The position numbers and the translations under genes are program-made. This document shows positions 1 through 29,240 of a stretch of DNA of 29,240 nt, one piece after another. The notes below the pieces were generated by a model. That model ran no database searches. It was not told the origin of the DNA and was given only the letters and a program-made list of their open reading frames with translations. The stretch lies in UHGV virus genome UHGV-0275034. The stretch is one strand, 5' to 3'. Position 1 is the stretch's first letter, and the number at the start of each line of letters is the position of its first letter. This DNA comes from a virus.

Positions 1-20
1 GGACTGAAAGGAGCAAGTGT

Positions 21-311
21 ATGACGGGCAAAGAGGCAATTATTCATTACCTGGGGACGCATAATAGCTTCTGTGCGCCGGACGTTGCCGCGCTAACAGG
101 CGCAACAGTAACCAGCATAAATCAGGCCGCGGCTAAAATGGCACGGGCAGGTCTTCTGGTTATCGAAGGTAAGGTCTGGCGAACGGTGTATTACCGGTTT
201 GCTACCAAGGAAGAACGGGAAGGAAAGATGAGCACGAACCTGATTTTTAAGGAGTGTCGCCAGAGTGCCACGATGAAACGGATATTGGCGGTATATGGAG
301 TTAAAAGATGA
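21..311 (+). CDS. ren: Ren-like protein (lambda ren homologue, 96 aa)
   Basis: ATG at 21 preceded by AAAGGAG; 96-aa product matching my recollection of lambda Ren in length and sequence; sits immediately upstream of the nin region and a tR2-like terminator. Confidence 0.6.
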   Translation: MTGKEAIIHYLGTHNSFCAPDVAALTGATVTSINQAAAKMARAGLLVIEGKVWRTVYYRFATKEEREGKMSTNLIFKECRQSATMKRILAVYGVKR

Positions 312-336
312 CCATCTACATTACTGAGCTAATAAC

Positions 337-369
337 AGGCCTGCTGGTAATCGCAGGCCTTTTTATTTG
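337..369 (+). terminator. Intrinsic terminator (tR2-like) downstream of ren
   Basis: Perfect 8-bp stem AGGCCTGC/GCAGGCCT with 8-nt loop, followed by TTTTTATTT. Confidence 0.7.
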
Positions 370-383
370 GGGGAGGGTAAATC

Positions 384-590
384 GTGGCTGAGTTAATTTT
401 CTCTGCATTGAGGATTCTCGGTGCTATGTGGATGGTGGCGACGTTCATTGTTGTTGCCAGAAGTTTTGTCCGGTTGGTAGGCGAAGGTAAAGACCTGGTA
501 GGTGTGCTTTTCGGTAGCATTTTCCTGTGGGTGATTATCGGTGTTATGCCTGTCGCTGTAGCAAAAATGGCGTGGCGTTTTGTGAGTTGA
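384..590 (+). CDS. Small hydrophobic protein (68 aa, two predicted TM helices), GTG start
   Basis: GTG at 384 with GGAGG about 8 nt upstream; translation is dominated by two hydrophobic stretches; no family recognised. Confidence 0.5.
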   Translation: MAELIFSALRILGAMWMVATFIVVARSFVRLVGEGKDLVGVLFGSIFLWVIIGVMPVAVAKMAWRFVS

Positions 591-607
591 ACTGATGGTA
601 AATATCG

Positions 608-928
608 ATGGACGAATCAAGAAAGCAGTTTGAAGAAAGTTGGTTGCGACGTGGAGGCGAATCCTCAGACCTTATCCGTTACCCTGAAAATCACCATGAA
701 ATTGGCAGTGGTAATATTGGTGGTCAATACGTGATGGACGATGTTCAAGGCCACTGGCAAACGTGGCAGGCATCGCGATCAGCTATTGAAATAACCGCGC
801 CAAAGTTTATCGACAGCAGAGAAGCATTAGCCAAAGGGTTTACTGTTGATTATTCCAATGGCTTCGGTGATGCAATGGATGCTTATGAGGAAAACATCCG
901 CGCTGCTGGAATCAAAGTGAAGGAGTGA
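608..928 (+). CDS. Hypothetical phage protein (106 aa), paralogue of 1386..1742
   Basis: Shares N-terminal MDESRKQFEE, central W-x-W-QASR-x-AIE and C-terminal IRAAGIK motifs with the downstream ORF; the first ~30 nt of both genes are near-identical. Confidence 0.6.
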   Translation: MDESRKQFEESWLRRGGESSDLIRYPENHHEIGSGNIGGQYVMDDVQGHWQTWQASRSAIEITAPKFIDSREALAKGFTVDYSNGFGDAMDAYEENIRAAGIKVKE

Positions 929-1116
929 GCATGAGTCGACGAAGTAGCTTTTTGGGGTTTGTAATATTCCTGTCCTGCACTGGTTACATCGTAATCTGGT
1001 CAATTTCGAACATTGACCGTGGCGGGGAATATCTCATTGTAATGTTCTTTCCTTTGTTTCTTGGGTGGTACGCCGCAAGGTTGCTGGAAGAATGGGGTTA
1101 CAGGCATAAAAAATAA
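925..1116 (+). CDS. Small hydrophobic protein (63 aa, two predicted TM helices)
   Basis: ATG overlaps the upstream stop (ATGA coupling); strongly hydrophobic translation. Confidence 0.5.
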   Translation: MSMSRRSSFLGFVIFLSCTGYIVIWSISNIDRGGEYLIVMFFPLFLGWYAARLLEEWGYRHKK

Positions 1117-1175
1117 AGGAGTGTTCAGTGAAGCAAACCCTTTTTTATTGGATTAAGAGCGAGTGGTAAGTACCG

Positions 1176-1358
1176 ATGGTAAATGCATTTATTTGTAGTT
1201 TATTTCTTGTCGCGATTTTTCATGGATTCCTTCTGATGATGAGTTTTGTTCTCTGGAATAATGGATATCGCATATTGGGAGTAGGTTTTGTTTTACGGTT
1301 TTCAGTTGTCTGCGCGTTGCTACCGATAATTATGGCGACTATCAAATATTATTGGTAA
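1176..1358 (+). CDS. Small hydrophobic protein (60 aa, two predicted TM helices)
   Basis: ORF with hydrophobic translation in an AT-rich stretch; no family recognised. Confidence 0.4.
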   Translation: MVNAFICSLFLVAIFHGFLLMMSFVLWNNGYRILGVGFVLRFSVVCALLPIIMATIKYYW

Positions 1359-1385
1359 CCCAAAAAATCATCGATGGAGAGTGAT

Positions 1386-1742
1386 ATGGACGAATCAAGA
1401 AAGCAGTTTGAGGAATACGTTGCCAAAAAATTGAGATTACCATTCGAGATGATAACCGAGGCAAGAAATGGTGATAGGTACTTCGCATTTTCAAGCATGG
1501 ATATTCGTCACTCCTTAAATGAGTGGTGGACTTTATGGCAGGCATCGCGAGCAGCTATTGAACTGGATATCGACTGGCCAGAATCGAATGACGACTTTTG
1601 GAAAGATGGTGAAGAAGGTGCTTATGCGATGGGTTATGAGGATGGGCGTGACAAAACGGTAATTGCAGTAATGAAAGCTATCAGAGCCGCTGGAATTAAA
1701 GAGAAGAATTTCGATGAAGCAAACAATATTCCTCCGAACTAA
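1386..1742 (+). CDS. Hypothetical phage protein (about 118 aa), paralogue of 608..928
   Basis: Start chosen at ATG 1386 (MDESRKQFEE, GGAG 8 nt upstream) to match the paralogue; the ORF track allows an earlier ATG at 1374. Confidence 0.6.
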   Translation: MDESRKQFEEYVAKKLRLPFEMITEARNGDRYFAFSSMDIRHSLNEWWTLWQASRAAIELDIDWPESNDDFWKDGEEGAYAMGYEDGRDKTVIAVMKAIRAAGIKEKNFDEANNIPPN

Positions 1743-2124
1743 GCAACAACAGCAAGCCGCAATCAACGCCATCCTCGCAACACCACTCGATAAAGACAAG
1801 CCAGTCACCATCCGCATTACTGACTACAAGCGCAACCTTGACCAGAACGCAAAATTTCACGCGATGCTGGCGGATATCGCTCGTCAGGTTCAATGGTGCG
1901 GCAAATGGTTAAAACCAGAACAATGGAAGGTTTTGTTGATCAGCGGTCATGCAGTGGCAACAAAACAGGAAGCTGATGTTTTGCCCGGGCTTGAAGGCGA
2001 ATACGTCAACATTCGCGAAAGCAGCGCGCAGATGAGTGTGAAGCGTATGGCAAGTCTTATCGAGTACACAACAGCCTGGGCTATTGGTCATGGTGTCAGA
2101 TTTACCGACAGGAGGTACGAATGA
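1714..2124 (+). CDS. ninB: NinB (Orf-family recombination mediator)
   Basis: 136-aa product aligns with lambda NinB as I recall it (including a conserved LDQN motif); sits at the head of the nin gene string. Confidence 0.8.
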
Positions 2125-2297
2125 GACGACAGCGACGAAGTATCACCGACATCATCTGCGAAAACTGCAAATACCTTCCAACGAAACGCTCCAGAAATAA
2201 ACGCAAGCCAATCCCAAAAGAATCTGACGTAAAAACCTTCAACTACACGGCTCACCTGTGGGATATCCGGTGGCTAAGACATCGTGCGAGGAAATGA
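2121..2297 (+). CDS. ninE: NinE-family small protein (58 aa; could be labelled NinD in some annotations)
   Basis: Below the ORF-track cutoff; translated by hand as [58 protein letters not shown]; ATG overlaps the ninB stop. Confidence 0.6.
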
Positions 2298-2683
2298 CAA
2301 TGGATTATTCACAGTTAAGTGATTTTGAAATTAACGTGGCGGTATTCGAAGCCATTCATAACGGATCACCGGATTACAAAGAAGGTGAGAATGGCGCGAT
2401 GGTGTTTATCTCATTTGAGGGAGACATTGTAAACGGAGACGCAGTTGAAGTAGAGGTTGAGCGCGGATCCTTTAACCCATGCGCAAACCCAGCAGACGCA
2501 TGGCCGATTATCACTGAAAACAACATCAGCATAATTTTAGACAATCCCTCAATGCCGTGCGCTACAGACAACGCAAGGGACTTGTTTGATGATGCCGGAC
2601 CGAATGTTGGTGTCGCATATGACAATCCACTCCGTGCCGCCATGATTGTCTTTCTCATGATGCAGGACGCCAATAATGCTTAG
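2294..2683 (+). CDS. Hypothetical acidic nin-region protein (about 129 aa)
   Basis: Start set at ATG 2294, which overlaps the NinE stop (ATGA), rather than the upstream in-frame ATG 2258 that lies inside NinE; no family recognised. Confidence 0.5.
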
Positions 2684-2852
2684 CCCATCCCAATCCCTTC
2701 AATACCAGAAAGAAAGCGTCGAGCGGGCTTTAACGTGCGCTAACTGCGGTCAGAAGCTGCATGTGCTGGAAGTTCACGTGTGTGAGCACTGCTGCGCAGA
2801 ACTGATGAGCGATCCGAATAGCTCAATGTACGAGGAAGAAGACGATGAATGA
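2676..2852 (+). CDS. ninF: NinF (58 aa, Cys-rich)
   Basis: Below the ORF-track cutoff; translated by hand as [58 protein letters not shown]; matches my recollection of lambda NinF. Confidence 0.7.
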   Translation: MLSPSQSLQYQKESVERALTCANCGQKLHVLEVHVCEHCCAELMSDPNSSMYEEEDDE

Positions 2853-3567
2853 GTTAATAAATGGCAATGCCATCAAAATGACAAGCATTGAAATCGCTGA
2901 GTTGGTGGGTAAGCGTCATGACAATGTGAAACGTACCATCGAAACGCTGGCTAAGAATGGTGTTATCCGGCTTCCTCAAATTGAGGATTGTGGAAGAATC
3001 AATGGGTTAGGCTTAAATCAAAGTTTTTGTGTGTATGCATTCGAAGGCGAACAAGGAAAGCGAGACAGTATTGTCGTTGTAGCCCAGTTGTCGCCGGAAT
3101 TCACCGCTCGTCTTGTTGACCGTTGGCGAGAGCTTGAAGAAACTGCGGTTAATATCCCCAAAACGCTACCAGAAGCGTTGCGCCTTGCTGCTGATCTTGC
3201 TGAGCAGAAAATGCAACTGGAAAACCAGCTCGCAATTGCCGCACCTAAAGTTGAGTTTGCCGATCGCGTTGGCGAGGCCAGCGGAATTTTGATTGGAAAC
3301 TATGCAAAGGTTGTTGGAATTGGTCCAAACAAACTGTTTGCGTGGATGCGCGATCACAAAATCCTTATTGCTTCAGGTTCCCGGCGCAATGTGCCAATGC
3401 AGGAATATATGGATCGCGGCTATTTCACAGTGAAAGAAACAGCGGTCAACACAAATCACGGAATACAGATATCGTTCACCACAAAAATCACCGGGCGTGG
3501 TCAACAGTGGCTGACCAGAAAGCTGCTCGATAACGGAATGCTGAAAGTAACAGGGGAGGCTGCTTAA
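2845..3567 (+). CDS. Rha-family phage regulatory protein with C-terminal KilA-C/ANT domain (antirepressor-like)
   Basis: N-terminal region has the Rha signature (TSIEIAELVGKRHDNV); C-terminal half resembles the ANT/KilA-C antirepressor domain. Confidence 0.65.
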   Translation: MNELINGNAIKMTSIEIAELVGKRHDNVKRTIETLAKNGVIRLPQIEDCGRINGLGLNQSFCVYAFEGEQGKRDSIVVVAQLSPEFTARLVDRWRELEETAVNIPKTLPEALRLAADLAEQKMQLENQLAIAAPKVEFADRVGEASGILIGNYAKVVGIGPNKLFAWMRDHKILIASGSRRNVPMQEYMDRGYFTVKETAVNTNHGIQISFTTKITGRGQQWLTRKLLDNGMLKVTGEAA

Positions 3568-3857
3568 TGGCTAACCTACGCAAAGAAGCGCGCGGAAGAG
3601 AATGCCAGGTACGTATTTACGGCGTATGCAATGGCAATCCTGAAACCACAGTTCTGGCACATTACCGGATGGCTGGAATTTGCGGAACGGGAATGAAGCC
3701 TGACGACCTGATCGGCGCATGGGCTTGTAGTGACTGCCACGCGGAGATCGACCGACGCACCCGGATTCTCGACAACAAAGACGCCAGACTTTACCACCTC
3801 GAAGGCGTGATCAGGACGCAGGCGATACTGCTGAAGGAGGGGAAGATTAAGTCATGA
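3567..3857 (+). CDS. ybcO: YbcO-like putative nuclease (DUF1364 family)
   Basis: 96-aa product with the Cys/His pattern RGRECQVRIYGVCNGNPETTVLAH ... CSDCHAEIDRR that I recall from DLP12 YbcO; start overlaps the upstream stop (TAATG). Confidence 0.65.
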   Translation: MANLRKEARGRECQVRIYGVCNGNPETTVLAHYRMAGICGTGMKPDDLIGAWACSDCHAEIDRRTRILDNKDARLYHLEGVIRTQAILLKEGKIKS

Positions 3858-4378
3858 ACGGTAAAAGATATCCAACACAAAAAGAAATCAATGAATTGTA
3901 TGAATATAATAGCGAAACAGGTTTGTTTATATACAAGAGAAGAGAAAGTGTAAGAGAGTGCTGGAATTCAACATATGCCGGTAAGATTGCTGGTTCTATA
4001 GATGAAAAAGGATACGTTCGTATATCTGTAAATAAAAAAGTTTGTCGAGCTCATAGAATCGCATGGATATCCTTTTATGGAAGTGAACCTGATGGGGAAA
4101 TTGACCACATAAATGGAGTTAAAAGCGATAACAGAATATGCAATTTGCGCGTTGTAGATGATAAACAGAACTCAAGGAACAGAAAAAAGCCTATTAATAA
4201 TCGCTCTGGAGTAATGGGGGTTGCCTACTATAAGAAGAATAAAAAGTGGGGCGCATATATAAACAGTGATAATAAAAAGATATTTCTTGGATTATACGAT
4301 GACATATCTCTAGCCGTTAATGCCAGAAAATTGGCGGAATCACGATTGGGGTATCACCATAATCATGGGAGAGGATAA
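3854..4378 (+). CDS. HNH homing endonuclease with AP2-type DNA-binding domain
   Basis: HNH motif region (IDHINGVKSDNRICNLR ... NSRN) followed by an AP2-like segment (SGVMGVAYYKKNKKWGAYI); gene is markedly AT-rich relative to its neighbours. Confidence 0.75.
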   Translation: MNGKRYPTQKEINELYEYNSETGLFIYKRRESVRECWNSTYAGKIAGSIDEKGYVRISVNKKVCRAHRIAWISFYGSEPDGEIDHINGVKSDNRICNLRVVDDKQNSRNRKKPINNRSGVMGVAYYKKNKKWGAYINSDNKKIFLGLYDDISLAVNARKLAESRLGYHHNHGRG

Positions 4379-4741
4379 ATGGCAGAATACAGATTCACAC
4401 TTCCGTACCCACCGTCGCTGAACACCTACTGGCGAAGACGGGGAAGCCAATACTACATCAGCGATAAAGGCCAGAAATACCGAAAAGACGTTCAGCAAAT
4501 CATCCGCCAACTTAAGTTAGACATTTTCACCAAATCACGACTCCGCATCAAAGTCATCGCAGACGTTCCAGACTCCCGCCGCCGCGACCTCGACAACATC
4601 CTGAAAGGTTTACTCGACTCCCTTATCCACGCCGGATTTGCGGAAGACGACGAGCAATTCGATGACATTCGCGTAATTCGTGGTGTGAAAGTACCAGGTG
4701 GAAGGCTTGGAATAAAAATCACCGAACTGGAGAACGCATGA
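4379..4741 (+). CDS. rusA: RusA Holliday junction resolvase
   Basis: 120-aa product with the RusA pattern (LPYPPSLNTYW ... RRRDLDN ... GGRL) as I recall it from E. coli RusA. Confidence 0.85.
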   Translation: MAEYRFTLPYPPSLNTYWRRRGSQYYISDKGQKYRKDVQQIIRQLKLDIFTKSRLRIKVIADVPDSRRRDLDNILKGLLDSLIHAGFAEDDEQFDDIRVIRGVKVPGGRLGIKITELENA

Positions 4742-4926
4742 ACGCCACAATTCAAACGATACCAGAGCTTCTTATCCAGACACGAGGCAATCAGACCGAA
4801 GTGGCAAGGATGCTTTCCTGCGCAAGAGGAACAGTGCTCAAGTACAACCGAGACAGCAAAGGCGAGCGTCATGTAATAGTTAACGGCGTCCTGATGGTCA
4901 AACAGGGCAAGAGGGGAAGACGATGA
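4738..4926 (+). CDS. ninH: NinH
   Basis: 62-aa product containing GNQTEVARML-C-RGTV, as in lambda NinH; start overlaps the rusA stop. Confidence 0.75.
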   Translation: MNATIQTIPELLIQTRGNQTEVARMLSCARGTVLKYNRDSKGERHVIVNGVLMVKQGKRGRR

Positions 4927-5411
4927 GCATAAGAGAACTAAACCTCACCAAAGAGCAGCACGATTGGCTGAATGGCTGGCTTGAACTGTGGGGAGCATGG
5001 GTTTATTCAGGTCGTCTTGAAAAGCGCATGAGCAGCGTAATAGCGAAGTTCATGGAGAGCGTAGAGCCGGGAAGAGTTATGACAAGGCCAATGTGCAATG
5101 ATGATGATGGAATGTTGATTTCTCAGGTCGTCGATTCCGTCATGTACATTGACAAGAAAGCCTTTGGCATCCTCCTCAGCTACTACGCTCATGGATCTTC
5201 CAAGCACGCCATTGCATCTTACTATCATCGTGTCGCAAGACCTCGCAAGATGTTATGCCGTGGCGGCGGGCGCATTCAAAAACCATCGCTCGCAACCTGT
5301 CGCCGGGAAGTTGACGAAATCCTCAATGCCTCGTTGTTTATGATTTATCCGGTTCTGGATAGTGCGTTTAAAAACCGGAAACGTGTAGATAAAATTAAAC
5401 ATGTAGCATAG
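4923..5411 (+). CDS. Q: Late-gene antiterminator Q (non-lambda Q type, 162 aa)
   Basis: Position directly after ninH and before the lysis genes; translation resembles the Q antiterminator family found in 21/82-like lambdoid phages and DLP12 QuuD. Confidence 0.7.
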   Translation: MSIRELNLTKEQHDWLNGWLELWGAWVYSGRLEKRMSSVIAKFMESVEPGRVMTRPMCNDDDGMLISQVVDSVMYIDKKAFGILLSYYAHGSSKHAIASYYHRVARPRKMLCRGGGRIQKPSLATCRREVDEILNASLFMIYPVLDSAFKNRKRVDKIKHVA

Positions 5412-5417
5412 AACGTG

Positions 5418-5446
5418 TTGACATCATTGAGCAAATGAGCAACACT
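5418..5446 (+). promoter_or_regulatory. Candidate late promoter pR' (-35 TTGACA at 5418..5423; weak -10 about 17 bp downstream)
   Basis: Consensus -35 hexamer immediately after the Q stop, where lambdoid late promoters sit; the -10 hexamer is poor (AACACT), so the call is tentative. Confidence 0.35.
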
Positions 5447-5454
5447 ATTCGCAT

Positions 5455-5503
5455 AAGCTGCCGTTAGTGACTCTTAAGTTGCAACGGTGGCTTTTTTTGT
5501 TTG
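5455..5503 (+). terminator. Candidate tR'-like intrinsic terminator
   Basis: Imperfect roughly 10-bp stem (AGCTGCCGTT / AACGGTGGCT, two G-U pairs) followed by TTTTTTTGTTTG. Confidence 0.45.
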
Positions 5504-5522
5504 CACAACAGGTAAGAGCATT
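5504..5522. repeat. 19-bp direct repeat CACAACAGGTAAGAGCATT, copy 1
   Basis: Exact 19/19 match to 5755..5773; the same motif follows tR' in phage lambda as I recall. Confidence 0.8.
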
Positions 5523-5754
5523 CTCCCTTATGGGGCTTGGCTTAAATGCACCGAGTGCTCTTATCGTTGTGGCAGCACAACGATAGTTTTCGTCAGAGTT
5601 GGCGACTTTGCGGTTTTTTAGAAACTGACCACAAAGATAAATGCAAACGATGATGTTGTTCTGATGGCGGCGTAATAGCCTGTAAGTCAGCAAGGTCTTC
5701 CGACTCCTTGTAAACAAATTCGGCGCACTGGCCCGGTGTGATTAATAATGGGCA

Positions 5755-5773
5755 CACAACAGGTAAGAGCATT
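5755..5773. repeat. 19-bp direct repeat CACAACAGGTAAGAGCATT, copy 2
   Basis: Exact match to 5504..5522; the two copies bracket about 232 bp with no convincing ORF. Confidence 0.8.
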
Positions 5774-6285
5774 GCGCGCCTGACGAGCCCATGAGGGACG
5801 AAACGCATTAGCGTCGTGCGGAGTATCCCCAGCCGGGGAATAACTGGATACCAGGGGAGACAACCCTAAGCGCATTTACGAGTGTGTTTAGGGCGTGGGT
5901 CGGCAATGACTCCCTGTGCAGCCGACATCTGGCCCGGCAACATACAGTGCTCCTTCCGTTGTGCTGAATTAAGCGAATACCGGAAGCAGAATCGGGTCAA
6001 CAAATGCGTACAGGCGTCATCGCCTCCCAGTAACAGCACACCCAAACTGAGCCGTAGCCACTGGCTATCCTGAACTCATCAGTGATAGTTACGCTGCGGC
6101 CTTCTATACATGACCTTCGTGAAAGCGGGTGGCAAGAGGCTGCGCTAACAACCTCCTGCCGTTTTGCCCGTGCATATCGGTCACGAACAAATCTGATTAC
6201 TAAACACAGTAGCCTGGATTTGTTCTATCAGTAATCGACCTTATTCCTAATTAAATAGAGCAAATCCCCTTATTGGGGGTAAGAC

Positions 6286-6609
6286 ATGAAGATGCCAGAA
6301 AAACATGACCTGTTAGCCGCCATTCTCGCGGCAAAGGAACAAGGCATCGGGGCAATCCTTGCGTTTGCAATGGCGTACCTTCGCGGCAGATATAATGGCG
6401 GTGCGTTTACAAAAACAGTAATCGACGCAACGATGTGCGCCATTATCGCCTGGTTCATTCGTGACCTTCTCGACTTCGCCGGACTAAGTAGCAATCTCGC
6501 TTATATAACGAGCGTGTTCATCGGCTACATCGGTACTGACTCGATTGGTTCGCTTATCAAACGCTTCGCTGCTAAAAAAGCCGGAGTAGAAGATGGTGGA
6601 AATCAATAA
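6286..6609 (+). CDS. S: Holin, lambda S type (dual start M1-K2-M3 giving antiholin S107 and holin S105)
   Basis: 107-aa product that matches lambda S as I remember it, including the MKM dual-start motif; the upstream sdi region also looks lambda-like. Confidence 0.9.
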
Positions 6610-7069
6610 TCAACGTAAGGCGTTCCTCGATATGCTGGCGTGGTCAGAGGGAACTGATAACGGACGTCAGAAAACCAGAAATCATGGTTATGACGTCATT
6701 GTTGGCGGAGAGCTATTCACTGATTACTCCGATCACCCTCGCAAACTTGTCACGCTAAACCCAAAACTCAAATCAACAGCAGCCGGACGTTACCAGCTTC
6801 TTTCCCGTTGGTGGGATGCCTACCGCAAGCAGCTTGGACTGAAAGACTTCTCTCCGAAAAGCCAGGACGCTGTGGCATTGCAGCAGATTAAAGAGCGTGG
6901 TGCTTTACCGATGATTGACCGCGGTGATATTCGTCAGGCAATCGACCGTTGCAGTAATATCTGGGCTTCACTGCCGGGCGCTGGTTATGGTCAGTTCGAG
7001 CATAAGGCTGACAGCCTGATTGCAAAATTCAAAGAGGCTGGCGGAACGGTCAGAGAGATTGAGGTATGA
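6593..7069 (+). CDS. R: Endolysin, lambda R type (lytic transglycosylase)
   Basis: 158-aa product matching my recollection of lambda R; start overlaps the end of S. Confidence 0.9.
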
Positions 7070-7503
7070 GCAGAGTCACCGCGATTATCTCCGCTCTGGT
7101 TATCTGCATCATCGTCTGCCTGTCATGGGCTGTTAATCATTACCGTGATAATGCCATCGCCTACAAAGAGCAGCGCGATAAAGCCAGGTACATCATCGCT
7201 GACATGCAGAAGCGTCAACGTGATGTAGCAGAACTTGACGCCAGATACACAAAGGAGCTTGCTGATGCTAATGCGACTATCGAAAGTCTCCGTGCTGATG
7301 TTTCTGCTGGTCGTAAGCGCCTGCAAGTCGCCGCCACCTGTGCAAAGTCAACGACCGGAGCCAGCAGCATGGGCGATGGAGAAAGTCCAAGACTTACAGC
7401 AGATGCTGAACTCAATTATTACCGTCTCCGAAGTGGAATCGACAAGATAACCGCGCAGGTTAACTACCTGCAGGAATACATCAGGACGCAATGCCTTCGA
7501 TGA
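7066..7503 (+). CDS. Rz: Rz i-spanin
   Basis: N-terminal TM segment ([31 protein letters not shown]) matches lambda Rz; C-terminal part diverges; contains an embedded +1-frame lipoprotein ORF. Confidence 0.85.
7265..7450 (+). CDS. Rz1: Rz1 o-spanin (outer-membrane lipoprotein embedded in Rz)
   Basis: +1-frame ORF wholly inside Rz; signal peptide and lipobox ([20 protein letters not shown]) followed by a Pro-rich segment; the start may be ATG 7265 or 7271. Confidence 0.7.
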
Positions 7504-7677
7504 TAGCGATAATTTTACTCATCATCCTTCACATCTGGCTCTGTAGACAGGATGGTGATCACTTCTGGAGTGAATCCAGATTAAACATCTCATTGCTGAT
7601 GCTTGATATTGAGCATCTTGCGCGCGGTAAGGGGCTGCGTTGAGATAAGAGCCAGTCATTACAAATACCAGGATTTA

Positions 7678-7703
7678 GCCTCGCATTCGCGGGGCTTTTT
7701 ATT
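7678..7703 (+). terminator. Intrinsic terminator after the lysis cassette
   Basis: 7-bp stem GCCTCGC/GCGGGGC (one G-U pair), loop ATTC, then TTTTTATT. Confidence 0.6.
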
Positions 7704-7807
7704 GCCATTACAAAAGCCATTCCCTACAGAGTGGCTTTGATAATGGCTTATACCCTACACGGGATAACTTAACTGATATCCCTTTTAACGGATAAACGGA
7801 GCCAACA

Positions 7808-8050
7808 ATGGCAGAGATTATTCCCATGACTGAAGAACAGAAATTCCAGTTAGAGATTTACAAACTGGTCATGAACCAGAACGCAGCCGCAGAAGAAGCA
7901 TTTCAATTCATTGGCACTGACGAGCTGAAGCTTGAGCTATTCAAAATTCACTTCCAGTCAGGCGGCGCTAATTCAGATATCACGACCCGCACTATCGAAG
8001 CGGTGCGTAAATCGAAGGAAGCGTTAGACCTGTTCACTACCGGAGCATAA
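7808..8050 (+). CDS. Hypothetical protein upstream of terminase (80 aa)
   Basis: ORF with ACGGAG about 8 nt upstream of the ATG, tightly packed against the small terminase gene. Confidence 0.5.
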   Translation: MAEIIPMTEEQKFQLEIYKLVMNQNAAAEEAFQFIGTDELKLELFKIHFQSGGANSDITTRTIEAVRKSKEALDLFTTGA

Positions 8051-8052
8051 AC

Positions 8053-8493
8053 ATGGCGCGCCCAACAAAGTATCAAGAGGCGTACGCCGAACAGGCACGC
8101 AAACTGTGCTTGCTGGGCTACACCGATGCAGAGCTTGCTGATTTCTTCGAAGTCAGTGAGTCAACTATTAACAAGTGGAAGCTTGATTATCCTAAGTTTT
8201 CGGAGTCCATAAAAAAGGGTAAGGCCGTCGCTGATGCAGAAGTTAGTGACCGTCTTTATCAACGCGCTATGGGCTTCGTGGCTCCAGACATCGATATTCG
8301 TGTTATTGAAAACAGAATTGTCGAAACTCCGCTTGAGAAGTATTACCCGCCTGATACAACAGCTGCCATCTTCTGGCTTAAGAACCGACAGAAGGATAAA
8401 TGGCGCGACAAGGTTGATCACGAATTAACAGGCAAAGACGGCGGCGCAATCCAGATTGAAACATCACCGATGAGCACTCTATTCGGAAAATGA
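8053..8493 (+). CDS. Terminase small subunit
   Basis: 146-aa product with an HTH-like N-terminus, immediately upstream of and overlapping the large terminase gene; resembles Sf6/P22-type small terminase families. Confidence 0.75.
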   Translation: MARPTKYQEAYAEQARKLCLLGYTDAELADFFEVSESTINKWKLDYPKFSESIKKGKAVADAEVSDRLYQRAMGFVAPDIDIRVIENRIVETPLEKYYPPDTTAAIFWLKNRQKDKWRDKVDHELTGKDGGAIQIETSPMSTLFGK

Positions 8494-9902
8494 CCTCGAT
8501 TAATCCTATCTTTGAACCGTTCATTGAGGCGCATCGCTACAAAGTCGCCAAAGGCGGTCGAGGTAGCGGTAAATCATGGGCAATTGCGAGGCTGCTTGTT
8601 GAGGCGGCGCGTCGGCAGCCTGTGCGTATTCTCTGCGCTCGTGAACTGCAAAACAGTATCAGCGATTCGGTGATCCGGCTGCTTGAAGACACCATCGAGC
8701 GTGAAGGATATTCGGCTGAGTTTGAAATTCAGCGTTCAATGATTCGTCATCTCGGAACGAATGCTGAATTCATGTTCTACGGCATAAAAAACAACCCGAC
8801 GAAGATTAAATCGCTAGAAGGTATTGATATCTGCTGGGTGGAGGAAGCGGAAGCGGTAACGAAGGAATCATGGGATATCCTGATACCAACCATCCGTAAG
8901 CCGTTCTCTGAAATATGGGTGAGCTTTAACCCGAAAAACATCCTCGACGATACCTATCAGCGATTCGTTGTAAATCCTCCCGATGATATTTGCCTGCTGA
9001 CGGTGAACTACACCGACAACCCGCATTTTCCTGAAGTTCTCCGTCTGGAGATGGAAGAGTGTAAACGCAGAAATCCGACACTGTATCGTCACATCTGGCT
9101 TGGTGAGCCGGTAAGCGCAAGTGATATGGCAATCATCAAACGTGAATGGCTTGAAGCTGCTACCGATGCGCACAAGAAACTCGGATGGAAAGCGAAAGGC
9201 GCTGTTGTCTCTGCGCATGACCCATCAGATACAGGGCCAGATGCTAAAGGTTATGCATCGCGTCACGGTTCGGTGGTTAAGCGCATTGCCGAAGGTCTAC
9301 TGATGGACATCAACGAGGGTGCTGACTGGGCTACTTCTCTGGCGATTGAAGACGGCGCTGACCACTACCTGTGGGATGGCGATGGCGTTGGTGCCGGGCT
9401 ACGCAGACAGACAACGGAAGCATTCTCCGGTAAGAAAATCACCGCCACGATGTTTAAGGGCAGCGAATCGCCGTTCGATGAAGATGCACCGTATCAGGCC
9501 GGAGCATGGGCTGATGAAGTCGTGCAGGGCGACAACGTTCGCACTATTGGCGATGTGTTCCGCAATAAGCGAGCGCAATTCTATTACGCGCTGGCTGACA
9601 GGTTGTATCTGACATATCGGGCGGTTGTCCACGGTGAGTATGCAGACCCCGACGACATGCTGAGCTTCGACAAAGAAGCGATAGGCGAGAAGATGCTGGA
9701 GAAGCTGTTTGCAGAACTGACGCAGATTCAGCGCAAATTCAATAACAACGGGAAGCTGGAGCTTATGACTAAGGTCGAAATGAAGCAGAAGCTCGGTATT
9801 CCATCTCCTAACCTGGCTGATGCGCTGATGATGTGTATGCATTGCCCGGCATTGGTCCGCGAAGAAACAGAAATATACGTTCCCTCATCCTCCGGTTGGT
9901 AA
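8490..9902 (+). CDS. Terminase large subunit (headful, Terminase_3/PBSX-like)
   Basis: 470-aa product with Walker A (KGGRGSGKS) and a C-terminal nuclease region; length matches my recollection of Sf6 gp2. Confidence 0.9.
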   Translation: MTSINPIFEPFIEAHRYKVAKGGRGSGKSWAIARLLVEAARRQPVRILCARELQNSISDSVIRLLEDTIEREGYSAEFEIQRSMIRHLGTNAEFMFYGIKNNPTKIKSLEGIDICWVEEAEAVTKESWDILIPTIRKPFSEIWVSFNPKNILDDTYQRFVVNPPDDICLLTVNYTDNPHFPEVLRLEMEECKRRNPTLYRHIWLGEPVSASDMAIIKREWLEAATDAHKKLGWKAKGAVVSAHDPSDTGPDAKGYASRHGSVVKRIAEGLLMDINEGADWATSLAIEDGADHYLWDGDGVGAGLRRQTTEAFSGKKITATMFKGSESPFDEDAPYQAGAWADEVVQGDNVRTIGDVFRNKRAQFYYALADRLYLTYRAVVHGEYADPDDMLSFDKEAIGEKMLEKLFAELTQIQRKFNNNGKLELMTKVEMKQKLGIPSPNLADALMMCMHCPALVREETEIYVPSSSGW

Positions 9903-9904
9903 AC

Positions 9905-12031
9905 ATGGCAGAGACATTAGAGAAAAAACATGAGCGGATCATGCTCAGGTTTGACCGCGCCTATTCTCCACAGAAGGAAGTGCGCGAAAAGTGCATTGAA
10001 GCTACGAGGTTTGCTCGTGTCCCCGGAGGTCAATGGGAAGGAGCAACGGCGGCTGGAACTAAGCTTGATGAGCAGTTCGAGAAGTATCCTAAGTTTGAAA
10101 TCAATAAGGTAGCAACTGAACTTAACCGCATCATTGCAGAATACCGCAATAACAGAATCACTGTTAAGTTTCGTCCTGGTGACAGAGAGGCAAGCGAAGA
10201 GTTAGCCAATAAATTAAATGGTCTGTTCCGTGCTGACTACGAAGAAACTGATGGCGGTGAGGCTTGCGATAATGCATTTGACGACGCTGCTACTGGTGGT
10301 TTCGGTTGCTTCCGTTTGACGTCGATGCTGGTCAATGAATACGACCCCATGGACGATCGTCAGCGTATTGCTATTGAACCAATATACGACCCGTCGCGCT
10401 CTGTGTGGTTTGACCCTGACGCTAAGAAGTACGACAAATCTGACGCGTTGTGGGCGTTCTGCATGTATTCGTTGTCACCTGAAAAATATGAGGCTGAATA
10501 CGGAAAGAAACCTCCTGCTTCTCTGGATGTAACGTCTATGACCAGTTGGGAATATGACTGGTTTGATGAAGATGTTATTTACATAGCGAAGTATTACGAA
10601 GTTCGTAAAGAGTCTGTTGACGTCATCAGTTATCGACATCCAATCACTGGAGAGATTGCAACATACGACAGTGATCAGGTTGAAGATATTGAAGATGAAC
10701 TGGCAATAGCTGGATTTCATGAAGTGGCAAGGCGCTCAGTGAAGCGCCGTCGTGTGTATGTATCCGTAGTGGATGGTGATGGTTTCCTTGAGAAACCTCG
10801 ACGTATTCCTGGTGAGCATATCCCCCTCATCCCGGTTTATGGAAAACGCTGGTTCATTGATGACATTGAGCGTGTCGAAGGACATATTGCAAAAGCAATG
10901 GATCCACAGCGTTTGTATAACCTTCAGGTATCAATGCTGGCTGATACTGCAGCACAAGACCCCGGTCAGATCCCTATAGTTGGCATGGAGCAAATTCGTG
11001 GACTTGAGAAGCACTGGGAGGCTCGCAACAAGAAACGACCAGCGTTCTTGCCGTTGCGCGAAGTGAGAGATAAATCTGGCAACATTATCGCTGGAGCTAC
11101 CCCGGCAGGATATACACAGCCTGCGGTTATGAATCAGGCATTGGCTGCATTACTACAGCAAACCAGTGCAGATATTCAGGAGGTTACAGGCGGCAGTCAG
11201 GCCATGCAGCAGATGCCAAGTAATATTGCTCAGGAAACGGTTAACAACTTGATGAACAGAGCAGATATGGCTTCGTTTATCTATCTGGACAATATGGCGA
11301 AAAGTCTTAAACGCGCTGGTGAAGTATGGCTGTCAATGGCGCGTGAAGTGTACGGTTCAGAACGTGAAGTGCGCATCGTTAACGAAGATGGAAGTGATGA
11401 TATCGCTGTCATGAGCGCACAGGTTGTTGACAGGCAAACAGGGGCTGTTGTTGCGTTAAATGACCTTTCTGTCGGTCGATACGATGTGACGGTTGATGTT
11501 GGACCAAGCTACACAGCACGACGTGATGCAACGGTTTCTGTACTGACAAATGTCCTTAGCTCTATGCTTCCAACAGACCCAATGCGCCCGGCAATTCAGG
11601 GTATTATTCTGGACAATATCGATGGCGAAGGCCTTGATGACTTCAAAGAGTACAACCGAAACCAACTGCTGATATCTGGCATTGCAAAACCACGCAATGA
11701 GAAAGAGCAGCAGATTGTTCAACAGGCGCAAATGGCAGCACAAAGCCAGCCAAATCCTGAAATGGTTCTCGCTCAGGCGCAAATGGTAGCAGCGCAGGCA
11801 GAAGCGCAAAAAGCAACTAACGAAACTGCTCAAACTCAAATCAAAGCATTTACTGCCCAGCAGGATGCGATGGAGAGTCAGGCAAACACTGTCTATAAAC
11901 TGGCTCAAGCCAGAAACATCGATGACAAAGCAGTGATGGAGGCAATACGCCTTCTGAAAGATGTCGCCGAGTCACAACAACAGCAATTCCAGTCACCACC
12001 ACAGTCTCCGGCAGACTTAATGCCGAGTTAA
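9905..12031 (+). CDS. Portal protein (P22 gp1 / Sf6 gp3 family)
   Basis: Start set at ATG 9905 (MAETLEKK), directly after the terminase stop, rather than the in-frame upstream ATG 9833 that lies inside the terminase gene; conserved GEHIPLIPVYG region and Gln-rich C-terminal barrel segment. Confidence 0.85.
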   Translation: MAETLEKKHERIMLRFDRAYSPQKEVREKCIEATRFARVPGGQWEGATAAGTKLDEQFEKYPKFEINKVATELNRIIAEYRNNRITVKFRPGDREASEELANKLNGLFRADYEETDGGEACDNAFDDAATGGFGCFRLTSMLVNEYDPMDDRQRIAIEPIYDPSRSVWFDPDAKKYDKSDALWAFCMYSLSPEKYEAEYGKKPPASLDVTSMTSWEYDWFDEDVIYIAKYYEVRKESVDVISYRHPITGEIATYDSDQVEDIEDELAIAGFHEVARRSVKRRRVYVSVVDGDGFLEKPRRIPGEHIPLIPVYGKRWFIDDIERVEGHIAKAMDPQRLYNLQVSMLADTAAQDPGQIPIVGMEQIRGLEKHWEARNKKRPAFLPLREVRDKSGNIIAGATPAGYTQPAVMNQALAALLQQTSADIQEVTGGSQAMQQMPSNIAQETVNNLMNRADMASFIYLDNMAKSLKRAGEVWLSMAREVYGSEREVRIVNEDGSDDIAVMSAQVVDRQTGAVVALNDLSVGRYDVTVDVGPSYTARRDATVSVLTNVLSSMLPTDPMRPAIQGIILDNIDGEGLDDFKEYNRNQLLISGIAKPRNEKEQQIVQQAQMAAQSQPNPEMVLAQAQMVAAQAEAQKATNETAQTQIKAFTAQQDAMESQANTVYKLAQARNIDDKAVMEAIRLLKDVAESQQQQFQSPPQSPADLMPS

Positions 12032-12044
12032 CCAGGAGTAATCA

Positions 12045-12929
12045 ATGGAAAACGAACTGATCATCGACGGTCAGGTTATTGGCCTGTCTGAAACACAGGA
12101 AAATGCAGAAGAAACCATCATCCAAACAGAGTCACAGCCTGAGAATGAAAGCCAGGATGACAACGGTAAAGAGGTGGCAATTGAGCCTGAAAAAACCGAA
12201 GAGACACCAGAAGATTACGCCTTGCGTATTGGTGATGAAGAAATTCAGCTTAACGCTGACGATGATGATCACATTGACGGGCAACCTGCACCGCAATGGG
12301 TGAAAGATCTTCGCAAAGGCTTCAAAGAAACACAGAAAGAAAACCGTGAGTTGCGCCGCCAGCTTGAGGAAGCATTAGCCAAGCCTGCGGAACATCAGCA
12401 ACCACAACCAGACGCTATTCCACCAAAACCGACTCTTGAGTCGTGTGATTATGACGAACAGGCGTTTGAACAGGCATTGACTGATTGGCATGAGAAAAAA
12501 GGCCGTGTCGAACAGCAGCAGCAACAAAAACTACGTCAGCAACAGGAATACCAACAGCGTTTCCAGCAAAGGGTAGAAGCGCATAAACAACGGGCAGCCA
12601 AACTTCCTGTGAAAGATTATCAGGAAATGGAGGCCATTGTTCTTAGTGAGCTACCACCAATTCAGCAGGAAATCATCATTCACTGTGCAGACGAAGGCTC
12701 TGAACTACTCGCCTATGGCTTAGGTAAGAGCCAGCAATTACGCCAGCGTGTAGCCGCTGAGACAGATCCAATTCGCGCAGCATTCCTCTTGGGGCAGATT
12801 AGCAAACAGGTAAGCCTTGCTCCAAAACCAAAGAAAGCCATCAAGCCAGAGCCGGAAGTACGTGGTGGCGGTGCTGATGCGAAACAAGACGAATTCAACA
12901 AATTATGCCCCGGCGCAAAAATCGAATAA
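12045..12929 (+). CDS. Scaffolding protein
   Basis: 294-aa acidic, Gln/Glu-rich product located between portal and coat, as in P22-like head modules. Confidence 0.75.
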   Translation: MENELIIDGQVIGLSETQENAEETIIQTESQPENESQDDNGKEVAIEPEKTEETPEDYALRIGDEEIQLNADDDDHIDGQPAPQWVKDLRKGFKETQKENRELRRQLEEALAKPAEHQQPQPDAIPPKPTLESCDYDEQAFEQALTDWHEKKGRVEQQQQQKLRQQQEYQQRFQQRVEAHKQRAAKLPVKDYQEMEAIVLSELPPIQQEIIIHCADEGSELLAYGLGKSQQLRQRVAAETDPIRAAFLLGQISKQVSLAPKPKKAIKPEPEVRGGGADAKQDEFNKLCPGAKIE

Positions 12930-12940
12930 GGAAAAGATAA

Positions 12941-14212
12941 ATGCATAACAATCTCGACAGTAACGTCAGTCAAATCGTTCTGAAAAAATTCCTTCCTGGT
13001 TTTATGTCAGATTTAGTTCTGGCGAAAACCGTAGACCGTCAGTTGCTGGCAGGTGAAATCAACTCCAGCACTGGCGATAGCGTTAGCTTTAAACGTCCGC
13101 ATCAATTCTCATCCCTCCGTACTCCCACTGGTGATATTTCAGGGCAAAATAAAAACAACCTGATCTCAGGTAAAGCTACGGGGCGTGTAGGTAACTACAT
13201 CACTGTTGCTGTTGAATATCAGCAACTGGAGGAAGCGATCAAGCTTAACCAACTGGAAGAAATTCTCGCGCCGGTTCGCCAGCGAATCGTTACCGACCTT
13301 GAAACAGAGCTTGCTCACTTCATGATGAATAACGGTGCGTTGTCACTTGGTAGCCCCAATACTCCAATCACCAAATGGTCTGATGTTGCGCAGACGGCAT
13401 CTTTCCTGAAAGACCTCGGCGTTAATGAAGGTGAAAACTATGCTGTAATGGATCCATGGTCTGCACAGCGACTTGCTGATGCGCAGACTGGTTTGCACGC
13501 TTCAGATCAATTGGTTCGTACTGCATGGGAGAATGCGCAGATTCCAACCAATTTTGGCGGCATTCGCGCACTGATGTCTAATGGGCTTGCCTCTCGTACG
13601 CAGGGGGCATTTGGCGGAACACTGACAGTCAAAACACAGCCAACTGTTACCTATAACGCAGTTAAAGACTCATACCAGTTCACTGTAACATTGACCGGAG
13701 CGACAGCCAGCGTTACAGGTTTTCTGAAAGCTGGTGATCAGGTTAAATTCACCAATACCTACTGGCTGCAACAGCAGACCAAACAGGCGTTGTATAACGG
13801 AGCCACACCAATTAGCTTCACTGCAACGGTTACTGCTGATGCTAATTCAGACAGCAGTGGCGATGTGACGGTTACGCTTTCTGGTGTTCCGATTTATGAC
13901 ACTACAAACCCGCAGTACAACTCTGTAAGTCGTCAGGTAGCGGCAGGCGATGCCGTATCTGTAGTAGGCACTGCTAGCCAGACAATGAAGCCAAACCTGT
14001 TCTATAACAAGTTCTTCTGTGGACTTGGCTCTATCCCACTGCCGAAACTGCACAGTATTGATTCTGCTGTTGCAACATATGAAGGTTTCTCCATCCGCGT
14101 ACATAAATACGCAGATGGCGATGCCAACGTGCAAAAAATGCGCTTTGACTTACTGCCTGCATATGTGTGCTTTAACCCTCACATGGGCGGTCAGTTCTTC
14201 GGTAATCCGTAA
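12941..14212 (+). CDS. Major capsid (coat) protein, P22/Sf6 type
   Basis: 423-aa product positioned after the scaffold gene and followed by a strong terminator. Confidence 0.85.
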   Translation: MHNNLDSNVSQIVLKKFLPGFMSDLVLAKTVDRQLLAGEINSSTGDSVSFKRPHQFSSLRTPTGDISGQNKNNLISGKATGRVGNYITVAVEYQQLEEAIKLNQLEEILAPVRQRIVTDLETELAHFMMNNGALSLGSPNTPITKWSDVAQTASFLKDLGVNEGENYAVMDPWSAQRLADAQTGLHASDQLVRTAWENAQIPTNFGGIRALMSNGLASRTQGAFGGTLTVKTQPTVTYNAVKDSYQFTVTLTGATASVTGFLKAGDQVKFTNTYWLQQQTKQALYNGATPISFTATVTADANSDSSGDVTVTLSGVPIYDTTNPQYNSVSRQVAAGDAVSVVGTASQTMKPNLFYNKFFCGLGSIPLPKLHSIDSAVATYEGFSIRVHKYADGDANVQKMRFDLLPAYVCFNPHMGGQFFGNP

Positions 14213-14216
14213 TAAC

Positions 14217-14243
14217 AAGGGGCTTCCGCCCCTTTTATGTTTT
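14217..14243 (+). terminator. Intrinsic terminator after the coat gene
   Basis: Stem GGGGC/GCCCC with loop TTCC, followed by TTTTATGTTTT. Confidence 0.75.
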
Positions 14244-14254
14244 AAGGAAACAAT

Positions 14255-14440
14255 ATGGATCGCATGAGTGTATTCCTTGCCGCAGATAACGAATCCGGAC
14301 ATGTACAGGCCGTTATCGCAGAAAAAGACTTCCAGTTTTTCGAAAAGTTGGGCTTTGTTGCCTCAGTTGATGAATTGAAATCGACCAGCAAGCGAGGTCG
14401 TAAGGCGGCAGACAATGGCAACAGTACTGACAAAGGGTGA
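14255..14440 (+). CDS. Small hypothetical protein (61 aa) between coat and gp4
   Basis: ATG with AAGGAAA 6 nt upstream; its 3' end overlaps the gp4 start by about 26 nt. Confidence 0.45.
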   Translation: MDRMSVFLAADNESGHVQAVIAEKDFQFFEKLGFVASVDELKSTSKRGRKAADNGNSTDKG

Positions 14441-14897
14441 GATCGTCCTTTTTGCGCTTCGTAAGTTTGCTATTGCTTCTAATGCATCGCTGACTGATGT
14501 TGAGCCGCAATCAATTGAAGATGGTGTAAATGATCTGGAAGATATGATGTCCGAGTGGATGATTAACCCCGGCGACATTGGTTACGCTTTCGCAACTGGA
14601 GATGAGCAGCCATTACCAGATGATGAGTCAGGTCTTCCAAGAAAATACAAACACGCAGTAGGCTATCAGTTATTGCTGAGAATGCTATCTGATTACAGCC
14701 TTGAGCCAACTCCGCAAGTTCTCAGTAACGCCCAACGCTCATATGATGCCTTGATGACCGACACTCTGGTTGTTCCTTCAATGCGACGACGTGGAGATTT
14801 TCCTGTAGGACAGGGTAATAAATATGACGTGTTTACATCTGACCGATATTATCCAGGCGATCTCCCTATGATTGATGGCGATATCCCAAACGCATAG
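14415..14897 (+). CDS. Head-to-tail adaptor / tail accessory factor (P22 gp4 homologue)
   Basis: N-terminal segment TKGEIVLFALRKFAIASNASLTDVEPQS-x-x-D-x-VNDLEDMMSEW parallels P22 gp4 as I recall it. Confidence 0.8.
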   Translation: MATVLTKGEIVLFALRKFAIASNASLTDVEPQSIEDGVNDLEDMMSEWMINPGDIGYAFATGDEQPLPDDESGLPRKYKHAVGYQLLLRMLSDYSLEPTPQVLSNAQRSYDALMTDTLVVPSMRRRGDFPVGQGNKYDVFTSDRYYPGDLPMIDGDIPNA

Positions 14898-14905
14898 GTG
14901 AATAA

Positions 14906-16324
14906 ATGCCGATTCAGCAACTTCCGCTTATGAAAGGTGTCGGCAAAGACTTTCGAAACGCCGACTATATCGACTATCTGCCAGTGAATATGTTGGCTAC
15001 ACCCAAAGAAATCCTGAGCAGCAGCGGATATCTTCGCTCATTCCCGGGCATTGCCAAACGCTCTGATGTAAACGGTGTATCGCGCGGCGTCGAGTACAAC
15101 ATGGCGCAGAGTGCTGTTTATCGCGTGTGTGGTGGCAAGCTGTACAAAGGAGAAAATGCAGTCGGTGATGTTGCCGGAAGTGGTCGCGTATCAATGGCAC
15201 ATGGTCGGACATCTCAGGCTGTAGGCGTTAATGGTCAACTGGTCGAGTATCGCTATGATGGCACGGTTAAAACCGTCTCAAACTGGCCTGCAGACAGCGG
15301 ATTCACTCAGTATGAGTTAGGTTCGGTTCGCGACATTACGCGCTTGCGTGGGCGTTATGCGTGGTCAAAAGACGGCACCGATTCATGGTTTATCACTGAC
15401 CTTGAAGACGAATCGCATCCTGACCGATACAGCGCACAATATCGTGCCGAGTCTCAGCCTGACGGCATCATTGGCATCGGAACATGGCGAGACTTCATCG
15501 TCTGTTTTGGTTCATCGACGATTGAGTATTTTTCCCTGACTGGTGCAACCACCGTTGGTGCCGCTTTGTATGTCGCACAGCCATCGCTGATGGTGCAGAA
15601 AGGTATTGCCGGAACCTATTGCAAAACGCCATTCGCTGATTCCTATGCGTTCATCAGCAATCCGGCAACAGGTGCTCCGTCTGTGTATATCATCGGCTCC
15701 GGTCAGGTATCACCAATCGCCAGCGCGAGCATTGAGAAAATACTACGCTCCTACACTGCTGATGAACTTGCTGATGGCGTGATGGAATCGCTGCGATTTG
15801 ATGCGCATGAACTGCTGATTATCCACCTTCCGCGCCACGTCCTCGTGTACGACGCATCTTCAAGCGCCAATGGTCCGCAATGGTGTGTACTGAAAACAGG
15901 CTTGTATGACGATGTGTACCGCGCTATCGACTTCATTTACGAAGGCAATCAGATAACGTGCGGCGATAAGCTGGAATCGGTGACCGGGAAATTGCAATTC
16001 GATATCAGCAGCCAGTACGACAAGCAACAGGAACATCTGCTGTTTACTCCTCTGTTCAAAGCGGATAACGCCAGAGTGTTCGATCTTGAGGTTGAATCGT
16101 CAACTGGCGTTGCGCAGTACGCCGACCGCCTGTTCCTCTCTGCAACCACTGACGGCATAAATTACGGACGTGAGCAGATGATTGAACAGAATGAACCGTT
16201 CGTTTACGACAAACGTGTTTTGTGGAAGCGAGTCGGGCGCATCAGGAAAAATGTTGGCTTCAAATTGCGCGTTATCACGAAGTCACCTGTCACTCTGTCA
16301 GGCTGCCAGATAAGGATCGAGTAA
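14906..16324 (+). CDS. Tail hub protein (P22 gp10 homologue)
   Basis: 472-aa product, the same length as P22 gp10, in the gp4-gp10-gp26 order. Confidence 0.8.
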
Positions 16325-17277
16325 TGGCTGATTCTAATCTCAATGAGCCGGTAATCATCCAGGCTACACGGCTAGACACATCAGTCCTTCCACGCAATAT
16401 CTTCTCGCAGTCATATCTGCTGTACGTTATCGCACAGGGTACTGATGTTGGTAACGTGGCGAACAAGGCCAACGAAGCAGGGAAGGGGGCTTATGATGCA
16501 CAGGTGAAGAATGATGAGCAGGATGTCACCCTTGCAGACCATGAATCCAGAATTGAAGCTGCTGAAGCAACTCTCATCAATCATGAACATAGAATCGCAG
16601 CAGCGGAAAGCACTCTTGCAGATCATGAAACAAGGATTACGGCTGCTGAAACAGAGCTGGCTGATCACGAGACGCGAATTGCTGCCAATGAATCTGAGTT
16701 AGCAAACCATGATGCGCGCATAACTCAGAATACAACCGATATCGACGCACTTGATACCAGGCTCACAGCGGCAGAAGGAAGTATTTCGACGCTACAGAGC
16801 ACAGTTGGTGATCACTCAACAAGAATATCTGCGCTTGAGTATGCCACCACGCGCAAGAAATCAGAGGTTGTTTACTCAGGAGTATCTGTAACCATCCCGA
16901 CAGCGCCGACTAACCTTGTTAGCCTGCTGAAAACGCTCACGCCGTCATCCGGCACGTTGTCACCATTCTTCGACACCGTTAACAACAAGATGGTTGTGTT
17001 CAACGAGAGCAAAACCTTGTTCTTCAAGCTGTCGATTGTCGGGACGTGGCCCAGCGGAACCACCAACAGGTCAATGCAGCTAACCTTTTCCGGCTCTGTT
17101 CCTGACACGTTGGTCAGCAGTCGTAATGCGGCGACAACAACCGACAACATCCTGTTAGCTACGTTCTTCAGTGTGGATAAAGACGGCTTTCTTGCCACAA
17201 ATGGCAGCACGTTAACCATTCAGTCAAATGGTGCGGCGTTTACTGCCACAACCATCAAAATCATTGCGGAGCAGTGA
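16324..17277 (+). CDS. Tail needle (P22 gp26 homologue) with repeat-rich coiled coil and extended C-terminal domain
   Basis: Start at ATG 16324 ([18 protein letters not shown]..., overlapping the gp10 stop as TAATG) matches the P22 gp26 N-terminus; the ORF-track start at 16222 lies inside gp10. Confidence 0.85.
16531..16740 (+). repeat. Five tandem 42-nt (14-aa) imperfect repeats inside the tail-needle gene
   Basis: Peptide units [14 protein letters not shown] / [14 protein letters not shown] / [14 protein letters not shown] / [14 protein letters not shown] / [14 protein letters not shown] read directly from the translation. Confidence 0.8.
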
Positions 17278-17744
17278 TGGAAATAAAGCTCATCGATAAT
17301 CCGGTGAAGCTTGCAGAATTCCTCAACAACCCGGCAAACACGGGAAATATCGTAGACAGTGGAGACAAATACTACATCAAGCCTGATGCGGTATATCTCG
17401 GCATCTACGAAGGATTAGTGCTGGCTGGAGTTCATGAAGTGCGTAACTTCTGGCATAGCGTTGTTGAATGCCATGCGGTGTATGACCCCGGATTCCGTGG
17501 AGAATATGCACTGCAAGGGCATCGATTATTCTGCAAATGGCTTCTCGAAAACTCACCATTCCTTAACAGCATCACCATGGTTCCTGACACCACCAAATAC
17601 GGACGGGCAATTATCCGTTTGCTTGGCGCTACCCGTGTTGGTCACCTTGATGATGCGTACATGAGTAACGGAAAACCGGTTGGAATCACCCTCTATCAAT
17701 TACCTCGTTCGAAATATGAGGAGCTATTAAATGTTAGTACTTAG
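17277..17744 (+). CDS. Protein at the P22 gp14 position (155 aa), function unassigned
   Basis: ATG 17277 overlaps the needle stop; gene order corresponds to gene 14 of P22-like phages; I cannot confirm homology from the sequence alone. Confidence 0.5.
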   Translation: MEIKLIDNPVKLAEFLNNPANTGNIVDSGDKYYIKPDAVYLGIYEGLVLAGVHEVRNFWHSVVECHAVYDPGFRGEYALQGHRLFCKWLLENSPFLNSITMVPDTTKYGRAIIRLLGATRVGHLDDAYMSNGKPVGITLYQLPRSKYEELLNVST

Positions 17745-18390
17745 CGAAAGCTTCAAGAATAAATTGCTTCCCATGAATGGGTATATGAAAGGCGGCAGCG
17801 ACTCCGGCTCTAAAGCCCAGGCACGCGCAACTGAAAAGGGCATCGAATTGCAGCGTGAAATGTGGCAAACGAACATGCAGAACCTTGCGCCGTTCACGCC
17901 ACTCGCTCAGCAGTACGTATCACAGTTGCAAAATCTTTCCTCTCTACAGGGGCAAGGTCAGGCGCTTAACCAGTATTACAACTCTCAGCAATATAAAGAC
18001 CTTGCAGGGCAGGCGCGCTATCAGAGTCTGGCAGCAGCAGAGGCAACGGGTGGATTAGGCTCTACAGCAACAGGAAACCAGTTAGCAGCAATCGCACCTA
18101 CACTCGGTCAAAACTGGCTGTCAGGTCAGATGAACAACTACAACAATCTGGCAAATATCGGCCTTGGCGCTCTTACAGGTCAGGCAAACGCCGGGCAGAA
18201 CTATGCCAACAACGTCAGCCAATTGTATCAACAGCAGGCTGCCGCATCTGCGGCTAATGCGAATAAACCATCAGGATTTCAGAGCGCCTTGGGTGGAGCG
18301 GCAGCAGGTGCAGCTGCAGGTACTGCAATCATGCCTGGTTGGGGTACAGCAATTGGTGCTGGCGTCGGTCTTCTTGGTTCACTTTTTTAA
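17731..18390 (+). CDS. Ejection (internal) protein, P22 gp7 homologue
   Basis: 219-aa Gln/Ala/Gly-rich low-complexity product with a hydrophobic C-terminus, first of three ejection-protein genes. Confidence 0.7.
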   Translation: MLVLSESFKNKLLPMNGYMKGGSDSGSKAQARATEKGIELQREMWQTNMQNLAPFTPLAQQYVSQLQNLSSLQGQGQALNQYYNSQQYKDLAGQARYQSLAAAEATGGLGSTATGNQLAAIAPTLGQNWLSGQMNNYNNLANIGLGALTGQANAGQNYANNVSQLYQQQAAASAANANKPSGFQSALGGAAAGAAAGTAIMPGWGTAIGAGVGLLGSLF

Positions 18391-18402
18391 TGGAGGTGTC
18401 TC

Positions 18403-19875
18403 TTGGCTACATGGCAACAGGCTGGTAATTCAGGCGCGCTTCTTGCCGGGTTAGGCGGCATGAACTCCAACGCTCCAAGAGCAAGTGATGCAGACGCCAC
18501 GCTTGCATACATTCGACAGAATAACGAGATGGAGCGTTCAGGACGTAATAACGTTGGCTTGCAGGCTTTGCAGGGCATTTCATCTGTCATGGATATGTAT
18601 AAGCAGATGGATCAGCAGAAGCGACAGCAAGAGTTTCAGCAGGCTTATGCTGATGCATATACATCTGGTGACCGCGATGCAATGCGAAAACTGGCATCAC
18701 AGTATCCTGAGCAGTTTGACGCTGTAAGAAACGGCATGAAATTTGTCGATGAAGACCAGCGTTCCACTGTCGGCACACTGGCAGCAAGTGCCAGACTGGC
18801 AGCTTCATCTCCAGAAGCCATGATGTCATGGTTGCAGAACAACTCATCTGAGCTTACTCGTGCCGGAGTAGACCCTCTGGATGTGGCGAAAATGTATCAG
18901 CAAAATCCACAAGGTTTCACAGAGTTTGTTGATCACCTTGGAATGGCTGCTCTTGGTCCGATTGATTACTTCAATGTTCAGGACAAGATGGCTGGTCGTG
19001 AAATTGACCGAGGAAGGCTGGCAGAGACAATCCGCAGCAATCAGGCTGGAGAGGCGCTTCAGGCGAGAGGGCAGGATATTAGCCGAGCAAATGCGTTAAC
19101 GTCAGCATATGCACCAACAGCTGCAATGCAGAATTATAATCAGTACGCGCAAATGTTAAAGGCGGATCCCGATGGTGCAGCGGCATTTGCGGCAGCGGCG
19201 GGAATTAATCCCAATGCTAAGAAATTACTTAAGGTTGAAACCAATCCTGATGGCTCGGTAACTAAGTATTACACCGATGGCAGCGAGGAAGCCGGAAAAC
19301 TAAACCAACCTATATCTGGTGATGGCATTAAACCAATTAGCTTGCCACAAGCGCAAAGCATCATAGATAAGGCTAATGAGGGTTCCAAGAAGGCGGCAGG
19401 ATTTGCTTTGCGATTAAAAGATTCAATGGACTCAATGAATCAGCTTAGTAAAAGCATTGACCCTAAGCGAGTTGCATTAATAAATCGCTCTCTTGGTGAT
19501 GGGACTATTGCAAATTTAAGCCTATCACCAGCGGAGCAGCAATATATGGTAAATGCGAGAGACGCCTTGTATGCAATTTTGCGCCCAGAAACAGGTGCAG
19601 CAATTACTCTGCCAGAGATGCAGGAGTATTCCAAAATGTACCTGCCTCAGCCCGGTGATTCCAAGGCTGCTACTGAAACAAAAATGCGAAAAATGCAGGG
19701 CCAATATAACTCATTACGTGGTCAGTCTGGTCGCGTTTATGATGCTTTGGTGGTTTCAAGTGCTGCAAATAGTCAACAACAGAGCAATAGCCAACAACCG
19801 GCAAATACCCAACAGCAGCAGAGTCAATCCGGATCATATACCTCAAAATCAGGCATTCAATTTACGGTGGAATGA
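18403..19875 (+). CDS. Ejection protein, P22 gp20 homologue
   Basis: 490-aa product in the gp7-gp20-gp16 order; the start may be an alternative codon a few nt upstream, closer to GGAGGTG at 18381. Confidence 0.7.
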
Positions 19876-21719
19876 TGAAAGTAACTGCAAACGGTAAGAC
19901 ATTTACCTTCCCTGATGGTACGAGCACGGAAGATATTGGCACCGCCATTGATGAGTATTTTGCTGGTCAGGCTGTTCAGCAACAAACAGTTAATCAGGCC
20001 AATAATGAACCAGCACGTGAAGAACCATCATTGATGCAACAAGCTGGCGATTGGCTCACAGGTGCTCAAAGTGCAGGGCAAATTGCAGAACAGGCTGGTC
20101 GTGGTCTGGTAAACATACCATTTGACGTATTGCAGGGTGGCGCAAGTCTGATTAATGCAATCAGCCAGGGGCTTGGTGGCCCCAAGGTTTTGGATGATGT
20201 TTATCGCCCTGTCGATCGACCGACAGACCCTTATGCGCAAGCTGGAGAAACAATTGGCGGGTATTTAGTTCCAGGAGTTGGAACGGCAGGAAGCATGGCT
20301 ATTGGATCACTGGCAGAAGCCGCAAACCAGAAAGGTGATTTCGCGCAAAATGCAGCCATAAATGCCGGAGTTAACCTTGCCGCTCAGGGTGTTCTTTCCG
20401 CAGCAGCAAAGGGAATAGGGCGTGGAATAACGGCTATAAAAGGCGATATCGCGCCAGAAGTAGCGAAAAAAATTGCCACCTCAGAATCAATGGGTGTGAC
20501 GCCAATGACATCTGATGTCATCCCACCGAAAAATGCTTTCACTCGTGGCCTTACTCAGGATGCCGAGGGGGCTTTGCTCGGGACAGGCTCAAAGCGAGCT
20601 GAGCAATATGCAACGCGTAGTAAGCTGGTAAGTAATTATTTTGACCGTTTTGGTGAGTACAACCCTGATGATGTGGTGAAATCTCTGACCACCACGTTAA
20701 GGGGGCGGAAGGATGCCGCTGGCGCTGTTATCAATGACGTCACCAATAAAATGGGTAATGCCTCAGTTGATACCACAAATACCATGAATGCTCTGAATAC
20801 AGCGATCGCAAGACAGGAACGGCTTGGGACATCTGCCAATCAAAGCCTGCTTACATCCTTGCGTAACCTACGTGAAGAATTAGCAAACCCTGCAACTGAT
20901 TTGGATGTTACGTTTGATCTCTTGCGTCAGCACAGAACAGCATTTAGATCTAATGTTCAGGGAGATGCTATGGTCTTCCCCAACCAGGCAAAAGCAGCTA
21001 CCAATATGGTAGAGAATGCAATGTCAAAAGACCTTCGTAACGCAGTTGCTAAAAACCTCGGTGCATCAGACGCAGCAAAATACCTTAAAGCAAATTCCGA
21101 TTATGCAAACGTTTATAATAAGGTGCTTAATAAAAACATTGCTAACAAGCTCAACAAGGCAAGCAGTGAAGCCAGTCCTGAACTTATAAATACCGTTGTA
21201 TTAAGCAGAAAACCATCTGACGTGAAACGAATCTGGAGCGCATTGGATGATAAAGGGAAAGATGCTATGCGTGCAGCTTACGTCAGCAAAATAGCGGAAA
21301 AATCCGGTGACTCTCCAGCCAAGTTCATCACTGAAGTTAATAAGCTGAAATCTCAGTCAGGCGGTGAAATTTACAACACTATTTTTTCTGGAAAGCACAT
21401 GAAAGAGCTTGATGCTCTTCATGAAGTTCTACAGCAAACAGCAAGGTCAGACACCGCAAATGTAGTAACTCAGACGGGGCAATCGCAAGCCAACAGGATA
21501 AGGACGATTGGCGCAACTGCGACTCTTGGCGTATCAATGGGGCTTGAGGCTGGTTTCGGTGCAATGATGCGCTTGTATGAGTCCAAAGCAGCAAGGAATG
21601 CTCTCTTACGTTTGGCAAACACCAAAGCAGGAACGCCAGCCTATGAAAGAGCGCTAAATAATGCTGCAAATGCGATACGCCCTATACTTTCAAGCCAAAT
21701 TACAGCAGAACAGCAATAA
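19872..21719 (+). CDS. Ejection protein, P22 gp16 homologue
   Basis: 615-aa product, close to the roughly 609 aa I recall for P22 gp16; start overlaps the gp20 stop (ATGA). Confidence 0.75.
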
Positions 21720-21733
21720 AAGATAAGATATAA

Positions 21734-22219
21734 CTACCTGATATTACTGCTACTGTTGCATGTTACCGTGTTTCCAAATCCTGAATTGCAGTTTGTATAT
21801 GTGTCAACGCGTGTTGGGTAAGGTTGAGTTATAACAGGCTGGCGCGCTTTTTGCTCGATCGCTTGCATTGTGTTTACAGCCTGATAATTCAATAAAGCCT
21901 GCTGGAATGCTTGGCTTTGCGCTATTTGTTGGGCTTGTTCTTGGCTTTGTAATTGAACATAAAGATTCTGAAGTTCAAGTCTTGCCTGTGTGTCACTTAT
22001 CTTGCCTTCATCGACACCTTGCCCGAGCATCTTCGCAGCAAGGACATACAGCTTAGGTGTTGGTGCTGATGCCATGCGAGAGTCGTTCTTCAAGCTGGCA
22101 TCAAGGCAATTAGCCATATCGCTAAGCTTTGGATAGCGTTGCTCGCAACTTGCCTGATAGTCGCTTACTTTTGCGCACCCAGCCAGCAGAAGCGGGATAA
22201 TTAACAGTGATTTTTTCAT
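21734..22219 (-). CDS. Predicted lipoprotein (162 aa) with Gln-rich central region
   Basis: Start set at the internal ATG (complement of 22217..22219), which has AGGAGA about 10 nt upstream; signal peptide plus lipobox MKKSLLIIPLLLAGC; convergent with gp16. Confidence 0.7.
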   Translation of the reverse strand: MKKSLLIIPLLLAGCAKVSDYQASCEQRYPKLSDMANCLDASLKNDSRMASAPTPKLYVLAAKMLGQGVDEGKISDTQARLELQNLYVQLQSQEQAQQIAQSQAFQQALLNYQAVNTMQAIEQKARQPVITQPYPTRVDTYTNCNSGFGNTVTCNSSSNIR

Positions 22220-22253
22220 ATAATTAACTCTCCTTAGTTTTGCGCAGGATACC

Positions 22254-22619
22254 ATGAAAAAAGTTAACATTGGAAACGTACCAAAGATGCTAGTACCGCT
22301 CTTTGAGAGCGGTACAATTGTGTTTTGTAGAGACTTTCCAGAATGGCAACGCCTGCATCAAAAACTTGGCGTTGACGTGCATGACTCGGACGCCAACGGA
22401 GCGTCTCATACAATGAGTAGCGAGAATGGTGTTTTGCATGTGATAGGCGTGTTCAATGGCAAACTATCTACTATTGCCCATGAGTGCGCTCACATGGCAT
22501 TCGATATCTGCTCAAGGGTCGGTGTTGATGTTGAACCAGGAAGAGCCAACGAGACTTACTGCTACTTAATGAGCAGGCTTGTTGAGTTCTGCGAGCGACA
22601 TATCAAAAAGCCGGAGTGA
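22254..22619 (+). CDS. Small protein (121 aa) carrying an HExxH motif (HECAH)
   Basis: ATG 22254 with AGGA upstream; divergent from the lipoprotein gene with only 34 bp between the two start codons; motif IAHECAHMAF suggests a zinc metallopeptidase-like fold. Confidence 0.55.
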   Translation: MKKVNIGNVPKMLVPLFESGTIVFCRDFPEWQRLHQKLGVDVHDSDANGASHTMSSENGVLHVIGVFNGKLSTIAHECAHMAFDICSRVGVDVEPGRANETYCYLMSRLVEFCERHIKKPE

Positions 22620-22630
22620 TCCGGCTTGAT
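22606..22630 (-). terminator. Hairpin terminator between convergent genes (run of T on the minus strand)
   Basis: 8-bp stem AAGCCGGA/TCCGGCTT with loop GTGA; the + strand stop codon lies in the loop; TTTTT follows on the minus strand. Confidence 0.6.
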
Positions 22631-22632
22631 TA

Positions 22633-22812
22633 TTACTTTTTGCTGTCTGGAGTTCGCTTATCTAATACCCAGCCATGACCTGGCTTTGTTGTTGGTGGAA
22701 GCCTTTCGTTGTCCTTGACGGTGGCAAAATTGTCTTTCTTACCGCCGCGCGGGCCAACTTCTTGGTATATTCCGCCGTTTTTTCCTGTGTTTTCACCTGG
22801 TTTTTTCGCCAT
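22633..22812 (-). CDS. Small Lys/Gly-rich hydrophilic protein (59 aa)
   Basis: Start at the internal ATG (MAKKPGENTGKNGG...) with GAGGT upstream; followed by a terminator hairpin; no family assigned. Confidence 0.5.
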   Translation of the reverse strand: MAKKPGENTGKNGGIYQEVGPRGGKKDNFATVKDNERLPPTTKPGHGWVLDKRTPDSKK

Positions 22813-22902
22813 GATATACCTCAACATACACCCGTTATTGGGCGATTAAATATTGATCTCATTTTATAAGTAGTCAATATGGCCCAGGTAAATGCAAAAA
22901 TT

Positions 22903-22926
22903 AACCCACCGTCAGGTGGGTTTTTT
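22903..22926. terminator. Bidirectional hairpin terminator overlapping the mnt stop codon
   Basis: Stem AACCCACC/GGTGGGTT with loop GTCA, flanked by AAAAATT on one side and TTTTTTG on the other. Confidence 0.6.
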
Positions 22927-23163
22927 GTACAAATCCTTCAGCGTATCAAACACCATCTTCTTAACAAGTTCGGACTGCTCATCAGCGATGCGTTCCGCAT
23001 CGTCTCGATAGCCTGAAATTTTGGATGGCTTTGATACAGCATCAGTAACTATCTGAACTAATTCTGAATTAAGAGAGCGGCCATTGGATTTGGCTCGCTG
23101 TTTTAGTTTTTCCTTTAATTCGTAAGGTAGCCGCAGATTAAATTGCGGGTCATCTCTTCCCAT
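22912..23163 (-). CDS. mnt: Mnt repressor (ribbon-helix-helix, immI region)
   Basis: 83-aa product that matches P22 Mnt as I recall it, especially the C-terminal GYRDDAERIADEQSELVKKMVFDTLKDLYKK. Confidence 0.85.
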   Translation of the reverse strand: MGRDDPQFNLRLPYELKEKLKQRAKSNGRSLNSELVQIVTDAVSKPSKISGYRDDAERIADEQSELVKKMVFDTLKDLYKKPT

Positions 23164-23226
23164 TCTTGATGCCTCGCTTTTGTGAGTGGATCGGCATCTT
23201 ATTATCTGCTGGTTGCATCCTCAATA

Positions 23227-23241
23227 AGACCACAGTGGTCT
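23227..23241. promoter_or_regulatory. Candidate Mnt operator: perfect 15-bp palindrome AGACCACAGTGGTCT
   Basis: Perfect inverted repeat in the mnt-tailspike intergenic region; its CCAC-N-GTGG core resembles the P22 mnt operator as I recall it. Confidence 0.55.
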
Positions 23242-23309
23242 CTTTGTTTGATTAATAATGCATCACTGTGGCAATGCTGCGGCGATTCCTTGTATCTGGA
23301 GCAAATTAA

Positions 23310-24746
23310 ATGACAGACATTACAGCCAATGTTGTAGTCAGCATGCCTTCGCAACTCTTCACTATGGCTCGTTCTTTTAAAGCCGTAGCTAATGGAAAGA
23401 TTTATATCGGTAAAATTGACACTGACCCAGTAAATCCTGAAAACCAGATTCAGGTTTATGTAGAGAACGAAGACGGCTCTCATGTTCCCGTTTCGCAACC
23501 AATCATCATTAACGCCGCTGGTTACCCTGTATATAACGGACAGATTGCCAAATTCGTAACTGAGCAAGGCCATTCTATGGCTGTTTATGATGCGTATGGT
23601 GCACAGCAGTTCAAATTCCCAAATGTGCTGAAGTATGACCCGGATCAGTTAAGAGTAGTTTTGACTGGACAGTCTGGTGATGGACTTAAGAATTTTTATG
23701 CTGGCTCAGGATGGACTGGTTCAGATGCAGCTGGTGACAATATTTATAACAATGAAACTATCATATATAAAAATGCTACACGACAGAGATTCTCCATACC
23801 AGAAACACCAATTCCAGATCCCATTATTTGGCTGGAAAAAATTAGTTCTGCAACTAGGGATGACGGCATCAAACGATGGGATCAGGGGGTAATTTATAAC
23901 TCTTTGCGCAAGGTGTCAGGAAGTGCATATACATGCACAACTACAAGTGTTGCTAAGCATGAGGGAGGGAATGGGCATTCAATTGGTCACCACATGCGTG
24001 GAGAATCAAGAAATCCGCAAGCCGAAACATGGGGGGGGTGGTCATATGGTGCAGTATTAGGAGATGCAGTGCAGAATGGAGCGATTAGCACTATTGCACA
24101 TGAATTTAATCTGAATAATCGAGGTCCCGATAAAGGATGGATGGAGAATGCACTGCAAGGATCTGTAAGAGGGTTGGTATGTGTAACTCAGGATAAAAGC
24201 AATCCAGTAACACAGATGATTACCATCGGAAGAGGGAGTGAAGCTCCAAATGGTTATATCTGGACAGGAATGTTGTTTAGAGGTAATTCTATTTCCACTC
24301 CAACAGAGGAACTAACCGAGGTAGGTAATGGCGAATACATCAGACTTGAGGGATCTCTATCATCTGGAGCTGCAAACGGCATTAGATTTAGAACAAATTA
24401 TTTTAGGAGTGGAATTTCATTTTCTGAAGCTAGATTTTCAAACAACTGCGCAATTTTGATGGGCGACAATCAACGAATTACGGTAGGAACGGGCCCGGCA
24501 AATACAACACATTTGAGTTTCAACAGGGCTGAGAACTGGGCTAACTTCAACAACTTAAGAATACGACTTAATGGCAATCAAGTTATTTCAGAGAGGAGGA
24601 CGGGATGGGGATCGCCAACCGGCACCGTATCCCGAGCAGCATTTAACTCTGGAACAATAACTCACGAAGATTTAGCAAAGGTAGTTGCAGCATTAATTCA
24701 GGACTTACATGCTTCAACCGGGCATGGATTAATTGGTTTAACTTAA
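23310..24746 (+). CDS. Tailspike / receptor-binding protein (P22 gp9-like N-terminal head-binding domain, divergent short distal domain)
   Basis: First roughly 115 aa closely parallel the P22 gp9 N-terminus ([11 protein letters not shown] ... [13 protein letters not shown][13 protein letters not shown] ... LKYDPDQ); the remainder is unrelated and AT-richer; total 478 aa. Confidence 0.8.
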
Positions 24747-24758
24747 CAGGACAATAAA

Positions 24759-24944
24759 ATGGATAAGCAAACTATTCAAAATATCATGCAGTTTATGCTT
24801 CGCGTAAATCTTAGCGGTCATGAAGTTCCTGCTTTTAATTCTTCAATGAATGCATTACAGGCTGAATTAGATCGCGAAAATGACCAGCCACTCCAGCGAG
24901 TACTAAATGCTGCTCACAATGAACCTGTTACGGAGAATGATTAA
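24759..24944 (+). CDS. Small hypothetical protein (61 aa) downstream of tailspike
   Basis: ORF with a weak RBS, tightly linked to the next small gene. Confidence 0.4.
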   Translation: MDKQTIQNIMQFMLRVNLSGHEVPAFNSSMNALQAELDRENDQPLQRVLNAAHNEPVTEND

Positions 24945-24945
24945 A

Positions 24946-25152
24946 ATGAAAACAGAAAGCGGTGCTTTCAAATTTGACGGTGGAGAGGTTAAAGGAATTA
25001 ACAGCATTGCCATTATTGAGGTGCGCGGTAACGGGTGGGGCGCTGGTTTTTATTTTAAGCCAAATACTGCCGTTAAAGTCGATGGTAATAAGCCTGATCT
25101 GAACGAGTTTCGTGATTCCTGCGCATTGTCGGTAATGACTCCAACTTACTGA
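24946..25152 (+). CDS. Small hypothetical protein (68 aa) downstream of tailspike
   Basis: ATG 24946 with GGAGA 9 nt upstream; begins 2 nt after the stop of the preceding small ORF. Confidence 0.45.
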
Positions 25153-25307
25153 TAGTGTTTTATATTCAGATAATGCCCGATGACTTTGTCATGCAGCTCC
25201 ACCGATTTTGAGAACGACAGCGACTTCCGTCCCAGCCGTGCACCAGGCTGGTTCAGAATCATGTTCTGCTGATTTTGTCCGGCGGCAGAACGCAATTTGC
25301 CAGAGTG

Positions 25308-25433
25308 ATGGGAAGGGCATTAATCACGGATGATGGTGAAGCGATCGAAGTGGAGGCGGCGGAAGAGGTGGAGGTGATGTGGCGTGTTACGTACTTCATC
25401 AACAGCGCGCTGCAGGATGGCGTGGTGGTGTGA
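25308..25433 (+). pseudogene. Coding-like fragment resembling the 3' end of a protein gene (41 codons from an internal ATG)
   Basis: Open frame ending ...VMWRVTYFINSALQDGVVV*, with no plausible full-length gene upstream (in-frame stop at 25209); a degenerate second copy lies at 25532..25678. Confidence 0.25.
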
Positions 25434-25688
25434 TGGGTGGCATTACCCCACCTTTTCATCAATCCAGTCCGCCCACCACTGCAGCATGTCTCTGCATTTA
25501 TCGTAGTTGATGCATCACTATCACCCTGTAATGGCTTATTACTGGTTTGCATACAGGTAGGCATGAACAGATACCTACACATGAAGATGGAACTAGTCCG
25601 GATGCGATATTTTTGGTGATCACGTACATCATCAACGAAGCGCGTTATGTTGAGTTTTATGACTGCCAAGTAATGTGAAAATTGCGAT

Positions 25689-25712
25689 GCGTACCAAATT
25701 GTGTACCAAATT
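25689..25712. repeat. Tandem arm-type repeats GCGTACCAAATT / GTGTACCAAATT (putative integrase arm sites)
   Basis: Two adjacent 12-bp copies; three more related copies lie at 25939..25985, just upstream of int. Confidence 0.6.
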
Positions 25713-25938
25713 AAAATCATAAACCATGAAACCCTTACTCATGGCTGTTCTCAGGCTGGGTGCGTGTAATCGTGAAAGAGGAAGGTAGGTTGTTTATCTG
25801 TGTCTGTCATTGTCTAGCATTGTCCACTGTAGTTAATTAACTGTCTGTTATAACTCGAAAAACAACCATTTTTTCACCTGAGTATGTCTACGAACGTCAA
25901 ATATAGTTGTTTACTGTGCGCTGTTGTCCATGTGATAT

Positions 25939-25985
25939 TGTGTACCAGATGTGTACCAAACTATTATTTCTGAGCGTACCAAATA
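25939..25985. repeat. Three arm-type repeats (TGTGTACCAGA, TGTGTACCAAA, GCGTACCAAAT) immediately upstream of int
   Basis: Same GTACCAaA core as the copies at 25689..25712; together they bracket about 230 bp. Confidence 0.6.
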
Positions 25986-25991
25986 TTATTT

Positions 25992-27170
25992 ATGGCTATA
26001 AGCGACACAAAACTGCGTACTATTTATGGTAAACCATATTCGGGCCCACAAGAAGTGGCTGATGCCGATGGCCTCAGCGTACGAATTTCACCGAAGGGGG
26101 TCATCCAGTTCCAGTACCGCTATCGCTGGCATGGCAAGCCTAATCGACTTGGGCTTGGTCGATACCCATCCCTGTCTTTGAAGGATGCCAGACAGATCAC
26201 TGCTGACTTGCGAAAGCTCTATTTCTCAGGAACGGATCCACGCACCTATTTTGAAGAGAAGGTGGAGAACTCCATGACGGTCGCCCAGTGTCTCGACTAC
26301 TGGTTCGACAACTACGTCTCTACAACTCTCAGAGAAAAGACCCAGGCACTTTACCGATCAACGGTTATGAAGCGCATGCATGACGCCTTTCCTAATCGTC
26401 CGGCATCTTCTATCACGGTTAAGCAATGGGTTGACCTGCTTACCGAAGAAGAAAGAGATAATCCACGCCGAGCAAGGCAGGTGCTAAGTCAACTAAGATC
26501 AGCAATAAGTTGGTGCATGCGGCGTCAGTTGATAGATAGTTGCGCAATTATGAGCATCCAACCAAGGGACTTCGGCTCCCGCGCTGAGGTAGGGGATCGG
26601 GTACTGTCGTATCACGAACTGGCTAAGATTTGGCTTGCTATTGAAAGAAGCCGTGCGTCTACGTCAAATAAGCTCCTTCATCAGATGCTTATGCTGTGGG
26701 GGGCGAGGCTCTCAGAGCTTAGGCTGGCAACAAAGACAGAATTTGACCTGCTGGACAACGTATGGACCGTACCGAAAGAGCATAGCAAGATGGGTAATGT
26801 TATCCGCCGTCCAATCTTCGAACAAATTAAGCCTTTTCTCGAAAAAGCCATGACAACGTACAATGATGTTCTTTTCCCTGGAGAAGACATAAACAAACCG
26901 ATCAGCATCGCTGCAGCCAACCGATTCGTAAATAGAATAAGGGGAGGGATGGATCTGGGTTACTGGCGAACACATGATTTCAGAAGAACGCTTGTTACAC
27001 GTCTGTCCGAGATGAATGTCGAGCCTCATGTTACTGAGCGAATGCTCGGTCATGAACTTGGCGGGATAATGTCAGTATACAATAAACACGACTGGATAGA
27101 GGCTCAGCGCAAAGCGTATGAGCTTCACGCTGATAAATTGTTCTGGCACATCAGGAGCATTTCTGATTAA
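25992..27170 (+). CDS. int: Tyrosine site-specific integrase (P4-type)
   Basis: 392-aa product with catalytic-domain signatures (RLSELRL, HDFRRT, LGHELGG ... SVYNKH); lies adjacent to the arm-type repeats. Confidence 0.9.
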   Translation: MAISDTKLRTIYGKPYSGPQEVADADGLSVRISPKGVIQFQYRYRWHGKPNRLGLGRYPSLSLKDARQITADLRKLYFSGTDPRTYFEEKVENSMTVAQCLDYWFDNYVSTTLREKTQALYRSTVMKRMHDAFPNRPASSITVKQWVDLLTEEERDNPRRARQVLSQLRSAISWCMRRQLIDSCAIMSIQPRDFGSRAEVGDRVLSYHELAKIWLAIERSRASTSNKLLHQMLMLWGARLSELRLATKTEFDLLDNVWTVPKEHSKMGNVIRRPIFEQIKPFLEKAMTTYNDVLFPGEDINKPISIAAANRFVNRIRGGMDLGYWRTHDFRRTLVTRLSEMNVEPHVTERMLGHELGGIMSVYNKHDWIEAQRKAYELHADKLFWHIRSISD

Positions 27171-27342
27171 CGCCACCGTTAAGAATCCACCCTTCAACAG
27201 CTTCACGAAGGTATGATTTGGGGTGGGTTCTGACTGGCTTCGGAAATCCGTGTCGTTTGGTATAGTTCCAGATTGTCTGACGTGATGAAACACCGAGCTT
27301 GTTCATCACTTCTTTCTCAGGAATCAGGCTGGTATCGGTCAT
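27151..27342 (-). CDS. AlpA-family excisionase / DNA-binding protein
   Basis: 63-aa product with the AlpA-like HTH pattern (LGVSSRQTIWNYTKRHGFPKPV); GGAGA 6 nt upstream; 3' end overlaps the int 3' end by 20 bp, convergently. Confidence 0.7.
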   Translation of the reverse strand: MTDTSLIPEKEVMNKLGVSSRQTIWNYTKRHGFPKPVRTHPKSYLREAVEGWILNGGVNQKCS

Positions 27343-27419
27343 CTTAATTCTCCAGGCAAAAAGAAACCGCCATATAGCGGCTCTATCAGATATGTACAGG
27401 CCTCATCGAGTGTGAGGCG

Positions 27420-27764
27420 TTAGTCCTTGCGTAGCTCGCTGATTCTTCTGTAAGTCTCTGGTGCTTTGTTTCCGTGTATCTTCATTTCAGACTTCAACAG
27501 AGCAACGAGGGAATCCCATTCGTTGAGGATGCCTTTGAATGCCGGAACGCGCTTTGCAACCTTGTCGAATGAATCTCTGATTTCTGGAATCTGCTCAACA
27601 AGCGCAACGCATCGTTGGAAATCGGCTGCGTCATGTGGAGCGCCGAAGTGATGACCATAGATATTCTTTTTCAGTCCACATGCGATTGAGGCAAGAGTTG
27701 CGCTACTGATGCCGACATCGCCAGTTGATTGCCATTTCAAAACCTTCATAGCCAAATCTGACAT
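27420..27764 (-). CDS. Hypothetical early-left protein (about 114 aa)
   Basis: Start set at the internal ATG (MSDLAMKVL...) with GGAGA 7 nt upstream; the ORF-track start at 27791 is further upstream. Confidence 0.55.
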   Translation of the reverse strand: MSDLAMKVLKWQSTGDVGISSATLASIACGLKKNIYGHHFGAPHDAADFQRCVALVEQIPEIRDSFDKVAKRVPAFKGILNEWDSLVALLKSEMKIHGNKAPETYRRISELRKD

Positions 27765-27778
27765 TTCTTGTCTCCAAT

Positions 27779-27800
27779 AAAAAACCGCCATCAGGCGGAT
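27779..27800 (-). terminator. Hairpin (CCGCC-TGAT-GGCGG) followed by a run of T on the minus strand
   Basis: Stem-loop at 27784..27797 with AAAAA on the + strand side, which reads as a T-run on the minus strand; overlaps the stop of the upstream small gene, so it may be an attenuator rather than a full terminator. Confidence 0.4.
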
Positions 27801-27958
27801 TGGTGTTCTTTCAGTTCTTCAATTCGAATATTGGTTACTTCTGCATGTGCTATCTGCGCCCATATCATCCAGTGGTTATAGCAGTCGTTGATGTCCTCTG
27901 CTTCGATAACTCTGTTGAATGGTTCTCCATTCCATTCACCTGTAACTCGGAAGTGCAT
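27791..27958 (-). CDS. Small hypothetical protein (55 aa)
   Basis: Below the ORF-track cutoff; translated by hand as MHFRVTGEWNGEPFNRVIEAEDINDCYNHWMIWAQIAHAEVTNIRIEELKEHQSA; GGAG about 8 nt upstream of the ATG. Confidence 0.45.
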   Translation of the reverse strand: MHFRVTGEWNGEPFNRVIEAEDINDCYNHWMIWAQIAHAEVTNIRIEELKEHQSA

Positions 27959-28030
27959 TTATCATCTCCATAAAACAAAACCCGCCGTAGCGAGTTCAGA
28001 TAAAAGAAATCCCCGCGAGTGCGAGGATTG

Positions 28031-28315
28031 TTATTCAGTGACGATATTTACCTTTATCGCGTATACCTTAACCGGATTCTCTCCAAAGTGCGGATGTGTA
28101 ATTGTCTTTATTTCATACCCTTCATACGGGACGTCAATTCTGCGGCTGGAATCGTCGCGCTTCGGATATCCCTTCGTGATAATCAGGCGGTCATACTCCC
28201 GGAACATAATTCGCTTATTCCAATAGTCATTACACAGGCGATACTCTTCCGTTTTCTCCCCGCGAATCATGGCATCGAAGTATTCACCTTTGACGGCAAG
28301 TTGTAGGTTAGCCAT
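28031..28315 (-). CDS. Hypothetical early-left protein (94 aa)
   Basis: Start at the internal ATG (MANLQLAVKGEYFDAMIRGEK...), which overlaps the upstream stop as TAATG. Confidence 0.55.
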   Translation of the reverse strand: MANLQLAVKGEYFDAMIRGEKTEEYRLCNDYWNKRIMFREYDRLIITKGYPKRDDSSRRIDVPYEGYEIKTITHPHFGENPVKVYAIKVNIVTE

Positions 28316-28575
28316 TACCGCACCTCCAGCCTCCATACCGCCTGACCAATCCGGCTGGCATAGGTATCTTTAGATACTGTTCCGTCTTTAGCAATCTCCA
28401 TAAGAATTTTGCGCAAATCTGCCGAACGCCATTCTTCATCAGGAAATTCCTTCTCCATTGCCAACCGCAAATTCCAGGTTGCTATCGTGAATGGATATTC
28501 ACCGCCGAGAGCTTTCTCTTGTAGGGCAGCACGGGAACGCATCACCTGCAAAACCTTCTCTTTTACATCCATCAT
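28315..28575 (-). CDS. Hypothetical early-left protein (about 86 aa)
   Basis: Start at the ATGATG overlapping the stop of the upstream gene, with GGAGG 4 to 7 nt upstream; the longer ORF-track version would overlap the upstream gene. Confidence 0.5.
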   Translation of the reverse strand: MMDVKEKVLQVMRSRAALQEKALGGEYPFTIATWNLRLAMEKEFPDEEWRSADLRKILMEIAKDGTVSKDTYASRIGQAVWRLEVR

Positions 28576-29240
28576 TTCGCCTCCTGTGGCGGTTCTGGTA
28601 GCGGCATCCAGTGTGACGGTTTCCACGACGCACCAGGAATTATCCACCCATCATTAGCGTCAGGATGACCCGGGATGTAAGTCGCCCATTTCATTCGCCA
28701 GTCACCTTTCCTGTCAAACTCCACGGCAACAAGAACGGCTGTTTTGGTATCCGGCATTCGCTCACTACAGCTTATCCAACCATCCGGAGTTACCGGAGAA
28801 TTTCCATTTACCAAGTCAGCTCGAACATATAGCGTGTCATCATGGTGCTGATTGTGGCTGCACCACGTTAATTCGCTTAACTCGCCATCTTCTGGCCATA
28901 CTCCAGCTGTTTGCAGCCAGATATGGGCTGGCGCATCCTGGCAAGGTGTATTAACTGGAAACTTGTAAGTTTGGCTTACAGGTTGGCTACCCTGAAGCAT
29001 GGCAGCGTGGCAGGCATACTCAACGCCCTTAACTGCATCTGCGCAGTAGTTATAGCGATTGCATTCCACTAATTTCCGTTTGAGTTTTTCAATTGCCTGC
29101 CCGACATCAGCCTGTATTTCCGGAACTGGCGGAACGGCTGTCTGCTGCTCTCGAACGTCATTAGTCGCTATCGGTTCTGCTGCCAACTGACTGGCATATT
29201 TGTTAATGGTAACGATAAGCTCTTGCTCAGCCTCATCCAG
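28572..29240 (-). CDS. Early-left protein with DUF551-like C-terminal domain; 5' end lies beyond the window
   Basis: The frame stays open to the window edge (the track start at 29186 is a TTG); C-terminal Trp/Pro-rich segment (... GWIIPGASWKPSHWMPLPEPP) resembles DUF551 as I recall it. Confidence 0.55.
   Translation of the reverse strand: MDEAEQELIVTINKYASQLAAEPIATNDVREQQTAVPPVPEIQADVGQAIEKLKRKLVECNRYNYCADAVKGVEYACHAAMLQGSQPVSQTYKFPVNTPCQDAPAHIWLQTAGVWPEDGELSELTWCSHNQHHDDTLYVRADLVNGNSPVTPDGWISCSERMPDTKTAVLVAVEFDRKGDWRMKWATYIPGHPDANDGWIIPGASWKPSHWMPLPEPPQEAK

Follow-up and report, generated by a model that had tools for sequence, protein, structure and literature searches.

A P22/Sf6-type phage tailspike with a distal module from a large unnamed receptor-binding family that travels with two small downstream genes

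The range of bacteria open to infection by a phage is set by its receptor-binding proteins (RBPs), which are swapped in host-range engineering and in the making of depolymerases. The closest described counterparts of the RBP analysed here are the tailspikes P22 gp9, Sf6 gp14 and HK620 gp9, which share a PF09008 N-terminus and lie after mnt at the end of the late operon, the gene order in P22 being mnt-arc-ant-9. In P22 gp9, a chain of 666-667 residues, the distal part of about 550 residues is built around a beta-helix body. In other phages, the RBP gene is followed by co-oriented and tightly coupled genes for tail-fibre assembly proteins, such as Tfa (lambda, P2 and Mu), T4 gp38 and T4 gp57A, the last being small, acidic and helical. 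P22-like phages also hold O-antigen conversion genes in the slot between tailspike and int (P22 gtrABC, Kapi1). A further P22 component that bears on our results is the tail needle gp26; for its tip (residues 141-233), a 2013 report described database matches in P22-like phages only (PMC3741392).

We analysed a stretch of phage DNA of 29,240 nucleotides (UHGV virus genome UHGV-0275034, here called the window), in which a 478-codon reading frame has two attributes of a Lederbergvirus-type tailspike: the PF09008 N-terminus and, compared with the P22 map, a place behind the immI (mnt) region, where the late operon of a P22-like genome ends (Table 1). Its position marks it as the host-range determinant. 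The gp10, needle, gp14-like, gp7, gp20-like and 615-aa ORFs lie 5' of it, and a gene of the Mnt/Arc type marks an immI-like region just upstream, as in P22. Residues 1-120 of Sf6 gp14 (7sg7) are nearly identical to the N-terminus of the tailspike (E 3.2e-65), and sequence matches in the PDB (Sf6 gp14 7sg7, P22 gp9 2xc1/8tvr) are confined to residues 1-120. This agrees with an earlier note on the same DNA, which had limited the resemblance to P22 gp9 to about 115 N-terminal residues and had described the remainder as shorter than the distal part of gp9 and unrelated to it. The distal part indeed comprises only 363 residues, and neither sequence nor profile comparison relates it to the beta-helix body, with an hhalign probability of 0.4% for the distal profile against full-length gp9. 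The same note had called the distal part AT-richer, which the numbers contradict: GC content is 0.425 in the distal and 0.429 in the N-terminal part, and the gene as a whole is a little poorer in GC than the window (mean 0.472). AT-richness was accordingly rejected as a clue to a foreign origin.

Table 1. Features at and around the tailspike gene, with positions counted along the 29,240-nucleotide window.
Feature	Position	Strand	Remarks
Mnt/Arc-family repressor gene	22912..23163	-	Pfam Arc E 2.8e-22, Repressor_Mnt E 2.2e-18
Tailspike ORF	23310..24746	+	478 aa
Head_binding (P22/Sf6-type, tail attachment)	23310..23648	+	residues 1-113, Pfam PF09008, E 3.6e-65
Distal receptor-binding body	23655..24557	+	residues ~116-416; large family without a name
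C-terminal tip module, homologue of the P22 tail-needle gp26 tip (domains III-IV) by sequence comparison	24558..24746	+	residues ~417-478
ORF1, small acidic protein, 61 aa	24759..24944	+	conserved partner gene of the RBP family
ORF2a', cut copy of a conserved gene, 68 aa	24946..25152	+	native part ends at 25130
IS1 terminal fragment, ~110 bp	25131..25241	-	starts with inverted repeat GGTAATGACTCCAACTTA; cuts ORF2a
3' remnant of a HumD/UmuD-like 104-aa ORF	25239..25433	+	ends the intact cassette in relatives

Sequence comparison places residues ~116-478 in a very large and unnamed family of phage RBP distal domains. An exhaustive profile search recovered relatives of the distal part in 3,670 representative clusters at E<=1e-3 (2,066 at <=1e-10 and 139 at <=1e-30), and the tailspike aligns end to end over its distal part with hundreds of family members. 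None of these bears a name in Pfam, PHROG or NCBIfam, and our search of the literature found no characterised member. In RefSeq, PGAP annotates only the first ~120 codons of the gene, as a pseudogene head-binding fragment "missing C-terminus" (NZ_CP063492, NZ_CP074031, NZ_CP151017), an artefact that we attribute to the lack of a family model. Because this family of thousands is both nameless and mis-annotated, host-range predictions would silently miss its members.

The distal module is found behind many different N-termini, including Tail_spike_N, Phage_tail_fib, T7 tail N, Head_binding, lambda stf N and collagen. At 64-94% identity it recurs on PF18668-type adaptors, among them those of a lambdoid prophage (after TipJ) and of Kagunavirus LM02P1. 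Exchange of receptor-binding domains (RBDs) between Kagunavirus and Lederbergvirus phages has been documented (PMC10408124). The proposal that the distal part is a swapped receptor-binding module is thus well supported, since P22-type, lambdoid/Kagunavirus-type and other adaptors have it in common. Far from being an orphan, the distal part has relatives in some 3,670 clusters.

The body yielded no significant match in the PDB and matched no solved tailspike. We likewise found no right-handed parallel beta-helix glycanase domain related to those of solved tailspikes in the distal part, and structure and profile comparison matched no well-characterised tailspike family across its length, as the idea of a distinct receptor specificity had anticipated. 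An AF2 monomer model built from a 150-sequence alignment reached an overall pLDDT of 82, compared with 45 from an earlier 13-sequence alignment. In this model the body (pLDDT 60-89 per 10-residue block) runs as an extended chain that has hardly any intrachain strands or ladders, as expected of an intertwined trimer. Among depolymerases, the triple-helix fold forms a recognised though rare class (PMC12491483), and the HylP streptococcal hyaluronate lyases, with their triple-stranded beta-helix, offer a comparison for the strand-poor monomer. Foldseek returned six HylP entries over ~300 columns, all insignificant (E 5-9, probability <=0.04), and sequence similarity to HylP depolymerases was not found. 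Some family members have a pectate-lyase-like start motif, below threshold, which would sit better with an ordinary right-handed beta-helix than with an intertwined one. Conserved residues of the body include K177, D191, K201, H228, R230, W244, Y246, E265, D295 and E342, and the charged ones suggest that the module may perhaps cleave polysaccharide.

At its C-terminus, profile and residue comparisons show that the family ends in a tip homologous to that of gp26, presumably with a triple beta-helix segment and a helix ahead of HGLIG. Aligned by hhalign, the family alignment (A2) matched P22 gp26 over gp26 residues 160-232 with a probability of 97% and an E-value of 1.1e-10. An hmmsearch against the gp26 entries of the PDB gave E-values of 2e-4 to 5e-4, PHROG 1219 ("tail needle") matched at 1.7e-4, and a phmmer residue alignment also paired the tailspike tip with gp26. 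The sequence follows the gp26 tip pattern of VxGxRxTGWxxxTGT, a helix and a terminal HGLI(D/G), here with TGWGSPTGT at residues 431-439 and HGLIGLT as the protein terminus, and the HGLIG tail is conserved throughout the family. The tip of the AF2 monomer model (pLDDT 87-97) matched 2poh/5bu8 in Foldseek with a probability of 0.92-0.99. The GW-x-x-PTG segment that had earlier been likened to tail-fibre C-termini is therefore a real motif, but its source, the P22 needle-tip module, had gone unrecognised. Whereas in P22 this tip belongs to the central needle, here it caps a tailspike, unlike those of P22, Sf6 and HK620; the needle of the window phage itself carries another type of tip, the Sf6-type knob PF16532. 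In contrast to the 2013 picture, the tip is the terminus of a family spread over many phage types, which suggests where this domain, once believed to be restricted to P22-like phages, came from in evolution.

Directly behind the tailspike gene lie two small genes that are absent from this place in P22, Sf6 and HK620 (P22 map compared). ORF1 starts 12 nt after the tailspike stop codon and has a core of ~38 residues (IMQFMLRV..G.EVPAF...M.AL), with homologues in 82 clusters. Using ORF1 as an anchor, we gathered 26 loci, and in 25 of them the gene lies directly 3' of a family RBP; one ORF1-like gene (L025) is instead found upstream of an unrelated S74-chaperone tail fibre. The phages concerned are podo-, sipho- and myoviruses, both temperate and virulent, and include P22-like and lambdoid prophages, the Phapecoctavirus phages nieznany, tuntematon and ECML-183-2, Kagunavirus LM02P1, Aeromonas phage AsC4_1 and several metagenomic phages. 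ORF1 and its nieznany homologue are 68% identical over the whole protein, while their RBPs share only ~28% identity. Homologues in the Aeromonas phage and in metagenomic phages are retained at 38-55% amino-acid identity where DNA homology is gone. The protein core is preserved although divergence at synonymous sites is high and reaches saturation (pS 0.54-0.93), and the dN/dS of 0.07-0.15 indicates strong purifying selection. ORF1 homologues also follow distant RBPs in loci L028, L029 and L031, and all seven distant family members that we examined have an ORF of 39-93 aa directly 3' of the RBP gene, three of these being ORF1 homologues and four, which look helical by eye, having no detectable similarity to ORF1.

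ORF2 begins 1 nt after ORF1, and ORF2 HMM matches occur directly after ORF1 in 22 of the 26 loci. Its homologues include nieznany gp224, AsC4_1 ORF22/23 and full-length copies in L029 and L015/L016, and they fall into two paralogous, Cys-containing types, 2a and 2b. Co-variation of ORF2 type with RBD type was not observed, one RBD being found with either ORF2a or ORF2b. Kagunavirus LM02P1 and locus L024 have ORF1 without ORF2, which indicates that ORF2 is dispensable in some phages. The RBP of AsC4_1 shares only the last ~120 residues with the family, yet ORF1 and two copies of ORF2 are kept, tying the small genes to the C-terminal third of the RBP. Searches of Pfam, PHROG, NCBIfam and PDB profiles with ORF1, ORF2a and ORF2b returned nothing usable and no known chaperone family, and we found no description of these genes in the literature. 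The two small ORFs had been pointed out in the earlier note, and they are indeed conserved and syntenic with the RBP family in unrelated phages. Each is preceded by an RBS-like AGGA/GGAG, and no terminator on the + strand separates the RBP gene, ORF1 and ORF2. Readthrough from the RBP into ORF1, which in the window share a frame and are separated by TAA and 4 codons, was considered and rejected because the frames differ in L005, L006, L008 and L010.

These data show that the receptor-binding module travels with two small downstream genes, and the best reading of the locus is a mobile cassette composed of this module and two accessory genes. In temperate relatives the cassette is also accompanied by a divergently oriented GT2 glycosyltransferase gene, which has passed together with the RBP gene between prophages of the P22-like and lambdoid kinds. 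GT2 is a single 393-aa protein (PF13704), encoded in intact relatives between the tailspike cassette and intS/argW. It thus occupies the same tailspike-adjoining place as the serotype-conversion cassettes of P22 (gtrABC), Sf6 (oac) and Kapi1, from which it differs in being a single glycosyltransferase gene, neither gtrABC nor an acyltransferase. Since GT2 is co-transferred with the RBP and sits in the slot of O-antigen conversion genes, a polysaccharide is the likely target of the module.

We consider it probable, if by no great measure, that the tailspike belongs to a P22/Sf6-like temperate podovirus and has had its distal two-thirds replaced by a mobile receptor-binding cassette that includes small RBP-helper genes. 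Residues 1-113, the standard head-binding domain, dock the tailspike trimer on the tail. The swapped module would set host specificity by attaching to a polysaccharide of the cell surface, in all likelihood O-antigen, which it may perhaps also cleave. The RBP is expected to be a trimer with an extended and probably intertwined beta structure in its body that may fold from the gp26-like C-terminal tip. ORF1, together with ORF2 where intact, would be co-transcribed and translationally coupled with the RBP gene, and the two proteins may serve as dedicated folding or trimerisation helpers acting on the conserved C-terminal third. They would thereby fill the gene slot of the tail-fibre assembly proteins, with which they agree in position, co-orientation and tight coupling across many phage types. 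ORF1 and ORF2 show no similarity in Pfam, PHROG or NCBIfam to Tfa, gp38 or gp57A, and the ORF1 core is much smaller than Tfa; like gp57A, ORF1 is small, acidic and probably helical. The small proteins probably help to assemble or cap the trimer tip, and gene position suggests a role as chaperones or modifiers. Both are promising candidates for previously undescribed helpers of the tailspike. If they are needed for folding or function, RBPs expressed or transplanted without them would fail, and knowledge of the three-gene cassette would make such transplants feasible.

The same synteny would be expected if ORF1, ORF2 or both were instead parts of the virion that form a cap or adhesin on the gp26-like spike tip and aid receptor contact, comparable to gp38 on the fibre of T2 and T6. 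The family-wide HGLIG tail could provide a docking site for such a cap, and the variable, Cys-containing ORF2 (2a or 2b) resembles an exposed component. We nevertheless regard this as unlikely, because ORF1 is extremely conserved across very different RBPs from Escherichia to Aeromonas hosts, which better suits a partner of a conserved structural element than a receptor-contacting adhesin, and because ORF2 is missing or cut in some phages. Even less support can be claimed for the small genes being lysogenic-conversion or superinfection-exclusion morons that act on the host surface or on incoming phages rather than on the tailspike. They do lie in the slot that holds gtrABC in P22 and the conversion genes of Kapi1, and adjoin GT2 in temperate relatives. 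However, the ORF1-ORF2 pair also follows a homologous RBP within the tail-gene clusters of virulent phages (nieznany, AsC4_1, Kagunavirus), where lysogenic conversion would be meaningless. Moreover, the small genes point the same way as the RBP gene and are probably coupled to it in translation, whereas GT2 is divergent, and neither protein has an obvious signal peptide or membrane segment, making this reading improbable.

Two further alternatives question whether the encoded proteins matter at all. Nucleotide homology between the window and the PK12, 19KM1803 and E3 loci stops at about 24872-24874, exactly where the conserved ORF1 core ends, and for other E. coli phages it has been proposed that conserved motifs in the flanking DNA act as hotspots of RBD recombination (PMC10408124), so that ORF1 might be kept mainly as DNA, a downstream homology arm for cassette recombination. 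The pS and dN/dS values, which indicate selection on the protein, and the persistence of ORF1 homologues beyond the reach of DNA homology make it highly improbable that the protein is irrelevant. Roles of ORF1 as a protein and as a homology arm can coexist. The conserved DNA motif that has been described downstream of RBP genes in E. coli phages is a 20-nt terminator and not ORF1 (PMC10408124). Least credible of all is that the tailspike gene is a decayed remnant followed by chance ORFs in degraded DNA: the PGAP pseudogene annotation and an IS1 insertion with deletion at the locus would fit, but the gene keeps an open frame of 478 codons in the window as well as in every genome so annotated, its distal part aligns with family members throughout and is modelled with good confidence, and ORF1 is under purifying selection.

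Returning to the helper reading, a broader version of it can be put forward tentatively. ORF1 and ORF2 might represent a new and widespread class of partners of an unrecognised phage RBP superfamily, whose trimers would be nucleated or capped at a tip resembling the gp26 needle. The ~280-residue body could then have a new fold, a triple beta-helix that may be intertwined, with a conserved, putatively catalytic site for surface polysaccharides (K177, H228, R230, E265 and D295), and the needle tip of P22 would be a borrowed copy of a general RBP tip module.

Finally, the copy of ORF2 in the window is not intact. It encodes 68 aa from the ATG supported by homologues (81 aa from 24907), while intact relatives have 74-94 aa, and about 33 of 94 codons are lost. 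Since the sequence from 25131 onwards is an IS1 terminal inverted repeat, the last 6 codons and the stop codon are derived from IS1. The segment matches IS1 thousands of times and combines the terminal inverted repeat with adjacent transposase-coding sequence, of which about 110 bp are left in all, and RefSeq annotates the homologous site in NZ_CP063492 as "IS1 family transposase, incomplete". Beyond it, the ORF at 25275..25433 is nearly identical over its length, with only 2 of 52 residues differing, to the C-terminal end of an intact 104-aa ORF in a relative (L002, 7496..7810) that matches the HumD N-terminal model of NCBIfam, indicating that IS1 deleted the intervening DNA. The IS1 event thus cut ORF2a after codon ~62 and removed ORF2b, GT2 and neighbouring genes from the window. 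The earlier note was correct about the 61-aa ORF1 and the position of both ORFs, but had taken the 68-aa ORF for an intact gene; overall, its swapped module and its small ORFs stand, while the IS1 cut, the needle-tip identity and the size of the family had escaped it. The lineage with the cut ORF2 was seen in several strains, implying either that ORF2a is non-essential or that these prophages are defective.

The comparison of related loci shows that the distal domain of the tailspike and the two small genes that follow it, ORF1 and ORF2, form a three-gene mobile cassette that has been exchanged among podo-, sipho- and myoviruses. Exchange of receptor-binding domains between Kagunavirus and Lederbergvirus is documented (PMC10408124). 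The earlier note on this DNA, which described a gp9-like tailspike with an unrelated, AT-richer distal part, a fibre-like C-terminus and two tiny genes, was largely sound and its observation real, but the AT shift is absent, IS1 has truncated ORF2 and the tip is gp26-like. The locus is of a known kind, a modular tailspike followed by accessory genes, and it touches an unnamed, very large receptor-binding protein (RBP) family together with two uncharacterised mini-protein families.

The only Pfam match in the tailspike was PF09008 (Head_binding; residues 1-113, E 3.6e-65), and sequence matches in the PDB, namely Sf6 gp14 (7sg7) and P22 gp9 (2xc1, 8tvr), covered residues 1-120 only. When the distal-part profile was compared with full-length P22 gp9, the hhalign probability was 0.4%, and the claim that only the first ~115 residues resemble gp9 is therefore correct. 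The supposed AT-richness of the distal part was not borne out, with a GC content of 0.425 compared to 0.429 in the head-binding part and 0.472 across the window. In RefSeq/PGAP annotation (NZ_CP063492, NZ_CP074031, NZ_CP151017) the tailspike is labelled as a pseudogene fragment of ~120 codons with the remark 'missing C-terminus', yet the 478-codon frame is open in these genomes, and the label is an annotation artefact. About 1.1 kb of tailspike coding sequence is without annotation in RefSeq. The tailspike and ORF1 share a reading frame, with TAA and four codons between them (window 24744-24761); a readthrough fusion is unlikely, as this same-frame layout is not kept in other loci.

A word-indexed search with the distal domain returned 16-22 clusters only, whereas an exhaustive profile search with a trimmed alignment of 18 sequences returned 3,670 representative clusters at E<=1e-3, 2,066 at <=1e-10 and 139 at <=1e-30. 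The domain is a member of a large family, for which Pfam, PHROGs and NCBIfam hold no name. Family members are joined to a wide range of tail adaptors, including Tail_spike_N (CBA120 TSP1/gp66 type), the N-termini of P2-type tail-collar, T7 and lambda Stf fibres, collagen repeats and the P22 head-binding domain, and in some of them there is also a SASA or GDSL esterase domain. Close copies of the window domain sit on Tail_spike_N-type (PF18668) adaptors (71-94% identity), including one 3' of a TipJ gene in a lambdoid prophage. Kagunavirus LM02P1, a virulent siphovirus, has a version that is about 65% identical, and in nieznany, tuntematon and ECML-183-2, which are virulent myoviruses, the domain belongs to a 'tail spike' and is about 28% identical. 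Distant members (~43% identity) come from a contig of a phi29-like podovirus and from a prophage of the actinobacterium Georgenia sp. AZ-5. Among complete E. coli genomes the window domain is rare, being present in 5 of 5,426, plus one partial lambdoid version.

The family profile also matched the tail-needle gp26 structures of P22 and HK620 (E 2e-4 to 5e-4), with gp26 residues 163-191, VGGKKVVGARQTGWTAATGTANKGVFDAD, aligning with a 29-residue window segment, and PHROG 1219 'tail needle' matched the same tip segment (E 1.7e-4). The GW..PTG segment thus corresponds to the P22 needle tip, of which domains III-IV span residues 141-233 (Leavitt et al. 2013, PMC3741392). In 2013 this tip type was stated to lack database matches beyond P22-like phages (PMC3741392); it is now seen as the module at the C-terminus of a broad family of RBPs. 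In contrast to its tailspike, the window phage's own needle (16222-17277) carries the alternative tip, the Sf6-type knob PF16532. Partial profile matches to the body (profile positions ~10-290) or the tip (~290-359) suggest two separable modules. A coherent reading is that the body may form an intertwined trimeric beta structure running into the gp26-like triple beta-helix; a sub-threshold pectate-lyase-like motif that starts some family members would instead fit a conventional beta-helix. Polar residues conserved family-wide (K177, D191, K201, H228, R230, W244, Y246, E265, D295 and E342) could mark a site of catalysis or binding, or else contacts between chains. In Phapecoctavirus nieznany, the RBP gp226 (locus L006, 3602-4960) stops early, at …ELARYVKNYLML*, compared to …ELARYVKKVTDALITHGLIGPA in relatives; either a frameshift or sequencing error is behind this, or the HGLIG tail at the end has truly been lost.

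Using tblastn, we found ORF1 directly 3' of a homologous RBP in nieznany (gp225, 68% identity), tuntematon, ECML-183-2, Kagunavirus LM02P1 and Aeromonas phage AsC4_1. A profile search with ORF1 yielded 82 clusters, of which the few with a source name were from Escherichia and Enterobacter. When HMMs of the RBP domain, ORF1 and ORF2 were run on 26 loci, all with an ORF1 homologue, a family RBP ended just upstream of ORF1 in 25 and an ORF2-family ORF lay just downstream in 22. The sole exception upstream was L025, in which the ORF1-like gene precedes a 1,172-aa fibre with, by eye, an S74-type chaperone domain at its end. Conversely, each of the seven distant family RBPs examined was followed, only a few nucleotides 3', by an ORF of 39-93 aa. 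Three of these are clear ORF1 homologues (L028, 39 aa; L029, 59 aa; L031, 52 aa, E 6e-18); the other four have no detectable ORF1 similarity and look helical or coiled-coil-like by eye. Among their contigs are the actinobacterial Georgenia prophage and the phi29-like phage, each with such an ORF directly 3' of the RBP, so the layout of RBP plus mini-gene reaches well past enterobacterial phages. The AsC4_1 RBP shows family likeness over its last ~120 residues only, yet ORF1 and two ORF2 copies are retained, so it is the C-terminal third of the RBP with which the small genes go.

The 68-aa reading of ORF2 is the right one, because homologues begin at the equivalent of 24946 and GGAG lies 11 nt upstream. 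The window's ORF2 has homologues in nieznany gp224 (90 aa), AsC4_1 ORF22 and ORF23, a 74-aa ORF in L029 and, at full length, a copy of 94 aa in L015/L016. In strains PK12, 19KM1803 and E3 its place is taken by another type, which is very divergent (80 aa, ending PYATIDC); both occur together in L029 and are therefore paralogues, 2a and 2b. Within the window ORF2a, an IS1 inverted repeat begins at 25131, leaving about 62 of 94 codons followed by the IS1-encoded VMTPTY, and the RefSeq annotation likewise places an IS1 fragment here. After it, the first sequence that can be recognised comes from the 3' part of a HumD-like ORF. Intact loci have this ORF further along, behind ORF2b, a GT2 glycosyltransferase gene in reverse orientation and a 79-aa ORF. 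IS1 therefore deleted the intervening stretch, and this deletion explains why GT2 is missing from the window. The 393-aa GT2 protein (PF13704, E 1e-8), a candidate O-antigen-modifying conversion gene product, has been co-transferred with the cassette between P22-like and lambdoid prophages.

The RBP would bind, and perhaps cleave, a surface polysaccharide, and O-antigen is the target suggested by the co-transferred GT2 gene, which occupies the conversion-gene slot; the small proteins may cap the conserved tip of the trimer or assist it. A role of the ORF1-ORF2 pair in lysogenic conversion is argued against by its presence in virulent phages as well. ORF1 might alternatively act purely at the DNA level, as a recombination arm, and a recombination boundary at ~24872 does coincide with the end of its core. 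However, purifying selection acts on the protein: the core I-M-x-F-M-x-R-V-x-L-x-G-x-E-V-P-A...M..L-Q is invariant, and its dN/dS against the window is 0.07-0.15, with synonymous sites near or at saturation.

Features of the window and of related loci
Feature	Position	Strand	Details
Tailspike	23310..24746	+	478 aa
RefSeq pseudogene fragment	L001 4001-4355; L002/L003 4001-4369		corresponds to window gene 23310-24746
ORF1	24759..24944	+	61 aa
ORF2	ends 25152	+	68 aa from ATG 24946, or 81 aa from 24907
GT2 glycosyltransferase	L002 5900-7081; L004 5033-6214; L008 4448-5629; L029 5669-6850	-	PF13704
Second, intact integrase	25992-27170	+	Arm-DNA-bind_3 + Phage_integrase
Small ORF overlapping second integrase	27151-27342	-	AlpA/Xis-like by eye; no Pfam match
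Early genes	27420 onward	-
178-aa ORF	21734-22270	-	lipoprotein-like start (MKKSLLIIPLLLAGC); PHROG 6067, function not assigned there
121-aa ORF	22254-22619	+	PHROG 1365, function not assigned there; HExxH-like motif IAHECAHMAF

The window belongs to a P22/Sf6-like phage (gp10, needle, gp14-like, gp7, gp20 and an mnt-like gene). In relatives the cassette adjoins intS and argW, a contact that is normal in argW-integrating P22-like phages, whose attP is flanked by int and xis (Kapi1 preprint). In the window, a patchwork follows the cassette (25131-25990), comprising a ~110-bp IS1 end, a HumD/UmuD-like 3' remnant (to 25433), a short intS-end-like stretch (from ~25437) and an AT-rich junction. The second integrase, the small overlapping ORF and the early genes together match prophages adjoining sbcB in other E. 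coli genomes, and the integration module seems to have been swapped. There is no tRNA gene within the window. The late-gene end lies beside the int end, an arrangement that points to a circularly permuted phage or viral contig; an IMG/VR contig (L013) encodes identical proteins for the three ORFs. Upstream of the tailspike, the 178-aa ORF occupies the position of P22 sieA and may be a superinfection-exclusion candidate, while the 121-aa ORF could encode a small metallopeptidase-like protein.

Follow-up and report, generated by a model that had tools for sequence, protein, structure and literature searches.

Two short open frames without evident starts lie between the tail genes and the integrase of a temperate phage and end in related peptides, which raises the question of whether they are the displaced end of a host gene or the remains of genes that the phage itself once carried. 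The window, meaning the whole stretch of 29,240 nucleotides that was analysed (UHGV virus genome UHGV-0275034), is of the P22-like (Lederbergvirus) type, and the region belongs to its late and integration segment. The tailspike gene is followed by two small ORFs, the studied region, a 392-aa integrase and an AlpA-type gene on the opposite strand (Table 1). The window contains a contiguous attP with both arms around one core, so it represents an excised or virion form and not an integrated prophage. With a probability of roughly 85%, we conclude that both fragments, here called A and B, are non-functional 3' relics and that they stem from two diverged versions of a single accessory ('moron') gene of phages.

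Table 1. Features of the studied region and its surroundings, in window coordinates unless another record is named
Feature	Position	Strand	Remarks
Tailspike gene with P22-type head-binding N-terminus	23310-24746
Small phage ORF, 68 aa, 3' of the tailspike gene	24946-25152	+	Same CDS annotated in the EF5-18-41 prophage (L001 3847-4053)
IS1 relic: terminal inverted repeat and about 100 bp of the transposase gene 3' end	25131-25241	-
Fragment A: codons 41-105 and stop of a 105-aa UmuD'-like prophage gene	25236-25433	+
intS relic, argW type: last 20 codons and stop, ending in DKCRDMLQWWADWIDEKVG	25443-25503 (61 nt)	-
Fragment B: HumD-family (pre-processed UmuD'-like) pseudogene, cut at about codon 45	25494-25678	+
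attP region, sbcB (phage 2851) type, putative	25689-25984	+
Phage-borne surrogate sbcB 5' end, predicted: MTDTDKQPTFLFHDY, then out of the gene	25751-25810	-	From translation
att core GTAATCGTGAAA, 12 of the 13 bases of the published 13-bp core CGTAATCGTGAAA	25766-25777
Integrase, phage 2851/Sf101/mEp234 type, 392 aa	25992-27170	+	97-99% nucleotide identity to their int
Intact 79-aa and UmuD'-like gene loci of relatives	L008 3132-3688; L005 1594-2574; L007 2617-3176

The two open frames

Frame A is open from 25212 to its stop at 25431-25433 and ends in VMWRVTYFINSALQDGVVV, and frame B runs to a stop at 25676-25678 and ends in LVITYIINEARYVEFYDCQVM. Both were present as the original prediction had described them, and a sensibly placed ATG start is absent from each, the sole candidates being the TTG codons at 25275 and 25547. 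The visible relatedness of the two tails at the nucleotide level also held up. Their best local alignment pairs 25389-25409 with 25622-25644 (20 of 21 matches and a 2-nt gap) at a score of 30, against 16.5 +/- 2.3 for dinucleotide shuffles, and neither the 1000 shuffles nor 600 real segments taken from the window included one that scored as high. Fragment B had been taken for a single open frame, and here the description needed correction: the tail frame stands, but the upstream piece at 25494-25562 lies in another frame, and the whole is a frameshifted pseudogene. The direct similarity of the two peptides is weak when taken alone, extending over 8 residues (blastp E 0.015), so the case for homology must run via intact relatives.

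Fragment A and the adjoining IS1 relic

In a BLAST comparison with complete E. coli genomes, window positions 25000-25503 were 98% identical to a P22-like prophage integrated at argW in strain EF5-18-41 (L001), and over the longer stretch 23000-25503 the identity to this prophage was 98.9%. Beyond the matching stretch, EF5-18-41 has an intact, oppositely oriented intS and, behind it, tRNA-Arg. At the homologous place in strain EC31 (L008) we observed an intact cassette of two genes encoding proteins of 79 and 105 aa, the latter gene convergent with intS and separated from it by 9 bp between the CDSs. Fragment A is 94% identical in nucleotides to EC31 (L008 3491-3758, the intact gene there spanning 3371-3688), and at the protein level it shares 95% identity with residues 44-105 of the EC31 product and 69% with the counterpart in Enterobacter phage LAU1.

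Nucleotide homology to the intact 105-aa gene begins at window position 25236, which corresponds to codon 41. The 5' 120 nt of the gene are missing from this locus, as is the upstream 79-aa partner gene, and what is left encodes the last 62% of the protein, without the N-terminal arm and about 40% of the fold. Gly89, nearly invariant in our alignment of the 105-aa family (alignment A1), is replaced by Trp in both the window and EF5-18-41. NCBIfam and Pfam searches with fragment A gave no family. A 52-aa ORF within it (TTG start, 25275-25433) carries the PGAP label 'hypothetical protein' in EF5-18-41.

Upstream of fragment A, the IS1 terminal inverted repeat GGTAATGACTCCAACTTA is contiguous with the 3' end of insB, which identifies the stretch as IS1, with 111 of 768 bp left as a relic. 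BLASTN aligned 25131-25269 with IS1A in L002 at 92%, the true identity stopping at 25241, and PGAP annotates a partial IS1 family transposase on the homologous stretch of EF5-18-41. The relic and fragment A join within a 6-bp microhomology, CCGTGC (25236-25241). This junction is internal to IS1, so it is a deletion scar and not a transposition end. The 68-aa ORF 3' of the tailspike gene takes its last six codons and stop (VMTPTY) from the IS1 inverted repeat, its native C-terminus having been replaced.

Fragment B and the HumD family

The two frames of fragment B correspond to HumD positions 46-68 (25494-25562) and 86-129 (25547-25678), and its 5' cut adjoins the intS relic. The NCBIfam model NF051876 matched it at positions 87-129 (E 6.8e-9) and 45-71 (E 0.0036). 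The tail scored 35.8 bits and the middle piece 17.2 bits, against 221.8 bits for the intact gp28 of phage HK140 and a curated cutoff of 120 bits over about 129 positions. Fragment B is a fragment of a HumD family member and not itself a member: it scores below the cutoff, its frame is interrupted and it has no UmuD' start. A blastp comparison with HK140 gp28 gave the same two pieces, residues 46-68 (25494-25562) and, in the other frame, 86-125 (25547-25675). The HK140 gene is intact, encodes 129 aa, is annotated as a 'UmuD-like protein' and lies directly before the annotated attP and a near-identical integrase. Its product is 66% identical over 128 residues to HumD of bacteriophage P1 (McLenigan et al. 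1999, J Bacteriol 181:7005, as cited in PMC8460599).

Window positions 25442-25794 were 96.6% identical to the attR side of an sbcB/dacD prophage in E. coli c1-17 (L003 4014-4366), a stretch on which PGAP places a 'HumD family translesion DNA polymerase; frameshifted; incomplete; missing N-terminus'. Relative to the longer HumD relic of phage Sf101, which has an in-frame stop, fragment B has lost 67 nt, and this deletion explains the frameshift. The conserved Gly of the last strand is changed in both relics, to Trp in A and to Leu in B.

Relationship of both fragments to UmuD'

UmuD' arises by self-cleavage of UmuD at Cys24/Gly25. The intact 105-aa and 129-aa proteins have a common N-terminus, MGFPSPA.DYVEQR, which is the N-terminus of UmuD'. 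This start (M-GFPSPA.DYVEQ) was observed in HK140 gp28, LAU1, EC31 and MDK9L1 and is absent from the 5'-truncated A and B. The two intact gene types also occupy the same genomic position, each preceded by a 79-aa gene (68% identity between these homologues), and a tblastn search with HK140 gp28 as query found genes of the 105-aa family in Klebsiella phages (residues 1-120, E 2e-7). Within the tails, the motif VTYFINSA / ITYIINEA aligns with the C-terminal segment GVVIHVVKA of UmuD.

A search of 1.8 billion cluster representatives returned 163 relatives of the 105-aa protein, and the subfamily comprises 784 clusters at 90% identity and 163 at 50%. A profile of 34 of its sequences was searched against the PDB, and profile positions 1-97 matched UmuD residues 24-137 (8gmt_B, E 5.2e-10). 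Further matches were to 1umu (E 3e-9) and 1ay9 (E 0.0022), the second being a shorter UmuD chain that was matched only from profile position 9 onward. This similarity along the full length of the profile would place the 105-aa parent of A in the UmuD'-like fold / Peptidase_S24 superfamily. Pfam PF00717 was absent from the LAU1 protein and from fragment A in a Pfam search, NCBIfam and Pfam searches with the LAU1 protein matched the N-terminal 21 residues alone, and single-sequence phmmer searches of the PDB matched the N-terminal arm and nothing more. The Ser-Lys dyad of UmuD (Ser60/Lys97) is not conserved in the 105-aa family, the Ser60 loop being deleted in the alignment. Because the family is without this loop and Lys97, its members are predicted to be incapable of acting as a self-cleaving peptidase.

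These comparisons establish the homology of A and B, which are the tails of diverged UmuD'-like genes, B from the 129-aa HumD type and A from the 105-aa subtype without the catalytic Ser60 loop. In the intact relatives the moron gene is the last after the tail genes, behind its 79-aa partner and before the integrase/att module, an arrangement found for the two gene types in HK140, LAU1, EC31 and MDK9L1.

The 105-aa subfamily has no Pfam domain, and its members are mostly labelled 'hypothetical', with some RefSeq phage copies labelled 'UmuD-like protein'. In a few longer members (e.g. P0147, 141 aa) the protein is extended at the N-terminus as in UmuD and retains the Cys-Gly cleavage site, and such proteins may be intermediates between UmuD and the pre-processed forms. 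In intact relatives the UmuD'-like gene is always preceded by the 79-aa gene (MPR..DIHAAF...YWILRNMGRV), which the window does not have, and HK140 has a dinI homologue beside the two. Together, the 79-aa and UmuD'-like genes look like a small, SOS-related group of accessory genes at the end nearest att of lambdoid and P22-like prophages.

The intS relic and the attachment site

The intS CDS of EF5-18-41 (L001 4344-5501) maps onto the window from 25443, and the identity ends at 25503. A segment of about 60 bp of intS is also present in modules of the phage 2851 type, at 81-90% identity, and this relic, common to both parental module types, is the probable crossover zone. The EF5-18-41-type match stops at 25503 and the sbcB-type match starts at 25442; the overlap is the intS tail only, and within it the SNPs of the window change from one parental type to the other. 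The intS tail lies beside a HumD relic in all 2851-type modules examined (2851, 1717, several Stx phages, Sf101, E212 and mEp234). The HumD relic covers positions 45/46-129 in Sf101 and E212, and the Stx phages have a shorter one (positions 73-129) together with the intS tail. The cut at about codon 45 is common to these modules, so the truncation is old and shared.

The 13-bp att core reported for Sf101 (PMC4159516) is matched in the window by TGTAATCGTGAAA (25765-25777), with one mismatch, a T instead of a C at 25765. The core as we define it is the overlap of an attL-type match (L002, window 25766-26100) with the attR-type match (L003, window 25442-25794), and the core sequences were compared with the annotations of phages 1717 and mEp234. 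It maps to sbcB codons 7-16 and lies 88 bp beyond the stop of fragment B. A core of this sequence upstream of int marks a putative attP of the phage 2851 type, and HK140 and mEp234 annotate attP at the matching place. A pattern search found five direct G(T/C)GTACCA(A/G)A(T/C) repeats, two to the left of the core (25689, 25701) and three to the right (25940, 25951, 25974). All copies with at most one mismatch in the 29-kb window fall inside this 300-bp attP region, and the five repeats are probably arm-type Int sites.

On the minus strand, positions 25810-25766 encode MTDTDKQPTFLFHDY, which we predict to replace the first 15 codons of host sbcB upon integration. In 14EC017, a lysogen-type strain that carries the module, SbcB starts with MTDTDKQPTFLFHDYETFG, exactly the phage-encoded N-terminus. 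The sbcB gene of K-12 starts with MMNDGKQQSTFLFHDYETFG, and the K-12 N-terminus MMNDGKQQSTFLFHDY is the one replaced in 14EC017. E. coli chromosomes still carry the intS tail and HumD relic on the attR side, as a scar upstream of dacD (L002 7824-8247; L003 4014-4366); 14EC017 is one of them, even though IS1 has truncated its 2851-type integrase gene on the sbcB side.

Probable assembly of the locus

The order and mechanism given here are the most likely ones on comparison of present-day sequences. IS1 would have inserted behind the small ORFs that follow the tailspike gene in an argW-integrating P22-like phage, and a deletion from inside IS1 via CCGTGC would then have taken out the 79-aa gene together with codons 1-40 of the 105-aa gene. 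The state after this deletion is present today in E. coli EF5-18-41. Independently of this, the final 60 bp of an intS gene would have been joined illegitimately to a HumD gene in the forerunner of the sbcB-type (phage 2851) modules, truncating HumD at about codon 45; no intermediate for this join was found in our comparisons. A homologous crossover within the 60-bp intS tail could next have exchanged intS and attP(argW) for the truncated HumD, attP(sbcB) and the 2851-type int, which would leave the two relics 60 bp apart. The loss of 67 nt from fragment B, with its frameshift, would have come later.

Both relics are tails, and heads may have been lost more readily because the 3' ends adjoin parts that are needed, the int stop for A and the attP arm for B, so that deletions would eat in from the 5' side only. 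Among 5,426 complete E. coli genomes, 27 had fragment A alone and 57 had fragment B alone; none had the A-B pair, and none matched 25100-25990 in one place with a coverage of 80% or more. IMG/VR viral contigs and GTDB species representatives did not contain the exact gapped pattern CTTCATCAACAGCGC-N(90-110)-GATGCATCACTATCACC. The components themselves (IS1, a HumD/UmuD'-like moron gene, IntS and a 2851-type attP) have all been described, and their combination is ordinary phage mosaicism.

Alternative readings of the two tails

The original prediction favoured a phage that inserts into a host protein gene and brings along surrogate 3' ends that make it whole again, perhaps duplicated over successive integrations; we regard this reading as very improbable. 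Its appeal lies in the neighbourhood. Both fragments are near attP, in lysogens nothing of the phage separates the HumD relic from host dacD, and a prophage with an intact 104-aa copy has that gene as its outermost one, next to yciB. The surrogate-end principle is also at work in this phage, though at the 5' end of sbcB. Since such a relic or copy stands last before host genes, a BLAST match would seem to end at a prophage junction. The search for a parent gene proposed with the prediction did find parents, and the relic does adjoin a prophage junction (at dacD), but the parents are phage genes and not host genes. They are full genes with their own starts, in HK140 (gp28), LAU1 and the EC31 and MDK9L1 prophages. 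A surrogate end must, moreover, overlap or adjoin the att core, whereas A ends at 25433 and B at 25678, both short of the core at 25766-25777. The empty site of K-12 consists of the 208-bp dacD-sbcB intergenic region and the start of sbcB and has no umuD-like gene, and fragment A comes from an argW (tRNA) module, in which int, with its 3' end next to A, stands between A and att. The position of the core and the phage-borne intact copies thus speak against a replacement host end, and it is the remnant of a decayed cargo gene, also envisaged at the outset, that describes both fragments, intact phage parents having been found for each.

Related tails on the same strand, about 245 bp from stop to stop, might also be expected if the tail of one cargo gene had been duplicated in tandem in situ and had then diverged. 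Beyond the 21-nt patch, however, A and B are not alignable in nucleotides, and each has closer relatives elsewhere: A is 94-99% identical to argW-type and B 95-98% identical to sbcB-type prophages, each of which carries one only. An antisense intS relic separates the two, and the pair was observed in no complete E. coli genome, viral contig or GTDB representative. This reading is as improbable as that of host-gene ends. That the tails resemble each other by chance is the least credible explanation of all. The direct peptide match of 8 residues (E 0.015) would allow it, but the nucleotide patch outscored every shuffle and every real segment, and the tails belong to two homologous families and take up the same terminal segment in each. 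The profile results already refute a chance resemblance. Two separately acquired relics of diverged moron genes remain our preferred reading.

Residual function and spurious reading frames

As they stand in the window, the relics most probably have no function. We consider it unlikely that something still works here, be it a mini-protein made from the 52-aa TTG ORF or, at the DNA level, a contribution of fragment B to the P arm of attP. PGAP does call the 52-aa ORF in EF5-18-41, the annotated attP of HK140 overlaps the last 30 nt of its UmuD-like gene, every 2851-type module examined retains at least HumD codons 73-129, and the first arm-type repeat begins 11 bp past the stop of B. Against this stand the loss from both relics of the N-terminal arm and a large part of the fold (about 40% in A), the Trp at the nearly invariant Gly of A, the frameshift of B in the window and the in-frame stop of the Sf101 relic. 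One promoter-like site was found in 24700-26100, below the shuffle mean of 2.9, at 24760-24787 and well upstream of both fragments, and an Rfam search of the region gave no family, with zero matches at E up to 1. Three terminator-like hairpins were observed, one inside the intS relic (25480-25496), one on the minus strand between B and the core (25746-25722) and a third upstream.

A minus-strand ORF of 153 aa with an ATG start (25259-25720) was rejected as a gene. It runs antisense to three unrelated relics joined at breakpoints, namely fragment A, the intS relic and fragment B, and is almost certainly spurious. RefSeq contains a similar call over the HumD relic of Sf101 (gp17, L006 2927-3175, minus strand).

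A tentative and rather doubtful proposal is that the relics are retained as DNA, the intS tail as a portable homology 'linker' for module exchange between P22-like and lambdoid phages and the HumD 3' end as part of the attP P arm, and that the intact cassette tunes host SOS mutagenesis. If this were true, the 60-bp intS tail, present in all sbcB-type modules examined, would let phages exchange whole integration modules. The intact cassette, with its 79-aa and loop-less UmuD'-like proteins and, in HK140, the adjoining dinI, may be an uncharacterised prophage module that tunes SOS mutagenesis.

Significance and comparison with known systems

The locus matters little for general biology. It is a clear example of the scars that temperate phages carry: one deletion mediated by IS1, one illegitimate join of older date and, in a 60-bp relic, a proposed homologous crossover that would have changed the chromosomal site of integration from argW to sbcB. 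For annotation it is useful in that three calls are probably not genes, namely the antisense ORF of 153 aa, RefSeq Sf101 gp17 and the 'hypothetical protein' of 52 aa. In drawing prophage boundaries, a gene tail beside a prophage junction is not necessarily the end of a host gene.

Compared with UmuD and UmuD' (8gmt, 1umu, 1i4v, 1ay9; PF00717), the 105-aa family has an alignable arm, GFPSPAADYVEQ, and its segment EVMGRVTYFIN corresponds to the C-terminal DVFGVVIHVV. The family differs in being without about 11-14 residues around Ser60 and in having Ala or Arg at the position of Lys97. Like P1 HumD (NF051876), the intact phage relatives start at the UmuD' N-terminus and are made already 'cleaved', whereas the HumD-type gene of the window is dead, being 5'-truncated and frameshifted, with its conserved Gly replaced and a score of 35.8 bits.

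The argW-type (IntS) P22-like prophage of EF5-18-41 has likewise an IS1 relic, a fragment A with the change from Gly to Trp and the intS stop region. Such prophages, e.g. those of EF5-18-41 and EC31, continue through a full intS and argW, whereas the window retains only 61 nt of intS. With the integration module of 2851, 1717, Sf101, mEp234, HK544 and HK140 the window shares an integrase 97-99% identical in nucleotides and 12 of the 13 core bases, and with Sf101 and the Stx phages it shares a HumD relic and an intS-tail relic to the left of attP. HK140 differs from the window in that its HumD gene is intact. Unlike in the sbcB-type phages, the module in the window is joined to a P22-like late region that carries the earlier argW-type relics, namely the remnant of IS1, fragment A and the intS tail.

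Follow-up and report, generated by a model that had tools for sequence, protein, structure and literature searches.

A probable intact attP of the type 2851 module, with five direct arm-type repeats and a replacement 5′ end for sbcB

The attP of phage lambda carries five arm-type sites, P1, P2 and P′1–P′3, split 2 + 3 around a short core. P4 inserts at the 3′ end of a tRNA-Leu gene, and phage 21 and e14 are found in icd, where attP carries a substitute 3′ end of the target gene and the frame of the lysogen stays open. Integration of phage 2851 into sbcB has reportedly been shown. For Sf101, integration into sbcB has been shown, a 13-bp attP has been defined, and attL has been sequenced at the 5′ end of sbcB (PMC4159516); that paper makes no mention of arm sites (PMC4159516). 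The layout of heterobivalent tyrosine integrases and their arm-type sites has been described in general terms (PMC2951348). In KplE1, int is transcribed from a promoter within the P′ arm (attL) that the P′ arm-type sites overlap, Int and the recombination directionality factor (RDF) repress int, and five sites for the RDF TorI, with the sequences GTTCG, GTCCG and GATCG, form two blocks in the stretch from the core to the P′ sites (PMC2951348). For P4, the same source cites repression of int by Int and by the RDF Vis, with Vis reported to act on mRNA (PMC2951348).

The window analysed here is a stretch of viral DNA of 29,240 bp, in which the region at 25689–25991 is very likely the intact attP of a "type 2851" module carried by a P22/HK620/Sf6-like phage, working through the mechanism proposed below. 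The int gene (25992–27170, plus strand) encodes a tyrosine integrase in which both a catalytic domain and a separate N-terminal arm-type DNA-binding domain are present, as seen from matches to Phage_integrase (PF00589, E 1e-16) and Arm-DNA-bind_3 (PF13356, E 8e-18) and, among PDB entries, to the N-domain of a CP4-like integrase (3jtz, E 1.7e-11) and the catalytic region of lambda Int (5j0n, E 2.6e-7). Repeat finding and a regex scan locate five 11-mers upstream of this gene, all on the plus strand, essentially where the sequence-only reading had placed a pair and a triple of GTACCAaA-type copies. The pair comprises P1 (GCGTACCAAAT, 25689–25699, starting at −303 from the int ATG) and P2 (GTGTACCAAAT, 25701–25711, 12 bp start to start from P1). 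The triple comprises P′1 (GTGTACCAGAT, 25940–25950), P′2 (GTGTACCAAAC, 25951–25961, 11 bp from P′1) and P′3 (GCGTACCAAAT, as P1; 25974–25984, 23 bp from P′2). The pattern G[CT]GTACCA[AG]A[CT] has five matches in the 29,240 bp, every one at attP and on the plus strand, and none on the minus strand of the whole window; base composition predicts 0.058 matches per strand per window, or 0.0006 per 300 bp. A looser 8-mer with one mismatch allowed shows no window-wide enrichment (16 copies versus 19 expected), so the signal lies in the clustering of near-exact copies.

The distances given in the sequence-only reading also hold: its bracketed interval of about 230 bp measures 228 bp (25712–25939), and P′3 ends 7 nt before the ATG at 25992, or the 6 nt originally read if the copy is drawn to 25985. 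The interval, described there as AT-rich, is moderately so (38.6% GC versus 47.2% for the window), and AT-rich spacers are present between the arm sites and the core. An inverted repeat is located at 25722–25746, between P2 and the core. On the minus strand, an open reading frame of 153 residues (25259–25720) overlaps P1 and P2; it has no Pfam match, lies antisense to a frameshifted humD/umuD′-like remnant, and was treated as spurious. Only one site in the region matches the integration host factor (IHF) consensus WATCAANNNNTTR with at most one mismatch, at 25954, with one mismatch and inside P′2, and the counts of this consensus across the window are at chance level. The Int of Phi24B is reported to work without IHF (PMC7581858), and a need for IHF is therefore not universal.

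Between the two clusters, 54 bp to the right of the P1/P2 pair and 162 bp to the left of the P′1–P′3 triple, lies the crossover core GTAATCGTGAAA (25766–25777), a 12-bp sequence that is identical in attP, attB, attL and attR and is unrelated to the repeats that flank it 2 + 3. A four-way alignment of attP (the window), attB (K-12 sbcB), attL (strain DETEC-P61, phage 1717) and attR (strain c1-17) shows a clean exchange at the core, with the orders P-core-P′, B-core-B′, B-core-P′ and P-core-B′, respectively. Together with the attP labels in GenBank, this alignment bears out the suggested attP architecture. The core that was expected to be shared with a host attB is found as a 12-bp identity with K-12 sbcB, where it forms the codons F-H-D-Y. 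A scan of the whole window detects no tRNA or tmRNA gene, as the sequence-only reading had stated, and a tRNA-type attachment site is therefore rejected. That reading had left a choice between an intact attP and a core that is not a tRNA 3′ end; both are true. Both arms are present uninterrupted, and the window is thus a phage or an excised form. In the proposed mechanism, the catalytic and core-binding domains of the integrase would exchange strands within the 12 bp of the core.

The junctions of related prophages fall at the same place. The region is matched in 726 of 5426 complete E. coli genomes (∼13%), and in an even sample of 60 of the 839 E. coli matches, ∼45 start exactly at 25766, beside sbcB. 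In E. coli genomes, the breakpoints of attL and attR both fall at 25766–25777. The sequence-only reading had named prophage junctions at other places as evidence against an attP; hundreds of E. coli prophage junctions begin precisely at 25766, and the attP assignment is not refuted by this check. The published 13-bp core is CGTAATCGTGAAA, to which the window corresponds in 12 of 13 positions (25765–25777), with T for C at 25765; the exact identity with attB is accordingly 12 bp. The same T is found at the genuine attR of E. coli c1-17, from which the variant is judged to be integration-competent. A 91%-identical, uninterrupted copy with the core and all five repeats is present in O157 and STEC chromosomes, flanked by a prophage end (tail fibre, nleG7) on one side and by an int gene on the other. 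It was considered as a contradiction of the attP assignment and rejected, as it would fit a putative prophage–prophage (tandem) junction.

The same core and the same target at the 5′ end of sbcB characterize the sbcB-integrating type 2851 group, which includes 2851, Stx2-1717, Sf101, mEp234, HK544 and HK140. The DNA of the int-att module is 97–99% identical to that of phages 2851, 1717, Sf101, mEp234 and HK544, and the integrase is 99–100% identical to those of 2851-type phages and EC.P3 (tblastn, 99.5–100% over 392 residues, in Stx phages and EC.P3). In the GenBank records of mEp234, HK544 and 1717, the core is annotated as the misc_feature "attP; prophage attachment site (type 2851)", and its offset from int in these three phages equals that in the window, where it lies 215–227 bp upstream of the gene. 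All five repeats are also present in the type 2851 phages. To the left of ∼25546–25615, the flanking genes differ from those of type 2851 phages, marking a mosaic junction. The site type, the core and the sbcB target are thus already published and annotated, and the finding is an ordinary one. Annotation in the GenBank records and in the Sf101 paper stops at the core and omits the arm repeats, the codons that replace the start of sbcB and the pentamer array described below; nothing explicit on arm-type sites or on replacement of the sbcB 5′ end in 2851-type phages was found in the searchable literature. For annotation, the analysis fixes the phage/host boundary at 25766–25777 and shows the window to be a free-phage or excised form. 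It also yields a map of the module by which Stx2c and O-antigen-modifying phages enter sbcB, showing the five arm sites, the core, and candidates for the excisionase sites and the int promoter.

On the minus strand, the sequence from the core into the long P′ arm encodes a replacement 5′ end of sbcB (25766–25810; ATG at 25810–25808), which specifies MTDTDKQPTFLFHDY and fuses in frame with host sbcB at attL. The stretch to the right of the core had been singled out for TGTC-rich short repeats, and it does hold five TGTC copies in the 83 bp that begin at 25778, a count that no other 83-bp span of the window exceeds (mean 0.23); part of this stretch is the replacement coding sequence. The phage minus strand supplies the new 5′ end, and lysogens therefore keep an intact sbcB reading frame. 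In RefSeq, an intact sbcB coding sequence is annotated across attL, its first 45 nt being phage DNA. Despite nucleotide divergence, a start codon (ATG, GTG or TTG) stands exactly 12 codons before HDY in all 12 homologous loci with sbcB-type cores, and the residues that follow it are Q(P/N/S/L)TF(L/Y)(F/I). In the proposed mechanism, the long P′ arm would serve as the donor of the start codon and 12 N-terminal codons with which the lysogen retains a full-length frame.

The rebuilt sbcB may be expressed; a scan of the homologous loci for a minus-strand promoter at a conserved position returned none. The insertion does not truncate sbcB; the promoter and first 12 codons are swapped for phage-borne ones, an arrangement conserved across divergent Enterobacteriaceae phages. 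It seems unlikely, if conceivable, that the long P′ arm is more than a scaffold for the intasome, namely a conserved "promoter + first 12 codons" cassette that takes over sbcB, the gene of exonuclease I (ExoI), on lysogeny and that serves to tune host recombination or an SbcB-sensing defence, not just to repair the insertion site neutrally. The phage would then control the level or the N terminus of ExoI, because Int and excisionase sites would occupy the DNA newly placed upstream. On this view, the integrase clade would appear to act likewise at the 5′ ends of a PfpI/DJ-1-like gene and of argW. No description of such a takeover cassette was found in the searchable literature, in which sbcB is usually worded as "disrupted" or "occupied". 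If ExoI expression changes in lysogens, the change could bear on recombination phenotypes and on SbcB-monitoring defence systems.

The TGTC-rich repeats to the right of the core correspond to the first of two blocks of GTYCR-like pentamers, both on the plus strand. Block 1 (25792–25836) contains GTTTA at 25792, GTCTG at 25802, GTCTA at 25812 and GTCCA at 25822, in a 10-bp register. Block 2 (25886–25930) contains GTCTA at 25886, GTCAA at 25896, GTTTA at 25909 and GTCCA at 25926; it extends into the int promoter region, and its last pentamer is nearly invariant in homologues, in which the block 2 pentamers are phased at −105/−95/−85/−75/−65. In the core-to-P′1 interval of 16 loci, GT[CT]C[AG] occurs 62 times on the plus strand versus 4 on the minus strand, with a 10-bp phase, whereas shuffled sequences average 6.3 and never exceed 15; these counts are not independent, the homologous loci being phylogenetically related. 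For block 1, strand-specific enrichment across the integrase family is observed at −170/−160.

We infer that the pentamers are candidate binding sites of an AlpA-like excisionase or RDF, for which the window offers a candidate gene. This gene (27151–27342, minus strand) is convergent with int, overlaps its 3′ end, and encodes a 63-residue protein with a predicted AlpA-like helix-turn-helix. The protein matches PHROG 66, "excisionase and transcriptional regulator" (E 3.7e-8), and scores 17.8 bits against Pfam AlpA, under the 21-bit cut-off; it has no match in NCBIfam and no similarity to TorI detectable by BLASTP (E 1.1). The gene adjoins int in 167 of 167 matching phage records, and records of relatives label the homologue AlpA family or excisionase. 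The TorI sites of KplE1 are the model for this proposal, in which the small protein would bind the 10-bp-phased array.

It is possible, although on balance doubtful, that the TGTC/GTYCR repeats are instead a by-product of the sbcB-replacement coding, AT-rich composition and shared ancestry, and that the excisionase has its sites elsewhere, such as on the P arm, where lambda Xis binds. The phased pentamers at 25792 and 25802 fall within the replacement codons and could simply reflect coding, and only two exact GT[CT]C[AG] pentamers occur in the non-coding part of the window's interval (25811–25939), the rest being degenerate (GTCTA, GTCAA, GTTTA). In addition, the kinship of the homologues inflates the enrichment, and the inverted repeat noted above would be another candidate for its site, on the P arm. 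Coding and kinship fit poorly, however, with the 62-to-4 strand asymmetry and with a 10-bp phasing that recurs at identical offsets where the intervening sequence is unalignable. The closest characterized analogue, attL of KplE1, also has pentamers of the same type at the same relative place.

The arm-type repeats are conserved in position more than in surroundings. In ∼20 non-redundant homologous loci, whose integrases are 55–100% identical, GTAC recurs at −50/−39/−16 (±1) from the int start; site by site, it is found in every homologue at −50/−49 for P′1, −39/−38 for P′2 and −16/−15 for P′3. The intact attPs among these loci have further GTAC copies at −301/−289, and the P1/P2 position is kept in three of them whose integrases are 60–73% identical (L039, L064 and L009). 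The spacers between the GTAC repeats diverge among the loci, and the integration target varies too. The most conserved part of the integrase across the homologues is the N-domain. This conservation, and the parallels with P4, KplE1 and lambda, make the five direct GTACCAAA repeats candidate sites for the integrase N-domain; no gel-shift, footprinting or deletion assays on these repeats were found in the accessible literature. In the proposed mechanism, the Arm-DNA-bind_3 domain would bind the five repeats, and arms and core would be bridged into an intasome, as in lambda and P4.

An assignment in which the region is still attP, but with the AlpA-like excisionase or some other regulator on the GTACCAAA repeats and with the GTYCR pentamers or other sequences as the true arm-type sites, is improbable. 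A dedicated regulator could act where the likely int promoter overlaps the repeats, and the RDF sites of KplE1 are likewise short tandem direct repeats (PMC2951348). The distribution of the two motifs points the other way: GTAC copies occur on both sides of the core (2 + 3), as do the Int sites of lambda and the P4 arm repeats with the same spacing, whereas the pentamers are confined to one arm, between the core and the arm sites, like the TorI sites. The GTAC motif is also conserved together with the highly conserved Int N-domain in homologues of 55–100% identity, whereas the distant P4 Int and IntS (22–25% identity) use unrelated motifs. Binding of the repeats by the integrase thus remains the preferred assignment.

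A candidate int promoter (25910–25939, plus strand) consists of a −35 element, TTTACT, at 25910–25915, an 18-bp spacer, and TGt plus the −10 element GATATT at 25934–25939, with a predicted transcription start near 25946, inside P′1. It scores 8 of 12 matches in our own lenient scan and recurs at the same position, ending at −53/−52, in 10 of 13 divergent homologues; the block CATGnnATATTG is conserved. A stricter built-in σ70 scan of 25400–26100 gave no promoters, and the call is therefore tentative. A promoter directly upstream of P′1, with its −35 at 25910 and its −10 at 25934, would be the most likely source of int transcription, and its position abutting P′1 suggests autoregulation of int. 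Int at P′1–P′3 and the excisionase at the adjacent pentamers may together repress int, as in P4 and KplE1.

That the five repeats are mainly int operators, with the upstream pair a remote operator for looping and with no need for them in recombination, is a still more improbable account. Three copies lie at most 52 bp from the int start, directly after the candidate −10, and autoregulation by integrase through P′ sites is documented for KplE1 and P4 (PMC2951348). These documented cases use the same sites for recombination and autoregulation, however, and a role as operators therefore complements rather than competes with the arm-type assignment. As in P4, the distal pair is fixed relative to the core, at 54 bp, and not relative to the promoter, and in lysogens it resides at attR, 30–60 kb from int. 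A chance or low-complexity cluster without function is hardly credible, for although short motifs recur in AT-rich DNA, five copies are found in 300 bp on one strand where 0.06 are expected per strand per window, and these positions recur in homologues with integrase identity as low as 55%.

The locus resembles that of P4, which also has an Arm-DNA-bind_3 integrase and an attP directly upstream of a divergently placed int. The annotated "attP arm sequence repeats" of P4 are arranged as a pair (12-bp spacing), 53 bp, the core, 112 bp, a second pair, 15 bp and a copy at the int start; the window has a pair (12-bp spacing) 54 bp from the core and, 162 bp beyond the core, a second pair, followed after 12 bp by a single copy that ends 7 nt before the ATG. 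The P4-type order of pair, core, pair and third copy upstream of an Arm-DNA-bind_3 int is thus found in the window. The two differ in that the integrases are 25% identical, the P4 motif is GGGGGCA and that of the window GTACCAAA, and the third int-proximal copy is inverted in P4 and direct in the window. Integration at the 3′ end of a tRNA gene is not shared, the window core lying in the sbcB codons F-H-D-Y.

A possible similarity to the IntS–TorI systems of KplE1 (CPS-53) and HK620 lies in the pentamers, whose two-block array is clear across the integrase family and degenerate in the window itself, and in the candidate int promoter within the P′ arm; the structural genes of the window are HK620-like. 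IntS is 22% identical to the window integrase, the arm motif of KplE1 has TAAA where that of the window has GTAC, and the KplE1 target is the 3′ end of argW. In KplE1, torI is at the far end of the prophage, whereas the candidate RDF gene of the window overlaps the 3′ end of int, and its 63-residue product is not a recognizable member of the TorI family by BLASTP. With lambda, the window shares a heterobivalent tyrosine integrase and five arm-type sites split 2 + 3. In contrast to lambda, the window has its arm lengths the other way round with respect to int, whose transcription runs away from attP, probably from a promoter of its own and not from PL/PI; no IHF consensus site above chance is detected, the candidate RDF is AlpA-like rather than Xis-like, and the N-domain belongs to a different Pfam family. 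Similar to phage 21 and e14, the window rebuilds its target gene, but where those phages provide a 3′ end, it replaces the 5′ end, so that the start codon, 12 codons and, by necessity, the promoter region are exchanged.

Over its first 25 kb, the window matches HK620, Sf6, and other P22-like podoviruses in late and early genes, and the Pfam hits just before the att region include a P22 injectosome translocase, Mnt/Arc, and the head-binding domain of a tailspike. From 25546-25615 rightwards, the int-att segment is 97-99% identical to Sf101, mEp234, HK140, HK544, EC.P3, and the Stx phages 2851 and 1717; on sequence grounds, it is a separate mosaic module. The int gene (25992-27170) encodes a tyrosine integrase with an Arm-DNA-bind_3 N-terminal domain, which matches the solved N-terminal domain of a "CP4-like integrase" (3jtz, E 1.7e-11), and a body with a match to lambda Int (5j0n, E 2.6e-7). 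The conserved module is bounded on its left by a frameshifted humD/umuD'-like (S24 peptidase) gene remnant (25494-25677, plus strand), ending at a TGA 12 bp before the first repeat. The intact UmuD-like protein of HK140 matches this remnant in two frames (tblastn, 62% and 40% identity), and RefSeq annotates the equivalent stretch of E. coli prophages as a pseudogene or "HumD family translesion DNA polymerase". Further upstream are a P22-type Mnt repressor gene with Arc and Mnt domains (22912-23163, minus strand) and a tailspike (23310-24746, plus strand) of only 478 residues that has the conserved head-binding domain. Several ORFs between the tailspike and attP (24759-25152) have no Pfam hit.

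A repeat search and a regular-expression count locate five direct copies of an 11-mer: P1 (GCGTACCAAAT, starting at 25689), P2 (GTGTACCAAAT, 25701), P'1 (GTGTACCAGAT, 25940), P'2 (GTGTACCAAAC, 25951), and P'3 (25974), which is identical to P1. The expression G[CT]GTACCA[AG]A[CT], expected 0.058 times per strand from base composition, matches these five sites alone on both strands of the 29,240-bp window. The 8-mer with one mismatch allowed shows no window-wide enrichment, and thus the signal is the clustering of near-exact copies. The interval between the two clusters spans 228 bp, has a GC content of 38.6% versus 47.2% for the window, and contains the densest TGTC run of the window (five per 83 bp versus a mean of 0.23). 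The sequence-only reading is borne out on each of these points: a pair and a triplet of GTACCAaA-core repeats, an AT-rich, TGTC-rich interval of about 230 bp, a last repeat just before int (P'3 ends 7 nt upstream of the ATG), and no tRNA gene found on a scan of the window. The sole other exact copy of GTACCAAA in the window, at 22278-22285, is isolated, is without the G[CT] and A[CT] flanks, and is probably due to chance.

By megablast, 726 of 5,426 complete E. coli genomes match 25400-26100, and in none of the 5,426 is this query unbroken at high coverage. Left-hand pieces stop at 25794, adjoining dacD, and right-hand pieces begin at query position 367 (window 25766), adjoining sbcB. The exact start at 25766 is seen in about 45 of 60 match rows sampled at even spacing from the ranking. 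In a four-way alignment, attP (the window) reads P-core-P', attB (K-12) reads B-core-B', attL (strain DETEC-P61 and phage 1717) reads B-core-P', and attR (strain c1-17) reads P-core-B', with a P arm equal to that of the window over the 45 bp shown. Exact identity between attP and attB covers 12 bp, GTAATCGTGAAA, at 25766-25777; base 25765 is T in the window and C in attB and most relatives. The core lies 54 bp from the tandem pair on its left and 162 bp from the triplet on its right. In GenBank, mEp234 and HK544 each have a 13-bp misc_feature named "attP; prophage attachment site (type 2851)", and the record of integrated phage 1717 labels the same 13 bp "duplication due to insertion"; all three align to 25765-25777. 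The same 13-bp attP, 5'-CGTAATCGTGAAA-3', is given for Sf101, for which attL was sequenced at the 5' end of sbcB and phage 2851 was cited for sbcB integration (PMC4159516). Integrase identity, core, offset from int, and junctions all agree with the described "type 2851" attP/int module, of which the att region is, as judged by these comparisons, an already known member. The predicted attP architecture, with the core between the two repeat clusters, is thereby supported.

Integrase homologues were taken from phage records (SEN34, Stx2a_F723, and Kp4880-2, with 60, 57, and 55% identity) and from 80 IMG/VR loci (59-100% integrase identity). GTAC is present at -50/-39/-16 (±1) from the int start in every nonredundant locus with enough upstream DNA and also at -301/-289 in the intact attPs of the window, L039 (73%), L064 (61%), and SEN34 (60%). 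The repeat spacings are constant (12 for the P pair; 11 and 23-24 for the P' copies), the sequence between repeats is unconserved (e.g., ctattatttctgag, tcctgaaaccac, and aataccaaagtgat), and the motif changes too, from GTACCAAA to GTACAnAA. The conserved positions form a phylogenetic footprint of five predicted binding sites, and the integrase N-terminal domain is the most conserved part among homologues, which fits the conserved GTAC core. We assign the repeats as putative arm-type sites based on this positional conservation, the geometry shared with P4, and the lambda-like two-plus-three layout.

In the window orientation, sbcB, the gene for exodeoxyribonuclease I (ExoI), reads leftwards, and the core constitutes its codons F-H-D-Y, in keeping with the suggestion that the core need not be a tRNA 3' end. 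Minus-strand 25810-25766 (ATG ACA GAC ACA GAT AAA CAA CCT ACC TTC CTC TTT CAC GAT TAC) encodes MTDTDKQPTFLFHDY, compared with the native N terminus MMNDGKQQSTFLFHDY, and joins host sbcB in frame at attL, where the exodeoxyribonuclease I gene is intact in the RefSeq annotation, with phage DNA making up its first 45 nt. The comparison covered 12 homologous loci that have sbcB-type cores, many of them attL sites in sbcB of other enterobacteria. An ATG, GTG, or TTG stands exactly 12 codons before HDY in all 12, usually directly after a stop codon, and Q(P/N/S/L)TF(L/Y)(F/I) follows the start in all 12. Retention of the start and motif despite heavy nucleotide divergence points to selection for the rebuilt sbcB reading frame and does not imply expression; no minus-strand promoter for the rebuilt gene is positionally conserved across the homologues. 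Replacement of the promoter and codons would matter only if it changes ExoI expression in lysogens.

The same integrase clade appears to do likewise at a PfpI/DJ-1-like gene and at argW. Four loci, L064 (an intact attP) and L069, L083, and L091 (attL), have an integrase about 61% identical, the same arm-repeat geometry, and a GTAATC core. Their target is the 5' end of the gene for a PfpI/DJ-1-like protein (MQSPHLAEDYETMVPFQALQMIGH...); D-Y-E-T is encoded where crossover takes place, and a new start with N-terminal codons comes from the phage, as at sbcB. The Stx2a_F723 record (L010) retains the three GTAC repeats before int and starts, at 1-24, with TTATATCCATTTAACTAAGAGGAC, which is the argW tRNA gene's first 24 nt in reverse complement (cf. 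L092 2210-2233); Stx2a_F723 thus seems to use the tRNA gene's 5' end as its crossover site, replacing the region upstream of this gene.

Between the core and P'1 lie two blocks of pentamers: GTTTA 25792, GTCTG 25802, GTCTA 25812, and GTCCA 25822, in a 10-bp register, and GTCTA 25886, GTCAA 25896, GTTTA 25909, and GTCCA 25926. From the replacement start codon to P'1, the 16 homologous loci compared have 62 GT[CT]C[AG] pentamers on the plus strand versus 4 on the minus strand (shuffles: mean 6.3, maximum 15), and the sites are phased at -170/-160 and -105/-95/-85/-75/-65. The window's own array is degenerate, and part of it is inside the sbcB replacement codons. An equivalent place in the KplE1 attL is occupied by five sites for the excisionase TorI (GTTCG, GTCCG, GATCG) in two blocks between the core and the P' sites, extending into the intS promoter -35 (PMC2951348). 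A 63-residue helix-turn-helix protein, encoded on the minus strand at 27151-27342 and overlapping the int 3' end, is a candidate excisionase. It matches PHROG 66, "excisionase and transcriptional regulator" (E 3.7e-8), is labeled AlpA family or excisionase in records of relatives, and has its gene adjoining int in 167 of 167 matching phage records; it falls under the Pfam AlpA cutoff and has no detectable relation to TorI. From the phased array, the TorI analogue, and this excisionase-like protein, we propose with moderate confidence that the pentamers are its binding sites. A perfect 10-bp palindrome, GTTAATTAAC, lies between the blocks at 25832-25841, with TTAAC alone conserved among the more remote homologues. 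The palindrome may belong to a site for a bending protein; no IHF consensus was found.

The built-in scan returned no promoter, and a lenient scan gave a candidate for int: a -35 TTTACT (25910-25915) separated by 18 bp from TGt-GATATT (25934-39). Ten of 13 divergent homologues have a counterpart whose end falls at -53/-52, with TTGATG or TTGCCG, a 17-bp spacer, and TGn-AATATT; CATGnnATATTG, immediately upstream of P'1, is among the most conserved blocks of the region, and the nearly invariant GTCCA at 25926 is within the candidate spacer. Transcription of int would start inside P'1, and Int bound to P'1 to P'3 would block this start. Repression of int by both Int and the excisionase was demonstrated for KplE1 and is reported for P4 (PMC2951348); the window has the layout of these systems, and by this analogy, we infer autoregulation of int from the putative promoter. 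Upstream of the int ATG, no Shine-Dalgarno sequence can be recognised (AAATATTATTTATG; AAATATTATTT at 25985-25994). Because P'3 ends so close to the start codon (7 nt), Int at P'3 could affect translation initiation too.

An inverted repeat at 25722-25746 (AACCATGA...TCATGGCT), located between P2 and the core, scores as terminator-like on the minus strand (nine pairs, three G-C, weak T tail), and substitutions in mEp234 and STEC799 leave a CATGA/TCATG palindrome in place. The position of the inverted repeat in lysogens would be at attR, immediately downstream of the orphaned promoter and initial codons of native sbcB, and it could keep the native-promoter transcript out of the prophage or be a protein-binding site. 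The chromosome of E. coli STEC799 (L007 3055-3450) holds an unbroken attP-like copy with the core and all five repeats, about 95% identical over 396 nt aligned and 91% over a longer BLAST match; the same copy is present in O157:H7 MB9-1 and Show KS 470-1. It has a prophage end (tail fibre, nleG7 effector, S24 pseudogene) on one side and an int gene on the other and is most likely the junction of two tandem prophages at sbcB.

The arm repeats, pentamer array, and sbcB replacement codons add detail to an element of known kind and do not define a new one. They are unannotated in the GenBank records of related phages examined, and no discussion of them was found in the accessible literature, which describes sbcB as "occupied" or "disrupted"; the Sf101 paper does not mention arm sites (PMC4159516). 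The sole thread with some novelty is the conserved swap of the sbcB promoter and first 12 codons.

The window reproduces the geometry of the "attP arm sequence repeats" annotated in P4 (NC_001609). The spacing of the far-side pair is 12 bp in both, and the pair-to-core distance is 53 bp in P4 and 54 bp in the window. The core is 20 bp in P4 and 12 bp in the window, followed by 112 and 162 bp, respectively, to the int-side pair and then 15 and 12 bp to the third copy, which is inverted and over the int start in P4 but direct and ahead of the ATG in the window. The lambda attP likewise splits its arm-type sites two and three between its arms. The module belongs to neither the P4 nor the KplE1/HK620 IntS-TorI type, as its integrase is only 25% identical to P4 Int and 22% identical to IntS of KplE1, the arm motifs are unrelated, the candidate excisionase is not TorI-like, and insertion is at the 5' end of a protein-coding gene, not at the tRNA 3' end used by P4 and KplE1. 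In organisation it is P4-like, and in function it most resembles the KplE1/HK620 IntS-TorI module.
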